Assembly (NCBI GenBank): GCA_963697895.1
Contig: OY969100.1
Coordinates: 992,001-1,056,000 of the forward strand
Direction: 5' to 3'
DNA: 64,000 bases
Source of the DNA: an uncultured Methanomicrobiales archaeon
Lineage (GTDB): Archaea > Halobacteriota > Methanomicrobia > Methanomicrobiales > Methanospirillaceae
Position numbers and translations under genes: made by a program. Shown here piece after piece: positions 1-64,000 of this stretch (position 1 is the stretch's first letter; each line of letters begins with the position of its first letter). The notes beneath the pieces are model-generated. The model did not search any database. It saw only the letters and a program-made list of their open reading frames with translations, and was not told where the DNA came from.

Positions 1-546
1 TCCGGCATCCCGGATCCGCATTCCGAGGGCCGCTGCACCGAATCCGCCGAAGACCACGTTGTGAACCGCGCCTATCCGGGCACAGGCAAGCATCGCGATG
101 ATCTGTTCGGGCACGAGGGGCATGTAGATGCAGACACAGTCACCTTTCTGTATGCCGATCTTTTTTAAGGCGTTTGCAAACCGCATCACTTCGGAGTGCA
201 GTTTCTGGTAGGTTAAAACCCGTTCTTCGCGTCCTTCCCCTCTCCAGATGAGGGCTGCCTTGTTTCGCCGGTCGTGGGTGACATGCCGATCGAGACAGTT
301 CGCCGTGATGTTCAGTTTTGCATCGACAAACCATTTCGCATACGGGTAATCCCATTCCCGGACCGCATTCCAGGGACGGATCCATTCGAGGTTCTTTGCG
401 ATGCCAGCCCAGAAAGTTTCGGGATCGGCAAGGAATTCGTAATACTTCTTCCCGTAATCGCCTATCCACGAATTGTGTTTGAATTCGGCATCAGGGGTAT
501 AATACTTGACATTTTTTACGATTCTGACATCAAATGATTCTTTCAT
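1..546 (-). CDS. acs: Acetyl-CoA synthetase (AMP-forming), N-terminal part; runs off the left edge of the window
   Basis: Manual minus-strand translation from ATG at 546: MKESFDVRIV...FWAGIAKNLEW...KWFVDAKLNITANCLDRH...KAALIWRGE...IYMPLVPEQIIAMLACARIGAVHNVVFGGF, the typical Acs N-terminal motifs. Confidence 0.93.
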   Translation of the reverse strand, partial: MKESFDVRIVKNVKYYTPDAEFKHNSWIGDYGKKYYEFLADPETFWAGIAKNLEWIRPWNAVREWDYPYAKWFVDAKLNITANCLDRHVTHDRRNKAALIWRGEGREERVLTYQKLHSEVMRFANALKKIGIQKGDCVCIYMPLVPEQIIAMLACARIGAVHNVVFGGFGAAALGMRIRDAG

Positions 547-1534
547 CGTTTCGCACCTGATTTTTCAGCGCTGTTGCGCAGATGGACAGGAGAGAGAGGC
601 CGGCCGGAACGCTTTCGTCCCGCCGGTATCCTCCGGTTCGGAGTCGTGATGTATGATCTCTGCCGTACAGGTACCGGTAGAATATACACGGATCCGTATC
701 GGAGCCAACACATCACGGAAATGGGAAAGTTCTGAAGAACTTCCCGGTGAATGTACATAGATCGGGAACACCATGCGTGTCCTTACCTATGTTACTACGA
801 ATTGAACGCCATCTTCGAGTTCACCACTCCGTCGAAAGTAATCTATAATGATTAATCATTCTAAATTAATAAAGATACTGGAAGGGTGCATACCGGACTC
901 CGCGGTTCCGGGTGAATTATACCGGAAAACGGCCCAATAGCGAACGTGTGCCTTTGGGCTTGAGAGGAGGTGAGGGTTGTTCCCTCATTCTTCTTTCAGG
1001 TGTTTATTCTCTACGAATCCATCAGCACCCAGCAAAGCAATACTGACAACTGCAAAAATGATAGCTCCCGATGTTGTATACTGCAGGATGACTGCTATCA
1101 GGGCTGTTATGATCGCTGCGTATAGCACTGTATTTGTATGTGTCTTTTCATTCTGTATTCCCAGTCTGTTCTAACTTCCAGGGCTTTGATTCACTACCCA
1201 TTCTCATAATTACTTTAAAATAATCATTCTCAGGTCTCCGTCTTTCCCAGAGGATTAAAATATATAAAAAATCCCCCGGTGAGAGTCGAACACATAACCT
1301 TCGATGGCAGGCACATTTCCGCGATCCCGAGGGGGGATGTGATCGGGATCCTCGAGAATAATTCCAGGCAAAATAACACCGAAATCGCGGGACAAATGCT
1401 TTTTCCGACCCGGCTGGGTCACCGCCGGAGAGCCGCGAATAATCATTTTTTTCATCCGGATGATTTAAGATTTTTATCAGGATGCATTATTAAAAGGAAA
1501 AATCTCCTATACCTTTAATCAGGAGCAGATCTGA

Positions 1535-2983
1535 TTGAGTGATACTTCCCCGAAACAGAAGATGTCCCTTAAGGACCTTTTAATCGTTATCGTCGTTTCT
1601 CTGGGATCGTTCATGGCAGGCCTCGATGCCACGATTGTGAATATTGCGCTCCCCACGATTGCAAAAACCCTGGATATCTCAACCGTGACCTCATCGTGGG
1701 TCCTGAACGCCTACCTGATTATTCTGGTCAGTCTTCTCCTTGCCGCCTCCCGGCTGGGAGATATGAAGGGGTACAAGAAATTATTCCTTTCCGGATTCGC
1801 GGTATTTACACTTGGTTCTGCCCTTTGCGGTCTTTCTTCAGACATCGTGATGCTTATCGCCTCACGGATGCTCCAGGCGGTCGGGGGTGCCGCCATCGCC
1901 GCACTGGGTGCCGTGATGGTCACCTCCTACCTTTCTTCCTCGGTACGGGGACAGGCACTCGGGATCGTCGCGATGTTTACCATGTTGGGTGCCGCACTCG
2001 GGCCGGTGATCGGGGGGTTCCTGACAAGCGTGTATTCATGGCCGTTCATCTTCTATGTCAATGTCCCGGTGGGCATTATTGCGATCCTGCTTGGCATAAA
2101 GATCATCCCGTCGAAACCACCGGTCTCCCCCGATGCAAAACTCGACATCCCGGGCGTTTTATTCGTCTTTGTTGCGTTGGCTACCCTGATATACGGTCTC
2201 ACCACGATCCAGGGGGCGACACCGGTTGCCGGCGGGATTTCCCTCATCCTCGCGTTTATATTCTGGCTTCTCTTCTTTGTACGGGAGCGGCGGGCAAAGG
2301 AGCCTTTGATCAACCTCGGGCTCTTCTCCAACCGTGCGTATACGTTCCAGAATTTTGCCGTAATGCTCGTCCAGATGGCGATGGCAGGGGTGATGGTCCT
2401 GATGCCGTTCTACCTGGAGCTGGTAAAGAAGGTCTCCACCGGGGACTCGGGGGCGATCCTGCTGGCACTTCCGGTCGGGATGATCCTTACCGCCCCGATA
2501 GCCGGAAAGATCTCTGATGTTATCGGCACGAAAAAACCCATCATTGTGGGTTTTGTTATCGCCGCCGTCGCCCTCCTGTTCCTCTCCACCTTGTCGGTGG
2601 AATCGAGCATCGGGCATGTCAGCATCTACCTCTTCCTGCTGGGGGCGGGAACGGGTATTGCCTTCTCTCCGCTCAACAGTGCGGTGATGGGGGAGTCCCC
2701 GGTACAGGACCGGGGAGCGACATCCGGTCTGCTAAAGATGATGACGAACCTGGGATCGTCGCTCGGTGTTGCATCGGTGATGCTCGTTTCCACGATCGCA
2801 ATCGGCCCCCAGCTGGCGAAGACTTCCGCTCATTCCCTCCCGGCCAAAGACCTTGCCAGTGCATTCGACACGGCATTCTTTTTCCTGATGATCGTCGAAG
2901 TGGTAGGGATTATTCTTATGATAACGGTCAGGGAAAAAGAGATCCCGGAGGGAATGGAAAGCGAACCGGCAGTGGGGTTCTGA
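1535..2983 (+). CDS. MFS drug:H+ antiporter, DHA2 (14-TM) family
   Basis: LDATIVNIALP motif D1, SRLGDMKGYK motif A-like, GPVIGG and WPFIFYVNVPVG, ~14 hydrophobic segments. Confidence 0.9.
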   Translation: MSDTSPKQKMSLKDLLIVIVVSLGSFMAGLDATIVNIALPTIAKTLDISTVTSSWVLNAYLIILVSLLLAASRLGDMKGYKKLFLSGFAVFTLGSALCGLSSDIVMLIASRMLQAVGGAAIAALGAVMVTSYLSSSVRGQALGIVAMFTMLGAALGPVIGGFLTSVYSWPFIFYVNVPVGIIAILLGIKIIPSKPPVSPDAKLDIPGVLFVFVALATLIYGLTTIQGATPVAGGISLILAFIFWLLFFVRERRAKEPLINLGLFSNRAYTFQNFAVMLVQMAMAGVMVLMPFYLELVKKVSTGDSGAILLALPVGMILTAPIAGKISDVIGTKKPIIVGFVIAAVALLFLSTLSVESSIGHVSIYLFLLGAGTGIAFSPLNSAVMGESPVQDRGATSGLLKMMTNLGSSLGVASVMLVSTIAIGPQLAKTSAHSLPAKDLASAFDTAFFFLMIVEVVGIILMITVREKEIPEGMESEPAVGF

Positions 2984-3324
2984 GCGTAGATCCCATTCCC
3001 TTCTTTTATTAACGGGAATACCCCTTTAATCCTGTCAACCTGCTGGCTTGGCTGAAGAACGGTAAAGTCACCGATACCTGTTGATTCCCTGAATGCGGGA
3101 ACGATAAAGGGTGATCTGCAGCCATTGCCATCCATAATGCTTTCCTTTTTCTCATATTGCAGATAACAGGAGGCATCTGATGATTCAGGTCAATTCTACA
3201 CCGGAGAATGAAGGAAGGAGGAGGGAACAAAGATCTCCGGAAATACAGGGAACCGTTCGATTCGTTTGGCTGAATCCAGGAGGTATATTTTTTTGGGTAC
3301 ATACAATCTAGGGGATTAGGAAGC

Positions 3325-3591
3325 ATGGTTGACGGTATGAACGAAGTGACAACCCTGATCATCTGCCGGGAATCGGTGTATGACTCGGAAGACTGGGTGC
3401 ATATTTCAGGCAGGTTATCACCCGGACAGACGGACGGGACCTATCAGGAGGCGCTGAACCGCCTGGATGATACGCGTTATACCCTTTCCGAGGCGGGGGA
3501 TATCGTCCGGCAGGTCGCGAGGGAGATGGGCTACCCGGTGATCGAAGAATTAGGCGTGAACTTCCCCTTCCCGGAAGCAATGGAAGAATAG
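3325..3591 (+). CDS. Small hypothetical protein
   Basis: 88-aa ORF with globular composition; no family recognised. Confidence 0.5.
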   Translation: MVDGMNEVTTLIICRESVYDSEDWVHISGRLSPGQTDGTYQEALNRLDDTRYTLSEAGDIVRQVAREMGYPVIEELGVNFPFPEAMEE

Positions 3592-3607
3592 CTGCTCCGA
3601 TCGAACA

Positions 3608-3871
3608 CTACAACTCGGGATATTCCTTCTTCGACGGAAGAAAATAGAACACGAAGAGGACGCATACTGCGCCGGTCAGGATCACGAGGATGCTCAGGCT
3701 GTCCGGGTGGATGAACCCGAGGCTCGCCTTGTACTTCACGGTGTGAAAGTCATTCACCGACCAGGGAAATGTCTCGTAGAAGTACCGGTACAGCGTCTGC
3801 AACAAGATGACCAGGGCTGCGGTGATCGCGATTATTGCCAGTATCATCCTGTTTTTCGGGGTCATGGGCAT
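3608..3871 (-). CDS. Small 2-TM membrane protein
   Basis: Two hydrophobic helices in an 87-aa ORF. Confidence 0.55.
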   Translation of the reverse strand: MPMTPKNRMILAIIAITAALVILLQTLYRYFYETFPWSVNDFHTVKYKASLGFIHPDSLSILVILTGAVCVLFVFYFLPSKKEYPEL

Positions 3872-4420
3872 CGATCTTTTCGGAATAAGAACGGTGAATA
3901 TTGCTTCTCAGTACTTCGCTCTCCACCCATTAAATACTATGAACCGGTAATGATTGGGAATAGAAATGGCCCTCTTCAGCCGCGATAGCGTTTTCCTTAT
4001 ATTCCAGGTTATTCTGGCAGTGATCACGAACGCCATTCCGTTCTACCTCCTCCTGAATTTGGGGAAACCCTGAGATTCTTTTTTTTCTACCCGGATCATT
4101 CGCTGCGGTACTTTTCCCCGCGGTCCCGCATGCATGAAAAATGCGATTTACCGGTCCCGCCTCTCCCGACCGATGTCCACGATCCCGCTCACCGGGTGCA
4201 GTTCGTTGCATCACTACCAGAGATGCACTCTCGCATCCCGGTGGTGCCATTCCCGATCTCTCCGCCCTCTCCTGTCCGGTGTTCACGATCCCGCATGCGC
4301 GAGGTCTGTTCACGCAATCTCCGTTCCTCTGAACCAAAAAATCCCTGCAATACTTGAAATGCCCTTTCTCGGTCTCTCCCCCCTCTTCCGACAAAGACTG
4401 ACTCCCGTGAGATGGAAATG

Positions 4421-5038
4421 CTATTTCCGCCTGAACAAATAGTTCAGGCTTTCTCCCCTGGGAATTGAGCGGATATAGAGATAGGAAACGAGCACTGCCG
4501 CGATCGACCCGATCGTATGGGCAACGTCGTCCCCGATCAGGTCGGGGAGCCCGTCATCGAAGGTGGTATGAGCGGTGATATCGAAATAGACCTCCCCGAT
4601 CTTCCATATCCCGCCGAGGATGGCCACGATCAGAAAGATCGAGATGAGGACCGTCGACCGCCTGAACCGGATCCCCCACCGGTCGAGGAATATGAAGAAC
4701 ACGAGGACCACCATCCCGACGGCCATCCCCGAGACGAAATGGGCAAGTTTGTCGAAGAGGGGAAACGTGGGCGACCAGTACCACCGCATCACCCCGCCGG
4801 AGATATGGAGAAAGAGGGAGAGCGATATCAGGCTCTTCACCCCGAAAGGCAGGGTGATCTTTAAGAGCATCTCGATCGCCACCGGGATCAGGATGACGAC
4901 CATCGCCGCGATGACCGCAATAAATCTCGACCGGTCGCCGATCTGGACGGCCCACACCGCGAGCCCGAGAAAGATCGCCTCGAAAATTCCGACTATTGCG
5001 AGATCAACCTTGTTTAAGCGTGATTTCGGGATCGGCAT
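4421..5038 (-). CDS. Integral membrane protein (DUF2238/YjdF-like)
   Basis: Multiple TM helices with an FLH..GG, FDKLAHF and D...D pattern; start placed at MPIPKSR. Confidence 0.7.
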   Translation of the reverse strand: MPIPKSRLNKVDLAIVGIFEAIFLGLAVWAVQIGDRSRFIAVIAAMVVILIPVAIEMLLKITLPFGVKSLISLSLFLHISGGVMRWYWSPTFPLFDKLAHFVSGMAVGMVVLVFFIFLDRWGIRFRRSTVLISIFLIVAILGGIWKIGEVYFDITAHTTFDDGLPDLIGDDVAHTIGSIAAVLVSYLYIRSIPRGESLNYLFRRK

Positions 5039-5374
5039 GAATACCAGTACTATGCATTCCCGCCGGGGAAATAGGTGACGGCTGGCAGGGTTCATCCTTC
5101 CTGAGGTTACTGGGGATGGCCCTGAAACATATCGCCCGGGTCGCCAGAACACGAGTTCCTTACACTCGTCCGACATGTTCTCCCAGGGATAGATCCCGGA
5201 ATTCATAGTACTGGTTCCCGGACCGAAAGATCGTGAAGGTCCCGGGGATCTCCCGATAAGGTCTTCTCTTTCTCCCCGATTGGGTCCGGGTCATTTTCGA
5301 TCCTGAACAGGAGAGACACTCTCATATATTCACCGTTCCAACCTTTTCTCCTGAACGTAAAGAGTGGACATCCC

Positions 5375-6169
5375 ATGCACCAGTGGAATCCGGATGACTA
5401 CGAGAGACATTCCTCGGCCCAGAAGAAGTGGGGCGGAACACTGATCGGGAAGCTGCAGATCTCCGGAGACGAGCAGGTTCTCGATATCGGGTGCGGGGAC
5501 GGCGGGCTCACGGTCATGATCGCCGCCCGGATTCCCCGGGGGAAGGTGACCGGGATCGATCTGTCCCGTGAGATGATCGCCCATGCAAAGTCCCGCTACC
5601 CGGCATCGGGGTATCCCAATTGCAGTTTCGTCTGCCTTGATGCCCGGGAGATGATATACGACTCGGAGTTCGATCTCGCTTTTTCCAACGCTGTCCTGCA
5701 CTGGGTGGCAGAGCAGGATCTACTCCTCGCTCGGGTTCGCCGGGCCCTGAAACCGGGCGGAAGGCTCCTTTTCCAGATGGGAGGGTACGGGAACGCTGCG
5801 GAGTTCTTCGGCGTGGCCCGGTCCCTCGTTGCCAGGCAGCCCTGGAAAGGCTATTTTTCCGGGTTTTCCCCCACATGGAGCTTTCTTTCCGATCGTGAGT
5901 ATGCCGCCCTCCTGGATGAGGCGGGGCTTATACCCGTCAGGGTGGAGCTTATCCTGGTGGACATGGTCCATGAGAACCGGCAGGGTCTCGAGGGCTGGAT
6001 CCGCACCACCTGGCACCCCATACTGGAGAGGCTTCCGGAAGAAAGAAAAGAGGAGTTCATAACCCTGCTCACGGACCGGTACCTTGCTTCCCATCCTCCG
6101 GATCACGAAGGCCGGACCTGCGTGAAGATAGTCAGGCTGGAGGTAGAGGCACGGAAAAAGGAGGAGTGA
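5375..6169 (+). CDS. Class I SAM-dependent methyltransferase (trans-aconitate MTase-like)
   Basis: VLDIGCGDG, GIDLSREMI, FSNAVLHWV, LKPGG. Confidence 0.9.
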   Translation: MHQWNPDDYERHSSAQKKWGGTLIGKLQISGDEQVLDIGCGDGGLTVMIAARIPRGKVTGIDLSREMIAHAKSRYPASGYPNCSFVCLDAREMIYDSEFDLAFSNAVLHWVAEQDLLLARVRRALKPGGRLLFQMGGYGNAAEFFGVARSLVARQPWKGYFSGFSPTWSFLSDREYAALLDEAGLIPVRVELILVDMVHENRQGLEGWIRTTWHPILERLPEERKEEFITLLTDRYLASHPPDHEGRTCVKIVRLEVEARKKEE

Positions 6170-6292
6170 TGGGTATTGGTTCCGTTGTTTTGATCTTCTC
6201 CCCATGGAGTAATTTGATAAAATCACCCTGTATCCCTGTTCAAATACGATCGGGGCTGATATGGTTAAATACCCGGTAGTCCATCACCGGTT

Positions 6293-6727
6293 ATGACACG
6301 GTACTGGATCGCGGTGGCATCGAAAAACCACGTGATGCGGGGAGTGGCTCATGGATTCGCCCAGTCCGGGCATGGGAAGCGGTCCGGCATCGCACGGATG
6401 CACCAGGGCGACCGGATCCTTTACTATTCGCCGAAGGTGGAATACGAAGGGAAGGAGCCGCTTCATGCGTTCACCGCGATGGGGGAGGTCGCGGACGAGG
6501 AGATCTTCCAGGTCGAGGAGAGCCCGGACTGGAAACCCTTCCGGAGGAGAGTCCGGTATCTGTGGACCGGTGAGGTCCGGATCGAGCCGCTTATCGGGGA
6601 GTTGTCCTTTATTAAAAACAAAGCCAAATGGGGATCCGTCTTCCGGTTCGGCCTCGTGGAAATTCCGAAGGAAGATTTCGAGCGGATTGTCGCGGAATTG
6701 GGGGACCGGGATCCGGTTATGCGGTGA
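6293..6727 (+). CDS. EVE domain protein
   Basis: YWIAVAS..H..G..GFAQ.GHGK, GDRILYYSP and RFGLVEI..EDF are typical of the EVE family. Confidence 0.85.
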   Translation: MTRYWIAVASKNHVMRGVAHGFAQSGHGKRSGIARMHQGDRILYYSPKVEYEGKEPLHAFTAMGEVADEEIFQVEESPDWKPFRRRVRYLWTGEVRIEPLIGELSFIKNKAKWGSVFRFGLVEIPKEDFERIVAELGDRDPVMR

Positions 6728-6764
6728 ATTAGTTTTATCATACTGCCCATTGAAACGACGTCTT

Positions 6765-7538
6765 ATGGATAGCGAACTGCGTGACAAATTCACCGGGTTA
6801 TGGCTGGATTATTTTGAAGGATCGGAGCTGCCGATTACGTTCGGAATAGGAAACGCCCCCGGAACTGCACAAAAGGCACCGGTACCCAAAGGCTGGAAGT
6901 GCCTGGTCTGCGATCTGGCCAGGATCAGAAAAGGTGTCGCGCTAGCCTTTGATCAGGAATCACTCTCCTGCAGCGGGGCGAAATTTTTCCTGGGCTTCAC
7001 GACGGAACGAACTCCGGAATTTCGTTATTTCCTTTCTTCCGGGAAACCGGGGGTAATAGAAGGAGAGCGGTATAAGCAGACTCCTGAAATCGTGGATGAA
7101 GTAAGCCGGCACGCGGAACACATTCCCGCGGAGGGTAAATGCTATACCTTTAAACGATGGGATCAGCTGGCCGAAGATGATGCCCCTGAAGTCGTAATCT
7201 TCTTTGCACGGCCGGAAGTTATCTCTGGCCTCTTCACGCTCGCAAATTTCGACCAAGTCGACCCGAACGGGGGTGTCATCTGCCCCTTCAGTTCGGGTTG
7301 CGGATCGATCATCTATTATCCGTGGCTCGAGCAGCAGAAGGAGCACCCGAAGGCAGTTCTCGGCATGTTCGATCCATCGGCACGTCCTTGTGTAATGGTC
7401 GATGTCCTGACCATGGCCATCCCGATGAAGAAATTGGTGAAGATGATAGGATACATGGAGGAGAGTTTCCTGATCACCGGGACATGGGAAAAGGTGAGAA
7501 AGAAGATCAGGAAGAGTGCGGAGATTCATACACGGTGA
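6765..7538 (+). CDS. DUF169 family protein
   Basis: LSCSGAKFFLG, PEVVIFF, FSSGCGSI, AVLGMFDPSAR. Confidence 0.8.
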   Translation: MDSELRDKFTGLWLDYFEGSELPITFGIGNAPGTAQKAPVPKGWKCLVCDLARIRKGVALAFDQESLSCSGAKFFLGFTTERTPEFRYFLSSGKPGVIEGERYKQTPEIVDEVSRHAEHIPAEGKCYTFKRWDQLAEDDAPEVVIFFARPEVISGLFTLANFDQVDPNGGVICPFSSGCGSIIYYPWLEQQKEHPKAVLGMFDPSARPCVMVDVLTMAIPMKKLVKMIGYMEESFLITGTWEKVRKKIRKSAEIHTR

Positions 7539-7629
7539 GCATGTTACCGGCTTAAAACCGGTGAGTGTCGAATTGAACCCGAATGGAATAACATTCACGG
7601 CTACGGACGAAATAAAGGATGAACTGAAC

Positions 7630-8457
7630 ATGAAGAGTATTGTCGCAGAGAAACTCCGGCTCGATTACGAACCCGTGGCAATTCTCTGGAGCGATTCACG
7701 ACCGGAAGGGGCATTGCAAATAAAACCGCATGCGCAGACCTGCATCATGCCGTTTTTTGCCCAGGTTGCGACCAGAGGAAAAACCGTCGTGTTCGACCGG
7801 GAGTCATACGGCTGCCCGGGTGCCCGGGCAGGACTTGGTTTTGGCAACGGCTACTACGATGCGTTCCGTGGTGCCGGTATCGAATTTATGGCTGCATTCT
7901 TCGTAAAAGGTGCAGAGAGCAGCAGGGACCCGGAGGCCTATTCTGCAACCGTGCAATGTATTCCGGAACGGGAGCGTGCAAAGTTTATAGAAGGGGAACG
8001 CCTCCACAGGGATACGGATAAGGCAAAGAGGTTCATGACCGGGGATCTCCCGATCACGGATATCGCGGAGAGGTATGTGATCTTCACCCCGTTACGTAAG
8101 GTAAAACCCGGGGAGTTCCCGGTCGTGGTGATTTTTGTTGCAAACCCGTTGCAGATCACCGGACTGGTGACCCTGGTCGGAGCAATCCGCGAGGGGACCG
8201 ATCCCGTGCGGGTCCCGCCCATGGCTGCCTGCCAGCAGATCGGCGCATTCGTGTACGACGAGGCGAAAAAGGAGCATCCGAGGGCAGTGCTCGGGTACAC
8301 GGACCTCGCAGCACGGGCAAATGTAGGCAAGACCCTGCCGGTGAATGTGTTCACGTTTGCCGTCCCCTTTTCGCTCTTTGAGGAGATGGAGGAGGAAGCA
8401 GAAAACGGGGTCTTCGACGGCCCGATCTGGAAAGAACTTGCCGGAGGGGAGGAATGA
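7630..8457 (+). CDS. DUF169 family protein (tandem paralog)
   Basis: PVAI, YGCPGARAGLG, VVIFVANP.QITGL, AACQ, AVLGYTDLAAR. Confidence 0.8.
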   Translation: MKSIVAEKLRLDYEPVAILWSDSRPEGALQIKPHAQTCIMPFFAQVATRGKTVVFDRESYGCPGARAGLGFGNGYYDAFRGAGIEFMAAFFVKGAESSRDPEAYSATVQCIPERERAKFIEGERLHRDTDKAKRFMTGDLPITDIAERYVIFTPLRKVKPGEFPVVVIFVANPLQITGLVTLVGAIREGTDPVRVPPMAACQQIGAFVYDEAKKEHPRAVLGYTDLAARANVGKTLPVNVFTFAVPFSLFEEMEEEAENGVFDGPIWKELAGGEE

Positions 8458-8661
8458 GATGGGTATGACCGATGTTTCTATGAGAAGATACCGCTCATGC
8501 AGCAGATCGGCCTGATACAGGAAGGGGGGCATCTGATGTTCGGGTGGCGGGCTTCCCTGTGTTTCTGGTTTATCTGGGGAACTGACACGAATAATCGAAG
8601 GATCTCAGTTTAATTCGTGACCCGGATTGTGCCGGTAAAAAGAGGTTGGAAAGAGAAGAGG

Positions 8662-9210
8662 TTATGATCCGATCGGCACCGCAGTCGGACCATAGGGTGT
8701 AGGCGTGAACAGGAGGATGCGGCCGGAATTGTCGGTGAGGGACAACTGCTGGTTATTTATCGTGTAACTTGTGACATTCTGAAGGATCTGAAGGTAACTT
8801 GCCTCCTTTGTACTCAGGTCCTGGCAATACTTCTGCGTCGACACAATGGGTCCGATGGTGATCCCCTTTCCGTTCGGCAGAACCTGCCCGGTCAGCACGT
8901 ACTGCGCATCGTAATCGTTGCACCCGCCAAATCCGGAAAGATCGCCTTGTTCGGTAAAGATCGCGGTGATTTGTACGCCTATCGTCTGGAACGGCGTGGA
9001 GCCGCCCGGCCCGGTCACCGCTTTGAGGTACCATCTCCCTGCAAGAGCCGGATCGGTAATCGGAGAGGTGGTAGGAATCGGTGTTGCCAGTGTGGTCGGC
9101 GGAGCGGTGGTCGCCGGGGGGGTGACCGTCGGAGTGGTGCATCCCGCGACGAGGACCGCGAAAAATGCACAGATGAACAGACTGATTACAATTCGTTTCA
9201 TGCTTTGCAT
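8662..9210 (-). CDS. META domain lipoprotein
   Basis: Signal peptide with a VAGC lipobox, Thr/Pro linker, then W.L...SGFGGCN.Y and STQKYC. Confidence 0.85.
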   Translation of the reverse strand: MQSMKRIVISLFICAFFAVLVAGCTTPTVTPPATTAPPTTLATPIPTTSPITDPALAGRWYLKAVTGPGGSTPFQTIGVQITAIFTEQGDLSGFGGCNDYDAQYVLTGQVLPNGKGITIGPIVSTQKYCQDLSTKEASYLQILQNVTSYTINNQQLSLTDNSGRILLFTPTPYGPTAVPIGS

Positions 9211-9900
9211 CTTGACCGAGATCACCTATAATCTTTGTTTTTTTTCACAGGATCCTGCGGGTTTGACAGGGGGAAGGTTCGGGAGTTCCTGTGGATAACC
9301 AGGAGGGAAAAGAAACCTCCACAATTCCAAAGGCTCTCAAAATAATTGAAAATGCATGCCTCTTATACGGTGCAGAACAAGGGTGTCTCATGACGGTTGT
9401 GGATAATAGGCATGCGGATGGTCATGCACAGATTCCGCATAATCACATCCATCGCCTCTGTAACATCTCTGGCGCGCCGTTACACGTATCGGAGAGCGTC
9501 GATTCAGTTGTGCAATTCGGGATGTAACGATGGGTTTCGCTTTGACCGTTCTCCTATAGGAAAGAAACATTTTCGCATGAGTAATTGTTATTCCGTAAAC
9601 CTTTTTCATCTCATTTTCTAAGAATTAATTATGCAGTCGATAGATGGTTATATCGATTATAAGCGTCGGGAATATTGTAATGATGTTAAATGCCCGATAC
9701 AATTGCTTTTGAATAAAGAAGTGGAAAAATCTCCCAGAATATGAAGAAATCCGGGCGATTTGTGCATCCAATTGTCTGCATAGTACCCATGAATTTCACC
9801 ATTGGTTAACAGAGAAGGGATACCTGATCGTCAGACCGGAGCAAAAATAATCCCAACTTTTTTTACCGTTGTGTATCATTAATTCTCGTGAAGTGTCCCC

Positions 9901-10725
9901 ATGGTACATGCATATCTTGATACTGGAATTCAAAGCCGGATGAACCGGATCATCAATCCGAAAGATAACCGGGTAGTTATGCTTGCGATAGACCATCCCT
10001 ATTTCCAGGGGCCGACAACGGGCTTGCGTAATATGAGTAACACAATAAAAACACTCCTTCCCTATTGCGATTGCCTGATGACGACACGCGGGGCAGTGCG
10101 GAGCAATATTGCGTTCGATGATGTCGGATCAAAACCCATCATGTTACGGGTTACCGGGGGAAACAGCGTTTTAAATGAAGAGTTAAGTGATGAAAAGCTC
10201 ACGGTTACCATTAAAGAAGCCATCCGAATGGATGCGGCCGGTGTCGCGGTCAGTGTTTTTATCGGCTCTGCCAATCAGCAACAGACGATTATCAATCTCA
10301 CCGACATGATCAATCAGGCCGAAGAATACGGAATTCCCGTTTTGGCAGTAACCGCCGTGGGTAAAAACATGGCCCGGGATTTGCGCTATTTAGCGCTTGC
10401 ATCCCGTATTTGCCAGGATGCCGGGGCCCGGATTATCAAGACCTATTATTGTGAGGAATTTTCCAAATTAGTTGACGCGGTTGCTCCAACTGCGGTCGTC
10501 GTTGCAGGAGGTAAGTATTCAAGTCCTCCTGACGCTCTTCAGATGGCCTACAACTCTGTCCAGGCGGGTGCAGCGGGAGTTGATTTCGGACGAAATATTT
10601 TCCAGGATGACAATCCTATCGGCATGATCAAAGCAATTCGTTCAATTGTCCATGAAAATCATACGGTAAAGGAAGCCCTGGATATTTACAATGCATGTTT
10701 ACCCGGTGCATCCAAGCTTGACTAA
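9901..10725 (+). CDS. lsrF: LsrF-like class I aldolase/thiolase
   Basis: VMLAIDH, LMTTRG, GIPVLAVTAVGKNMARD.RY..LASRI, IIKTYY, VAGGK, GVDFGRNIFQ. Confidence 0.8.
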   Translation: MVHAYLDTGIQSRMNRIINPKDNRVVMLAIDHPYFQGPTTGLRNMSNTIKTLLPYCDCLMTTRGAVRSNIAFDDVGSKPIMLRVTGGNSVLNEELSDEKLTVTIKEAIRMDAAGVAVSVFIGSANQQQTIINLTDMINQAEEYGIPVLAVTAVGKNMARDLRYLALASRICQDAGARIIKTYYCEEFSKLVDAVAPTAVVVAGGKYSSPPDALQMAYNSVQAGAAGVDFGRNIFQDDNPIGMIKAIRSIVHENHTVKEALDIYNACLPGASKLD

Positions 10726-10767
10726 ATTTTTCATATTTTTATATCTTTACTCTCCACAGGGAACACC

Positions 10768-11821
10768 ATGAAAGCAGCAGTCTATTATTCGAACAGTGAC
10801 ATTCGCACCGAAGATGTTGAAGATCTCACCGGTCGGACCGGGAGAGATCAAAGTCAGGATCATGGCGTGCGGAGTGTGCGGGTCGGATGTCATGGAATGG
10901 TATCGAATTAAGCGTGCGGGAAGACCCGGGGGTATTGGAGCTTTTGGACATGAATGCACGGGAATCATTGCAGAAGTCGGTTCCAGGGTAGATCCGAAAT
11001 GGAACGTGGGAGATCGGGTCGTGGTTACCCATCATGTACCATGCAACACGTGTAATGCCTGTATACGCGGGCATACGACCGCATGTGACACCCTGCAAAA
11101 AACAAAATTCAAGAATGCGTACGGGGCGTTTGCAGAATATGTCGTGTTGCCCGAGATCAACGTGGACCGGGGTATGTTACGCCTTCCCGAATCGGTTTCT
11201 TTTGATGCAGGAACCTTTGTTGAACCCCTTGGATGCGTGGTGCGTGGGCAACAATGGGCTCCGACCTCGGATGGCCGGTCAGTCCTGATCATTGGTGCCG
11301 GTATCACCGGATTGTTGCATATCCAGGCAGCCCGGTTGAATGGTGCGGGATTTATCGCTGTCTCCAATCCGAGTCCCGATCGGTTAAAGATCGCCCAAAA
11401 ATTCGGTGCCGATGCAACCATTTCCGCTACTGAAGATGTTCCCGAAAAGTTTAAAGAATTAAATGGCGGGCTGGGTGCAGACACCGTTATTATGACCGCA
11501 CCGGTTCCCGTTTGTGTGAAACAGTCACTTGAAGCAGTCGGACCGGGGGGTACGATCTTATTTTTTGCCCCCACAAATCCTGAAGTCCAGTCCGAAATCA
11601 ATCTCTGGAACCTGTGGCAAAAAGAGGTCACGATTACCCATTCATATGCTGCCGATTTCCATAATCTGACAACTGCCCTGAAATGGATTCAGTATAACAG
11701 AATCAATGTGACCGATATGATAACCCATGTTTTTCCCTTAAAAGAAACGGTTGAAGGTTTTCTCCTGACTGCCCGACACCGGGATGGGAGCCTGAAAGTT
11801 ATCATCCATCCACAGGAATAA
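10768..11821 (+). CDS. Zn-dependent (MDR) alcohol/polyol dehydrogenase with an apparent frameshift near 10830
   Basis: ATG 10768 gives MKAAVYYSNSDIRTEDVEDL in one frame; the rest (CGVCGSD, GHE, CxxCxxC, GAGITG) is in another frame. Confidence 0.85.
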
Positions 11822-12110
11822 CAATTTTGTTACTCATTTTAAAAAAAGTGAGTGAAAGTGTACTCATTTTTGCAGAAGTTGATCGAAAATCAGGTAAATG
11901 GAGTCCTTATTCGACCCGGATTCATCTGAAAGGGGGCTTGAAAAGATCCGGAAAACGAAGGTTATGAAATACGGGATTGTCCATGATTAATAATTACGGT
12001 TACAAAATAACCGATAGTTATAATATATCTTATAGTTATACATTATCTGGTGAAACTGCCTTCGGGCAGAATCCTGAAAGATTGCGCCCCGAAGGGGAGG
12101 AGATGATTCC

Positions 12111-12509
12111 ATGGTTACACTGACACAGGAGATCAAAGAATCGCTACGAGCAACGAAGACCGTGTTTCTTGCAACATCGTCAAAAAAAGGCATTCCCAAT
12201 GTTGTCCCGATCGCGGCGATCAAGGTACTGGATGACGGGACGATGCTCATTTCGGATCAGTTCTTCAACAAAACGCTGCGGAACATGAAGGAGAACCCGG
12301 AGATCGCCCTGTCGTGGTGGGGGGATAAAGGCGGTTTCCAGATCAAGGGTACCGTTACTATCCACACGAATGACGAAATCTTCAGACAGGACGTTGCCTG
12401 GATGAAGGAGAGCTGGCCCACGTTTGTACCCAAGTCTGCAGTGCTCGTGAAGATCACCGATGTGTACGCCGTTAAACCGGGCCCCGAACCGGGGAAGAAG
12501 ATCCTGTGA
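12111..12509 (+). CDS. Pyridoxamine 5'-phosphate oxidase-like FMN-binding protein
   Basis: LATSSK.GIPNVVP, KTLRNMKENP, GFQIKG; GGAG RBS upstream. Confidence 0.85.
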   Translation: MVTLTQEIKESLRATKTVFLATSSKKGIPNVVPIAAIKVLDDGTMLISDQFFNKTLRNMKENPEIALSWWGDKGGFQIKGTVTIHTNDEIFRQDVAWMKESWPTFVPKSAVLVKITDVYAVKPGPEPGKKIL

Positions 12510-12519
12510 TCCGGAGGTT

Positions 12520-12712
12520 AAACAGCAGGCCTTCGATACTGTACTTTATTTCATGCTCTTCAGCGTGATGATGGTCCCGGGAATCCCGGCAATCTTCATT
12601 CGTTCGAAATATTGGAGACGTACTGAAACGTGAAGAAGGTAGAGCAAGGGCAAAAGAAGTCGGAAAGAACATGGCCTGGCTGCTGAAAACAATCGCATCT
12701 GCTGATTGGACA
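12520..12712 (+). pseudogene. Degraded C-terminal remnant of a flavodoxin/Fe-S flavoprotein paralog
   Basis: Translates in shifted frames to AFDTVLYFMLFSVMMVPG...GDVLKREEGRARAKEVGKNMAWLLK, matching the C-terminus of 14570-15166 (ALNTMMNFMVYSGMIIPG...DEEGIGRAHDTGKNMAWVL). Confidence 0.7.
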
Positions 12713-12762
12713 GTTAAGAGAATGACCCGGAAAAATCTGGCGACTTCAATGGAGAAAATTTC

Positions 12763-13563
12763 ATGGAAATACCATCCATAAAACTGGTTTATTTCTCACC
12801 TACGGGAACAACAAAAACGGTTGTTCAGAGTATTGCACGCGGAATAGATCACAGCACGGTGGAATTGCTGGATATTACCCGGCCGGATGCGAGAAAACAG
12901 CCGTTACAGACATCGGAAAATGAATTGCTCATTATTGGTGTGCCGGTGTATATGGGAAGGGTGCCGGCCCTCCTGACCGAATGGCTGCAGGCGATTAAAG
13001 CCCAGAATATGCCCGCGGTATGTGTTGTCGTCTATGGCAATCGTGTGTATGAAGATGCACTCATCGAGCTGAAAGATATCCTGACCCAGTGTGGATGCAA
13101 ACCGATCGCCGGTGCGGCCTATATCGGTGAACATTCATTCTCCGACGACGAAACACCCACGGCCAAAGATCGTCCGGATGCAGGCGACATACACCATGCA
13201 GAGTCGTTCGGGCGAAAAATACAGGAAAAACTCACCGCCATTCCCTCGGTCGACCGGATTTCTGAGGTACATATACCCGGCTGCCATCCGTACCGGGGGG
13301 ATTCGACGCTGTGGAATGTTGATTTTATTGATGTCAGCGATGAGTGCACCGAGTGCGGGACGTGTGCAGAGGGATGCCCTGTCGGTGCTATCGATGCAGA
13401 AAATTCCCGTTTGATTGATACGGAAAAATGCATCACCTGCTGTGCGTGTATCAAAAACTGCCCCAAAAGTGCCAGATCGATGAAACCCGGGCTGGTGAAA
13501 GATGCACAGGTGCGTCTCCATATGCTCTATAGCGAACGAAAGGAGCCTGAATACTTTTTATGA
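12763..13563 (+). CDS. EFR1-type flavodoxin-ferredoxin fusion
   Basis: YFSPTGTT flavodoxin loop, VYGNR.YEDAL, two CxxCxxCxxxCP clusters at the C-terminus. Confidence 0.88.
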   Translation: MEIPSIKLVYFSPTGTTKTVVQSIARGIDHSTVELLDITRPDARKQPLQTSENELLIIGVPVYMGRVPALLTEWLQAIKAQNMPAVCVVVYGNRVYEDALIELKDILTQCGCKPIAGAAYIGEHSFSDDETPTAKDRPDAGDIHHAESFGRKIQEKLTAIPSVDRISEVHIPGCHPYRGDSTLWNVDFIDVSDECTECGTCAEGCPVGAIDAENSRLIDTEKCITCCACIKNCPKSARSMKPGLVKDAQVRLHMLYSERKEPEYFL

Positions 13564-13621
13564 GGAGTACATTCATGGTAGCAGTCAGGAGATCTTCACG
13601 GATACCTACGGGGGATATGTA

Positions 13622-14465
13622 ATGGAGCACCGCCCGTTCTACGCAGTCCGCCCCCTCCTCCCAGGCTACCCGGAACCGGAGGACCCCTCGCCTGCACGAA
13701 AACGCTGGGTCCTGGTCCAAGGCAGTTCGGTGCTCTTCCGCGACGACCCGGCATCCGGCACCGTGCTCATGCCGGACCCGCTTCCCGCCGGTCTTGCGTG
13801 CGGTGCGCCGGTGTACCTCGGCACCCGCGACGATCTGTTCTACTATGCAGCCGAGGTTCCTGCCGGTGCCGCACCGCCGGACGGCTGGGAGCCGTCGCCG
13901 GTCCGGGAACTGTCCGGAACGGTTCCGGACAGCGACATCGCCGTTGCCGCCTATGCCGTGCGGATCCTTGACTTTGACCGGGCGACTGCCTTCTGCGGCA
14001 GGTGCGGTGCGAAAACCCGCCCGCTCACGACCGAGCGGGCACGGATCTGCACGGCCTGCAGCCGGATCACCTACCCCCGGATCTCCCCCGCCATCATCGT
14101 GCTGGTGAAATCCGGCGAGAAGGTCCTGCTCGCCCGTTCCCCCCGCTCCCCGCCGGGGATCTTCTCGGTCATCGCCGGCTTCAATGAACCCGGTGAGAAC
14201 CTCGAGCAGACCGTCCACCGCGAAGTCGGCGAGGAGATTGGCATCGCGGTGCGAAACCTCCGGTACTTCGGGAGCGAGCCCTGGCCGTTTCCCGATTCGC
14301 TCATGATCGGCTTTGTCGCAGACCATGCCGGAGGAGAGATCCGGGTCGACAACCAGGAGATTGAAGCAGCCAGTCTGGTTTACCCGCGAAACCCTGCCAC
14401 CCTTTCCCTCTAAGACGAGCATCTCGCAGGCGCTTATCGAGGCCTGGATCCGGCGGGAGGTCTGA
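13622..14465 (+). CDS. nudC: NAD(+) diphosphatase NudC with an apparent frameshift near 14372
   Basis: FCGRCG/CTAC Zn ribbon, YPRISPAII, Nudix box GENLEQTVHREVGEEIG, SEPWPFPDSLM; the C-terminus WFTRETLPPFPSKTSISQALI continues in a shifted frame to TGA 14465. Confidence 0.88.
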
Positions 14466-14569
14466 AACCCCGCGGTGTAAGGAACGAAAGGAGCCTGAAT
14501 GGGTTTTCAATTGAACGGTAAGATGAAAAAAATCAACATGCGAATTGAAGAGACAAAAAAAAGTTACGA

Positions 14570-15166
14570 GTGAGTATGATGACGAACGTAATCGCGATCA
14601 ACGGGAGCCCCCGGAGAAATGGAAATACTTCCATTCTGATAAGGCATGTCCGGGAAGAGCTTGAGAAAGAAGGTATCACCACGGAAGAAGTGAACCTGGG
14701 CGGATCCGTGGCACGGGGATGTACTGCCTGCATGAAATGTGTGGAGAACCAGGACGGACACTGCGTTTTTGACGATGATATCGTCAACAGCTGCATCGAC
14801 AAAATGGTCGAGGCTGACGGGATTATTCTCGGTTCACCGGTGTACTTCCTGGATGTCACGGCCGAGATGAAAGGACTGATCGACCGGGCCGGGTTTGTCG
14901 CAATGGCCAACAGGGACCTTTTCCGGCGCAAGGTTGGCGTTGCAGTGACCGTAATGCGCAGGGCCGGATCCATCACAGCCCTGAACACGATGATGAACTT
15001 CATGGTATACTCAGGCATGATCATCCCGGGCAAACCCGTCACCGGTGTTGGGAGAGAGATCGGAGCGGTTAACCAGGATGAAGAGGGAATCGGGCGTGCC
15101 CATGATACTGGAAAGAACATGGCGTGGGTGCTCAACGCGCTGGGGACCCATCATGAATCGTCATAA
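14570..15166 (+). CDS. Iron-sulfur flavoprotein (NADPH-dependent FMN reductase family)
   Basis: INGSPRRNGNT, CxxCxxC...C, GSPVYF, MKGLIDR. Confidence 0.88.
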   Translation: MSMMTNVIAINGSPRRNGNTSILIRHVREELEKEGITTEEVNLGGSVARGCTACMKCVENQDGHCVFDDDIVNSCIDKMVEADGIILGSPVYFLDVTAEMKGLIDRAGFVAMANRDLFRRKVGVAVTVMRRAGSITALNTMMNFMVYSGMIIPGKPVTGVGREIGAVNQDEEGIGRAHDTGKNMAWVLNALGTHHESS

Positions 15167-15298
15167 GCGTAAGATCCGGCATCATGGTCCGGTCAGATCC
15201 GGGTTTGGGGATTTTGCCGGCGTCAGACCGGCTGGCGAACCATGGAATCCCTTCAGAGTTCGCCTTATGGACCACCGGACGAGAGCGGGAGGATCGGG

Positions 15299-16024
15299 AT
15301 GGGAATAGCCGACAGGAGACAACGGGAAAGGGAACAGCGAAAGACCGGGATCATCGACGCAGCCGAGCGTCTCTTTTTTTCCCGGAGTTACGAGGATGTT
15401 TCGATGGACGACATCGCCCGCGAGGTTGAGCTGAACAAGGCTACCCTCTACCTGTATTTTAAAAATAAGGAGGCTCTTTACGCCACTATCGTACTCCGCG
15501 GCATCCGGATCCTCAAGGAAAAATACACGGAGTGCATGGAACAACAGGTTCCCGGAATTGTCAAGGTAACCCTGATGGGCCAGGCCTATTACCAGTTTTC
15601 ACAGGAATACCCGGAATATCTCCGACTGATCCACTTTTACGGGTCCGAACGGTTCTCCACAGAAAATCCCTATACCGCAGAGATTGGAAAGGGGTATGGT
15701 GTCTGCCGTTCGATCCTGCAGGACGCGATCCAGGAGGGCACCGGTGACGGGACAATCCGGGCCGATCTCGATCCGTTCCTGACCTCGATGTATCTTATGA
15801 TATCCTTCATGGGCATCCTCTCGCTGGAAAACAGATGGAAACTCGTGATCGAGGCGGAGGGATTCAGCTACGAGCAGTTCGCGAGCGAATTCTTCCGGTT
15901 CATCACTCCCGCAATTTCTTCCGGGGAGAACGCTCGCACCATGGACCTCAGGGATTTCGAATCATCCGGGTTCTTTTTAACGACGCCCGTACCGTCGCAG
16001 AAGAAAAAGAGAAAAGAATCTTAA
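15299..16024 (+). CDS. TetR/AcrR family transcriptional regulator
   Basis: IIDAAERLF...VSMDDIAREVELNKATLYLYFKNKEAL helix-turn-helix. Confidence 0.92.
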   Translation: MGIADRRQREREQRKTGIIDAAERLFFSRSYEDVSMDDIAREVELNKATLYLYFKNKEALYATIVLRGIRILKEKYTECMEQQVPGIVKVTLMGQAYYQFSQEYPEYLRLIHFYGSERFSTENPYTAEIGKGYGVCRSILQDAIQEGTGDGTIRADLDPFLTSMYLMISFMGILSLENRWKLVIEAEGFSYEQFASEFFRFITPAISSGENARTMDLRDFESSGFFLTTPVPSQKKKRKES

Positions 16025-16135
16025 ATTTTGTGTACCGCACGGATCGCCTGCAAAAACGAGGAAACGTTACCGAATCATTGTTTTCGTGGTGATCTCAATC
16101 CCCGTTCATAGAGAACTCTATTGTATGCTCTGTTT

Positions 16136-16621
16136 TTAGTTTTGTATGCTCTGTTTCAGGTTCGACGCAAACTCTTGGGCATTTTTCCGGTCTTTTGCAT
16201 TCGGTCTACCCTTGTTCATTCCCCCGAACAGTTTGAGGAAGCTGTTCGTGTTAAACCCTTTACAACTAAATTCACCAACGATTACATACCCTTTAGACTG
16301 CAGTTTTTTCTTAAGGAGCGAGTGATCTTTGGCGACTTTGGCGTCTCCGGTGATGGCGCTGGTTGAAAAAATGAATGCGTTCCTGTGGGTGACCGGGGGT
16401 AGGTTATCGGCAAGGTCAAGCAGATCGACATGGTGTGTTCCACTATATATCCCCGAACCAAAGCCTATCAGGCCATACTCTTCAAGCTCTTCAGGCTTTA
16501 CCTGCTGTGGCGTTTTTATCTGCGCATCAAGCACTTCTGCGAAGACTTTCGCGATTTTCTCAGTATTATGGTGATGATAAGAGACCAGAATCAGCAGAGT
16601 TTTCATTGTCACATTTTCCAC
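16136..16621 (-). CDS. Flavodoxin family protein
   Basis: SYHHHNTEKIA, IGFGSGIY, FIFSTS, GEFSCKG, GRPNAKD. Confidence 0.85.
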   Translation of the reverse strand: MENVTMKTLLILVSYHHHNTEKIAKVFAEVLDAQIKTPQQVKPEELEEYGLIGFGSGIYSGTHHVDLLDLADNLPPVTHRNAFIFSTSAITGDAKVAKDHSLLKKKLQSKGYVIVGEFSCKGFNTNSFLKLFGGMNKGRPNAKDRKNAQEFASNLKQSIQN

Positions 16622-16839
16622 TTTCTCACCGTTGATTCCTTGTAATATTTAACTTCCCACCCGCTGTTCTCCTTTCGGTAAGAAACTGGAGTGAGGTATT
16701 CGGTATCCCAGGGATTTCACTTTGAGCAGTTCGCCAGTAATCACCATCAACTGCTATTGCTTGATCTCCGGCGTTCAGGTGAAGATGATAAGCTATGGTC
16801 ATGAGACCGAAGACACGGTCAATCAATCCGGACGCCGGT

Positions 16840-17307
16840 CTAGATTCTGGGGGCATTGGGCGGTGTCGATTCTTCTGCCACCGAATGAGTTTCAGTTGCC
16901 CTATGTGTTCGGTTTTCGAGATACACCCGTTCTCCGTACAGCATGTATCCGATTCCCACTAATATGAGAATGTACTCGCCGGCCGTAACGGCAGGCGGAG
17001 GGGGGACCGTGAAGAAAAATCCTGCCTGGTCGGCGGGGGCGGTGAGGAACAGGAGCGCAGCGTCGATTACCGCCAGAACGCCGGCGAGTTTTGGTCTTCG
17101 GAACAGCAAAAGGAGCCCGGCAATCGGAATCAACAACCCTACGGTCACAAAAAATGCTGCGAACCCCAGAGTCCGTATTTCATTCATACGGGTCTCGAAT
17201 CCCAACGGAGTCAACAGGAAGCCCAGAATAAATCCCAACCCGAACAAAATTGCCAATATCCGCTCTGATTTCCCGAAAGACGCCTTTGAATCAGATAATG
17301 AAGACAT
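16840..17307 (-). CDS. Hypothetical 4-TM membrane protein
   Basis: Four hydrophobic helices; GAGGAG RBS upstream. Confidence 0.65.
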   Translation of the reverse strand: MSSLSDSKASFGKSERILAILFGLGFILGFLLTPLGFETRMNEIRTLGFAAFFVTVGLLIPIAGLLLLFRRPKLAGVLAVIDAALLFLTAPADQAGFFFTVPPPPAVTAGEYILILVGIGYMLYGERVYLENRTHRATETHSVAEESTPPNAPRI

Positions 17308-17660
17308 TTCTTATTCTCCTCATCGAGGTAGCACTCTTTCCAGGCTATTTACCCTGTAAAAGATAAGTCTAACCATACCCGAAGGACAGCAAGAAAAGCC
17401 CGGCATGATCTCTCCGGAAACCCGAGGAGTAGCCCGGCGAATGAGGGGATGGACTGCTTAATATTTTTTTTTTGAGCACGGGAGAGAGGGACCAGGGATT
17501 GAGATCCCCCCCTCGACAACAGCATGGAGAACATTTGGGTGCAACTCAGGGAATTCCTGGTCGCCCGCCGATATACCGCTCACAACGTTAGCCCTTTTGC
17601 CACACACTGCCCTGGTTCCTTATCCGCCTTCGTGGGTTCTCCACCATTGAAGACCTGCGA

Positions 17661-19883
<2,223 letters not shown>

Positions 19884-20092
19884 TTATCCACTGTGGTACA
19901 GGAAGATGAATATAGGTTCCCTTTGTCCATCTATCTGGCGGTTGCCTCAGGGTCAAGGTTGTTTGAGCAAGGAGACGTTCCGACACCGCCGTCTGCTGCA
20001 GGAAAAAAAGGGAGCGGGAAATACGGGTCGGGACCACACCAGTACCTCTTTCACCATTCTTCTTCGATCATTGTTACCTTGGGTGGGGATAC

Positions 20093-20308
20093 ATGAAGGC
20101 AGTTGTCTGCACAAAATACGGGCCACCGGAGGTTCTCCAGATCCAGGATATGGAAAAACCTGTTCCCCGGGACAATGAAGTGCTGATAAAAATCCATGCA
20201 ACTACGGTCACGTCCGGAGACTTTCGCATCCGTAGTTTTAGTGTGTTCCCCTCATATTCTGGCTTCCCTCAAGAATAGCCTGGGAATTACAAGACCGAGA
20301 AAACCGAC
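20093..20308 (+). pseudogene. Truncated, frameshifted N-terminus of an NAD(P)-dependent MDR oxidoreductase
   Basis: MKAVVCTKYGPPEVLQIQDMEKPVPRDNEVLIKIHATTVTSGD..R, then shifted FWLPSRIA.GITRPRKP, then an abrupt end. Confidence 0.75.
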
Positions 20309-20309
20309 G

Positions 20310-20608
20310 GCTTCCCAGACCGTGCCGATCACTTGACGGCGAAAAATATCACGTTTGACACGAAGACGATCACGGTCCCTGCCGGGTCGACCGTCGTGAT
20401 GACATTCATCAAAAATGACGCGGGAATCCCGCACAATTTTGCACTGTATACGGATTCCTCGGCGACCACCCGGATTTTTGCCGGTGACTTTGTGACCGGT
20501 GTGAAGACCGTGACCTACAAGTTCACCGCACCGTCCGCACCGGGGTACTACTTCTTCCGGTGTGACGTGCACCCGGAGGCGATTACTGGGACGTTCGTCG
20601 TGACGTGA
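20310..20608 (+). CDS. Cupredoxin (plastocyanin-like) domain lacking its N-terminal signal; probably a fragment
   Basis: AKNITFD..TITVPAG, PHNF, YFFRCDVHP; the axial Met position reads I (HPEAITG). Confidence 0.7.
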
Positions 20609-20909
20609 GATAGGATAAATTTTTTTTGGACACCGGTAACCATTCTTTTATGAGGGATATGCTCCTCATGTGCCGCATTCGGGCAACATGAGGAATTTTT
20701 TGTATCCACTGGAGTCGTTTATTCGCGTATATTTTTGCGAATTTGGACATCCGTCGGCTACCGATTCAGGTATCACGGCCTGGGGAATGTTTCATAAAAA
20801 CCGAAGATTGGGCAGACATTTTTCCGTCGGCAATCATCCGGATGCGAGCAAAAGTTCATCTCCTCGAAGACAATACAGTCCCCTGCCTGATATGGGCAGG
20901 GTGAGAAGG

Positions 20910-21173
20910 ATGTATTTTGTTGCTCTGGTAAAATTCAAGGAGAAGCAGACCAAGGAAGTTGTTGCCAGGAACCTGAAAAGAATAGAGACAGAGACCAAGG
21001 AAGGGATTAAATATCACGGTATTTACTGGACTCTCGGCAAGTACGATGCGGTTGCCATCTTTGAAGCTTCCGATGAAAAAACAGCGATGAAGATTTCTAT
21101 TCGCCGGGGAGATGGGATGTCGATAGAGACGCTCGTGGCAGTACCGGTGGAAGAAGCACGAAAGCTTGCCTGA
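20910..21173 (+). CDS. GYD domain protein
   Basis: YWTLGKYDAVAIFEA, IETLVA. Confidence 0.85.
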   Translation: MYFVALVKFKEKQTKEVVARNLKRIETETKEGIKYHGIYWTLGKYDAVAIFEASDEKTAMKISIRRGDGMSIETLVAVPVEEARKLA

Positions 21174-21310
21174 GTAGAGAAACGCGGATACCTTTTTTGT
21201 TTTTTTCCTGTTTGGCACTATTCGGTCAGATCCCCCTGCCGGTGAGGCCTCCGGTTGTTTCACGATACTATTATATATTCCGCGGCTATGTCTGGAGATG
21301 GTGAGAACCA

Positions 21311-21604
21311 ATGATGTTTGTGGCTACCCTTGTCCATCCGCCCGAGTTGTGCCTTGCGAGGGAGGAATTTGGAACTGAAGCGAAGGAATGGATCGACGGA
21401 ATGAGTGATGCGGCAAAGAAACTGGGAGTAAAGGTTCAGGGGGCATATTCCTGCCCGGGTGAACACACCTTCTACTTTGTCCTCGAATCGGATGATTTCA
21501 AAGCGATTACCGCATTCTTTTCCGGTATCATGCTCACGCATAATGCTGCCCGGATTTCTCCGGTTATTCCCCTCAAAGTCGCCAGTGATACGCTTATCAA
21601 GTAA
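21311..21604 (+). CDS. Small alpha/beta protein (DUF3303/GYD-like)
   Basis: F..TLVHPPELC, GEHTFYFVLESDD, ISPV; GGTGA RBS. Confidence 0.65.
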   Translation: MMFVATLVHPPELCLAREEFGTEAKEWIDGMSDAAKKLGVKVQGAYSCPGEHTFYFVLESDDFKAITAFFSGIMLTHNAARISPVIPLKVASDTLIK

Positions 21605-21696
21605 GGAGGAAGGGGAAAATACTTATTTTCGCGACGATTATTCCGCGAATAAGACCTACCTGAAGACCTGACCACCGCCCAGGACATTCAGGGAGA

Positions 21697-22014
21697 CTAT
21701 TTCTTCCGTTCTCCGCCGCAGCAGGATCCGGCCTCTCCCCCGCATCCGCAGGTACCGCTGTCCATGTCTTTTCCCCGGATCGCGGCATTGATCATCGCCC
21801 ATGCACAACCGACACCGCTCTGCACTTCGATTGCCTGTACGGGACAGTTAAGGGCACATGCACCGCACTCCATGCATGCGGTCTGCCGCACGAGCGTCGC
21901 CCGGTCCTTTCCCTCCGCAAAGACCCCGTGGGGGCAGACCTGTGTGCAACGGGTGCAATTGATGCACCGCTCCGGGTAATACCGGAGCGTGTTCTCCCGG
22001 TATGAGTCAAACAT
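21697..22014 (-). CDS. hgcB: Mercury methylation ferredoxin HgcB
   Basis: CINCTRCTQVCPHGVF and CMECGACALNCP (2x[4Fe-4S]), GVGCA, C-terminal CGCGG...CC; TGATG overlap with the hgcA stop. Confidence 0.93.
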   Translation of the reverse strand: MFDSYRENTLRYYPERCINCTRCTQVCPHGVFAEGKDRATLVRQTACMECGACALNCPVQAIEVQSGVGCAWAMINAAIRGKDMDSGTCGCGGEAGSCCGGERKK

Positions 22015-23168
22015 CAGATCACCCCGGTAAGGAGGAATACACCCAGCAGAATGAAGAGTGCACTCCCGGCGACCGCAATGACCACCATGGCCGGCACGTA
22101 CCGGAAGATCTCTGTTCTCACTCCGGTCCGCGACGTAAAGGTCGTGCACCCGGTAAAGTTCAGGGCCAGGTACGCGGTCACGACCGGGATGAGGAGGAGC
22201 ACGATCAGTGCGGCAAGCACATTCGCCGGGAACGGCAGCACGGGGTTTCCCGCAGAGAATATCGCAAAGGGTAATGCGACGATCAAACCGAGAATGAGCC
22301 CCTTCGTGCTGAAATCACGGGTGGGGATGAAGGGAAGCAGGGCCGGGAAGAGCACGGTTCCCGCGAGAACGGCGGCTATTGCCGCGAATGCCGCGACCGG
22401 TCCCGCAAGAAAGTACAGAACGATCGCTGCCACGAAGGTCGGCAGTGCAACGTGCACGAATTCCACCGGGGCAAGAACGATCCGGTCCCTGAAGGTGAAC
22501 TGTACCCGGCGCATACCGGGCGTTGCGTTATGCGATTCCAGGTATTCCGGGAGGTCACGTGAACGGACCGGGCCGTATTCCACGGTAAAACCGGAGCGTC
22601 GTCTCACTACATGGGCCGCAATGCCCGGGGCACCGAGTTGCGGAAGAACGAGGGTCCGGTGCCGGACGACCGAGGAAAGCCCGGTGAGTTCAATTCTCCG
22701 GACCAGTTCATCGGTCCCGAACGTCCCTTCTCCGGCGGCACACCAGACATTAATCCCCTTCGTGTCGAGGACGAGAATATACCCGTCGATACCCGCGAGT
22801 GCGGAACGGACCGCATCGAAACTGAGCGTGTAATTCGCCGAGACGAGAACGGGGGAATCGGGTGAGGGTTCCCCGATCCGGTACAGGCCGGGCGCTACGC
22901 GGTGTCCCATCCGGTTCACCCCCCACCGGGCAAGCAGATGATCGATCCTGTCGGCGGTGGAGAGCGTTCCGGAGGTCACGAAGATCCCGGGCGCCGGATT
23001 TGTCGTGCATTGGCAGGGTGTCGTATCCGGTTGACATTGACAGGATGTTGTTTCCTCCTGACATTGACAGGATGTTGTTTCCTCCTGACATTGACAGGAT
23101 GTTGTTTCAGACCGGTTCCGATCCGGGCAACAGGGCGGGGTAGGGGCAGCGGCCGTATCATTCTCCAT
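22014..23168 (-). CDS. hgcA: Mercury methylation corrinoid protein HgcA
   Basis: PGLYRIG.P..DSPVLVSANYTLSFD, LDTKGINVWCAAGEGTFG cap helix, LPQLGAPG, C-terminal TM domain with NFTGCTTFTS.TGV..E. Confidence 0.95.
   Translation of the reverse strand: MENDTAAAPTPPCCPDRNRSETTSCQCQEETTSCQCQEETTSCQCQPDTTPCQCTTNPAPGIFVTSGTLSTADRIDHLLARWGVNRMGHRVAPGLYRIGEPSPDSPVLVSANYTLSFDAVRSALAGIDGYILVLDTKGINVWCAAGEGTFGTDELVRRIELTGLSSVVRHRTLVLPQLGAPGIAAHVVRRRSGFTVEYGPVRSRDLPEYLESHNATPGMRRVQFTFRDRIVLAPVEFVHVALPTFVAAIVLYFLAGPVAAFAAIAAVLAGTVLFPALLPFIPTRDFSTKGLILGLIVALPFAIFSAGNPVLPFPANVLAALIVLLLIPVVTAYLALNFTGCTTFTSRTGVRTEIFRYVPAMVVIAVAGSALFILLGVFLLTGVI
23005..23108. repeat. 27-bp coding tandem repeat in the hgcA 5' region (3 near-exact copies plus 1 degenerate; encodes ETTSCQCQE)
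   Basis: TGACATTGACAGGATGTTGTTTC starts at 23032, 23059 and 23086; degenerate copy at ~23005. Confidence 0.93.
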
Positions 23169-23176
23169 ATCTATCC

Positions 23177-23467
23177 TCACTCCCGATCCCGTACCAGCGG
23201 ATCGAGCACATTTTGCACCATGCCGCTCAGGTTCTCGACCTTCATGAGAGCGAGGCAGCATACGGAGCCGTCCTTCTCCCAGCTGATCAGGGCGAGCTTA
23301 TCACCGGTCCGGATGCCCGCTCTCTCCCGCACGTCTTTCGGGAGTACCATCTGTCCGCGGTCATCGACACCGAGGACTGCCTCCACCCGGCACCCGGTAC
23401 CGGGTTCGCATTTATAGTTCGATTCCTCTGAATGGGGGATCTCATCCTCGGCCTTCTTTCTGGACAT
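23177..23467 (-). CDS. hgcC: AbrB-like HgcAB-associated protein (HgcC-type)
   Basis: CRVEAVLGVDDRGQMVLPKDVRERAGIRTGDKL swapped-hairpin motif plus VCCL; immediately upstream of and co-oriented with hgcA. Confidence 0.75.
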   Translation of the reverse strand: MSRKKAEDEIPHSEESNYKCEPGTGCRVEAVLGVDDRGQMVLPKDVRERAGIRTGDKLALISWEKDGSVCCLALMKVENLSGMVQNVLDPLVRDRE

Positions 23468-23666
23468 GGATACCTTTCATCATACGATGAGGTTTCTATA
23501 CTATTTAGAATTATCAGTAATATCCAATTTATCATACATATCTGATATTGTCCCGGCCTGACGGGATATCTGACGGCTCTTCCGATTTGAGATCTTCTGA
23601 TATGAAAAAATGTGACATAGAACTCTTTATATTCCGGATCGTCGGAAATATTTCACGGTACGATCC

Positions 23667-24185
23667 ATGACAAAAAAACATACGGAAACAAAGAGTGAAC
23701 CGGCATCAGCGAGTGGGGCCGGGCGTATCGTGATCGTCATTATCATCCTCTGCTTCGTCGGGATTATGCCCGTACTGGTCTGGTTGAGCATTCCCCCGAC
23801 AAGCACGAGTTCCACGGTCAACGATGCATCCCAATACGTCGCGACCGCTGCTGCGGATACCAATCTCCAGATATGCACCCAGAACGTTATCGTCCTCGAC
23901 TACCCGGGCGTACAGAATGCAGCGAAGTACAATCTTTCCCCTGACTGCAAGACCGCAACCAGTGCGAATACTGTCGTGATGGGGGTCATCGGGTTTTCCA
24001 GTTCACAGGCACAGGAGAATGCCCTATACACGGCTCAGAATAGCTATAAAAACTGGCGGGAGACGAATACGGAGGTCTACACCGATGCGACGAACGTGAT
24101 CATCGTTACGGGACCCCCGGGAGACACGTATGTGCAGGCGATCGGCAATTCCCTGACCGCACAGGGTGCCCAGCAGGTTACCTGA
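23667..24185 (+). CDS. Membrane-anchored hypothetical protein
   Basis: One N-terminal TM helix followed by an S/T/Q/N-rich extracellular-type domain. Confidence 0.7.
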   Translation: MTKKHTETKSEPASASGAGRIVIVIIILCFVGIMPVLVWLSIPPTSTSSTVNDASQYVATAAADTNLQICTQNVIVLDYPGVQNAAKYNLSPDCKTATSANTVVMGVIGFSSSQAQENALYTAQNSYKNWRETNTEVYTDATNVIIVTGPPGDTYVQAIGNSLTAQGAQQVT

Positions 24186-24457
24186 ATCAGCGGTGGATCA
24201 TTCAGTTAGCTTGGCGAACCCGGCTGTGAATATTCCCGGAAATCAGGAAGATCCATCTTTCGAATAACTCTTTTTTATTGAAATGGATATCGGGTAATAT
24301 TCCTTCTCCGCTTTCTGCTTTAAACAAAAAGAGAAGATCCCCCAGGGGGATTTCTTACTCGTCACTCGGGACAGTGGCCGGGGTCGATAAGCCCGATATG
24401 GTGAGCAGTTCAATGAATGTTGACCAGTAACTTTATTCGGGCCGGAATGTCTCGCTT

Positions 24458-25270
24458 TTACTCCTCTCTTTTCCCACCGTACGCCCTGACATGCCCCCAT
24501 GCCCGGTGATGGAGAGGGTACTTTTCTGTATCCGTATACAGGGAGGGATCTGTTCGTCCGAATACCTCGCGGTCCTTCCCCACCGGGCACACCATTATGC
24601 AGATACCGCACGGGGAGATGGATCGCCTGCGAAGCGCGATATTCCGGGAGAGGCAGGCCGTCTTGTCGGTCAGCCCCTCCGGGTAACCGGCCTCGTCGAG
24701 GGCACCCGCGGGGCACATGGTCACGCATCTCATGCAGCGGGTGCAGAGTTCCTCTTCGATAAGGGGATCCGGAGGGAGAACTGCCGTGGTGAAGACCGAC
24801 CCGAACCGCACCCGGGGACCGTATCCGGGGGTCAGGAGCGTATTGTTCACCCCGAATGTGCCGAGCCCCGCGAGGAGAGCGGCGTGCCGGTGTGAGAAGA
24901 AGGCCACCGGGTTCTCCCGCAGTACCTCTCCTGACCCGTACCCGTCCCGGGGGACGAACATCGACGGGTAGCCCCATTCGGTGAGAAAATTGGCCAGCCG
25001 GTAGGTATACTGGTCGAGCAGGATGTTTACCGTATTGTAGAGCTCGTGGTACAGGATTGACGGCGCAGTCTCGAGAACGGGGAGGGCGACCGGCAACCCG
25101 ATGACGATCACGGACCTCGCTTCCGGGTAGATGGACTGCGGATAGAACTCGCTCGGCATCCAGGGCTGAAAGGGCGGGTCTTCCCATCGCCCGGCTGCTG
25201 CAACCCCAACGAGCGGAATCTCCATCTCCCTGCATTTATCGATAAGTATTTCCTTGAGCTTCCGGTTCAT
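24458..25270 (-). CDS. Epoxyqueuosine reductase-like / reductive dehalogenase-family 4Fe-4S protein
   Basis: ARSVIVIG, FSHRHAALLAGLGTFG.N..L.TP.YGPRVRFGSVFT, CxxCxxCxxxCP and CGICIMVCP. Confidence 0.85.
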   Translation of the reverse strand: MNRKLKEILIDKCREMEIPLVGVAAAGRWEDPPFQPWMPSEFYPQSIYPEARSVIVIGLPVALPVLETAPSILYHELYNTVNILLDQYTYRLANFLTEWGYPSMFVPRDGYGSGEVLRENPVAFFSHRHAALLAGLGTFGVNNTLLTPGYGPRVRFGSVFTTAVLPPDPLIEEELCTRCMRCVTMCPAGALDEAGYPEGLTDKTACLSRNIALRRRSISPCGICIMVCPVGKDREVFGRTDPSLYTDTEKYPLHHRAWGHVRAYGGKREE

Positions 25271-25419
25271 ACGACTCCGTGCAGGGATTATCAGAGGCAG
25301 CGATGATAATACCATTGAAACCCGCAATACGGCGAAGTGCCTCCTTTAATTTGACCCGTATTGACTGGATTGGCTTGAACCCCGATACCCTGCTCGAGGA
25401 AGCCCGGGAGGGTATATTC

Positions 25420-25884
25420 CTACCTGACATCTCCCGGAAAGAGTTTCTTTCCTTTTTCCGTGTATTCGATAGCCCCGAGTTGCCTGAGGAAATCCAGCTG
25501 GTCATCGACTTCCCATCCCTCTGCAAGTTTTCCGTTCACGATGCGCCAGATGAAAACCATCCTCATGATCAGCTTGCTGCCAGTAGGGGGGAACGAGACT
25601 CCAAAATGGTTCCATTCGCCGGTATGGGTCCCCGTTGCGGTAACGCATACCCATACCCTGTCCCCTTCCGCAATGATATCCCCGATATGTTCATGCCAGT
25701 CCGGGAACGCCGTGAACGCGAGCCGAAAGAGCTGTCTGAAGCGTTCCCGGCCCTGTTGCTGATGGGTATGGTCAACATAATCCGGTGCCACCAGATCGTC
25801 GAATACATCCAGGTTTCGGGTATTGTAGGCTTCAATAAATGTGCAGACAGTCGCCTTATTCTCCTCGATCGACATGAACATCAC
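25420..25884 (-). CDS. SnoaL-like ester cyclase
   Basis: EENKA, AFPDWH..I.DIIAEGDRV, GTHTG, PPTG, GKLAEGW, LRQLG. Confidence 0.88.
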   Translation of the reverse strand: MMFMSIEENKATVCTFIEAYNTRNLDVFDDLVAPDYVDHTHQQQGRERFRQLFRLAFTAFPDWHEHIGDIIAEGDRVWVCVTATGTHTGEWNHFGVSFPPTGSKLIMRMVFIWRIVNGKLAEGWEVDDQLDFLRQLGAIEYTEKGKKLFPGDVR

Positions 25885-26205
25885 CTCTCCCTGGATCCTT
25901 TTTTACTTTATTGCATGCGTTCACTTATCCAATATATAACAAACCTACATCCATTCAACACGGAATGATCAGGTCCTGCCCGTTCAGCAATCATTTGAAA
26001 ATAATCATCCTCGATGGCAAGGGGTATTCCGACCGTGGATTACCGTAGCTGAATGATGGAATGCGGTACAGGAAAGTCCTGTTGATGAGAAAGAAGGGGG
26101 ATTCCGGGTCGATGACTGCATCACAACGTTATTGGGTTTTTCCCCCGAACAGGTACTGGATTCGCGAGCGAGAAGATCAACTTCCTACTCGCCAAGGTGA
26201 AGACC

Positions 26206-27015
26206 ATGCATCCTGCGCCCGGCCGGGAAAATCCTCCTCCCATCCTGGAATTTGAGAATGTCACCGTCGTGAGGGGGGAGAAGCGGCTCCTCGACGCCGT
26301 GACGGTCACTATCCACGAAGGGGAGCATATCGCGATACTCGGACCGAACGGTGCCGGGAAGTCCTCGTTCATCCGGACGATCTCCCGGGAGTACTATCCC
26401 CTGGACCAGGGGCACCGGATGACCTTCCGGATCTGGGGGCGGGACCGGTGCGATGTCTTCGATATCCGGTCGCTGATCGGGCTCGTCTCCAACGACCTCC
26501 AGTACGCGTTCACCCGGGACCTGTCGGGGAGGGAGGTGATCCTCTCCGGGTTCTTCTCGAGCATCGGGCTCTGGCGGAAGGAGGCAACCCCCGCGATGGA
26601 GGAGAAGACGGACCGGATACTCGACTTCCTCGGGATCGCCCACCTTCAGGACCGGCCGATGAACGAGCTCTCCTCCGGCGAGGCCCGGCGGTTCCTGATC
26701 GGCCGGGCGCTGGTCCACGACCCGAAACTCCTGATCCTCGACGAGCCCACGAACAGCCTCGACCTCCACGCCCTGCACGCCTTCCGGCAGGTGCTCCGGA
26801 GGATCGCCCGTTCGGGGACCGGGATCGTCCTCGTGACCCACAACCTCCCGGACATCATCCCGGAGATCTCCCGGGTCATCCTGATGAAGGACGGTGCGTT
26901 CTGGAAGGACGGCCCGAAGGCGGAGGTCCTGACCGACAGGAACATCGGCGAACTCTTCGACGTCCCGGTCCGGGTCCGGGAAGAGGACGGGTACTATTAC
27001 GCGACGGGGTACTGA
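26206..27015 (+). CDS. ABC ATP-binding protein (ModF-like, stand-alone)
   Basis: GPNGAGKS Walker A, LSSGE signature, LILDEP, VTH. Confidence 0.9.
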   Translation: MHPAPGRENPPPILEFENVTVVRGEKRLLDAVTVTIHEGEHIAILGPNGAGKSSFIRTISREYYPLDQGHRMTFRIWGRDRCDVFDIRSLIGLVSNDLQYAFTRDLSGREVILSGFFSSIGLWRKEATPAMEEKTDRILDFLGIAHLQDRPMNELSSGEARRFLIGRALVHDPKLLILDEPTNSLDLHALHAFRQVLRRIARSGTGIVLVTHNLPDIIPEISRVILMKDGAFWKDGPKAEVLTDRNIGELFDVPVRVREEDGYYYATGY

Positions 27016-27081
27016 ACCTGCCGACGCGGGTTGAATCTTTTCATCGATCGATGAACCAGGCAGAAATACATCTTCGACCTG

Positions 27082-27897
27082 TCAGGGAACCGGGCTCCGT
27101 TTCTGCTGTTCCAGTTCCTGGAGATACCGTTCCCTTCTCGCTATATACGGTCCGGGATTCCGGCCGAAGGGGACGTATTCCGAGACCTGCCAGCCTTCGG
27201 CCGCCATCTCGATCTTGGTCTGGTCGGCAAGCCCCGTCAGGAACCCGAAGGTGACCCTGTCCCGGCGATCCTCCATCAGGGAGCGGATCTCTCTGATGAG
27301 ATCGGGATCATGGGTACCGACATGGAAGCCGACATCGTAGCCTGCGGTCTCCCGGACGAGATCGAGGAACCTCTTCCGGATCTCAGCATCGTCCTTCACG
27401 TCCCCGATATAGGCGCCCTTGACGAACCGGGGCACGATCCCGAGTGCAAGGAGCAGCCGGATGTCCCCGGCCGTCCGGTCCAGGTACGCCTGCACAGCCA
27501 GGGTCACCGGCAGGCCCCGGTTCGCGCAGAGAGCCCCCGCTTCCATGGCCGCTCCCACCAAGCCCCGCCCTTCCATGTCGATCTCGAAACCCACCCCGGC
27601 TCTTTTCGCTTCCCGGCAAAGATCATAGGTCTGTTGAAGCGCCAGGTCGCCGTCAAAGAGCGCCCCCAGGGAGGAGAGCTTGACCGATATCGATGCAGAA
27701 AGGTTGTCTGCCGTAATGCCGGCGATCGTTTCCCGGTAGGCAGCGCTCACGCCATCCACCTCCCCGGGTGTCCGGGTGTATTCATCAAGCACGTGGAAGG
27801 TGCACCGTATCTTCTCCCGGTTCCGCTCGCGACACCGGGAAAGAGCCTGGCCAAGGTCGTCGGGGTTCCACCGGTTCCCCAAACTTTTTTCCGCCAT
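27082..27897 (-). CDS. Proline dehydrogenase family protein (monofunctional)
   Basis: ISVKLSSLG, IDME, VQAYL.RT, VKGAY, GTHD, YVPFG, YIARR. Confidence 0.82.
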   Translation of the reverse strand: MAEKSLGNRWNPDDLGQALSRCRERNREKIRCTFHVLDEYTRTPGEVDGVSAAYRETIAGITADNLSASISVKLSSLGALFDGDLALQQTYDLCREAKRAGVGFEIDMEGRGLVGAAMEAGALCANRGLPVTLAVQAYLDRTAGDIRLLLALGIVPRFVKGAYIGDVKDDAEIRKRFLDLVRETAGYDVGFHVGTHDPDLIREIRSLMEDRRDRVTFGFLTGLADQTKIEMAAEGWQVSEYVPFGRNPGPYIARRERYLQELEQQKRSPVP

Positions 27898-27901
27898 CGT
27901 C

Positions 27902-28168
27902 TCAACCCGGCGCCGGCTCCCGGGAGAACAGGACCCACACGGCAACGAGCATGGAGATGCTCGCGATGAGGAAGATTACCGAAGAGGTGCTGGCTGAAAG
28001 GCCTTCCCCGGAGAAGGCCGAGATGTCGTACACCACGTAGATGGCAAAGGTGAGGGCAATGAGCCACCCGAAGACCTTCTTCTTCAGGATACCGATACCC
28101 AGACCGATTCCGCAGATGATGACCTCGATGGCGATGGAGACAGGCTGGAGATAGAGGGAAAGATCCAT
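27902..28168 (-). CDS. Small 3-TM membrane protein
   Basis: Three hydrophobic helices; directly upstream of the proline dehydrogenase gene. Confidence 0.65.
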   Translation of the reverse strand: MDLSLYLQPVSIAIEVIICGIGLGIGILKKKVFGWLIALTFAIYVVYDISAFSGEGLSASTSSVIFLIASISMLVAVWVLFSREPAPG

Positions 28169-28441
28169 GCAGAGCGGTGAGTCGCGGGACTACAAATGAT
28201 CTTCGGGGACGGAGGTCTGCCGGTTCCCGCAACCGAAGAGTATCTCGTTTGAATTTCCGCAATAAAGAACCGGTGCTGCTCCGAAACCTGGCCTGGATAT
28301 CACGGGTGTGACCGGAGAGAGCCGCACAACGGATGGTAACGGTGGCAATTCGGAACAGTCAGGCGAAGCAGATCGATTACCGCCGGCATTTCCTTTCCGC
28401 CGGATATCAGGTAATCTTCCCACACCGGATCACGGGCTCGC

Positions 28442-28924
28442 TCAGGCTTCAGGTTCTTTCCGGATCCCGGCAGCAAACGCCTCCACCTTGGCCATGAAGG
28501 CCCCGCTCTCGACCTCGGCCTCGACCGTCCAGGCGGAAGAGACAAACCGCATCCCTTTTTCTTCGAGGTGTTTCCTCACCAGGGCAATCGCTCCTTCGGC
28601 ACCCCGGCCTCCCATCTCTATGAATACGTGGAAGGGTTTTCCCTGCCCGCCGGTAACCGAATTCAGGTACTCGTTCACGTACGGGGGCACCTTGCCTGCC
28701 CAGACCGGGGTTGCCACGACGAGCTCGTCGATCCCGGCGAGGTCGGTTTTAGAGGGCTTTATGGCCGATTTCATCGACAGCATTGCTTTCATCGCCTGCT
28801 TGCTGATGCCCGGTTCCCTGTCCGGTTCGATCCGGACCAGCTCTGCGTGGAGCTGGTCCGCAAGCACCTTCGCGATCTTTTCCGTGTGCCCCTTCCATGA
28901 AAAATACACGATTCGTATGGTCAT
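28442..28924 (-). CDS. Flavodoxin
   Basis: IVYFSWKGHTEKIA, ATPVWAG. Confidence 0.85.
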   Translation of the reverse strand: MTIRIVYFSWKGHTEKIAKVLADQLHAELVRIEPDREPGISKQAMKAMLSMKSAIKPSKTDLAGIDELVVATPVWAGKVPPYVNEYLNSVTGGQGKPFHVFIEMGGRGAEGAIALVRKHLEEKGMRFVSSAWTVEAEVESGAFMAKVEAFAAGIRKEPEA

Positions 28925-29045
28925 TGATGAATCACGAATGAACTCATGGCGGGCGGAGTAAAAAGGTTTTTGGGGATGTTCTGCCGGTCCGGATACATTC
29001 TCCCCTATTTCATCAATTGATCAGGTGCACCATATCGAAACAGTG

Positions 29046-29991
29046 TCAATAAGAGCCACTTGCACTCGAGCTCGCCGTCACCTTCAGTACATGCTCGTCC
29101 TGATACAGCCTGTCCATTGTACTGTTGTAATAATCCGGACCGTTTAGTACGCCGAGATCGACGGTCATGACCAGGGGGGTCTGGATAACGAGACCGGCCT
29201 CCTGTAACCGGTACCTTGTCAGGTCCAGATCACCCTGAATTGAAAACAGGACGATCACCTGGCCCTCGATCTCCTTGATCCGGCTCCCGGGCTCGTTCGG
29301 GTCATACACGGAAACACCGCTCTCATTCCGAAGAAGGCCGATGACCCGTTCATAATCCGAACGGGGCACTACTATATACCGGTCGAGGGAAGTTTCAAAT
29401 GTCGACCGGAATTCCGGATCCAGGGCTGATATGATCTTCCTCCCTTCTGCCTCGGATATCCCCGCCGCGAACCATACCCCAATCCTCTCATGGTACACCG
29501 GGTCCTGCGAAGACAGGTCCGTTATAACTCCTCCGGGTGAAACGATTGCAGGGATTATAACACCCTGGTGAGCGGGGTTCACCGGAGTAACGAGATAACT
29601 CCCAGGTGAAAGCGGTATCTCCGAAATGAGCGATGGACCTGAAGGGGAAATGATGGAAGGGACGAGCTGTGGGGATATCCAGCAGAGCCACGGGGGACGT
29701 GATGGAGTCCCGATCCGTCGGGGTCTGGATGGGCAAAACCCTTTCCGGGAAGAATCCCAGTGTCCCTTCGTTATCAACTGGGGTGGATGTACCGTAATAG
29801 ATAGGCTGAGGCGGGTTGACAAAAGTCGTTTCTGCATTGCCTATATAGGAAAATGAATCGATAGCCGGCGTTATCGTCTGATAGTTAATTGTTGGGTCCA
29901 TTATGATTGAGGGGTTTTGGGCATACGCTCCGAAACCGAGGATTGCATATGAGATGATTATTATGGCCAGGAGAATTCTCATCGACTTCAT
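29046..29991 (-). CDS. Secreted Pro/Ser-rich hypothetical protein, apparently split by a frameshift near 29670
   Basis: Signal peptide MKSMRILLAIIIISYAILGFGAYA in one frame; the Pro-rich linker and globular C-terminus (IGVWFAAGISEAEG...) are in an overlapping frame. Confidence 0.55.
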
Positions 29992-30023
29992 GGAATATTC
30001 CTCATATAATTTTTGAATCTCCC

Positions 30024-30785
30024 CTATCGTGCCCAAATTCCGTAAATGATGGAGAGAGCCTTGACTTGAGGATCGTATCGTAATATATCCACAATGGTTT
30101 TTGCGAGTGAATCCGGTTGTTCATTATTATAATCGATCAAAAACGTCACCGAGTCCGGCGGATTATTCCGGGGAGTGTCATCGATCAGGATTCGATAACC
30201 ATCGGGGATACGGTGCTTTTCGATAATGGCGTATGCTTCGTCTATCGTAACGGATTGGTCGAATACTACCTTGATCCCCCAGTTCGTCGTGTCACCGGTG
30301 ATCATCTCTCCAACCGCACCCCCATACCCCCAACTCGTGGGGAAGAACTTGCCCGATTCATAGTCGGGGATGAGGATCCCACTCATCTGTTGATCAATGT
30401 CCGATGCCAGGGGGAAGAGCCCCGGGGTATCGTAGACGGACGGTGCCAGGATCGGGAGAGGAGCCGGTACCGGATCGAATGAGGGAATGTTCACCGGCGG
30501 TGAACCGGAATTATCCGGGGAAACCGGGTTGGTATCCAGGGTTGGTTCCGGAGCGGCCGGCCCGGGCTGATCCCATTGCGGCGAGAGGTCGGGGATGATG
30601 TAAGGTTGTACTTCCGGTGAAGAATAAAGACCAGGATCGAATGCGGTGATAAGTACCGGAGAATAGTCGCCGGTTGTTACTGCTGATGCATATACAAGCC
30701 CGGGATCCACCGGGATTCCTCCGGCTGCAGCGATCCCCACGCAGCCGAAAGTGATCATAAGGATAAGAATACAGGATTTTATCAC
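30024..30785 (-). CDS. Secreted Pro-rich hypothetical protein
   Basis: Signal peptide, Pro/Asp-rich linker, small C-terminal alpha/beta domain (IKVVFDQSVTIDEAYAII) similar to the downstream gene. Confidence 0.7.
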   Translation of the reverse strand: MIKSCILILMITFGCVGIAAAGGIPVDPGLVYASAVTTGDYSPVLITAFDPGLYSSPEVQPYIIPDLSPQWDQPGPAAPEPTLDTNPVSPDNSGSPPVNIPSFDPVPAPLPILAPSVYDTPGLFPLASDIDQQMSGILIPDYESGKFFPTSWGYGGAVGEMITGDTTNWGIKVVFDQSVTIDEAYAIIEKHRIPDGYRILIDDTPRNNPPDSVTFLIDYNNEQPDSLAKTIVDILRYDPQVKALSIIYGIWAR

Positions 30786-30889
30786 GAGTCTCCCCCCCTT
30801 CTCTGATAGCCCTCCGTTGGGCCTCGTTCAAGAAATACTTTCGGATAATGTCTATCCTGGAGAATAAAATGGATAACCGGGTAGTTTGT

Positions 30890-31600
30890 TCATCCCTTCT
30901 TCATCGCCTCCGCCTTCATCTCCTTCGGCAGCAGCTCGATCGCGTATCGCAACGCGGTCCGGGGCATGGACTTTTTATTCCGCATGACATAGGAGAAGAC
31001 CTCCTCCGGGTGCAGACGGCTCGCCTCCTTGAGGAGCCACCCGTATCCTTTCTGCACGAGGTCGTCCGGGTCGGTCAGGAGCAGGTCGGCGATCTCCAGC
31101 GCATCGGCGAGGAATCGCCCCCGTTTCGCCGGGACGATCAGGGTTACCGCCGCTGCCCGCCTCATCCACCGGTTCTCAGACCGGGTCCAGTGTTTCAGTT
31201 CGTCGACATATGCCGGATATTTCTCGATGAAGTCGCCGACGGCATGGTTGCATAAACTGTCGCAGGTCGCCCAGTTGGTGATGTACGTGTCGATCCAGCG
31301 CTGGAATATGCTGATGTCTTCCGGTTCAAACCGGTCCGCAAGGTTCGGGACCCACGTCGAGACCACGAAGGCCTCCTCGATGTTACCCGAGCGGTACAGC
31401 TCCTCGCAGAGTGCAAATATCTCCGGCTTGGTCCGCGATTGCACTTCCTTCCAGTATTTTTTCGCGATCTTCGTCACGGTCGGGGTCTTGACGCCGTACC
31501 CCTTCACCTCTTCCCTGAAGAAACGCGTGAAGCTATCTTTCGTTGCCTCGTCCCGGTTCGCTGCCAGTTCTTCCCGGATCTTCCGGATCACCGGATCCAT
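30890..31600 (-). CDS. DNA alkylation repair protein (AlkD-like)
   Basis: YGVKTP, ITNWATCD, SENRWMRRAA, DPDDLVQKGYGWLLKE, MPRTALRYAIE. Confidence 0.9.
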   Translation of the reverse strand: MDPVIRKIREELAANRDEATKDSFTRFFREEVKGYGVKTPTVTKIAKKYWKEVQSRTKPEIFALCEELYRSGNIEEAFVVSTWVPNLADRFEPEDISIFQRWIDTYITNWATCDSLCNHAVGDFIEKYPAYVDELKHWTRSENRWMRRAAAVTLIVPAKRGRFLADALEIADLLLTDPDDLVQKGYGWLLKEASRLHPEEVFSYVMRNKKSMPRTALRYAIELLPKEMKAEAMKKG

Positions 31601-31813
31601 ACAGGAGGTGGGAATGGAGGGATGATAAGGGTAGTTAAAATCCACCGGCCTTAAAGGGGAATTTTATCCATTCTATTCCTGACCGGGGAATGTTCTCCAT
31701 TCTATTCTCCCTTCCTGCCTCATCCCCGACAATCCGATTATCCTTTCCACCGGGAGGATTCCATACTTTTTTCCCTGTTCCCGGTTCAGGTGTAGACACA
31801 GTATGGAATAGCC

Positions 31814-33040
31814 ATGACTACTCTCTTAGATTACGCCCGGCAGGGAATCGTTCCACCCGAGATGGATTCTGTCGCCCGGATGGAACATGTAGATCCGGAC
31901 ATCCTCCGTGAACGGATGGTCGCAGGTACTGTTGTCATCATGCACAAGAGGGATGTCGCGGTCGGGATCGGCGAGGGGTTGCGGACGAAGATAAACGTCA
32001 ACCTGGGAACGTCCACGAACCGTATCAATCCCTCCGAAGAGATCGAAAAGGGGCTGATCGCGGAGAAATACGGGGCGGACACGATCAGCGACCTCTCGAT
32101 GGGTGGCGACATCACCGGGATCCGGAGAGAGATCCTGCGGCAGACCCGACTTCCGGTCACCACCGTGCCGATCTACCAGGTTGCCGCAGAGTGCGGGCTC
32201 GATGCCATGACCGCCGGGGACATCCTCGCCACCATCCGCTCGCAGGCACAGGACGGGGTATCTTCGATGGTGCTCCACTGCGTGAATACGGGGATGCTCG
32301 ATTTGTTCCGTCAGCGGAGACGGATCCTCGGCATGGTCTCGAAGGGAGGGGCGATCACCGGTGCGTTCATGCGGATCCATGACTGCGAAAACCCGTTCAT
32401 CGGGAATTTTGATGAGATCCTCGCGATCCTGAAGGAATACGACATCGTGCTCTCGCTCGGGAACACCGCCCGGAGCGGGTGCATCCACGATCTCCCGGAC
32501 GAGATACAGCGCGAGGAACTCCGGCAGAACCGGGAACTGGCGTACCGGGCGCATGCGGAGGGGGTCCAGACGATCGTCGAGGGGGCCGGGGGTCACATCC
32601 GGACCGACCGGATCCGGGACCATATCCGGTACTATAAAGAAAGCATGCCGTTCCCGCTCTTCGTCGCCGGACCGCTCCCCACCGATACCGCATTCGGATA
32701 CGATCACATCGCCGGCTGCGTGGGGGCGAGTATCGCAAGCGGAGCCGGTGCCGATTATCTCTGCGCCATTACCCCCGCGGAACACTTGGGGCTTCCCGGA
32801 CCGGGGGACGTGAAAGAGGGACTGATCGCATTCCGTATAGCGGCATATATCGGTGATTCCCTGAAGTACGGCAGGGATGAGAAGGACAAAATCATCGCGG
32901 AGAAGAGGGCTGTCTTCGACCGGGAAGGCCAGATCTGCCTGGCACTGGACCGCGAACGTGCTGAGACGCTCTCTTCGGGGAATGCCGGGTGCACGATGTG
33001 CGGGGAGTTCTGCGCGATTAAACTCATGAAATTATTGTGA
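31814..33040 (+). CDS. thiC: ThiC-family radical SAM enzyme (divergent phosphomethylpyrimidine synthase / Bza-like paralog)
   Basis: IGEGLRTKINVNLGTS, GADTISDLS.GG, TVPIYQ, GYDHI, TPAEHLGLP, C-terminal CTMCGEFC. Confidence 0.8.
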   Translation: MTTLLDYARQGIVPPEMDSVARMEHVDPDILRERMVAGTVVIMHKRDVAVGIGEGLRTKINVNLGTSTNRINPSEEIEKGLIAEKYGADTISDLSMGGDITGIRREILRQTRLPVTTVPIYQVAAECGLDAMTAGDILATIRSQAQDGVSSMVLHCVNTGMLDLFRQRRRILGMVSKGGAITGAFMRIHDCENPFIGNFDEILAILKEYDIVLSLGNTARSGCIHDLPDEIQREELRQNRELAYRAHAEGVQTIVEGAGGHIRTDRIRDHIRYYKESMPFPLFVAGPLPTDTAFGYDHIAGCVGASIASGAGADYLCAITPAEHLGLPGPGDVKEGLIAFRIAAYIGDSLKYGRDEKDKIIAEKRAVFDREGQICLALDRERAETLSSGNAGCTMCGEFCAIKLMKLL

Positions 33041-33049
33041 ACACGATCG

Positions 33050-33520
33050 TCACAGATACAGCGCAATGACCAGCAGGCCCGTGGAGACTGCGACGTATAA
33101 GATCCCCGGGATGAGGTGGGCCCAGAAATAGGGGCGGATCTCGAGTGACGGTGACTTCTGTTCTTCTTCGGAGAAGAATTTCCGGGGATAGCCGTGCAGG
33201 AGGGCTTCATAGATCCGGAAGTAGCCGAAGCTGTAAAAGGAACTGATGCTGACGAGCATGATGTTCACTACCCCGGTGACGGTTGCTTCGAACGTGACGT
33301 CGTATATCCCGAGCAGGGTAAACATGATGGCAAACTGCAGGATCGGGAGGAGAAACAGTACGATCCACGCAGCGAACAGCCGGTTGATATTTTGGGACTT
33401 CCCCAGCCACGCATTGTACGTGTCGTAGGGTCGGTACGTCTCATGGGAACGGTCGATGATCAGGGTGAAATAAATCGCGAAAAAAATAGAGAAAACGATC
33501 TGGGCTTCGTTCAGGTCCAT
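33050..33520 (-). CDS. Hypothetical 4-TM membrane protein
   Basis: Four hydrophobic helices in a 156-aa ORF. Confidence 0.7.
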   Translation of the reverse strand: MDLNEAQIVFSIFFAIYFTLIIDRSHETYRPYDTYNAWLGKSQNINRLFAAWIVLFLLPILQFAIMFTLLGIYDVTFEATVTGVVNIMLVSISSFYSFGYFRIYEALLHGYPRKFFSEEEQKSPSLEIRPYFWAHLIPGILYVAVSTGLLVIALYL

Positions 33521-33521
33521 G

Positions 33522-33935
33522 TTATTTATTAATTACCAACGGGCACTGGCTGGGTGTGGGTATGGTAAACCAGTCATCCCAGGACTTCGGGGCGGTGCTT
33601 GACGTATCGACCGCACTGGTCACGGATGCGATGGTTCCCTCATAGAACGAACCCGGGGGGGTGTATGTCATGATCGGGAATACGGATGGTAAGACGGTCG
33701 ATACCGGTACTCCGATCACGGGAGAGAAATCCTGGACGAACGGACTCACGATGGAGGGTACGACCGGGGTGAATGTACTCGGAGAATCGAAAATGTAGAG
33801 CTCCGGTTGAAACCCTGCCGTGCTCACCAACGCATCGGCTGACATTGAGCTGGCGGTGACTCCCGGGATGCCGAGAACCAGGACGGCCGCGATCATGAAC
33901 GTGAGAACTAACTTTTTCAACTGTATCAGCTCCAT
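33522..33935 (-). CDS. Secreted Ser/Thr/Pro-rich hypothetical protein
   Basis: Signal peptide followed by a low-complexity mature region. Confidence 0.6.
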   Translation of the reverse strand: MELIQLKKLVLTFMIAAVLVLGIPGVTASSMSADALVSTAGFQPELYIFDSPSTFTPVVPSIVSPFVQDFSPVIGVPVSTVLPSVFPIMTYTPPGSFYEGTIASVTSAVDTSSTAPKSWDDWFTIPTPSQCPLVINK

Positions 33936-34149
33936 CTGGTAAGGAAATTTTCTCTGTAACCGTATATATTCATCTGATGCTCTTGGTCAGGAGAAATACC
34001 GCACCAAACCCAACAAGATTCCCGGGTGTTACCCCGGATGAGTGATAGGGGGGGTGCGAATCCCCTTGCAAACCTTACCCAACCCTGCCGCACCTTGCAG
34101 CACCACACCTAACCCGACCCACTTCCGAGATCCCGATGTATGGGACCGA

Positions 34150-34270
34150 CCGGGTGACCGACCCATTCGGGTCTGCAGGATGAACCTGGCGGTGCATGGG
34201 CTGTCCGGCGATATCAGGGAAGCGAACTCGAACTATGAGGACCCGCACCAGTCATTCGGGAAATTCGTCA
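34150..34270 (+). pseudogene. Isolated internal fragment of a type I R-M methyltransferase (HsdM-like)
   Basis: [33 protein letters not shown] resembles the HsdM segment that precedes the NPPF motif; NPPF and the rest of the gene are absent. Confidence 0.65.
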
Positions 34271-34392
34271 ACGGTCTGTGTATCCATGCGGTTAGACACA
34301 GAGCGTTCGGCTCCGGGAATTCCAGAGGAAGACCCGGAGCCGCTTTTTTTAGCCTTCACGGGGCAGAGAATTTTTTGCGCGTTCCCCTGCCC

Positions 34393-36924
34393 CTAATCCC
34401 GCAACCTGAACCGGATCGCCCGGTCATGAATGATGTCGTCGTAATCGGCACCAGAGGCCGTGGCCGGATTGAGGTAGGCCCGGTAGCCGATGATTATCGG
34501 GTCGTTAAGCCCGAGACAATAACCGGGGCTCGCGCACGGATGTTCCGGGGTTGCGGTCGGCACGACGACAAAGTATTTGTCATGCTTGTCCTGCGGCGGC
34601 TGGCGAAGCACCTTCACCGCGTACAGGTAGGGCGCCATCGGGTCCCCGGGGATGTATTCCTCTGCGCTCCCGGTGAAAGCGTGGCTGGTCATGCTCACCA
34701 CGCCGTTCCAGCTGCGGTCGCCGCACCCGAACACGTACTGCCACGGGTTGTCCTGGCACGAACTGGTGACCCAGTCTCCGTACACCCCGAAATTGGAATA
34801 GGTAGCCAGGCCGGTTGCCGCATGGTTGACCCCGTAGACCACAACCATATCGTCGTTCCCCAGCGTGAAATTGGCAGCCTCGCCGGAAAGCGACGTCCGC
34901 AGGTAGGGCGTGTCGGAGCCTTCCCCGGCAACGAACTTGTGGTAGAGGGGCGAGCCGGGGTCAGCCTCCTCCAGCACCTCCCTTGAATCGGCAAACCAGC
35001 GGATGGATTCATAGGATTCGTAACTGACATTGGGCGTCTGGGCGAGGATGGCGTTTTTCAGTCGCTCCAGCCCGGCATTCAGGTCGGGATAGAGCTCGCT
35101 CTCGCTCCTCCATGTGCGGACCCGCTGCCCGGGCGTGGGGTAAGGGTCCAGCACCGGCGCCTGTTCGGGCGTAACCCGCCATACCCTGGCATAATGGTCG
35201 TCACTGAGGTACTGGTCCCCCTCGGCCTTGCTGGCGAAGTTAGCCGTGCGCATCAGGATGACAAACGAATCGGCGAGCGGGGTCTCGGGAAGGACGCCGA
35301 GATTCAGCAGCCCGGAAGGAATGACATAGGGATTGATCATGGATTCGGGATAGCCGGCCGCCCGGGCCATGGCCGCTACATGCTCGTAGACTCCCCTGTC
35401 CGCCGTGAAGATCACGATCGTCTGTTTGCTGAAGGGTGTGCCGCCCCCCTCGGTCTTGATCAGGGCGTTGTTCAGCGGATCGTTCACGGCGGCGTTCATC
35501 CAGTCCCCTTTGCGAACGAGGCTGTCCTTGTGCCGGACCCAGAGGTAGACCGTGAAGCTGAAGTAGTCGCACTGTGGCGGGGTCGGCCCCAGGTAGACAA
35601 CAGCCTCGTCAGGCCTGAGCCGAAAAATCGTGAGCCCCCTCTCGAAAGGATTTTCCTCGCCGAGAGGGGAGATCGGAACCATCAGCACTTTGTAGGGTTG
35701 GCCTGCGTTGTTGCCGTTGGCTGAATCACCGATGCCGGAGTCCAGCAGATCGACGATCGGATCGACGGGTGTCATTTGGCCGCTGTTGACAATAAATCCG
35801 TTTGCCTCCAGCGTTGCCCGAAAGGACGCAGCCCGGCCCTGGTCCTCGTCACTGGCGCCGGGCGGAACTATATCGGGCACGGTAACAGGGAGTATGTCAC
35901 CGGGTGCGATGATGTCCGGTTGCACAGGGAGTATGCTGGGCACGGTAACAGGGATTATGTCACCGGGTGCGATGATGTCCGGTTGCACAGGGATTATGCT
36001 GGGCACGGTAACAGGGATTATGTCGCCGGGTGCGATGCTGTCCGGTTGCACAGGGATTATGTCGCCGGGTGCGATGCTGTCCGGTTGCACAGGGATTATG
36101 TCGCCGGGTGCGATGCTGTCCGACGGTTTGAAGGTATAGGGAGTAATAGTAACGGTGCGGGCTGCTGAAACGGTCTTGCCGATGTAGTCAGACCCGTCGG
36201 GTGCCTTGTAGTTGTCCTTGATACCGTTCACGTTGCATTCTGCGGTGACAGTATAGACCCCGGCCTTGTACATCCGGGTGCCCTGGGAGTCGAGTACCCC
36301 GGTGTTCCACCCGATGGTGTTGTCGTTGTTGGGGGTCACCCAGTACGCCGGCTGCTGGGCCACATTAACCTTGAGCAGCGGGATGGAAGTGCTGGTCGTC
36401 TGATAGAGTGCGTTATACACGAAGCCGTCAGCGGTCTTCACCTTGATGGTGAACTGGCCATCAGTAGCGGCGTTGTAGTTCGGCCGCTGGGAGATCGTGT
36501 AGAGGTTACTCTCAATCCGGAAGTTCAGAAAGTCGCCGGCCGGGACAGACTTACCCGAGGCATCCTTTACCGTCTTCTGGTCCCAGACCTTGACATCGAT
36601 TGACGGGTCAAGAACATTGAATGCCACTTCTCCCGGGCTGCCGGTCCACCTGTACCAGTGACCCGTTCTTCCCCCGAAGATCGAGGGCGCCACGGAGAAA
36701 TTGGCCGGATCCCCGACAGTCAATACATAATCGGGTACATCGGTTGCCGGGACGGTTCCTGCGGCAAACCATGCAAGACTTGTTGCCGTTCCTGCGCAGG
36801 CCGAAATGTCGAGACCCTGTTCACCGATGAACACATCGTTGCCTGTTCCAATCGTCTTTACCTCTGCAGAAGCAAGTGGGATAATTGCCACTAGCAGTAT
36901 GAATAGAAAATAATACGCCCTCAT
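34393..36924 (-). CDS. Large secreted protein: DUF3821-like N-terminal domain, Pro-rich repeat linker, unknown C-terminal domain
   Basis: Signal peptide; [39 protein letters not shown]; repeat linker; ~480-aa C-terminal domain. Confidence 0.85.
35870..36125. repeat. Coding tandem repeats of 39-bp ([13 protein letters not shown]) and 63-bp ([21 protein letters not shown]) units
   Basis: Repeated CCGGGTGCGATG and CCGGTTGCACAGGGA blocks, about six [12 protein letters not shown] units. Confidence 0.92.
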
Positions 36925-37484
36925 CAAGCCACCTTTTATATAGACATTACTGAATTGTTTTTTGCCATATTTTGCTATATATAAGCTTAGCAGGGAAGTC
37001 AGGGAAGTTATGGTGCATTTCTTCGCGGTTGTATGGATTGTACTCAGTAAGATTTCATATACGAGGGGGTAAAAGCATGTCTAACGGGAGTCCCTCTGCT
37101 CTGATGGGGGCGGGGGTGTTTTGCCCCGGGGTTCACCATCGGTGCTGCAATTGGCGGGGCGCCTGGCATGACCCTACACCTGATTGCCCCGGCGAAGTCG
37201 TCCAGATCCCCAGACCAATATATCTGAAGTCTGGCGAATGGCCGGTTAATGCGAATTAATCTGCCATTTTCACGTGAGTTTGCGTATGATTTCTCCATAT
37301 TTGTCAAGATTCCGCTGCTCCTGAAGGCATTTTCACCTCCGTTACCACATCCTCGTGTTCAGGCATTTCTGCGCCGTATCGAAGATTTGGATTTTGATGA
37401 AAATCAGCTCATTTTAGCATTCGCAGGTCAAAAAAGATTTGGACTCTGTCAGGAATCCCATCCCCTGCACGGTCAATCTCATTT

Positions 37485-38267
37485 CTAAAAAGGTGATCTC
37501 TTTCCTGCGCCACCCGAGCCAGATTTTGTTTCAATGGTCAGGTCATCGGTGGCAGCAAGAAGGCCCGGGCATTCCTTTCCATAAGTCCGTTCGAGCTCGT
37601 GCCGTTCCTCGAGGGTCGTGTATTTGTTGGCCCCGAAATGGATCAGGGCAAGCCTCTTTGCATGGGCTTCCCGTGCGATGCGGATCGCATCTTCCGGGTT
37701 CAGGTGCGGCCAGTACGGGCTCTCCTCCCCGGGTTTCAGCCCGCACTCGGCGATCAGGAGGTCCGCGTTCCGGGCGAGGAGGACGGCATTCTCGCAGAAG
37801 CCGGTATCGGTGCAGAAGGCGATCTTCTTCCCCTCGATGGTGATCGCGTACCCGAAGCAGGGGACGGGATGGACCAGCGGCCGGCACTCGACGGGGATGG
37901 GAACACGGTGACTTCCTTCCGCAAGCCCGGTGAACGTGACCGGGAACGGGAGCTCCTCGAACGGCACGGTGAACGGTTCCCTGACGAATGACCGGAGCAC
38001 GGCTTCGATCCCGATCTGACCGCAGATGGAGAGCGGGTGCCGGAACCGGAACTTCATGAGGGTATGCAGCCCGGCGATGTGGTCGATGTGGTAATGGCTG
38101 ATGAACAGGAACGTCGGCTTCTCCTGGCTGATGTACCGGTCGGCCTTTGCGATGCCGTTGCCGGCGTCGAAGATGATATCGTATTCCTCGGACCGGACCA
38201 GCACCGAGCAGGTATTCCCGGTGAGGGTGTCGTACCACCCGTTCGTGCCCAGAAAGGTGACCTTCAT
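37485..38267 (-). CDS. MBL-fold metallo-hydrolase (RNase Z-like)
   Basis: MKVTFLGT, DAG.G, SHYHIDHIAG (HxHxDH), TDTG, ADLLIAEC, HL, LIH. Confidence 0.88.
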   Translation of the reverse strand: MKVTFLGTNGWYDTLTGNTCSVLVRSEEYDIIFDAGNGIAKADRYISQEKPTFLFISHYHIDHIAGLHTLMKFRFRHPLSICGQIGIEAVLRSFVREPFTVPFEELPFPVTFTGLAEGSHRVPIPVECRPLVHPVPCFGYAITIEGKKIAFCTDTGFCENAVLLARNADLLIAECGLKPGEESPYWPHLNPEDAIRIAREAHAKRLALIHFGANKYTTLEERHELERTYGKECPGLLAATDDLTIETKSGSGGAGKRSPF

Positions 38268-38635
38268 CTCTTCCGGGTATGGCGGCGGAAGACAAAAAGA
38301 CCGGGTACTCGTCCGGCCATAATTGTTATTGTCCTTGATGTCCGATCCTCCACTTTCCAAACGTCACGAGGTTATGGATGACCGGTCCGGTCTCGCGGGA
38401 GAAAGATATGCCGGAACCGGAGGAGACCGGTTTTCCTGGCGTAAAACCTTCCGGAATGGGTTTTTCTTTATGGATGCTCCCTGCCTTCCTTCCCGCGACA
38501 CAAGTATTATAGCACCCGGGTTCCATGGGCATATGCTCTGAGGGGGGTGACCGGAAGTATCTTCGGTGAATACATTCACCGGTTTTTCCGCGATCGGAGG
38601 AGTTCTCAGGGCAGTGAAATGAAGGATTGAGCAGA

Positions 38636-38944
38636 ATGACCAGGTTCTACATGAAATGGCAGTTGGATCCATTGTTTACTCCTCATCATCCGGAAGAGCG
38701 GGTAACACTGTGGTTGTCCATGCTTGAGATGGTAAAAGCGGATCTGAAATCGGGTGGTCTGGCGGACTGGGGAGTCTGCAATGACAATAGCGAAGGGTAT
38801 TGTTTTGCCGAAACAGATGAAAAAACCCTCCACGCGACGATCCTGAAGTGGATGCCCTATGTCAGGTTCGAGGTCAAGCCGGTGCTTACGGTCGATCAGG
38901 TTATAGCAAATATCAAGCAGCTGGCAGCGGCCACCAAAAAGTAA
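38636..38944 (+). CDS. DUF3303-like small protein
   Basis: FYMKWQL, DWG...EGY, MPYVRFEVKPVLTVDQ. Confidence 0.7.
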   Translation: MTRFYMKWQLDPLFTPHHPEERVTLWLSMLEMVKADLKSGGLADWGVCNDNSEGYCFAETDEKTLHATILKWMPYVRFEVKPVLTVDQVIANIKQLAAATKK

Positions 38945-39281
38945 CCGTACCCGGTAATTTTTTTATTTTATCCTTTAATCCCCGGGATCTTACCCGATCT
39001 TCCCGGACCATACCCATTCCTGAACGCCGATGGCCCTCGAATATTTCTTCATCGCTCCCGGATCGTCAGGGTATCGCGGGACGGTCCCCTGATCGGGGCA
39101 AATGCCTCCGGATCAGCAGACATCTACCCCGTCGATCCGGAATGTATCCCGATTGCGAAGGATATATGGGTGCTCCGGTGTGTAGCGTGAACAGGGTAAA
39201 AACATTCCCGATCAACACACATTTATATACCGATTCAGATGTATCCACACGAATATCCATCCCTGATGAGAGTGATCCCGT

Positions 39282-41849
39282 ACGATCTCCGTGCTCTATG
39301 TCGATGATGAAGTATCGCTTCTCGAGATCGGGAAATGGTACCTGGAGAAGACAGGCAGTTTCACTGTCGATACCGCAGGGTCTGCCGGAACCGCACTCCT
39401 GAAGCTGGGGGAGCGTGCTTACGATGCCGTCGTATCGGATTACCAGATGCCGGAGATGAACGGTATCGAACTCCTGAAGAGAGTACGGAAGGAATACCCC
39501 GCACTTCCGTTCATCATCTTCACCGGAAGGGGGGGAGACGACGTTGCCCGGGAGGCGATAGAAAACGGTGCAAATTCCTATATCCAGAAGAGCGATGCGC
39601 CGGATTCGCAGTTCGCAGAACTGATTGAGAAGTTCCGGAGTATTATTGCCGCGAGACAGCGGGAGACCGGCCGGGATGTCCCCGGAACCCGCTACCGGAG
39701 GCTTTTCGAGACGGCCCAGGACGGCATCCTGATCCTCGACGAGAAAACCGGAGATATCATCGATGCAAATCCCTTCATCCTGGCCCTGCTCGGGTATTCG
39801 CGTGGGGAAATAATCGGTAAAAAACCCTGGGACGAGAACGGGTGCATCCAGGATAAGGTGCGTGCCAAAGACGCGTTCATCGCGCTGAAGAAGAACGGGA
39901 ATATCCGCTATGAAGTGCTTACCCTCCAGACCAAATCCGGGAAGATCCTCGATGTCGGGTTCACCGGCACGGTCTACCCGGTGGATGGGACGACCGTCAT
40001 CCAGTGCATTATCCGGGACATCACGGATCGCATACGAGCGGAGGACGCACTCCGGGAGAGCGAGGAGAAATACCGGGATTTCTTCCGGACATCCCGGGAC
40101 GGCGTCTTCATCACGACCATGGACGGCAGTCTCGATGACATGAACGACGGCCTGGTGGAACTGTTCGGATATGCGGATGCGGAAGAACTGCGGAGGGTCA
40201 ACGTCCTCGACCTGTACGCAGACCCTGAGGAACGGAAAGAACATATCCGTACGGTCCAGGAGCGGGGTTCCGCCAGGGACTACCCGGTCACCCTCCGGAA
40301 GAAAGACGGAGACGTGATCCATTCCCTGATCACGACCGTCGTCCGGAAAGATGGCGACGGGAATGCGATCGGGTTCCAGGGCACGATCCGGGACGTCACC
40401 GAACGTCTGCGGACGGAGAATGCATTGCGGGAGAGCGAAGAGAAGTTCCGGAACATCTTCGATCAGATCAACGATGCGATACATATCATTGAAATACAGG
40501 AAAACGGGCATCCCGGCAGGTTCGTCGAGGTAAATGACGTCGCATGCCGGATGCTCGGGTACGGCCGGGAAGAACTGCTCTCTCAGGGTCCCCTCGATTC
40601 TGTCACGGAGTATCACAGCCATCTCATGGAAGGCATCGTGCACGATCTCGCAACAAAGGGATACACCATATTCGAGACGGAACACCGGAGAAAAGACGGG
40701 AGTGTCGTCCCGGTGGAGATCAACGCCCGGAGGGTCAGCCTACTGGGACAGGATCTGATCCTGGCGATCGTCAGGGATATCACCGAACGCAGACAGGCGG
40801 AGGAGGCATTGCAGGAGAGCGAGAAACGGTACCGGAATGTCGTGGAGGGTCAGACCGAGTTCATCTGCCGGTTTACCCCGGACGGGACCCACATCTTCGT
40901 GAATGAAGCGTATTGCCGCTATTTCGGGAAGGGGCGCGAGGAATTGATCGGGTACCGCTTCACCCCGGGTATCCTTCCCGAGGATCGGCAACCGCTCCGG
41001 GACCATTTTGTGTCGCTCACGATCGAGAACCCGGTTGCAACGGTGGAACACCGTATCGGTATGCCGGACGGGACGATCCGCTGGCAGAACTGGAGCGATC
41101 GTGCGATATTCGACCCGCAGGGGAAACTCGTTGAATACCAGTCGGTCGGCCGGGACGTCACCGACCGGAAGGAGGCGGAGCTCGCCCTGAAGACCGCACA
41201 TGAGAAGCTGAACATGCTCAACAGCATCACCCGTCACGACATCCAGAACAAGCTAATGGTGGTCCGGGGGTACATCAGCATCATCGGGGATGCCGTCCGG
41301 GATCCCGATATTCTCCCGTACCTGGAGAAGATGAAAAATGCTGCGGGGGCGATCGGGGAACAGCTGGAGTTCGCCCGGGACTACCAGGACCTGGGGATGA
41401 AATTTCCGGTCTGGCTCACGCTCGGCAACGTATTAAAACAGGTCGGTTTCCAGATGCCCCCGGGTCCCCCGGATATGGAGACCGATTTCGGGGAGGATCT
41501 TCAGGTGTATGCCGACCCGTTGTTCTTCAAGGTCTGGTACAACCTCTGGGAGAACACGCTCCGTCATGCCGGACAGGCAACCACGATCACGGTGACCGCG
41601 AAAGAGACCCCGGAGGGCCTGGTCATTATCTATGCAGACGATGGCCAGGGGATTCCTCTTTCTGAAAAAGAGAATATATTCGAACGGGGGCACGGGAAGA
41701 ATACCGGTCTCGGCCTCTTCTTTGTCCGGGAGATCCTCGCGATCACCGGGATGACGATCCGGGAGACCGGGGAACCCGGAAAGGGCGCACGGTTCGAGAT
41801 CACGGTCCCGAAGGGGGCATACCGGTTCGCGGGCAGTGAAGATCCTTAA
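39282..41849 (+). CDS. Hybrid sensor histidine kinase: REC domain, 4 PAS domains, HATPase
   Basis: VLYVDDE/VSDYQMP receiver domain, four PAS/PAC units, ITRHDIQN H-box, NTLRH, DDGQG, GKNTGLGL; the expected start codon position reads ACG. Confidence 0.93.
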   Translation, partial: TISVLYVDDEVSLLEIGKWYLEKTGSFTVDTAGSAGTALLKLGERAYDAVVSDYQMPEMNGIELLKRVRKEYPALPFIIFTGRGGDDVAREAIENGANSYIQKSDAPDSQFAELIEKFRSIIAARQRETGRDVPGTRYRRLFETAQDGILILDEKTGDIIDANPFILALLGYSRGEIIGKKPWDENGCIQDKVRAKDAFIALKKNGNIRYEVLTLQTKSGKILDVGFTGTVYPVDGTTVIQCIIRDITDRIRAEDALRESEEKYRDFFRTSRDGVFITTMDGSLDDMNDGLVELFGYADAEELRRVNVLDLYADPEERKEHIRTVQERGSARDYPVTLRKKDGDVIHSLITTVVRKDGDGNAIGFQGTIRDVTERLRTENALRESEEKFRNIFDQINDAIHIIEIQENGHPGRFVEVNDVACRMLGYGREELLSQGPLDSVTEYHSHLMEGIVHDLATKGYTIFETEHRRKDGSVVPVEINARRVSLLGQDLILAIVRDITERRQAEEALQESEKRYRNVVEGQTEFICRFTPDGTHIFVNEAYCRYFGKGREELIGYRFTPGILPEDRQPLRDHFVSLTIENPVATVEHRIGMPDGTIRWQNWSDRAIFDPQGKLVEYQSVGRDVTDRKEAELALKTAHEKLNMLNSITRHDIQNKLMVVRGYISIIGDAVRDPDILPYLEKMKNAAGAIGEQLEFARDYQDLGMKFPVWLTLGNVLKQVGFQMPPGPPDMETDFGEDLQVYADPLFFKVWYNLWENTLRHAGQATTITVTAKETPEGLVIIYADDGQGIPLSEKENIFERGHGKNTGLGLFFVREILAITGMTIRETGEPGKGARFEITVPKGAYRFAGSEDP

Positions 41850-41982
41850 CCGGCAATTTTTACTTCCCTTGTCCGTGCACTGTTCACCGGGCGACTACCG
41901 GTGGGATTTCCCCTGTGGAGAGGATCATACACTATTCGGGTTTTCTAAAAAAAAGGGAGACCGGCCGTTCTGCCGATCTTCA

Positions 41983-42084
41983 TTACTTCTTTTCTTTCTT
42001 CTTCTCTTCTTCCTTCTTCTCAGCTTTCTCGTCTCGTCGTCCGGAAACTGCCTTTGCTCCGACGACCTTCTTTGCTAGGCCCAT
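41983..42084 (-). CDS. 33-aa Lys/Glu-rich small protein
   Basis: GGAGGTG RBS 9 nt before ATG; MGLAKKVVGAKAVSGRRDEKAEKKEEEKKKEKK followed by TAATGA; not in the ORF track. Confidence 0.65.
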   Translation of the reverse strand: MGLAKKVVGAKAVSGRRDEKAEKKEEEKKKEKK

Positions 42085-42399
42085 ACCGAGTTACACCTCC
42101 TAGCTCAACAGTCTACCAACGGAATCAGATTCCGTCGATGTTGTGCTTGAAGCTATATCCATATGTTATGATTTAAATATTTGTTGGACGGCCGGAGGAA
42201 ATCCGGTGGTATTGACGACCCGGTTCAGGAACCTGCCCGATCGGGAAAAGGAAAAAAGTCGAGGTAATGAGCCGGTGATCCCCGGGTGCAATATCAGATA
42301 TCCAAGGTCTTATCGGGGGAAACCGAATTCCGAATCGTACCCCTTAACATGATAATAATCCGGACCTCCCGGTTCTTTCCAGTAAAAGGAAGTTCACCA

Positions 42400-42657
42400 T
42401 TAAATTTTCTCGTAAATATTCCTCCTGTGTCCGACGCGGACGACAAGGACCACCAGTTTTTGGTGCAGTATATCGAGAATAACCCTGTACTCGCCGACAT
42501 GAACGGAATACAGGGGAGAGTCGTTTAACCGGTACACAGAACTAACCGGGTCGTCCCGGATCTCCTCCAGGGTCGAGATAATCCGGGCGATCACATCCTT
42601 CGGTAATTTTTTTAAATCCTTAATCGCCCGCGGGGATAGAATGATCTCGTAGGGCAT
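42400..42657 (-). CDS. relE: Type II toxin, RelE/ParE family
   Basis: YEIILSPRAIKDLKKL, YSVHVGEYRVI, RVGHRRNIY. Confidence 0.9.
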   Translation of the reverse strand: MPYEIILSPRAIKDLKKLPKDVIARIISTLEEIRDDPVSSVYRLNDSPLYSVHVGEYRVILDILHQKLVVLVVRVGHRRNIYEKI

Positions 42658-42897
42658 TTAAAAGAGCCCTAATTCTTTTTTGGCGTCATTGAGCGTGTAA
42701 TATTTGCCGTCCCGTATCTCTTCCAGCGACTCAGCGATTGCCAGGCGGTCCTCCTCCGTCAATGGTTCGGGATCGGTCATCCGGTCGAGTAACCGGCCGA
42801 TCACCGTATCATAGGATTCTTTCGGATGAACCTTCAGCCTGGTTAACCGCTCCCGGTTTTGCGGACTGATCCGTACACACGATGTAGACGAGGGCAT
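42658..42897 (-). CDS. Cognate antitoxin (archaeal RHH-like)
   Basis: VRIS...RERL..LK.HPKESYDTVIGRLL and LEEIRDGKYYTLNDAKKELGL; its stop abuts the toxin start. Confidence 0.85.
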   Translation of the reverse strand: MPSSTSCVRISPQNRERLTRLKVHPKESYDTVIGRLLDRMTDPEPLTEEDRLAIAESLEEIRDGKYYTLNDAKKELGLF

Positions 42898-43103
42898 ACA
42901 TAAGTATACATTTGTATGCATATTATTTCTTCGATGGGGTACGATCACCGGAAAAGGTGTCAACAAGCCGTTCTTCCGGACGAATAACAGATTGTGTAAT
43001 TGTTGAATCCCGAGAAAGATCCCCCGGAGAAATTATTTCCCTGCGATTTATTCACTGGTCGAACCCCATGGATCCCAAATGGGAAAGATGGGTTTATACC
43101 ATC

Positions 43104-43538
43104 TCATCCCGGAATTTTCCTGCCTGAGCTCCGGATCAGCCCGTACTCGATCTCGTACCAGGCGGACGGGAGATCGAGGGTATAGGTCACGAGTCCTTTA
43201 TCTTCCGCTTCGGCGACCTGCCGGAGCAGGGACTGCTGGTCTTCCGGCGAATGGTCGAAGATGAGCCACCGTTTTGTCGGGTCGCTCATGGTCCACGACC
43301 GGGCCGGGATGTCATCCGGCGGGGAGGTCACGCTCTGGTCTCCCGGGTCGAAGAACGAGACGACCTGTCCGGCCCGGTCTTCTGCTGCGGCCGTCCGGTT
43401 CGCTGCCGCTGTGGCTTCGGCCTTTGCTACTGCGGTCTCCTGCTCAGCGTTCTTCTTTTTGCGGTTCTGGATGAATGCGATTGCCGCCGCGATGATGGCG
43501 GCGAACAGTTCAAAGAGCGGGATCAGTTCAGGGTCCAT
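43104..43538 (-). CDS. Hypothetical protein with N-terminal TM helix, Ala-rich coiled coil and small C-terminal domain
   Basis: MDPELIPLFELFAAIIAAAIAFIQNRKKK; AGGAG RBS; start overlaps the end of the upstream small ORF. Confidence 0.8.
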   Translation of the reverse strand: MDPELIPLFELFAAIIAAAIAFIQNRKKKNAEQETAVAKAEATAAANRTAAAEDRAGQVVSFFDPGDQSVTSPPDDIPARSWTMSDPTKRWLIFDHSPEDQQSLLRQVAEAEDKGLVTYTLDLPSAWYEIEYGLIRSSGRKIPG

Positions 43539-43677
43539 GGTATTTCTCCTTCATGCGGGCGTGTTCTTCCCGGAGCGTGGCAAACTCGCTGCAGATAACG
43601 TCGTACTTCCCGATCTTCTGGTGGATTGAGAAGAGGGCGGGGTAGAGCGGGAGGACCGCGCCGAGGATGATGGTCAT
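43528..43677 (-). CDS. Small TM plus coiled-coil protein (49 aa from ATG 43677; 54 aa if ACG 43692 is used)
   Basis: MTIILGAVLPLYPALFSIHQKIGKYDVICSEFATLREEHARMKEKYHGP; GGGGTGA RBS upstream; 11-bp overlap with the next gene; not in the ORF track. Confidence 0.7.
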   Translation of the reverse strand: MTIILGAVLPLYPALFSIHQKIGKYDVICSEFATLREEHARMKEKYHGP

Positions 43678-43714
43678 CAGTTCGTAGTCCGTGAGAGATC
43701 ACCCCCCACTTTCC

Positions 43715-44121
43715 GTGCATCGTTCATGAGAGAAACCCCGGGAGAGGCCGTCTTCCGTGCATGATCCCTGTTGAGACCTCGCCATGGTGGGATCGGGCAG
43801 TGCATCGTTCGTGAGTGAAACCTCGACGGGGGAGGGATCGGGCAGTGCATCATTCGTAAGAGAAACCTCGCCAGGGATCGATTGGTCTGTGCATCGTTCA
43901 TGAGAGACCTCGCAAGGGATCGATTGCTTTGTGCATCGTTCAAGAGAGACCTCGCAAGGGATCGATTGCTTTGTGCATCGTTCATGAGAGAACCTTGCCA
44001 GGGATCGATTGGTCTGTGCATCGTTCATGAGAGACCTCGCAAGGGATCGATTGCTTTGTGCATCGTTCATGAGAAACCTTGCCGGGGCAAGGATTGTCTT
44101 CGGTGCATCGTTCATGAGAGA
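43715..44121. repeat. Intergenic array of 10 units (42-45 bp period) with a conserved GTGCATCGTTCATGAGAGA core and semi-variable linkers
   Basis: Cores start at 43715, 43757, 43800, 43845, 43889, 43931, 43973, 44016, 44058 and 44103. Confidence 0.95.
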
Positions 44122-44131
44122 CAACTTCCGG

Positions 44132-44263
44132 TGACGGCAGGCAGGATCCAGAAAATCTGCCGGAAAGGTTCCCGATCTTGCCGGGTGAGGGAGAGGACGT
44201 GATGAGGGGGGAGAAGAGGGGGAACTCTTCTCTCCCGGGTGACTCCCGCCGTTCCTGCCGTCA
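44132..44263 (-). other. Putative structured RNA/DNA element between the 167-aa gene and the array
   Basis: TGACGGCAGG (44132-41) and CCTGCCGTCA (44254-63) form an inverted repeat that encloses a GGGGGAGAAGAG/CTCTTCTCTCCC hairpin (~44207-44236). Confidence 0.5.
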
Positions 44264-44272
44264 GGCGTTAAT

Positions 44273-44776
44273 TTACGCAAGGGCCGGGACGCTGTCGGCC
44301 CAGGTCTCCACCGTTGTCCGGATCGCGTCGTCCGAATACGAGGTGATCCGGACCTGGTCGCGGCTGAAGGTCACGTAATACACCTCGCCGTTCGGGTCGT
44401 GGCACTTGAGCGAACAGGAATAGCTCTCCGCTCCGGAATCCCGGACCGCCGTCCCGCCCATCGCGGTGGCCAGCGGTTCGTTCCCGAGGATCTCGGCGAG
44501 GCTCGCATTGAACCCGGCGGGGGTCTTTGCCCGTGCGGTGACGACGCCGACGCTGGCCGCCTCTTCGTCCTCGTAGACGACGTGGACGGTGTAGTTCTCG
44601 CGGTTCTTCATGACCGGGTCCTGCGGGAGATCCCCGTAGGTGTACGCGGTGCACGCGAACGGGTTGTCCGAGATCACGCTCTGGACGATCGCGGAGAAGG
44701 TGGTCAGGTCTGCGATCGGGGCTGCCAGTTCCCTGACAGCGGTCTTGGTGTTGGTTGTCTGGACGAAATTTGCCAA
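44273..44776 (-). CDS. Hypothetical 167-aa alpha/beta protein (TTG start)
   Basis: Strong GC3 codon bias and clean globular composition: MANFVQTTNTKTAVRELAAPIAD...ETWADSVPALA. Confidence 0.85.
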   Translation of the reverse strand: MANFVQTTNTKTAVRELAAPIADLTTFSAIVQSVISDNPFACTAYTYGDLPQDPVMKNRENYTVHVVYEDEEAASVGVVTARAKTPAGFNASLAEILGNEPLATAMGGTAVRDSGAESYSCSLKCHDPNGEVYYVTFSRDQVRITSYSDDAIRTTVETWADSVPALA

Positions 44777-45379
44777 GGGTCTTCACTTCTGCCTCTTTTC
44801 AGGGAGGCAATGATATATGGGACGTATTCGATCTTAGCGTTTTACGGGGTGGAGAAACGATGGTTATATTAGGGCGGGTTTGGATAATGGATTGAGTTTT
44901 GGGGGCTGAATGGTTGCAAGGTAGCAATCGAAGCAAGAATAATTTTTTTTCATAAAATAATACACCATTCCTGATGTTATATTATAATGGAATATTTTGA
45001 AAATACTCAGAAATTTAATTGTACAATTGATTAATACACTTTACTGGCGATACCCTGAAATTCATCCGCTGGCTCAACTTGCGGGGGTATATCCTTCTAC
45101 CAATTACACGAAAATTTTTAATCAGTTCAAAGCCCGGCCGGGGCGTACCACTTTAGTATAGATTTCATCACCGAATTAAGAACCAGTCACATGTTATTGG
45201 TGAATGACGAAAGTACTTCCCATATAAAATAAAAGATGGATAATATCTATTTAGATTGAAAAATCACAACGAGATCCAGATCAACAAGCTATTAATGACC
45301 CTTGCAGAGAACCAGCTATAGGAAAATAAATTGTTCCTTATTAGAAATGAGTTTATAATTCCAAGCGCCGGGGCGATGG

Positions 45380-47362
45380 ATGCCGAACAAGGAAAAAGAG
45401 CCATCAGAACGTCCAATCGATAAGATTCGTCACGCCCTAATTGGTGCCAAAAAGAATATAGAAGACCCTTATCTTTTTCACAAATTATCCCTAATTCCCA
45501 TCCTTGCATGGGTTGGCCTCGGGGCGGACGGAGTATCCTCCTCGTCATATGGTCCTGCCGAGGCATTTACTGCGTTAAATACGCACACTTATATCGCAAT
45601 TTTTCTCGCTTTGGGCACGGCAATTACCGTGTTTATCATCTCCTATGCCTACACACGTATCATTGAAAACTTCCCGAGTGGCGGCGGGGGGTATATTGTT
45701 GCCAATCACACAATCGGGGAGAGAGCCGGTGTCATTTCCGGCTGTGCACTGATTGTGGACTACATTCTCACTATCACCGTCTCAATCGCAGCCTGTGCGG
45801 ACGCTATCTTCAGTTTTCTCCCTTACCCGTTTCAGGCTTTCAAGTTGTTTTTTGCTTCGATTCTCATTGTTATTCTCATCTTTCTCAATCTCAGGGGTGT
45901 AAAAGAGTCTGTAACCATCCTCGCCCCGATCTTCCTCCTGTTCATTGTGACGCATACCCTTCTCCTCGGGTACGGGATATTCAGCCATTCGACGGAGGTC
46001 GTGCCCATCGCCATTCAGATGCATGCCGGTTTCACAGAGGATATTGCCACAATCGGATTCATAGGAATTCTCGCAATCTTTCTTCGCGCATATTCACTCG
46101 GGGGAGGGACCTATACCGGGATTGAAGCGGTCGCAAACGGGATGCAGATTATGCGGGAGCCGCGGGTGAGAACCGGGAAGCGGACGATGGCATATATGGC
46201 TATATCTCTTGCCCTGGTATCTGGTGGCTTGTTTGTCTGCTATCTCCTCTGGGGGGTTCAGCCGGTACCAGGAGAGACCCTGAATGCGGTACTGGCAGGA
46301 GAGGTCTTTTCCGGATGGCCCCTCGGGAACGTCATGGCGCTCGTAACCATTCTGGCCGAAGGAGCACTGCTTCTTGTCGCGTCTCAGACCGGATTTATTG
46401 ACGGGCCCCGCGTCATGGCCAACATGGCGATCGATTCATGGCTGCCGAGACGGTTCGCAATCCTTTCGGAGCGCCTCACCATGAACAATGGGATTCTGTT
46501 GATGGGCGGATCGGCCCTCCTCTTACTCCTCTTTACCCGGGGATCGGTGGCCGCCCTCGTCGTTATGTACGCGATCAATGTGTTCATCACCTTCTCCCTG
46601 TCCAACTTCGGGATGTCCCGGTTTTTTTATAGAAACAGGAGTACAATTCCTCGCTGGAAAAGGCATATCCCCATCCATATCATTGGGTTCATATTGTGTG
46701 TAACCATTCTCTCAATCACTATCTTTGAAAAGTTCGGCGAGGGGGCTTGGCTCACCCTGTTCATTACCGCCCTTTTTGTCGGGCTTTGTCTTTTAATTCA
46801 TGCCCACTACAAACATGTCAGCGAGGGGATCCGGAGACTGGACGCATACCTGGAAAATGTCCCGGTTACGGGAAAGATGAATATAAATCCTGTTGATCCT
46901 CACAAGGTAACCGCGGTCCAGCTCGTGAGCGGTTACAGCGGATTCGGCCTCCGGACCTTCTTTTCCATCATCCAGACATTCCCGAACGTCTTTGAAAATT
47001 TTATCTTCGTATCGGTCGCCGTGATCGATTCCGGATCTTTCAAAGGAAAAGCAGAAGTTAAAGCACTCCAGGATTCCGTTCATGCCGATCTGGAGAAATA
47101 TGTCCAGCATGCACGGGAACTCGGTTTTGCCGCTGAATACCGGTTCGATACGGGGACTGATGTGGTTGAAACTGCGGTCCCCCTCTGTATAGACATTGCC
47201 GATGAGTTCCCTCACTCAACATTCTTCGCGGGCCAGGTTGTTTTCCGGGAGGAGGAACCGTTTCACAAAATTCTCCATAACGAAACCGCATTCGCGATCC
47301 AGAGGCGGCTGCAGTTTAAGGGAATCACGACTGTCATTCTCCCCGTACAGGCAGAAAAATAA
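45380..47362 (+). CDS. APC-superfamily permease, KimA-like K+ transporter
   Basis: LGADGVSSSSYG, FPSGGGGY, DYILT, TYTGIEAVANG, YAINVF, cytoplasmic C-terminal domain with LHNETA. Confidence 0.8.
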   Translation: MPNKEKEPSERPIDKIRHALIGAKKNIEDPYLFHKLSLIPILAWVGLGADGVSSSSYGPAEAFTALNTHTYIAIFLALGTAITVFIISYAYTRIIENFPSGGGGYIVANHTIGERAGVISGCALIVDYILTITVSIAACADAIFSFLPYPFQAFKLFFASILIVILIFLNLRGVKESVTILAPIFLLFIVTHTLLLGYGIFSHSTEVVPIAIQMHAGFTEDIATIGFIGILAIFLRAYSLGGGTYTGIEAVANGMQIMREPRVRTGKRTMAYMAISLALVSGGLFVCYLLWGVQPVPGETLNAVLAGEVFSGWPLGNVMALVTILAEGALLLVASQTGFIDGPRVMANMAIDSWLPRRFAILSERLTMNNGILLMGGSALLLLLFTRGSVAALVVMYAINVFITFSLSNFGMSRFFYRNRSTIPRWKRHIPIHIIGFILCVTILSITIFEKFGEGAWLTLFITALFVGLCLLIHAHYKHVSEGIRRLDAYLENVPVTGKMNINPVDPHKVTAVQLVSGYSGFGLRTFFSIIQTFPNVFENFIFVSVAVIDSGSFKGKAEVKALQDSVHADLEKYVQHARELGFAAEYRFDTGTDVVETAVPLCIDIADEFPHSTFFAGQVVFREEEPFHKILHNETAFAIQRRLQFKGITTVILPVQAEK

Positions 47363-47782
47363 GTAATAATTGTCCGAAACAGAAATTGTGTAAAATGTAC
47401 CACATTCATTACGTTGACAGGAGACTAGAACAAGGAGATTTTTTAGAACATTTTATTTCTGGTAATCCTTCATGATAATGTTTTTATATTAATCTTACGA
47501 ACTCCCATGCTTAACCGGCCCAGGTCTTGGTGATCCCCCCAAATATCCCCAGACCCAATGCTGATTTATTATAACCCCTTGTTAATTTGGGCCGGTATTT
47601 TTCACTAAGGGGATTCGTCTATCATGTCTCAATCGTTAGTGATCTAGTATGTGCAATCGGGTTAATTTTCATTAACCCGAAAATGATTCACTTTTATACC
47701 TCGAGATCGATATGCCGATCGGTATTCTCCCAATCCCTCGATACCCGTCTGGAGAACAAAGCAGCACTATGGATTGATCCTC

Positions 47783-48961
47783 TTATCCTGAACCTTCCCC
47801 CGCCTGTTGTTCACCGGATTTCTTGGGTTGCGGCACCATGGTAACTTTTTTGGTGATCAGGTACCCGGCAACCGTGGCAATGACGATCACGAGGAAAAGC
47901 CCCCACTGGAAGAAGATGAGAAGGAGGAGCAGGATCACGCCAACCCAGCTCTTCAGGATGCAGACGATCATGCCGGCCATGACCGCTGCTATCGCAACAG
48001 GAAGAGGAATGGCGGGGATGAGGAGGCTGATGGCCATACCGAGCGTCCCCCCCGCGAAGATCAGCGGAAAGATAGGCCCTCCCTTGAATACCGTGGCCAT
48101 GCACCAGGTGCTGGCAAGGATCTTCACCACCACCAGGAAGAGCAGGGTGGCGGCACCCAGTGCAGCGCCCTCCACGAGGACCGTCTGGAACTGGTACTGG
48201 CCGGAGAAGAGGACCAGGGGAGCAGCGATGCCCGCCAGTCCCAGTCCAATCCCTCCCAGAAGTCCCCTGAGCAGATGTTTTTCGGAGAGGGGTTCCATCA
48301 GGCGGGAAAAGAGGCGATAGCAGTACACCATGGCGATTCCTGCCAACCCACCGACGAGACCGAGTATGGCCGCGTACAGGAGATCAACGAGGATGAACTG
48401 CTGGTATACCGGAACGATATACAGAGTGTCGGATGTCGCGGCGGTGATGTCAAGGAAGATGCCAAACCCGACCAGGGCCCCGGCGATGCCGATGATCGAG
48501 AGGCGGCGCACCCGCTCCTTCTCGCTCGCCCCTCTCTCCCCCGACCAGGTGCCCATGCTCCCGCCCATGTCGACGGCGGCCATCTCCGGCCCCAGGCTGG
48601 CCCCGAAGATCAGGGAGAGGAATATGGCGAGCAGGCCTCCGGGAAGATACTTCGGTTCGATCCTGCCGGATTTCTCGAATTCGATCATCGTCTTCTGCAG
48701 AATGGTCACGTGATTGCCAAAGTGATGCAGGCAGAGCCCCACCGCCAGTCCGCCGATGATCGTGAGCAACAGGATGAAGAGCGGAGTGTACGCCGGCTCC
48801 TGCCAGATGAGATCCGTGACCACCGTCTGGAGGCCGAGAAAGGCTACCATCGCGAGTGCAGCGGCAAAGAAGAGGAGGACCGAGAGGACGATGATCCGAA
48901 GGGAGAGGTGCGGTTTATTCGTCGGGATCTTTTCTTTCCGATCCGTAAAAAGGTGAACCAT
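47783..48961 (-). CDS. CLC (chloride channel/antiporter) family protein
   Basis: GASLGPEMA (G.E motif), FKGGPIFP, FSG; ~11 TM helices. Confidence 0.8.
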   Translation of the reverse strand: MVHLFTDRKEKIPTNKPHLSLRIIVLSVLLFFAAALAMVAFLGLQTVVTDLIWQEPAYTPLFILLLTIIGGLAVGLCLHHFGNHVTILQKTMIEFEKSGRIEPKYLPGGLLAIFLSLIFGASLGPEMAAVDMGGSMGTWSGERGASEKERVRRLSIIGIAGALVGFGIFLDITAATSDTLYIVPVYQQFILVDLLYAAILGLVGGLAGIAMVYCYRLFSRLMEPLSEKHLLRGLLGGIGLGLAGIAAPLVLFSGQYQFQTVLVEGAALGAATLLFLVVVKILASTWCMATVFKGGPIFPLIFAGGTLGMAISLLIPAIPLPVAIAAVMAGMIVCILKSWVGVILLLLLIFFQWGLFLVIVIATVAGYLITKKVTMVPQPKKSGEQQAGEGSG

Positions 48962-49226
48962 GTATACCCTTTCTTGGAAAGTCGGTGACTTAAATATACT
49001 ATATTTGTCCTTCCTGATGCCCCGGGTATCTCATCGCCGGGATGAGTGTGCTTCCCCTGCCGGCAATCTGAATGATATCCAAAAATGATGTATGGAGCCT
49101 GCCTCGTAAAAAGAGATGATAAAAGACAAGTTGAGCAGGTTGATGAAGAGGGATAGTCCGCCACTCTGGCATTCTCTGATCCGGGGGGGGAGTTTATAAA
49201 TACAGGATCGTAAAAAGGATGTAATA

Positions 49227-49919
49227 ATGGATTTTCTGCCAAAGGGTCGGCTGGACGCCTTTGCAGACGGTGTATTTGCGATAGTCATCACGTTGCTCGT
49301 GCTCGATCTTTCAATACCGGATGTCGCCGAAACGATAACGACCGCTCTTTTTCAACAATGGCCTGTTTTCCTCGCATATCTCATTAGTTTTGCATTTGTG
49401 GGAAGTGTCTGGATATCGCATTCTTCTATTACCGCTCTGATGAAACAGGAAACTCCTCATTCCTATCGCCTTACGCTCCTGATGCTTCTGTTCGTGTCGC
49501 TCATTCCCTTTACGACGAAGCTCATGTCCTTTTATCTCTCGAATCCCCCGGTGATTCCGGAAATAATCGCCTCAGATATTTTTTCCTGGTGGCTGACGGT
49601 AAACGCAGTCGCGAGATCAGGGCTGAGCATTCCGGTAACAATATATGGTTTGGATCTCCTCGCTGCATCGGTTACTCTGAATGCGATCATGAGATCGGCG
49701 ATTCTGCACCCTGACGTGATTATCAATGAGTCCGCCAGAAACGAGCTGAATGCCCTGCAGCGAAGGCAGCAGTTCGGGATCATCGTCATAATCGGGACGC
49801 TGATCTGTGGATTTTTCCTGCCGGTAATCGCGGTAATCGGGTACATTTTTGCATCGATACTCTTCTTTATCACACCGACCATCCCTATTGCACGGGCGAG
49901 ATTGAGGAAAAACAGTTAA
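49227..49919 (+). CDS. TMEM175 family K+ channel
   Basis: RLDAFADGVFAIVITLLVL, AYLISF, W.SH, LIPFTT. Confidence 0.88.
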   Translation: MDFLPKGRLDAFADGVFAIVITLLVLDLSIPDVAETITTALFQQWPVFLAYLISFAFVGSVWISHSSITALMKQETPHSYRLTLLMLLFVSLIPFTTKLMSFYLSNPPVIPEIIASDIFSWWLTVNAVARSGLSIPVTIYGLDLLAASVTLNAIMRSAILHPDVIINESARNELNALQRRQQFGIIVIIGTLICGFFLPVIAVIGYIFASILFFITPTIPIARARLRKNS

Positions 49920-50174
49920 ATTATTCAAATTTTTTTTAATTAATACCATATTCTGACAGCGATATATTCAGTGGTCGCCGAATCCACCGCCGAATTCAGA
50001 CGCGGGTGATTGCCCGGGAAGCAATCCGGAGAAATATAATACGTTTAGAAGGTAAATACGGGCTTGGAAAGATATTTCTGTGCACCTTACCGCTTGCCCG
50101 GGAAGAGCGGTTATTTATAAACATAGCTTCATCGTGTCACCCATCCTATATATACTATATAAAAAGTTGGTTGC

Positions 50175-50513
50175 ATGCAAAAAAATACTCGAAAAGATCA
50201 CGGGGAATCTAACCCGAATGCAGTGAATGTTGACGGAACTCCCATTGTTCGTGCAAGACTGCCTAAAAAATGGAAAAAAGAGCAATTTGCCCTTGCTGAA
50301 TTGATGCTTGGGGCAAATCACATTCGCGTCCGGTGTTCTGACGGTATTACACGGCTTGGCAGAATCAAGGGATCGATGAAGAGACGCACGTGGATCCGGG
50401 AAGGCGATACGTTAATCGTTGCACCCTGGAGCTTCCAGGACGCAAAGTGCGATATTATATACCGATACGTAAAAACGCAGACGGACTGGCTGCGAAGAAA
50501 TCAATATATTTGA
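50175..50513 (+). CDS. eif1a: Translation initiation factor aIF-1A
   Basis: MLGANHIRVRCSDGITRLGRIKG..KRR.WIREGD..IV.PW.FQD.KCDIIYRY. Confidence 0.93.
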   Translation: MQKNTRKDHGESNPNAVNVDGTPIVRARLPKKWKKEQFALAELMLGANHIRVRCSDGITRLGRIKGSMKRRTWIREGDTLIVAPWSFQDAKCDIIYRYVKTQTDWLRRNQYI

Positions 50514-50752
50514 AGATAATCTTTTTTCCGGAGATCCATCAGATAACCCATACCATTCTCCCCGCTCGTCAGAACCGCTTCGGTGGTGAGCGTATGACAG
50601 AATTTTCCCCGACTGGTTTTTCCCCAATTCTCGGATTACCCGTGAAACGGGAATATTTACTGATAAAAGAATTGTTTAGCCGGTCATTGTGTTGGTGGCA
50701 GAGAAACTCCTGCCTTCAGGCTGGGAAGTGAATGCCACACGCTCTTCATTGC

Positions 50753-50986
50753 TCATGGTTTTACCATTTTCTTTTTGAATAAATAGGCTATACCGTTTGT
50801 TACCCAGGCAATCACCAATCCGACTCCAACACCTCTAAAGTAAATGTTGCCAGTAAAGTATGCTATCAAAAGGAAAATGATACTCAAAACGAACTCAAGT
50901 GCTATGAGTGCTGTAAGGAGATGTTGCTCCAAAAGTCTTCGTCTCCAGTCTGGCAAAATGATGTTATTTTCCTCCATGTTTTTCAT
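50753..50986 (-). CDS. Small 2-TM membrane protein
   Basis: Two hydrophobic helices; AT-rich sequence. Confidence 0.6.
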   Translation of the reverse strand: MKNMEENNIILPDWRRRLLEQHLLTALIALEFVLSIIFLLIAYFTGNIYFRGVGVGLVIAWVTNGIAYLFKKKMVKP

Positions 50987-51212
50987 CTCTTTTTAATAAT
51001 GTTCCCCATTTCTTAAATATCCCGTCCGCTAGGGACGAGGACGTCATATCAAATTAGGTCCTCCATTAAGAAAAAACTTCAGGAATTTATTCTCGATCGA
51101 TCGAGATATCTCATTTTTTGAAAAAATAATACATGGAGTTCATATATCAATCCCCAACATCTCATCGACACCGGATAAAATCGAATAAGGGGTCAGCCTA
51201 AAAGAAAAAGAA

Positions 51213-51632
51213 TTATTTCCATGCCCAGATTTTTACGCTGGTATTTCCCATCTCATCGGTATCGTATTCGTACACGAACGAGCTGCTGTTCAGTGCTGCC
51301 CACTTCTGAGACGTGGTCTGGAAATAAAGGACCCCCCGGAAACTCACTCCGGCTCCCTTCCCGGTCATTTTTCCCACTCCACTCGCTTTGTATATCGCCA
51401 TGTCCCCGCCCTTGGACATGATAACCCCGTTTCCCTCTCCGTACAGCATCCCGTTCGGCTGCATTATGGACCAGTACGTCGTCATGTCCATGACGTCCAG
51501 CCCGAGAATCTTTCCACTCTGTGATTGCGAGGTCTCTATTTTGGGCGTCGTCTCGTGCGGGGTAAGTATTCGCGTTCCGGTCACTTTTCCCTTCAATTCA
51601 CCGATCATTTCACCAATCATGGTATTCTCCAC
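51213..51632 (-). CDS. Hypothetical beta-rich protein
   Basis: GELKGKVTGTRIL, GMLYGEGNG, FQTTS.KW..LN, YE.D; globular all-beta pattern. Confidence 0.75.
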   Translation of the reverse strand: MENTMIGEMIGELKGKVTGTRILTPHETTPKIETSQSQSGKILGLDVMDMTTYWSIMQPNGMLYGEGNGVIMSKGGDMAIYKASGVGKMTGKGAGVSFRGVLYFQTTSQKWAALNSSSFVYEYDTDEMGNTSVKIWAWK

Positions 51633-51996
51633 CTTTCTATGTCAATGACAGCTCCATCCCTGGTCAACCTCTTCACGATAGCGGTTGAAGAGTCCGGACC
51701 CGGGAGTTGCCACGTCGACAGATACGTTTGAAATGGATAATACTATCTCACGTCTTCAGGATCTCATTGACCCTTATGTGTGGTTTCTCTCCCGGTGAGG
51801 AATCGTAAAAAAGAATGTCTTCCCTTACCGGGCTCAGACTCTGCCCATATCCGGCCGCCGTGCCGTTCGACTGTTTTACGGCTGATTGCGGGGCCGATTC
51901 ACATCCCGGGAAGTTTTCAGGGATATTGAGCCGCTAAATAGATCAGATAATTTTTTAAGCACGGCATGAGATGGAAACACGAGTAGTGGAGGATGT

Positions 51997-52545
51997 ATGG
52001 TCGACAGCGGCGAAAAATCACCCAAAACCCTTGACGATGACCTCCGAGTGATCCGTGAATATATGAGAACGCAGAAGGAGGAAGTGCCCCGGTACATCCA
52101 GCTGCTGAAGCACGGCACGCTCGTCGAACGGACAAATTCTGCCGACCGCCTGGGTGAGATCGGTGATGTACAGGCCGTTCCTGCCCTGATCGATGCCCTG
52201 CATGATGAATCGACTGCAGTGCAGTACGTTGCCACGAAGTCACTGGGACTCCTGAAAGACAAGCGGGCAGTGGATCCGCTCATCCAGGCGCTCAAATCCG
52301 GGGAAAAATGGGTCCGTCTCGGGGCCGCTGAAGCACTGGGAATAATTGGCGATCCCAAAGCCGTTGATGCACTTATCCCCGTGCTCAGGGACGATCACCA
52401 TGACGTCCGGGGACATGCTGCCTGGGCTTTGGGAGAACTGGGTGATAAAAGGGCTATACCGTCTCTCACTCTGCTCCTTCAGGACGAAAAACCTGATGTG
52501 CGCAGAGAGGCGGAGGCTGCGGTAAAAAAGTTGGAAACAAAATGA
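51997..52545 (+). CDS. HEAT (PBS-lyase-like) repeat protein
   Basis: Repeated VR..AA.ALG.IGD..AV..LI..L.D units. Confidence 0.92.
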   Translation: MVDSGEKSPKTLDDDLRVIREYMRTQKEEVPRYIQLLKHGTLVERTNSADRLGEIGDVQAVPALIDALHDESTAVQYVATKSLGLLKDKRAVDPLIQALKSGEKWVRLGAAEALGIIGDPKAVDALIPVLRDDHHDVRGHAAWALGELGDKRAIPSLTLLLQDEKPDVRREAEAAVKKLETK

Positions 52546-52645
52546 GAGCGCATGCCTGGAGTGTGGGGATGGCAATATTGTCCGGGAAGAACGATATTCA
52601 TTCCATTCAGATTCGGAATCCGGGTAAACGGGGACGGGTGATTCC

Positions 52646-53998
52646 ATGGCTGAACTGAAGAGGACGCTGGGGGTCTGGCAGGCAGCGGCGGTCAGCATCG
52701 GCGCAATCATCGGGGCCGGCATATTCGTCCTGATCGGGGTCGCATCAGGACTTGCCGGCCCTTCGGTGATACTGTCGTTTATCGTTGCCGGGCTTGCCGC
52801 TCTGTTCACCGCACTCAGTGCCGCCGAGCTCTCGTCGTTCATCACCGAATCCGGAGGTTCGTATATCTATACGCACCACGCCTTCGGAAGGTTCTGGGGG
52901 TTTATCGTCGGGTGGGTGCAGACGGCAGATTATATAATCGGTGCCAGTGCGGTCTCTATCGGCTTTGCGGGGTACCTGATTTATTTCCTCGGCATTCCTC
53001 CCACTACGGTCGCTATCATCATTATCGCGTTCCTCTTACCGATTATCCTGATGCTCGTAAATCTCCGCGGGATGCGGGAGGCCGCCGGGATGAACTCGAT
53101 AATGGTTTTTTTGAAGATCATCGCCCTGATCATCTTCGTCGGGATCGGCGCATGGTTCATCGTGGTGAACGGGCCATCGGGAACGTATACCCCGTTCTTC
53201 CCGAACGGATTTTCCGGGATGCTGCATGGGGCGGCGATCATATTCTTTGCCTTCGTCGGGTTCAACACCGTGACGGTGATCGCCGAGGAGGTGAAGGATC
53301 CGGTCCGGAATGTCCCCCGGGCTCTTCTCCTCGCATTCGTTGTCTGCTCCGCCCTGTACATCGGGGTATCGATCGTTGCCATCGGACTGGTCGACTGGTC
53401 TGTGCTTGCCACGTCCGATGCACCCCTCGAGACCGCCCTCAAAGTTGCGACCCAGAATCCCTTTATCCTCGGGTATATCTCGATTGCCGCCCTGTTTGCC
53501 ACCGCTTCGGTGGTCATGTCGAGTATATTCGGCGGGTCGAGGGCGCTCTTTGCCATGGCCCGGCAGAAACTCCTTCCCCTTTCGATCAGCAGGATATCCA
53601 AGAACGGGGTCCCGTACATCTCCGTGATCATCGTCTCGGTGGCGATGGCAGGGATCGTCCTCGTATCCGGGGGAAATCTTGCTACTCTTGCCCAGGTCTT
53701 CAATTTCGGGACGCTCCTCACCTTCTTCTTCATCAACATGAGCCTCGTGAAACTCAGGTGGGACAACCCGGATGCTGTCCGCGGGTTTAAGGTGCCTGCC
53801 TACCCGCTGACACCCGTGCTCGGTGTCATATCCTGTGCACTCCTCCTCGCGTTCCTGAGCCGGTATGCCCTCATCTTCGGGGTGATCTGGATCGCCATCG
53901 GGATCCTGATCTTCGAGGCAAACCTGAGAGATTTCAAGAAAAAAGTAGAGGCGAAGCTGAAGAAGGAGTTCCATTCGGAAAAGCGGCCGGAGAAATAG
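52646..53998 (+). CDS. APC family amino acid permease
   Basis: IGAIIGAGIF, AGPS, GGSY.Y, FFAFVGF, AEEVKDP.RNVP. Confidence 0.92.
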   Translation: MAELKRTLGVWQAAAVSIGAIIGAGIFVLIGVASGLAGPSVILSFIVAGLAALFTALSAAELSSFITESGGSYIYTHHAFGRFWGFIVGWVQTADYIIGASAVSIGFAGYLIYFLGIPPTTVAIIIIAFLLPIILMLVNLRGMREAAGMNSIMVFLKIIALIIFVGIGAWFIVVNGPSGTYTPFFPNGFSGMLHGAAIIFFAFVGFNTVTVIAEEVKDPVRNVPRALLLAFVVCSALYIGVSIVAIGLVDWSVLATSDAPLETALKVATQNPFILGYISIAALFATASVVMSSIFGGSRALFAMARQKLLPLSISRISKNGVPYISVIIVSVAMAGIVLVSGGNLATLAQVFNFGTLLTFFFINMSLVKLRWDNPDAVRGFKVPAYPLTPVLGVISCALLLAFLSRYALIFGVIWIAIGILIFEANLRDFKKKVEAKLKKEFHSEKRPEK

Positions 53999-54232
53999 AT
54001 CATCCCGGCCATTTTTAGTCTCGGGAACGAAGTTACGAAATTCAATACCCTGTTCAATTTCATAGTCGGTATACCGGATGCGTTATTGGTGGCTGAAAAC
54101 CCGGTCGATTCCCGGTTTACCGGAACGGGACCCCGGATGCGGGCGTTCTACGAGGAACCCGTAACCATCAGCCCGTCCAGGAGACACTTTGGCACAGCCC
54201 TGGCTTTTGCCTTAAAAGCAGGTTAGGGAGAG

Positions 54233-54865
54233 TTATCCCGGCAGGGTCGAAAGAACCCGGACGAAGGCCAGGAGCAGTTCAAACAGGCCAAAAGATAAGA
54301 TCACCGTAAGCACGAGAGGGACGAGGACGACCAGGACGGCCCTCCCGGTCGTCATCTCCTGGTTTTCCCGGACCCCGATGATGATCAGGATCACGGTCCA
54401 GACAGACCCGATGATCGAGACAAACGGGATCCACCCAATGAGTAAGGCCGGTGTAGACGCGTACATCACGGTCTTCACCGTCTGGGTCAGTCCCTTCTGG
54501 CCGCCGAACAGGATCACGAAGACGTGGTAGTACAACCCGCTGATGAAAATAGCGAAGAGCATGAACACGAAGAGGAGGTAGGGGAGGAACAGGAGGTAGG
54601 TGACCAGGAAGGCGGTGAATGCCTTCACGATACCTGGACCGTTGCTCCCGAGGATACCGCTCGATGCGATCGTGGTTACGGAAGCTGCTCCAGTAGGTGA
54701 CGCCAACGGAGACCGATACCACGATGGCAAGAAGAACGCTGAAGAGGATGAGGAGGATGACATAGTACTGGTAGGCACTGGTCAGCGTCTCCGATCTCGT
54801 GGCCTGAAGGTTGCCGAGGGATGCAGGAGAAAGCCTTTCACTTTCTCTCCGATATGTGTGGACAT
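54233..54865 (-). CDS. YIP1 family membrane protein with two compensating frameshifts (~54808 and ~54680)
   Basis: MSTHIGEKVKGFLLHPSATF / QATRSETLTSAYQYY...WSSF / VTTIASSG...HVFVILFGG...YASTPALLIGWIP; the total span is a multiple of 3. Confidence 0.78.
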
Positions 54866-55094
54866 ACAGACCCTCGTAAATCCTGCGACCCGATAAATCT
54901 GATCCCGGCGGAAATCTCGAAGACGATGCTGTTTGACTCCGGTGCACCGGAGTTAAACAAGGACCATTGCAATTGCCGACAAGGCTCCGTATACAGCTCC
55001 GGATCAACAACTCCCGGAGGCCGGTATTTCCGCAAACAATAGGGCCGGAGCATAACTTAACACCTGTCCGGGTGTATACCAGAGAGAGACCACT

Positions 55095-55745
55095 ATGGAT
55101 CGAAGGCTCGTTCTCGTCCTCGCCCTGCTTTTAGTAAGCAGCATCGTTCTTTCCACTGCCGCCTATCTTTTCGGGGTCTTTCCCTTCGACCTGCAGGTCG
55201 CCCGCTGGGTGCGGGGATTTGATCACCCGGTATTCATCACTGCGATAGGAGCGGTGAGTTTCTTCGGGAACGGGTGGGTTCCTGTCATACTGGTCGGTGT
55301 AGTGGCGGCATTTTGCGCCGTCCGGGAGAAACGGCTCGAAGCGGTGTTCGTAATCCTGACCCTGAGTGCCTATGCCCTCGATGGGGTCCTGAAAGTCCTT
55401 GTCGGCCGCCCAAGACCACCCGGTGCCGGCATAATCATCTCCAATATACTTCTGCCGGTCAACCAGTACGGGTACCCGAGCGGCCATGTACTGTTCTATG
55501 TCGTTTTTTTCGGCTTTCTGGCCTTTCTTTCGTGGGACTATCTCACCGGCCGGCTCCGGTGGATCTCCGTAGCCATCTGCATGGCGCTCATCGTCCTCAT
55601 CGGTCCTTCCCGTATTTTTCCCGGGGAACACTGGGTAAGCGACGTTCTCGGGAGTTATATCATCGGAACTTTCTGGCTGATCGTCCTGATCCTGCTGTAC
55701 CAGATGGTACTTCACCGGAGGAGCAGAGCGGGTGAGGGCAGGTAG
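55095..55745 (+). CDS. PAP2 family phosphatase
   Basis: K..VGRPRP, YPSGH, SRIFPGEHWVSDV. Confidence 0.9.
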   Translation: MDRRLVLVLALLLVSSIVLSTAAYLFGVFPFDLQVARWVRGFDHPVFITAIGAVSFFGNGWVPVILVGVVAAFCAVREKRLEAVFVILTLSAYALDGVLKVLVGRPRPPGAGIIISNILLPVNQYGYPSGHVLFYVVFFGFLAFLSWDYLTGRLRWISVAICMALIVLIGPSRIFPGEHWVSDVLGSYIIGTFWLIVLILLYQMVLHRRSRAGEGR

Positions 55746-55821
55746 TTCGGGGTGTCGCCGAATTACCCTGTTCGAGAAAACTTTATCAATCCTCTTGTCA
55801 ATTACCCATTCAGTGAATAAA

Positions 55822-56061
55822 ATGTCACTGAAATTTGACGTATACACGCTGCTCGGTGCCCTGATGACCGCAGCATTCGGCCTGATAGCGGCGCTTGCAT
55901 GGAACGGGGCAATCCAGGCCATATTTAAACAGGTATTTGGCACCATCGAAAGTGTTCCTGCGCAGTTGAGTTATGCAATTATTGTTACCATCATCGCGGT
56001 GATCGCCACGATACTGATCGCCCGGGCTGTTTCTCATGCGAAAGGGGAAGAGAAAAAATAA
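55822..56061 (+). CDS. DUF5654-like small membrane protein
   Basis: LMTAAFGLIAALAWN.AI, YAIIVTIIAV. Confidence 0.8.
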   Translation: MSLKFDVYTLLGALMTAAFGLIAALAWNGAIQAIFKQVFGTIESVPAQLSYAIIVTIIAVIATILIARAVSHAKGEEKK

Positions 56062-56316
56062 CCTTTTTCCTTGAAATTTTGAGAATTTTCATGGGGAGCG
56101 AAAAGGCTCTCGATTGGTCCTTTCAGACGTTCCGACCCGAAAATTACTCCGGCCCGGGACCCGCCGGGTCAGCCCGGCCCTGTATCACCCGGCAGCCCTT
56201 CGGGATGACCGGTTACCCCGGGCATCCGGTCATCCAGGTCCATGTTGCTGGACTGGTCCTGTGACCACGGAGTTGGTGTGGTAAATCATCCGTCAAACGC
56301 CAATTCCCGTGTATAA

Positions 56317-56655
56317 TCAGAGCAGCTTCGTCTCACCGGTCGGTTTCGGCACCTTTACGACAAGAACCCGGAACACCCCCGCACTCTCGTTGATCCAGCG
56401 GTGGGGGATCCGTGCCGGGCTCCCGACCAGGGTATCTTTTCCGACGGTCGCCCGTTCCTCCCCGATCTCCACGGTCCCGGTCCCTTCCAGCACGTAGAAG
56501 AAGACGTCGACCGGGGTGATGTGTTTCCTGAGTGATTCTCCGGGTTCGAGCGTGATGACCACTGCGACGGCGAGCGGGGATTCATAGATCTTCCGTACGT
56601 CGACATGATGGGGGTTCGGCCCGCTCACCACCTTGGCGACTTCGGTAATGTTCAT
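56317..56655 (-). CDS. Cupin domain protein
   Basis: H.TP..VFFYVLEG.G, PA.IPH; 4-bp overlap with the upstream gene. Confidence 0.88.
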   Translation of the reverse strand: MNITEVAKVVSGPNPHHVDVRKIYESPLAVAVVITLEPGESLRKHITPVDVFFYVLEGTGTVEIGEERATVGKDTLVGSPARIPHRWINESAGVFRVLVVKVPKPTGETKLL

Positions 56656-57347
56656 TTTTCATTCACTTCCTCAAGAGGAATGTACGGAATCGAGATAAGT
56701 AATTCCGATCTCAATGTTTCCATGCCAATTCGTTCCATGAACCGTGCTGTTCTCTCATGCTGGTTTGCATTTCTCCGGTAATACTCACAAAGACGCTCTG
56801 CACAATCCACCGCCTCACTGGCAGTAAGGTCCCATGCAATACGGTCGCCGAACCGGGGTCTCGTGCCCCCGTTACCGCCAAAGAAGACCATCCAGCCCCT
56901 TGTCGTGCCGATAATCCCGATGTCCCGGGTATGGCTTTCGCTGCAACAGCGGGGGCATCCCGAGACCCCGATCTTGACCTTCGCCGGGAAGGACTGGTCT
57001 TTGAACTGGTCATCGATCACTCTTACAAGCCCGATAGAGTCCTGTTTCCCATATCTGCACATATCGGTGCCAAGACAGGCCTGGACGAATTTGACACACG
57101 GGGCCGTCTCAGGTTTCGCGAGCGGGCCCAGGTCGTCAATGACCCGGGACACATCATCGGGCTCGAGCCCGGCCAGGACAATCCGCTGGCCCGAGGTAAT
57201 CTTCAGAATCGGCACATGGTGCTTCCGTCCAATGGCGGCAATTCTTTCGAGTTGCTCCGGTGAGACGATGCCGGCGGGGATCCGCGTGGTAACCGCGTAG
57301 GTCCTGTCGTCCCGCTGGAGGACCGCTCCTTCTGTAATATTTGTCAT
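56652..57347 (-). CDS. Nitrite/sulfite reductase-like 4Fe-4S/siroheme domain protein
   Basis: LQRD, KITSGQR, ACLGTDMCRYG, PAKVKIGVSGCPRCC, DIGIIG, GGNGG. Confidence 0.85.
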   Translation of the reverse strand: MTNITEGAVLQRDDRTYAVTTRIPAGIVSPEQLERIAAIGRKHHVPILKITSGQRIVLAGLEPDDVSRVIDDLGPLAKPETAPCVKFVQACLGTDMCRYGKQDSIGLVRVIDDQFKDQSFPAKVKIGVSGCPRCCSESHTRDIGIIGTTRGWMVFFGGNGGTRPRFGDRIAWDLTASEAVDCAERLCEYYRRNANQHERTARFMERIGMETLRSELLISIPYIPLEEVNEK

Positions 57348-57368
57348 CGTTCTTCTCGACTCCGTTGC

Positions 57369-58220
57369 TTACTTTTCCACTCCTGTTTTCCTGTTCAATA
57401 GTTTCCTGCCGTCATGAGTGCTCATCTTGTCGCGGGCGATCTCGTGTGCATCTTCGATCATCCGGGAGAACAACCTGCTCTGAACGCAGGTGATGAAAGG
57501 GAGCGTGATAACGACCGCCATCCGGTTTCCATCCTGCGTGTAGATCAGCATGGATTCCTGATCGTCGGCAATGAGGATACACTCGAGCCTGAAGAGAGCT
57601 CCTTCCCGGTGAATGGGAACGGAAAATATTTTTCCAAAGACGTTCACCCCGAAAAAGTCCCTGAGCTCTCCGGCCTCAAAGCACCTGGTACCCTCCGGGG
57701 CGACGAACCCTTCTGCTCCCCCTTCGGGAAAGAGGATTTTTACTTCACGATCCCGGGCGACAGAGACGATCGGACTCTGGAATGTTGTCAGGGTCTCTCC
57801 ATTGAAACAGAGGATAATGAGTTCATGGGCAACGCCCTCGACTAACCGCTCAAGATTTCGCCGGATAGTCCAGTCGCTATGCACGTACCATATCGGCGAA
57901 TAATTCTGATGGGCGTTCAGCGACAGAGCCTCAAGGGTCTTCACACTTTCGGATGCGGCCGTATCGAGATCTCGCTTTAAGAAGGAAACGACGATGTCCG
58001 GCCGGACCGCAGTATACATCAGCGGGCTTCCCTGCCGTATCTCAATGAATCCCTTTTCATCGAGCGCATTGAGGACATCATACACCCGCGGCCGCGGGAC
58101 ACCGCTGGCCTCATGGATCCTGCGCACATTTGCCTCACCAAGCCCGACGAGGGCAACGTAGATCCTGGCCTCGTATTCCTTGAGTCCGAGCTGGACAAGA
58201 TTCTCAACCGCTGAATCCAT
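57369..58220 (-). CDS. TrmB family transcriptional regulator
   Basis: LGLKEYEARIYVAL, SGVPRPRVYDVL..L.EKG. Confidence 0.9.
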   Translation of the reverse strand: MDSAVENLVQLGLKEYEARIYVALVGLGEANVRRIHEASGVPRPRVYDVLNALDEKGFIEIRQGSPLMYTAVRPDIVVSFLKRDLDTAASESVKTLEALSLNAHQNYSPIWYVHSDWTIRRNLERLVEGVAHELIILCFNGETLTTFQSPIVSVARDREVKILFPEGGAEGFVAPEGTRCFEAGELRDFFGVNVFGKIFSVPIHREGALFRLECILIADDQESMLIYTQDGNRMAVVITLPFITCVQSRLFSRMIEDAHEIARDKMSTHDGRKLLNRKTGVEK

Positions 58221-58274
58221 CTGTTACTTTGTTAGGGACAACAAAATTAAATAGTTATCTGCCGAGCATACTGC

Positions 58275-58703
58275 ATGACACTCACGACCGCCGAGAAGGC
58301 AAATATCAGCATCGTCCGGAAATTTTTCGCTGTCGGGCCATCAAACGGTGACCTTGCGGCAGCCGATGCACTACTCCATCCCGAATTTTCCCTGCATACC
58401 CCCCTGCCAACACCCGGACCCGGTATTGAAGCGATGAACACCGTGATCGTAACCTGCCGGGCAGCCTTTCACGGCCTGAATGTAACCATTGAGGACATCC
58501 TGGCAGAGGGGGAGAAGGTCACTGCCCGGTTTACTGCCCGGGGCGTCCATGCGGGGGCATTCATGGGGCTCCCTCCGACCGGAAAGGAGATTGCCCTGAC
58601 CGGCATCGAGATTTTCCGCATGAAGGAGGGGAAGATCGCCGAGCTCTGGGGTGAAGCAAACCTGATGGGGCTGATGCAGCAGCTCGGGATTATTCCCGCA
58701 TGA
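58275..58703 (+). CDS. SnoaL-like ester cyclase
   Basis: IEDILAEGEKV, G.H.G.FMGLPPTGK, GKIAELW, LMQQLG. Confidence 0.88.
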   Translation: MTLTTAEKANISIVRKFFAVGPSNGDLAAADALLHPEFSLHTPLPTPGPGIEAMNTVIVTCRAAFHGLNVTIEDILAEGEKVTARFTARGVHAGAFMGLPPTGKEIALTGIEIFRMKEGKIAELWGEANLMGLMQQLGIIPA

Positions 58704-58828
58704 ACCGGGCCCATCCCGAAAAACAGTGATCCAGAAGATAGTGTCCGGATCTCAGTCAATCGGGAAAACGAAAAAACAGCTAAAAAATATACCGGTATTG
58801 GAATACCTTCCAAAGCAAAGGGCAGATC

Positions 58829-59194
58829 ATGGCAGAGTTTCACTGGGAGAACCCGGAAAGGCAGGACAAAAAGCGGACGGAACTCTATTCGAAGGTGTTT
58901 TCACAGAAAGACCTCGTGAGTTATTCAGACGGTACCGTTGCGAGCCGGATGGTCATCAATAAGAAAAGCGGGAGCATCACCCTTTTTTCATTTGATGCAG
59001 ACGAGGGGCTTTCCGAGCACACGGCACCCTACGATGCCGTCGTTACCATCCTCGACGGAGAATGCGAAGTCTGGGTAGCGGGACAGACCCATCAGATGAA
59101 GGAAGGGGATACGATCATCTTTCCGGCGAATGTCCCCCATGCACTATCGGCGATCACCCGGTTCAAGGTGAGCCTTACCATGATCCGGGAGTAA
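58829..59194 (+). CDS. Cupin domain protein
   Basis: LSEHTAPYDA, LDGE, PANVPHAL. Confidence 0.88.
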   Translation: MAEFHWENPERQDKKRTELYSKVFSQKDLVSYSDGTVASRMVINKKSGSITLFSFDADEGLSEHTAPYDAVVTILDGECEVWVAGQTHQMKEGDTIIFPANVPHALSAITRFKVSLTMIRE

Positions 59195-59196
59195 CA

Positions 59197-59475
59197 ATGA
59201 CAGGCGATAATAAAGACGGGACGTATTGCACCATATGCGGGGGAATACCACCTGATATGATCAAGATCCGGCGGATTTCCATCGACGGCAAGGAGACGGG
59301 GATCGATCAGCTCGATTTCGTTATCGATGAGGTAAAGAAACTCCACCTGACCGACGACCATGCGATCGGGGAGGAACTCGTGAAACGGGTGAACGCCTTC
59401 AACTACATCCCGACGAAGAAAAGACCCGAGTATGCGGAGGCGCTCCTAAAAGAATACAAAAGGACGGAGGGGTGA
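59197..59475 (+). CDS. Small hypothetical protein with CxxC
   Basis: YCTICGG, IDGKETGI, NYIP..K..EYAEALL.EY; tight operon spacing. Confidence 0.75.
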   Translation: MTGDNKDGTYCTICGGIPPDMIKIRRISIDGKETGIDQLDFVIDEVKKLHLTDDHAIGEELVKRVNAFNYIPTKKRPEYAEALLKEYKRTEG

Positions 59476-59478
59476 ACG

Positions 59479-59715
59479 ATGCCCGACCATTGCCCCGGTG
59501 CGGCGAACCTCCGCACGCCTACCCTCTCGATCCGGAAGTGCCCGCAGTGCGGGGAAGAAGTGGAGATCTTCTCGAACGATCTGAAGGTCCGGTGCCCGAA
59601 CTGCGGGTTCCTGATATACAACGATGTGCAATCGTGCATCCAGTGGTGCAAATTTGCAAAAGAGTGCGTAGGGCCCGAACTCTACGAGAAATTTGCGAAG
59701 AAATCTGAGATATGA
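59479..59715 (+). CDS. Small Cys-rich Zn-ribbon protein
   Basis: HCPG, CPQCG...CPNCG, SCIQWC..AKEC; GGAGGGGTGA RBS. Confidence 0.8.
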   Translation: MPDHCPGAANLRTPTLSIRKCPQCGEEVEIFSNDLKVRCPNCGFLIYNDVQSCIQWCKFAKECVGPELYEKFAKKSEI

Positions 59716-59742
59716 TCTGAATTACGAGGAGAGAATAAGAAT

Positions 59743-59922
59743 ATGCCATCGTGTAAGGACTGCATGAACTTCACCCCGAAGACCGGCGATTCGGGGGAGT
59801 GCCAGATCAACGGACCGACGTTTCCTGACCGGGATAATGAACGATGCCCGTCGAGGACGTTCCGGCCGAAAGCAGAAGAGCAAAAGACCGGTCCGGGGAA
59901 ACGGGGACCGGTCCGGAGATGA
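59743..59922 (+). CDS. 59-aa four-Cys protein (BssC/TutF gamma-subunit-like Fe-S mini-protein)
   Basis: MPSCKDCMNFTPKTGDSGECQINGPTFPDRDNERCPSRTFRPK...; CX2CX12CX14C; GAGGAG upstream; not in the ORF track. Confidence 0.7.
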   Translation: MPSCKDCMNFTPKTGDSGECQINGPTFPDRDNERCPSRTFRPKAEEQKTGPGKRGPVRR

Positions 59923-60150
59923 TGAGATCCATCTGAACGATCCCGCTATCGACGGGCATCTGCCCTCAGAGGCAATGGGTGGCATCACCAGTATGCAGAG
60001 GTGAAGGGGGTGTTCCGGGGATATGGTGAAAATGAACGGGATCTCCGTTGGAGCGGCCGTAAAGATATATGCCCGGTATCCCCGGGACCGTCACGACCGG
60101 TCTGACCGGTGATCCTGCTGTTCCGGGAATAATTTGAAAAATAAGACCGA

Positions 60151-60777
60151 TCACTCCAGCCCCGGGATCCGCCGGGTCAGCTCTGGCCAGTCTTTCCCGG
60201 CCGCCTCCCGGATGACCGGCTTGAGCCCGGCGAAGACCGGCGGGGGCATCAGGTTCATCCAGATCCGGACGACGGTGGCCTGGTCGTCCTGCCCGAGGAG
60301 CGGGAGGAGCCACCGGACGAGGGCAGGCATCCGCTCGGGCGGTACCTTTCTCGCCATGGTGCCGAGGATGGAAGTATGTTCAGCCTCGTCTATCCGTTTC
60401 TGGAGGAACGGGTACACGTACATATCCTCCTTGTTTAAGTGAATCCGCAGGTGTGCGTTCAGGACGGCGGTCGCCCGGGCCAGGCTCAGGGGATCGTTCG
60501 CGGTCCGCATCGCTTCCAGTCCGGCAACCATGGTGTCCAGTTCCCGGTGGTCGAGGACGTATACCGGGGCGACGAACGGCGCCAGCCGTTCGATGACAGG
60601 GAAGATCGCCTCTTCCTCGCCCTTCGCGTGGTAATCGAGGAATTCCCCGTTGATGCCCATCCGGTCCAGGATGGGAGTGAAATCCCCACCTTCCCGAGCA
60701 GCCCGGAAGGCAAGGGCATCGATCTCCCGCGTGTCGCGGCGGAATGCGGTGTGTAAGCAATGGATTATTTCAAACAT
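60151..60777 (-). CDS. Hemerythrin/HHE domain protein
   Basis: LH.AFRR, H.KGEE..IFP, DH, HLNKED...YP. Confidence 0.85.
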   Translation of the reverse strand: MFEIIHCLHTAFRRDTREIDALAFRAAREGGDFTPILDRMGINGEFLDYHAKGEEEAIFPVIERLAPFVAPVYVLDHRELDTMVAGLEAMRTANDPLSLARATAVLNAHLRIHLNKEDMYVYPFLQKRIDEAEHTSILGTMARKVPPERMPALVRWLLPLLGQDDQATVVRIWMNLMPPPVFAGLKPVIREAAGKDWPELTRRIPGLE

Positions 60778-61002
60778 CGAACCGTTCTCCCGGGAACTCG
60801 TATTTCTCCCATCCCCTATAAACGCTCTCCCCCGCAGAAGGGTACAAGGAGAAGAACGATCTATCCCGCAGGATGGGTATCGGGTCCGGAAAAGAAGCCG
60901 GGATCATACCGTGCGGGAACGGTAAAAAACCGATGAAAATGGGAAAGGAGTGATCCGTTCGGATCACCTGTTCCCGGTGGGAGATCGATATTGCGTTACC
61001 GA

Positions 61003-61459
61003 TCAGACAAGGGGTGCCTTCACGTAGTTCAGGATGACTTTGCCTGAGGCATCTTTCATGGTCAGCGTTATCCCGTCACTGGAAATTGCCCATGTCTTGG
61101 CCATCTGTATATCCGCGAGATAGGCCTGCTCCTGGTCCATCACACCCGCCGGGTCCGCACAGAACATCAGGGTAACACCCGGCTGCGTTATGGTAATGGC
61201 GTCTCCATTCACGGACCATCCGGCGGAATACTGGTTACACCCGGAACTTCCCGTCATCTGCTTGCTCACATTGAAGGTCGCGGTGACCGTTGTCCCGCTG
61301 ATGACGGGTGAATATACCCCGGTCGCATTGCTGTAATACGCAAGTCTCCAGGATGATCCGGCGAGTCTGAGGATTGGTCACGGTACACCCGGCACCGAGA
61401 ACCGCGGCCAGGCAGAGAAGGGTTAAGAGCGGCAGTACGAATTTCATGTATACCGTCAT
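61003..61459 (-). CDS. META domain lipoprotein with an apparent frameshift near 61367
   Basis: Signal peptide with GAGC in one frame; LAGSSWRLAYY...GSSGCNQY...TLMFC...MDQEQAYL in another. Confidence 0.78.
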
Positions 61460-61559
61460 CGGAATAGCTGATATGAGTTAATAATACTTCTCCTGTCTTT
61501 TTTCCGGCATCTTCGGGGGTACGAACTTTTTTTTGCAAACGGTTCACAATGCCGGGCGA

Positions 61560-61659
61560 TCAGGCGATCCGGTCCCGGGGCGGGGATGCCGATCTGTTCC
61601 CGTCTCACGACGGCGTCCTCGACCCTGTACGGGGGAATTTCGAGGGCGGAGAAGACCAT
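61560..61659. repeat. ~100-bp imperfect direct repeat, copy 1 (duplicate of the 3' end of the gene at 62184-62594)
   Basis: TCAGGCGATCCGGTCCCGGG...CTCACGACGGCGTCCTCGACC...TCGAGGGCGGA..AGACCAT matches 62184-62282. Confidence 0.88.
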
Positions 61660-61759
61660 ATATACCCCGGATAAGAGTTCTCTTTCCTAACCAGTCCCTG
61701 CCCGGTATCATTACCCGGGAAATGGAATCGTTTCAGAACCCGCCGGGGACAGGATAGGT

Positions 61760-62050
61760 ATGACTACTATAACGACCTATATGAGCAATATGCAAAAGAG
61801 CAAAGTACGACATCAACAATGGGAAATTGGGGATTCACTCTCTTTTGCCCTGAAGAATGGTAAAGTGCTCCATGGGGAGGTCGGCGATATAATTCACCAG
61901 TGTGATATTCATGCGGGTGGAAATGCTGTCGGAAAATTTCTCCAACGTGCAGAATCGATGCCGCAATCACCATTCCGGATTTTACGGTCATTTAATAAGA
62001 AGTCAGCCGATCATGTACGGGTATACCGCATTAAATTAAAAGTGAAATAA
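61760..62050 (+). CDS. AT-rich hypothetical protein between the direct repeats
   Basis: 96-aa ORF with lower GC than its flanks. Confidence 0.5.
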   Translation: MTTITTYMSNMQKSKVRHQQWEIGDSLSFALKNGKVLHGEVGDIIHQCDIHAGGNAVGKFLQRAESMPQSPFRILRSFNKKSADHVRVYRIKLKVK

Positions 62051-62183
62051 CCGGAATTATTCCCTGCGGAGGTACTCCGGGAACTTACCCGAAATCCCGG
62101 ATAACGATAACGAAAATCAACACCCGCCATTGTGCGATTCCGTCGGGAGCCCGGTGATCCCTCCTGTACCGTTTCTTCCCTGG

Positions 62184-62594
62184 TCAGGCGATCCGGTCCC
62201 GGGCGGGAATGCCGATCTGTTCGAGCCTCACGACGGCGTCCTCGACCGTGTAGGGAGGAATCTCGAGGGCGGAGGAGACCATCCCTACGGCGGAAAACGG
62301 GTGTTCGTGGATATACGCGAAGACTTCCCGGGAATGATGGGGTTCCTTCTTCAGGTCCCTGTCGATGCCCGCATCGTTCCGGATGATGTCGCAGTCACGC
62401 CCGGTATTCGATAACACCGCTATTCTCCCGTCTTCGGTATGTACAAATCTCTTTTCGGCGAGCGAGAGGATAGTGTTCGTGACCTTTCGTGCGGGGATGC
62501 CGAGGATCTCTCCGATACATTCACCATCGGCCGCATGCTCCTCTCTGCGCTTCAGGTACACCAGGATCCTCCGTTCGTCCCGGGTCAGTTTCAT
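62184..62594 (-). CDS. Tandem winged-HTH-like protein
   Basis: LTRDERRILVYL...IGEILGIPARKVTNTILSLAEKRFV and a second HTH-like segment (VSSALEIPPYTVEDAVVRL); GGAGGG RBS. Confidence 0.65.
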   Translation of the reverse strand: MKLTRDERRILVYLKRREEHAADGECIGEILGIPARKVTNTILSLAEKRFVHTEDGRIAVLSNTGRDCDIIRNDAGIDRDLKKEPHHSREVFAYIHEHPFSAVGMVSSALEIPPYTVEDAVVRLEQIGIPARDRIA

Positions 62595-62753
62595 GGTACC
62601 CTCCTGAGTAAGGGAGGGGGGTACCGGATGGTATCACCATCGCGGGTGGGGTGAAAGTGGATCCCTGCGATCACACCGGCTGGATGACGGGCGACTGTGC
62701 CGATGCAATGCTCCATGAGGACGTAACGAGATACCTCTACGGAGAGAATACCC

Positions 62754-63615
62754 ATGACAGGCGAGGCCGATGAACATATCATAGAAGCAATAGGGAGATG
62801 TCGCATCGTTATCCGGAACGGGAAGGTCGTCGAGGTCGGCGAGGCACAGATCCGGGACTGTCCCCTGGCAAAGCGGTTTGCCTACCCGATCCGTGACCTC
62901 AACCGGGAGTCGGTGAAGGCGAACATCGAACACCGGATCTCCGCGTTCGGCATGTGCACCCCCGGGCGGGAGGTGCTCGGCTCGGAGGAATTCGTCGGGT
63001 TCGGCGCATCCGAGATCCTCGAGCTTCGGGCTCTCCGCCGGCCTGATCGACGCCGTGGTCCTCGCCTGTGACGGGGCGGGTACCGTGATCGTGAACAATC
63101 CCTCCCTGGTCCAGGGTATCGGAGGGAGGATGTCCGGGCTGGTGAAAACAACTCCGTACCCGGACGTGATCCGCCGGATCGAAGAGAACGGGGGATTCGT
63201 GACCGACAAGGTCCATGCACGCCTCGACCAGGCGGCCGGTGTGGAACGGGCATATGCGATGGGATTTCAGAACGTGGCGGTGACGGTAGCGATTTCTGCG
63301 GAGGCACAGCAGATCCGGGACCGGCATCCCGGTGCGGTCATCTTCGCGGTGCATGTCACGGGACTTTCCCTGGAAGAGGCAGGGACGCTCGTCTCCGCTT
63401 CGGACCTCGTGACATCGTGTGCCTCGGGACCCATCCGGGAGATCGCCGGAAGGAAGGCACGGGTGCAGGCCGGGGTCGCCATCCCGATCTTTGCCATGAC
63501 GGAGAAGGGAAAAGAGTTGATCATCGAGAAGATCCGCAAAGGAAAGGAGCAGGTCCTGGTCAAGTCCACCCGGTTACCCGTCCCCGGCGACCAGCAGCCG
63601 GAGCCCCTCGTCTGA
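62754..63615 (+). CDS. Methanogenesis marker protein 8 (DUF2099) with an apparent frameshift near 63020
   Basis: DEHIIEAIG, CPL, NIE.RI..FGMCT, FGASE; the shifted frame continues SFGLSAGLIDAVVLACDGAGTV, GIGGRMSGL, HVTG, SCAS, QQPEPL. Confidence 0.88.
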
Positions 63616-63882
63616 ACGGGTCCGGGCTGCCGATCTCCTCCGATTTTCATGGCAATCACCCGGGTGCCTGTTTATGAACCTCTCGTGCGTATGATTATCC
63701 GGGGCACTCCGGGCACATTTCTCCTCCCGCTCACTCCTCCTCGCCACCGTTTCCCAAGATACAATGCGATGTTGACCAGGCTGATGAGCATACCGGGATT
63801 CGGTGAATAGAATACAACCCGTGGAGCGTTTCAGGACGGCGAAGTTCCCGATGGGGAAGAGACAGAACCCGTGAGGTCATTA

Positions 63883-63982
63883 TCAGGCTTCCTTCGTACC
63901 GCTTACCCGGACATGACGAAACAAAGCGGTTCATCCTTGCCGGAGAATGTCTTTTTCAGGCCTCCTTCGTACCGCTTACCCG
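63883..63982. repeat. Pair of 27-bp direct repeats separated by 46 bp, at the right edge of the window
   Basis: TCAGGC(T/C)TCCTTCGTACCGCTTACCCG at 63883 and 63956. Confidence 0.8.
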
Positions 63983-64000
63983 AATGCTGACGGGGAAGTG

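Follow-up and report, generated by a model that had tools for sequence, protein, structure and literature searches.

Methanogens are enriched in satellites, and one of them, Methanoculleus marisnigri, carries 21, of which 71% have repeats longer than 30 nt (Subirana and Messeguer 2019, PMC6749651). As described in that survey, methanogen satellites are head-to-tail repeats with units above 30 nt, unique and species-specific, properties that the tandem array described below shares; they are scattered in intergenic DNA, and the genome studied here has 36 such arrays. Unlike the satellites so described, our array lies inside an apparent operon, between a conserved hairpin and the start of the next gene, and its unit seems to be derived from the translation-start region of that gene.

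Two further kinds of repeat invite comparison. As in CRISPR arrays, a regular array is preceded by a "leader"; unlike them, it has neither unique spacers nor a repeat hairpin, and there is no Cas1 match in the window (the whole 64,000-nucleotide stretch of DNA that was analysed). Iterons and archaeal origin recognition boxes likewise consist of direct repeats with a conserved core in fixed phase, close to Orc1/Cdc6, and the family of the protein encoded upstream of our array, p167, also neighbours Orc1/Cdc6 paralogues elsewhere. However, no initiator gene lies near the array, its repeats are not conserved in any relative, and it is situated downstream of p167, not flanked by an initiator gene on one side and AT-rich DNA for unwinding on the other.

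We propose, with a probability of about 0.7, that the locus is a Methanomicrobiales-specific three-gene operon, p167 to s49 to s144, with a lineage-specific 42-bp minisatellite expanded in the spacer between its first two genes. The features concerned are, in order of transcription:

44790..44809, minus strand: hairpin in the 5'-UTR of p167, GCCTCC...GGAGGC type (RNAfold)
44273-44776, minus strand: p167, ORF of 167 aa with a TTG start
44132..44263, minus strand: intercistronic leader, a long hairpin between p167 and s49
43678..44120, minus strand: tandem array of 10 head-to-tail units of 42-45 nt
43528-43677, minus strand: s49, ORF of 49 aa
43104-43538, minus strand: s144, ORF of 144 aa
42400..42966, minus strand: type II toxin-antitoxin pair, a neighbour outside the three-gene module
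42658-42966, minus strand: small antitoxin-like gene of that pair (DUF7557, E 2.6e-5, 24 bits against a cut-off of 25)
42400-42657, minus strand: ParE/RelE-type toxin of that pair (PF05016, E 3.9e-12, 47 bits against a cut-off of 23)

ORF and repeat scans recovered, at the same positions, every feature listed in an earlier sequence-only reading of this DNA. The ATG of s144 sits 8 nt before the stop of s49, giving the two genes an 11-nt overlap. The spacer between p167 and s49 measures 595 nt; about 430 nt of this are additional, made up of head-to-tail repeats that lie between the leader hairpin and the s49 start. That reading's statement that the window holds no cas gene, reverse transcriptase or integrase agrees with genome-wide runs of the Cas1, tyrosine integrase and RVT_1 profiles, none of which matched in the window (992-1056 kb of the genome): Cas1 is matched at 23 kb alone, about 1 Mb away, the tyrosine integrase at 32 kb alone, and RVT_1 nowhere in the genome.

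Sequence and distribution of the tandem array

TRF assigns the array a period of 42 with 6.2-6.9 copies and 83-87% matches, and higher-order periods of 85 and 127. In register, 10 units of 42-45 nt can be counted between 44120 and 43732, and the final one merges into the ribosome-binding site and start of s49. Units 2-6 hardly differ from one another; units 1 and 7-10 have diverged. A 17-nt core, CTCTCATGAACGATGCAC, is kept in 8/10 units (at most one mismatch in its 15-nt motif) and is well preserved even in the diverged units 1, 7, 8 and 10. The eight occurrences of the 15-nt core at no more than one mismatch all fall in the array, with none elsewhere in the 2.09-Mb genome, and the array is far beyond chance. 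Its units share the motif GAGGT-N6-ATG, and the start region of s49 as it now stands still looks like the 5' part of a unit.

A minisatellite is the best reading of the array. It probably arose from duplication of the s49 translation-start region in a spacer whose usual length is about 100 nt. Slippage or unequal exchange may have duplicated a piece of about 42 nt with the s49 ribosome-binding site and an ancestral start codon, and the result would be neutral or at most change the amount of s49 and s144 made. Retention of the 17-nt core in diverged units could, however, mean that the core is under selection and not neutral. As in a minisatellite, the units are head-to-tail, copy number appears to differ between close relatives, and the array is not conserved at orthologous or paralogous loci.

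In TRF scans of 30, 41 and 53 loci (overlapping sets), the array was found at its own locus only, and the pair of array motifs occurs in 0/200 genomes of the same family. The 18 genome-contig and 31 metagenome-contig matches obtained from two public contig collections are all unrelated: none contains p167, s49 or s144, and none is similar at the DNA level. In close relatives (85-99% identity), about three units remain. In run X1, a contig of 485 nt links s49 with the 3' end of p167 by 147 nt, as against 398 nt in the window, and this short joint recurs in X5 and X7, the latter also having another form; these array sizes come from short k-mer contigs, in which repeats can cause breaks or collapse. 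Also counted towards the copy-number difference are a p167-cluster member and an s144 homologue from JGI, both on 1505-nt contigs. The genome itself holds 36 tandem arrays (period 20-120, at least 150 bp) with no shared units, about 29 of them non-coding by a crude ORF test.

The regular period, together with a core found in 8/10 units at no more than one mismatch, would also suit a phased DNA-binding platform, with p167 or another protein seated on the 17-nt core once per 42 bp, or four helical turns, either to control s49/s144 or to help replicate or partition what was once a mobile element. This idea gains from the extra Orc1/Cdc6 genes that adjoin p167 in other families (15/41 loci) and from an AT-rich stretch (36-37% GC) upstream of p167 in the window. 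However, no Orc1/Cdc6 gene lies in or near the window, p167 is acidic with no match to a DNA-binding family, and the genome's many other non-coding arrays are unrelated to this one. The array is, moreover, missing from every other p167, s49 and s144 locus scanned and from the 200 family genomes, and relatives appear to carry fewer units, so we regard a DNA platform as unlikely.

The combination in each unit of a ribosome-binding-like GAGGT with an ATG raises another possibility, namely that the array is translated or acts through translation, either because upstream reading feeds s49 by termination-reinitiation or because a repetitive peptide is made. A 114-codon repeat ORF (43677-44021) does end in TGATG on the s49 ATG. 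Yet with units of, for example, 45, 43, 44, 45 and 43 nt, not every length is divisible by three, and the reading frame is lost from unit to unit; the scarcity of stop codons in the unit explains why several frames stay open on both strands; and the repeat ORF is not present at other loci. A translational role for the array is thus quite improbable.

The sequence-only reading had also suggested a protein plus processed small RNAs. Such RNAs, CRISPR-like or otherwise repeat-derived, might work with p167, and in favour of this the array is regular and comes after a conserved protein gene and a structured leader. The array RNA, however, folds no better than shuffled sequence (z +0.86), which makes processed structured small RNAs unlikely, and Rfam gave 0 matches for the locus. 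The "variable" halves of the units recur between units, leaving no unique spacers; Cas1 is a megabase distant; and the array is missing wherever else p167 was scanned. Taking these points together, we find small-RNA processing scarcely credible.

Under the minisatellite reading, the array is ordinary, one more example in an array-rich genome and archaeal group, and it illustrates that a regular array beside an uncharacterised gene need not be a system. What is of interest here is the gene module, in which a widespread, multi-copy, hairpin-flanked gene has recurrent small membrane partners.

The p167 family and its small membrane partners

p167 is an acidic soluble protein with a TTG start, where its homologues have ATG. 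There are 826 homologues at E<=1e-3; those listed are exactly 167 aa long in 114 of 120 cases, and this strict length is accompanied by invariant residues at both ends. One survey placed the family in 101/121 Methanomicrobiales genomes; another count gave 44/47 Methanomicrobiales genomes as against 0/253 genomes elsewhere in the phylum. Overall, p167 is present in about 85-95% of sampled Methanomicrobiales genomes, often in 5-14 copies per genome, some of them nearly identical, and pseudogene fragments also occur.

p167 is an orphan family confined to Methanomicrobiales. The earlier description of a 167-aa ORF of no recognisable family has been borne out, as Pfam, NCBIfam, PHROG, PADLOC and PDB-sequence searches were all empty, and in the ESM Atlas the homologues P0049 and P0110 match only unnamed or own-cluster entries, below 0.9. 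A likeness to DUF2922/DUF1659 proteins, noted by eye, extends to small size, and it failed at the level of HMMs: there was no Pfam match at E<=1 for p167, and none at E<=5 for 30 family members. We found no description of the family or the module in the literature, where supplementary tables might list comparable arrays.

Three assignments were considered and rejected. A viral or plasmid origin of p167 found zero matches in IMG/VR, phage and plasmid collections, and its membership of a known defence system zero matches in PADLOC. The JGI label "pyruvate/2-oxoacid:ferredoxin oxidoreductase beta subunit", attached to three p167-cluster members, is backed by no HMM.

s49 spans the membrane once, by a hydrophobic helix at its N terminus, and has a charged helix at its C terminus. 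It shares a single hydrophobic helix and small size with YvrJ, which it had been said to recall, and differs in that no Pfam HMM matched it at E<=1, or any of 30 family members at E<=5. Its homologues occur at 22 places in 12 other genomes (50-67% identity). s144 has an N-terminal membrane helix at about residues 5-25, followed by an Ala/Thr/Glu-rich linker that varies and a C-terminal domain, at about residues 58-140, that is conserved; its 51 homologues are all unnamed or "hypothetical", and none has a Pfam match.

Could these genes have been juxtaposed by chance, with no module at all? About 44/62 p167 loci have no recognisable small membrane ORF downstream, counting ATG starts only, and L102, whose p167 is closest by sequence to ours (75%), carries a different small ORF after it. 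Against chance stands the position of p167 directly upstream of s49 in 21 of the 22 s49 matches outside the window's own genome. The p167 genes linked to s144 form one clade: 18 rows with support of 99/95 take in all 7 loci with s49 and s144 and, likewise, all 5 in which another small membrane ORF precedes s144. The overlap of s49 with s144 is itself conserved, the exact trio recurring at six distinct places in three other genomes (L107, L108, L110, L116, L124 and L129), and s144 lies downstream of p167 in 14/30 loci fetched with s144. Chance juxtaposition is already contradicted by these comparisons, and we consider it hardly tenable.

Gene order and phylogeny thus indicate that p167, s49 and s144 are a real, conserved, co-oriented module in part of the Methanomicrobiales. 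The sequence-only reading had suggested that the whole co-oriented layout is a single functional module, to be checked by whether array and small ORFs follow other copies of p167. This holds for the three protein genes and the structured leader, the small ORFs not being lacking at homologous loci; it does not hold for the array, which is missing there. The partner sets themselves vary: s49 with s144; s49 with a 160-190-aa protein and a multi-pass membrane protein; or other anchors of 40-65 aa. Loci with a small membrane ORF number at least 18/62, as read by eye from ATG starts only, and the remainder mean that the idea of a membrane partner fits part of the family only.

A fold or phenotype for p167 would allow hundreds of genes now called "hypothetical" to be annotated in a methanogen order of environmental importance, and might illuminate the integrated elements of Methanomicrobiales.

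Hairpins around p167 and a possible mechanism

Both flanks of p167 are predicted to form RNA hairpins. The 5' hairpin stops a few bases short of the purine-rich stretch that would bind the ribosome ahead of p167, and has a dG of -9.3 (RNAfold, -50..-11 region of the window's p167). Such hairpins, at dG<=-8, were found in 55/65 distinct p167 upstream regions as compared with 20/65 control windows, and their stem sequences differ.

On the other side of the gene, the leader has as its outer stem a 10-nt perfect inverted repeat (44132-44141 and 44254-44263, with 112 nt between the arms), whose sequence, GACGGCAGGA, is common to locus L172. Within it lies a G/C-rich hairpin with 12-nt arms (44207-44218 and 44225-44236), and the whole folds with an MFE of -56.3 (z -1.83 to -1.95). 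The p167-s49 spacers at other loci are 82-112 nt long in 15/21 cases and 153-473 nt in 6/21, making the window's the longest; they fold with z<-1.5 in 11/16 cases (mean z -1.78). These statistics are per-sequence folds, used because RNAalifold on MAFFT alignments of the spacers gave a poor consensus through misalignment. By its predicted fold, the leader is the local copy of the long hairpin that other loci have between p167 and s49. It offers the stable hairpin of an attenuator- or terminator-like leader; a run of at least five T is lacking, as there is a T4 run only (ATTTTC) near the 3' arm, whereas most other p167-s49 spacers have T5-7 within the 3' arm.

Together, the 5' hairpin at the ribosome-binding site and the intercistronic hairpin, with its U-run in most loci, might set a high ratio of p167 to s49 and s144. 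The latter two would be translationally coupled through their 11-nt overlap. Both are predicted to be single-pass membrane proteins with the N terminus out and the C terminus in, because positive residues follow each helix, and their putative cytoplasmic tails may recruit soluble p167 to the membrane. As part of the accessory genome, such an assembly may, for example, serve element maintenance or exclusion.

Genomic neighbourhood and integrated elements

Extra "shell" Orc1/Cdc6 genes of integrative elements have been described in archaea (Raymann et al. 2014, PMC3914693), and they resemble certain p167 loci. In families f3, f4 and f5, where p167 is multi-copy with some copies near-identical, it lies head-to-head with two genes, an extra Orc1/Cdc6 and one for an 81-aa membrane/coiled-coil protein. 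By contrast, in the window's own p167 family an Orc1/Cdc6 gene adjoins p167 at 0/10 loci with 3-kb flanks, and none does so in the window itself; p167 is also missing from the viral, phage and plasmid collections searched. The only Orc1/Cdc6 homologues of the genome lie at 1.71 and 2.07 Mb, and the array has no adjacent initiator.

The Orc1/Cdc6 genes beside p167 in other families, along with the toxin-antitoxin pair here, point to an accessory genome derived from integrated elements. One may go further and suppose that p167 with its changing sets of small membrane proteins, or with the 81-aa protein and an extra Orc1/Cdc6, is an undescribed Methanomicrobiales accessory system, in which p167, under tight constraint, would probably self-assemble, be held at the membrane and help to maintain or exclude integrated elements or to control their replication. 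We offer this broader idea tentatively and think it rather doubtful. If it were true, the 167-aa length, invariant ends, multiple copies, pseudogene fragments and RNA hairpins would mark p167 as a highly expressed, dosage-controlled structural component.

The toxin-antitoxin pair is not found beside other p167 loci. Its assignment to the RelE type, made in the sequence-only reading, is supported by the PF05016 match of the toxin, and the antitoxin-like gene ends at 42658, abutting the toxin start at 42657, in the arrangement of a type II ParE/RelE pair.

Locus layout and the p167 gene module

On the minus strand, the gene for a 167-aa protein (p167) is followed in order by a leader bounded by inverted repeats, a head-to-tail tandem array, the genes for two small proteins of 49 and 144 aa (s49 and s144), and a ParE/RelE-type toxin–antitoxin pair. 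All of these elements had been described in the sequence-only reading, and all were found in the sequence.

Features of the p167 locus
44273–44776, minus strand: p167, 167-aa ORF with a TTG start
between p167 and the array, minus strand: leader of 130 nt, with a perfect 10-nt inverted repeat (44132–44141 / 44254–44263) and an inner 12-nt hairpin
43528–43677, minus strand: s49, 49-aa ORF
43104–43538, minus strand: s144, 144-aa ORF, its ATG 8 nt ahead of the s49 stop
42658–42966, minus strand: toxin partner, DUF7557 (24 bits versus a cut-off of 25)
42400–42657, minus strand: ParE/RelE-type toxin (PF05016, E 3.9e-12)

The locus is flanked by ordinary chromosomal genes (PAS/receiver histidine kinase, amino-acid permease, ClC channel), and Cas1, tyrosine integrase and RVT_1 were without a match in the window. 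Between p167 and the permease gene lie 600 bp of AT-rich DNA (44777–45380; 36–37% GC versus 55–66% around it), which yielded no conserved gene.

The p167 gene is genuine and strongly conserved. It has 826 homologues at E≤1e-3, and among the matches listed 114 of 120 are exactly 167 aa long; F4, P39 and W159 are invariant, and conserved stretches lie at the N- and C-terminal ends. Among 121 sampled Methanomicrobiales genomes, 101 have the gene; a genome may carry as many as 14 matches, and the window's own carries one. A profile search, which also revealed fragments and copies with internal stops, detected p167 in 44 of 47 Methanomicrobiales genomes versus 0 of 253 from elsewhere in the phylum. 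The named homologues (Methanolinea, Methanoculleus, Methanoregula, Methanogenium and other Methanomicrobiales) are all called "hypothetical protein". A full HMMER scan against 1.84 billion representatives gave 611 matches, none of which tied p167 to a named family, and no match came from Pfam, NCBIfam, PHROGs, PADLOC or PDB sequence profiles; nor was p167 found in the IMG/VR, phage and plasmid collections, and literature searches retrieved no account of its family. The likeness to DUF2922/DUF1659 proteins noted earlier by eye gained no backing from the HMM searches. Three members of the 90% cluster of the window's p167 (P0324–P0326) carry the JGI label "pyruvate/2-oxoacid:ferredoxin oxidoreductase beta subunit", which is probably an annotation error, and one that could spread, since no Pfam or NCBIfam model supports it. 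Four distant relatives (P0128, P0144, P0153, P0141) have, as read from their sequences, an N-terminal lipoprotein-type signal or membrane segments, so the domain may act extracytoplasmically in these lineages.

Together with s49 and s144, p167 forms a genuine, undescribed, Methanomicrobiales-specific module. A search of the order with s49 located 22 sites in 12 other genomes; at 21 of them s49 lies immediately 3' of a p167 gene, and the remaining one is a weak match at a contig end. This upholds the earlier proposal of one co-oriented module. For s144, 13 of the 121 genomes matched; p167 lies upstream in 14 of 30 fetched loci, and most of the other 16 matched, more weakly, only the C-terminal domain. 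The same layout, p167 then s49 then overlapping s144, recurs at six distinct places (L107, L108, L110, L116, L124 and L129; L128 duplicates L108 and was counted with it), and at L106, L109, L111, L117 and L118 a different 40-aa membrane ORF replaces s49. A maximum-likelihood tree built from 71 p167 sequences places the window copy in an 18-row clade (support 99/95) that takes in all 12 s144-linked loci. Partner type requires 15 changes on the tree versus 26 with shuffled labels, a comparison tempered by the sharing of labels among related sequences. Single-helix ORFs of 40–66 aa directly 3' of p167 are of four recurrent kinds and occur at 18 or more of 62 non-redundant loci, a lower bound because only ATG starts were counted and the kinds were recognised by reading. 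For s144 there are 51 homologues, all unnamed; the protein consists of an N-terminal helix, a variable-length linker and a conserved C-terminal domain. As positive residues come after the helix in both small proteins, their predicted topology is N-out/C-in, with cytoplasmic tails.

The spacer hairpin and the tandem array

The p167–s49 spacer measures 82–112 nt in 15 of the 21 other pairs and 153–473 nt in six; that of the window, at 595 nt, is the longest. Short spacers form a single long hairpin with an outer stem (GACG.../...CGTC) and a G/C-rich inner part; the outer stem differs in sequence among loci, and a CTCTTTTT run is present in the hairpin of most. Folding gave z<-1.5 in 11 of 16 spacers (mean z -1.78). 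The window leader (z -1.83 to -1.95), whose outer stem sequence is common to locus L172, is the same element, and the structured leader of the sequence-only reading thus has equivalents kept at other loci. At normal loci, the hairpin is followed 3' by about 10–25 nt with a ribosome-binding site, and the array occupies exactly that position. In one other genome, the spacers of L063, L065 and L066 are lengthened to 413–473 nt by unrelated short palindromic repeats (GAAGAACCTTGCAGGTTCTTC... type), which look MITE-like and occur in both orientations in spacers and upstream regions; the spacer therefore seems tolerant of insertions.

Inclusion of the array in the module did not hold up: TRF detected no comparable array at other p167, s49 or s144 loci (overlapping sets of 30, 41 and 53). 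The array motif pair is missing from all 200 genomes of the family that were searched, none of the 18 genome-contig and 31 metagenome-contig matches is related, and the array occurs once in its own genome. In sediment, peat and marsh metagenome contigs with the same three genes (85–99% identity), 147 nt bridges the spacer instead of 398 nt, and a second form appears in one metagenome run. We put at roughly four in five the probability that the array is a lineage-specific minisatellite within the spacer of a conserved operon and not a component of the system.

TRF gives a period of 42 with 6.2–6.9 copies (83–87% matches) and also higher-order periods (85 and 127); aligned in register, the array resolves into 10 units of 42–45 nt. 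Units 2–6 are nearly identical, with two alternating subtypes, units 1 and 7–10 are diverged, and the last continues into the s49 start. Every unit contains GAGGT, six bases and then ATG, and the present s49 start region (CTCTCACGGACTACGAAC) is similar to the 5' part of a unit (CTCTCATGAACGATGCAC). On the simplest reading, the array would have grown as the s49 translation-start region was repeatedly duplicated in tandem. One 114-codon ORF in the array has a TGATG end on the s49 start, and translation of the repeats is kept as a minor alternative; such a coding role is unlikely, because not every unit length is divisible by three and both strands have several open frames. Folded as RNA, the array did no better than shuffled sequence (z +0.86), and it matched no Rfam family.

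Methanogens are known to be enriched in satellites (PMC6749651), and the window's own genome holds 36 tandem arrays (period 20–120 nt, at least 150 bp) with no units in common, about 29 of them probably non-coding by a crude test. Sites include 26.8–31 kb, 67.5 kb, 177 kb, 197–290 kb, 1.06–1.07 Mb and 1.87 Mb, and many crowd into the genome's initial 290 kb, close to Cas1 (23 kb) and to the sole tyrosine integrase (32 kb). Within the window, an 844-aa DUF3821 gene (34393–36927) contains 63/39-bp tandem units (35875–36122), and a perfect 27-bp repeat of 2.9 copies lies at 23032–23108.

Upstream regions, proposed role and Orc1/Cdc6 neighbours

A 5'-UTR hairpin (44790–44809, minus strand) ends right at the p167 ribosome-binding site. 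Upstream hairpins with dG<=-8 are found in 55 of 65 distinct upstream regions versus 20 of 65 control windows (loci L004–L129), their position conserved and their stem sequences varying by locus. A palindrome, GACTGTATC-n-GATACAGTC, lies at about -90 from p167 at L006, L008, L010, L024, L067–L069, L093, L106 and L129, and is possibly an operator; it is not in the window. We infer that p167 would be a soluble, abundant protein that the small anchors bring to the membrane, that the 5' and intercistronic hairpins would set operon expression, and that the module may have a role in the accessory genome.

An extra Orc1/Cdc6 gene, identified by the domains Cdc6_lid, AAA_22 and Cdc6_C, lies near p167 at 15 of the 41 loci examined with 3 kb of flanking sequence (L067, L068, L071, L072, L074, L076, L078–L081, L087, L089, L092, L098 and L099; about -100 to -3000 from p167), all in f3, f4 and f5, which are p167 groups other than the window's own family. 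None was found beside p167 at the 10 loci of the latter or in the window, and the Orc1/Cdc6 genes of the window's genome are at 1.71 and 2.07 Mb. Extra copies are generally attributed to integrative elements (PMC3914693). In 14 of the 15 cases Orc1/Cdc6 and p167 are divergently oriented around an 81-aa coiled-coil/membrane gene, and some copies at these loci are nearly identical within one genome.
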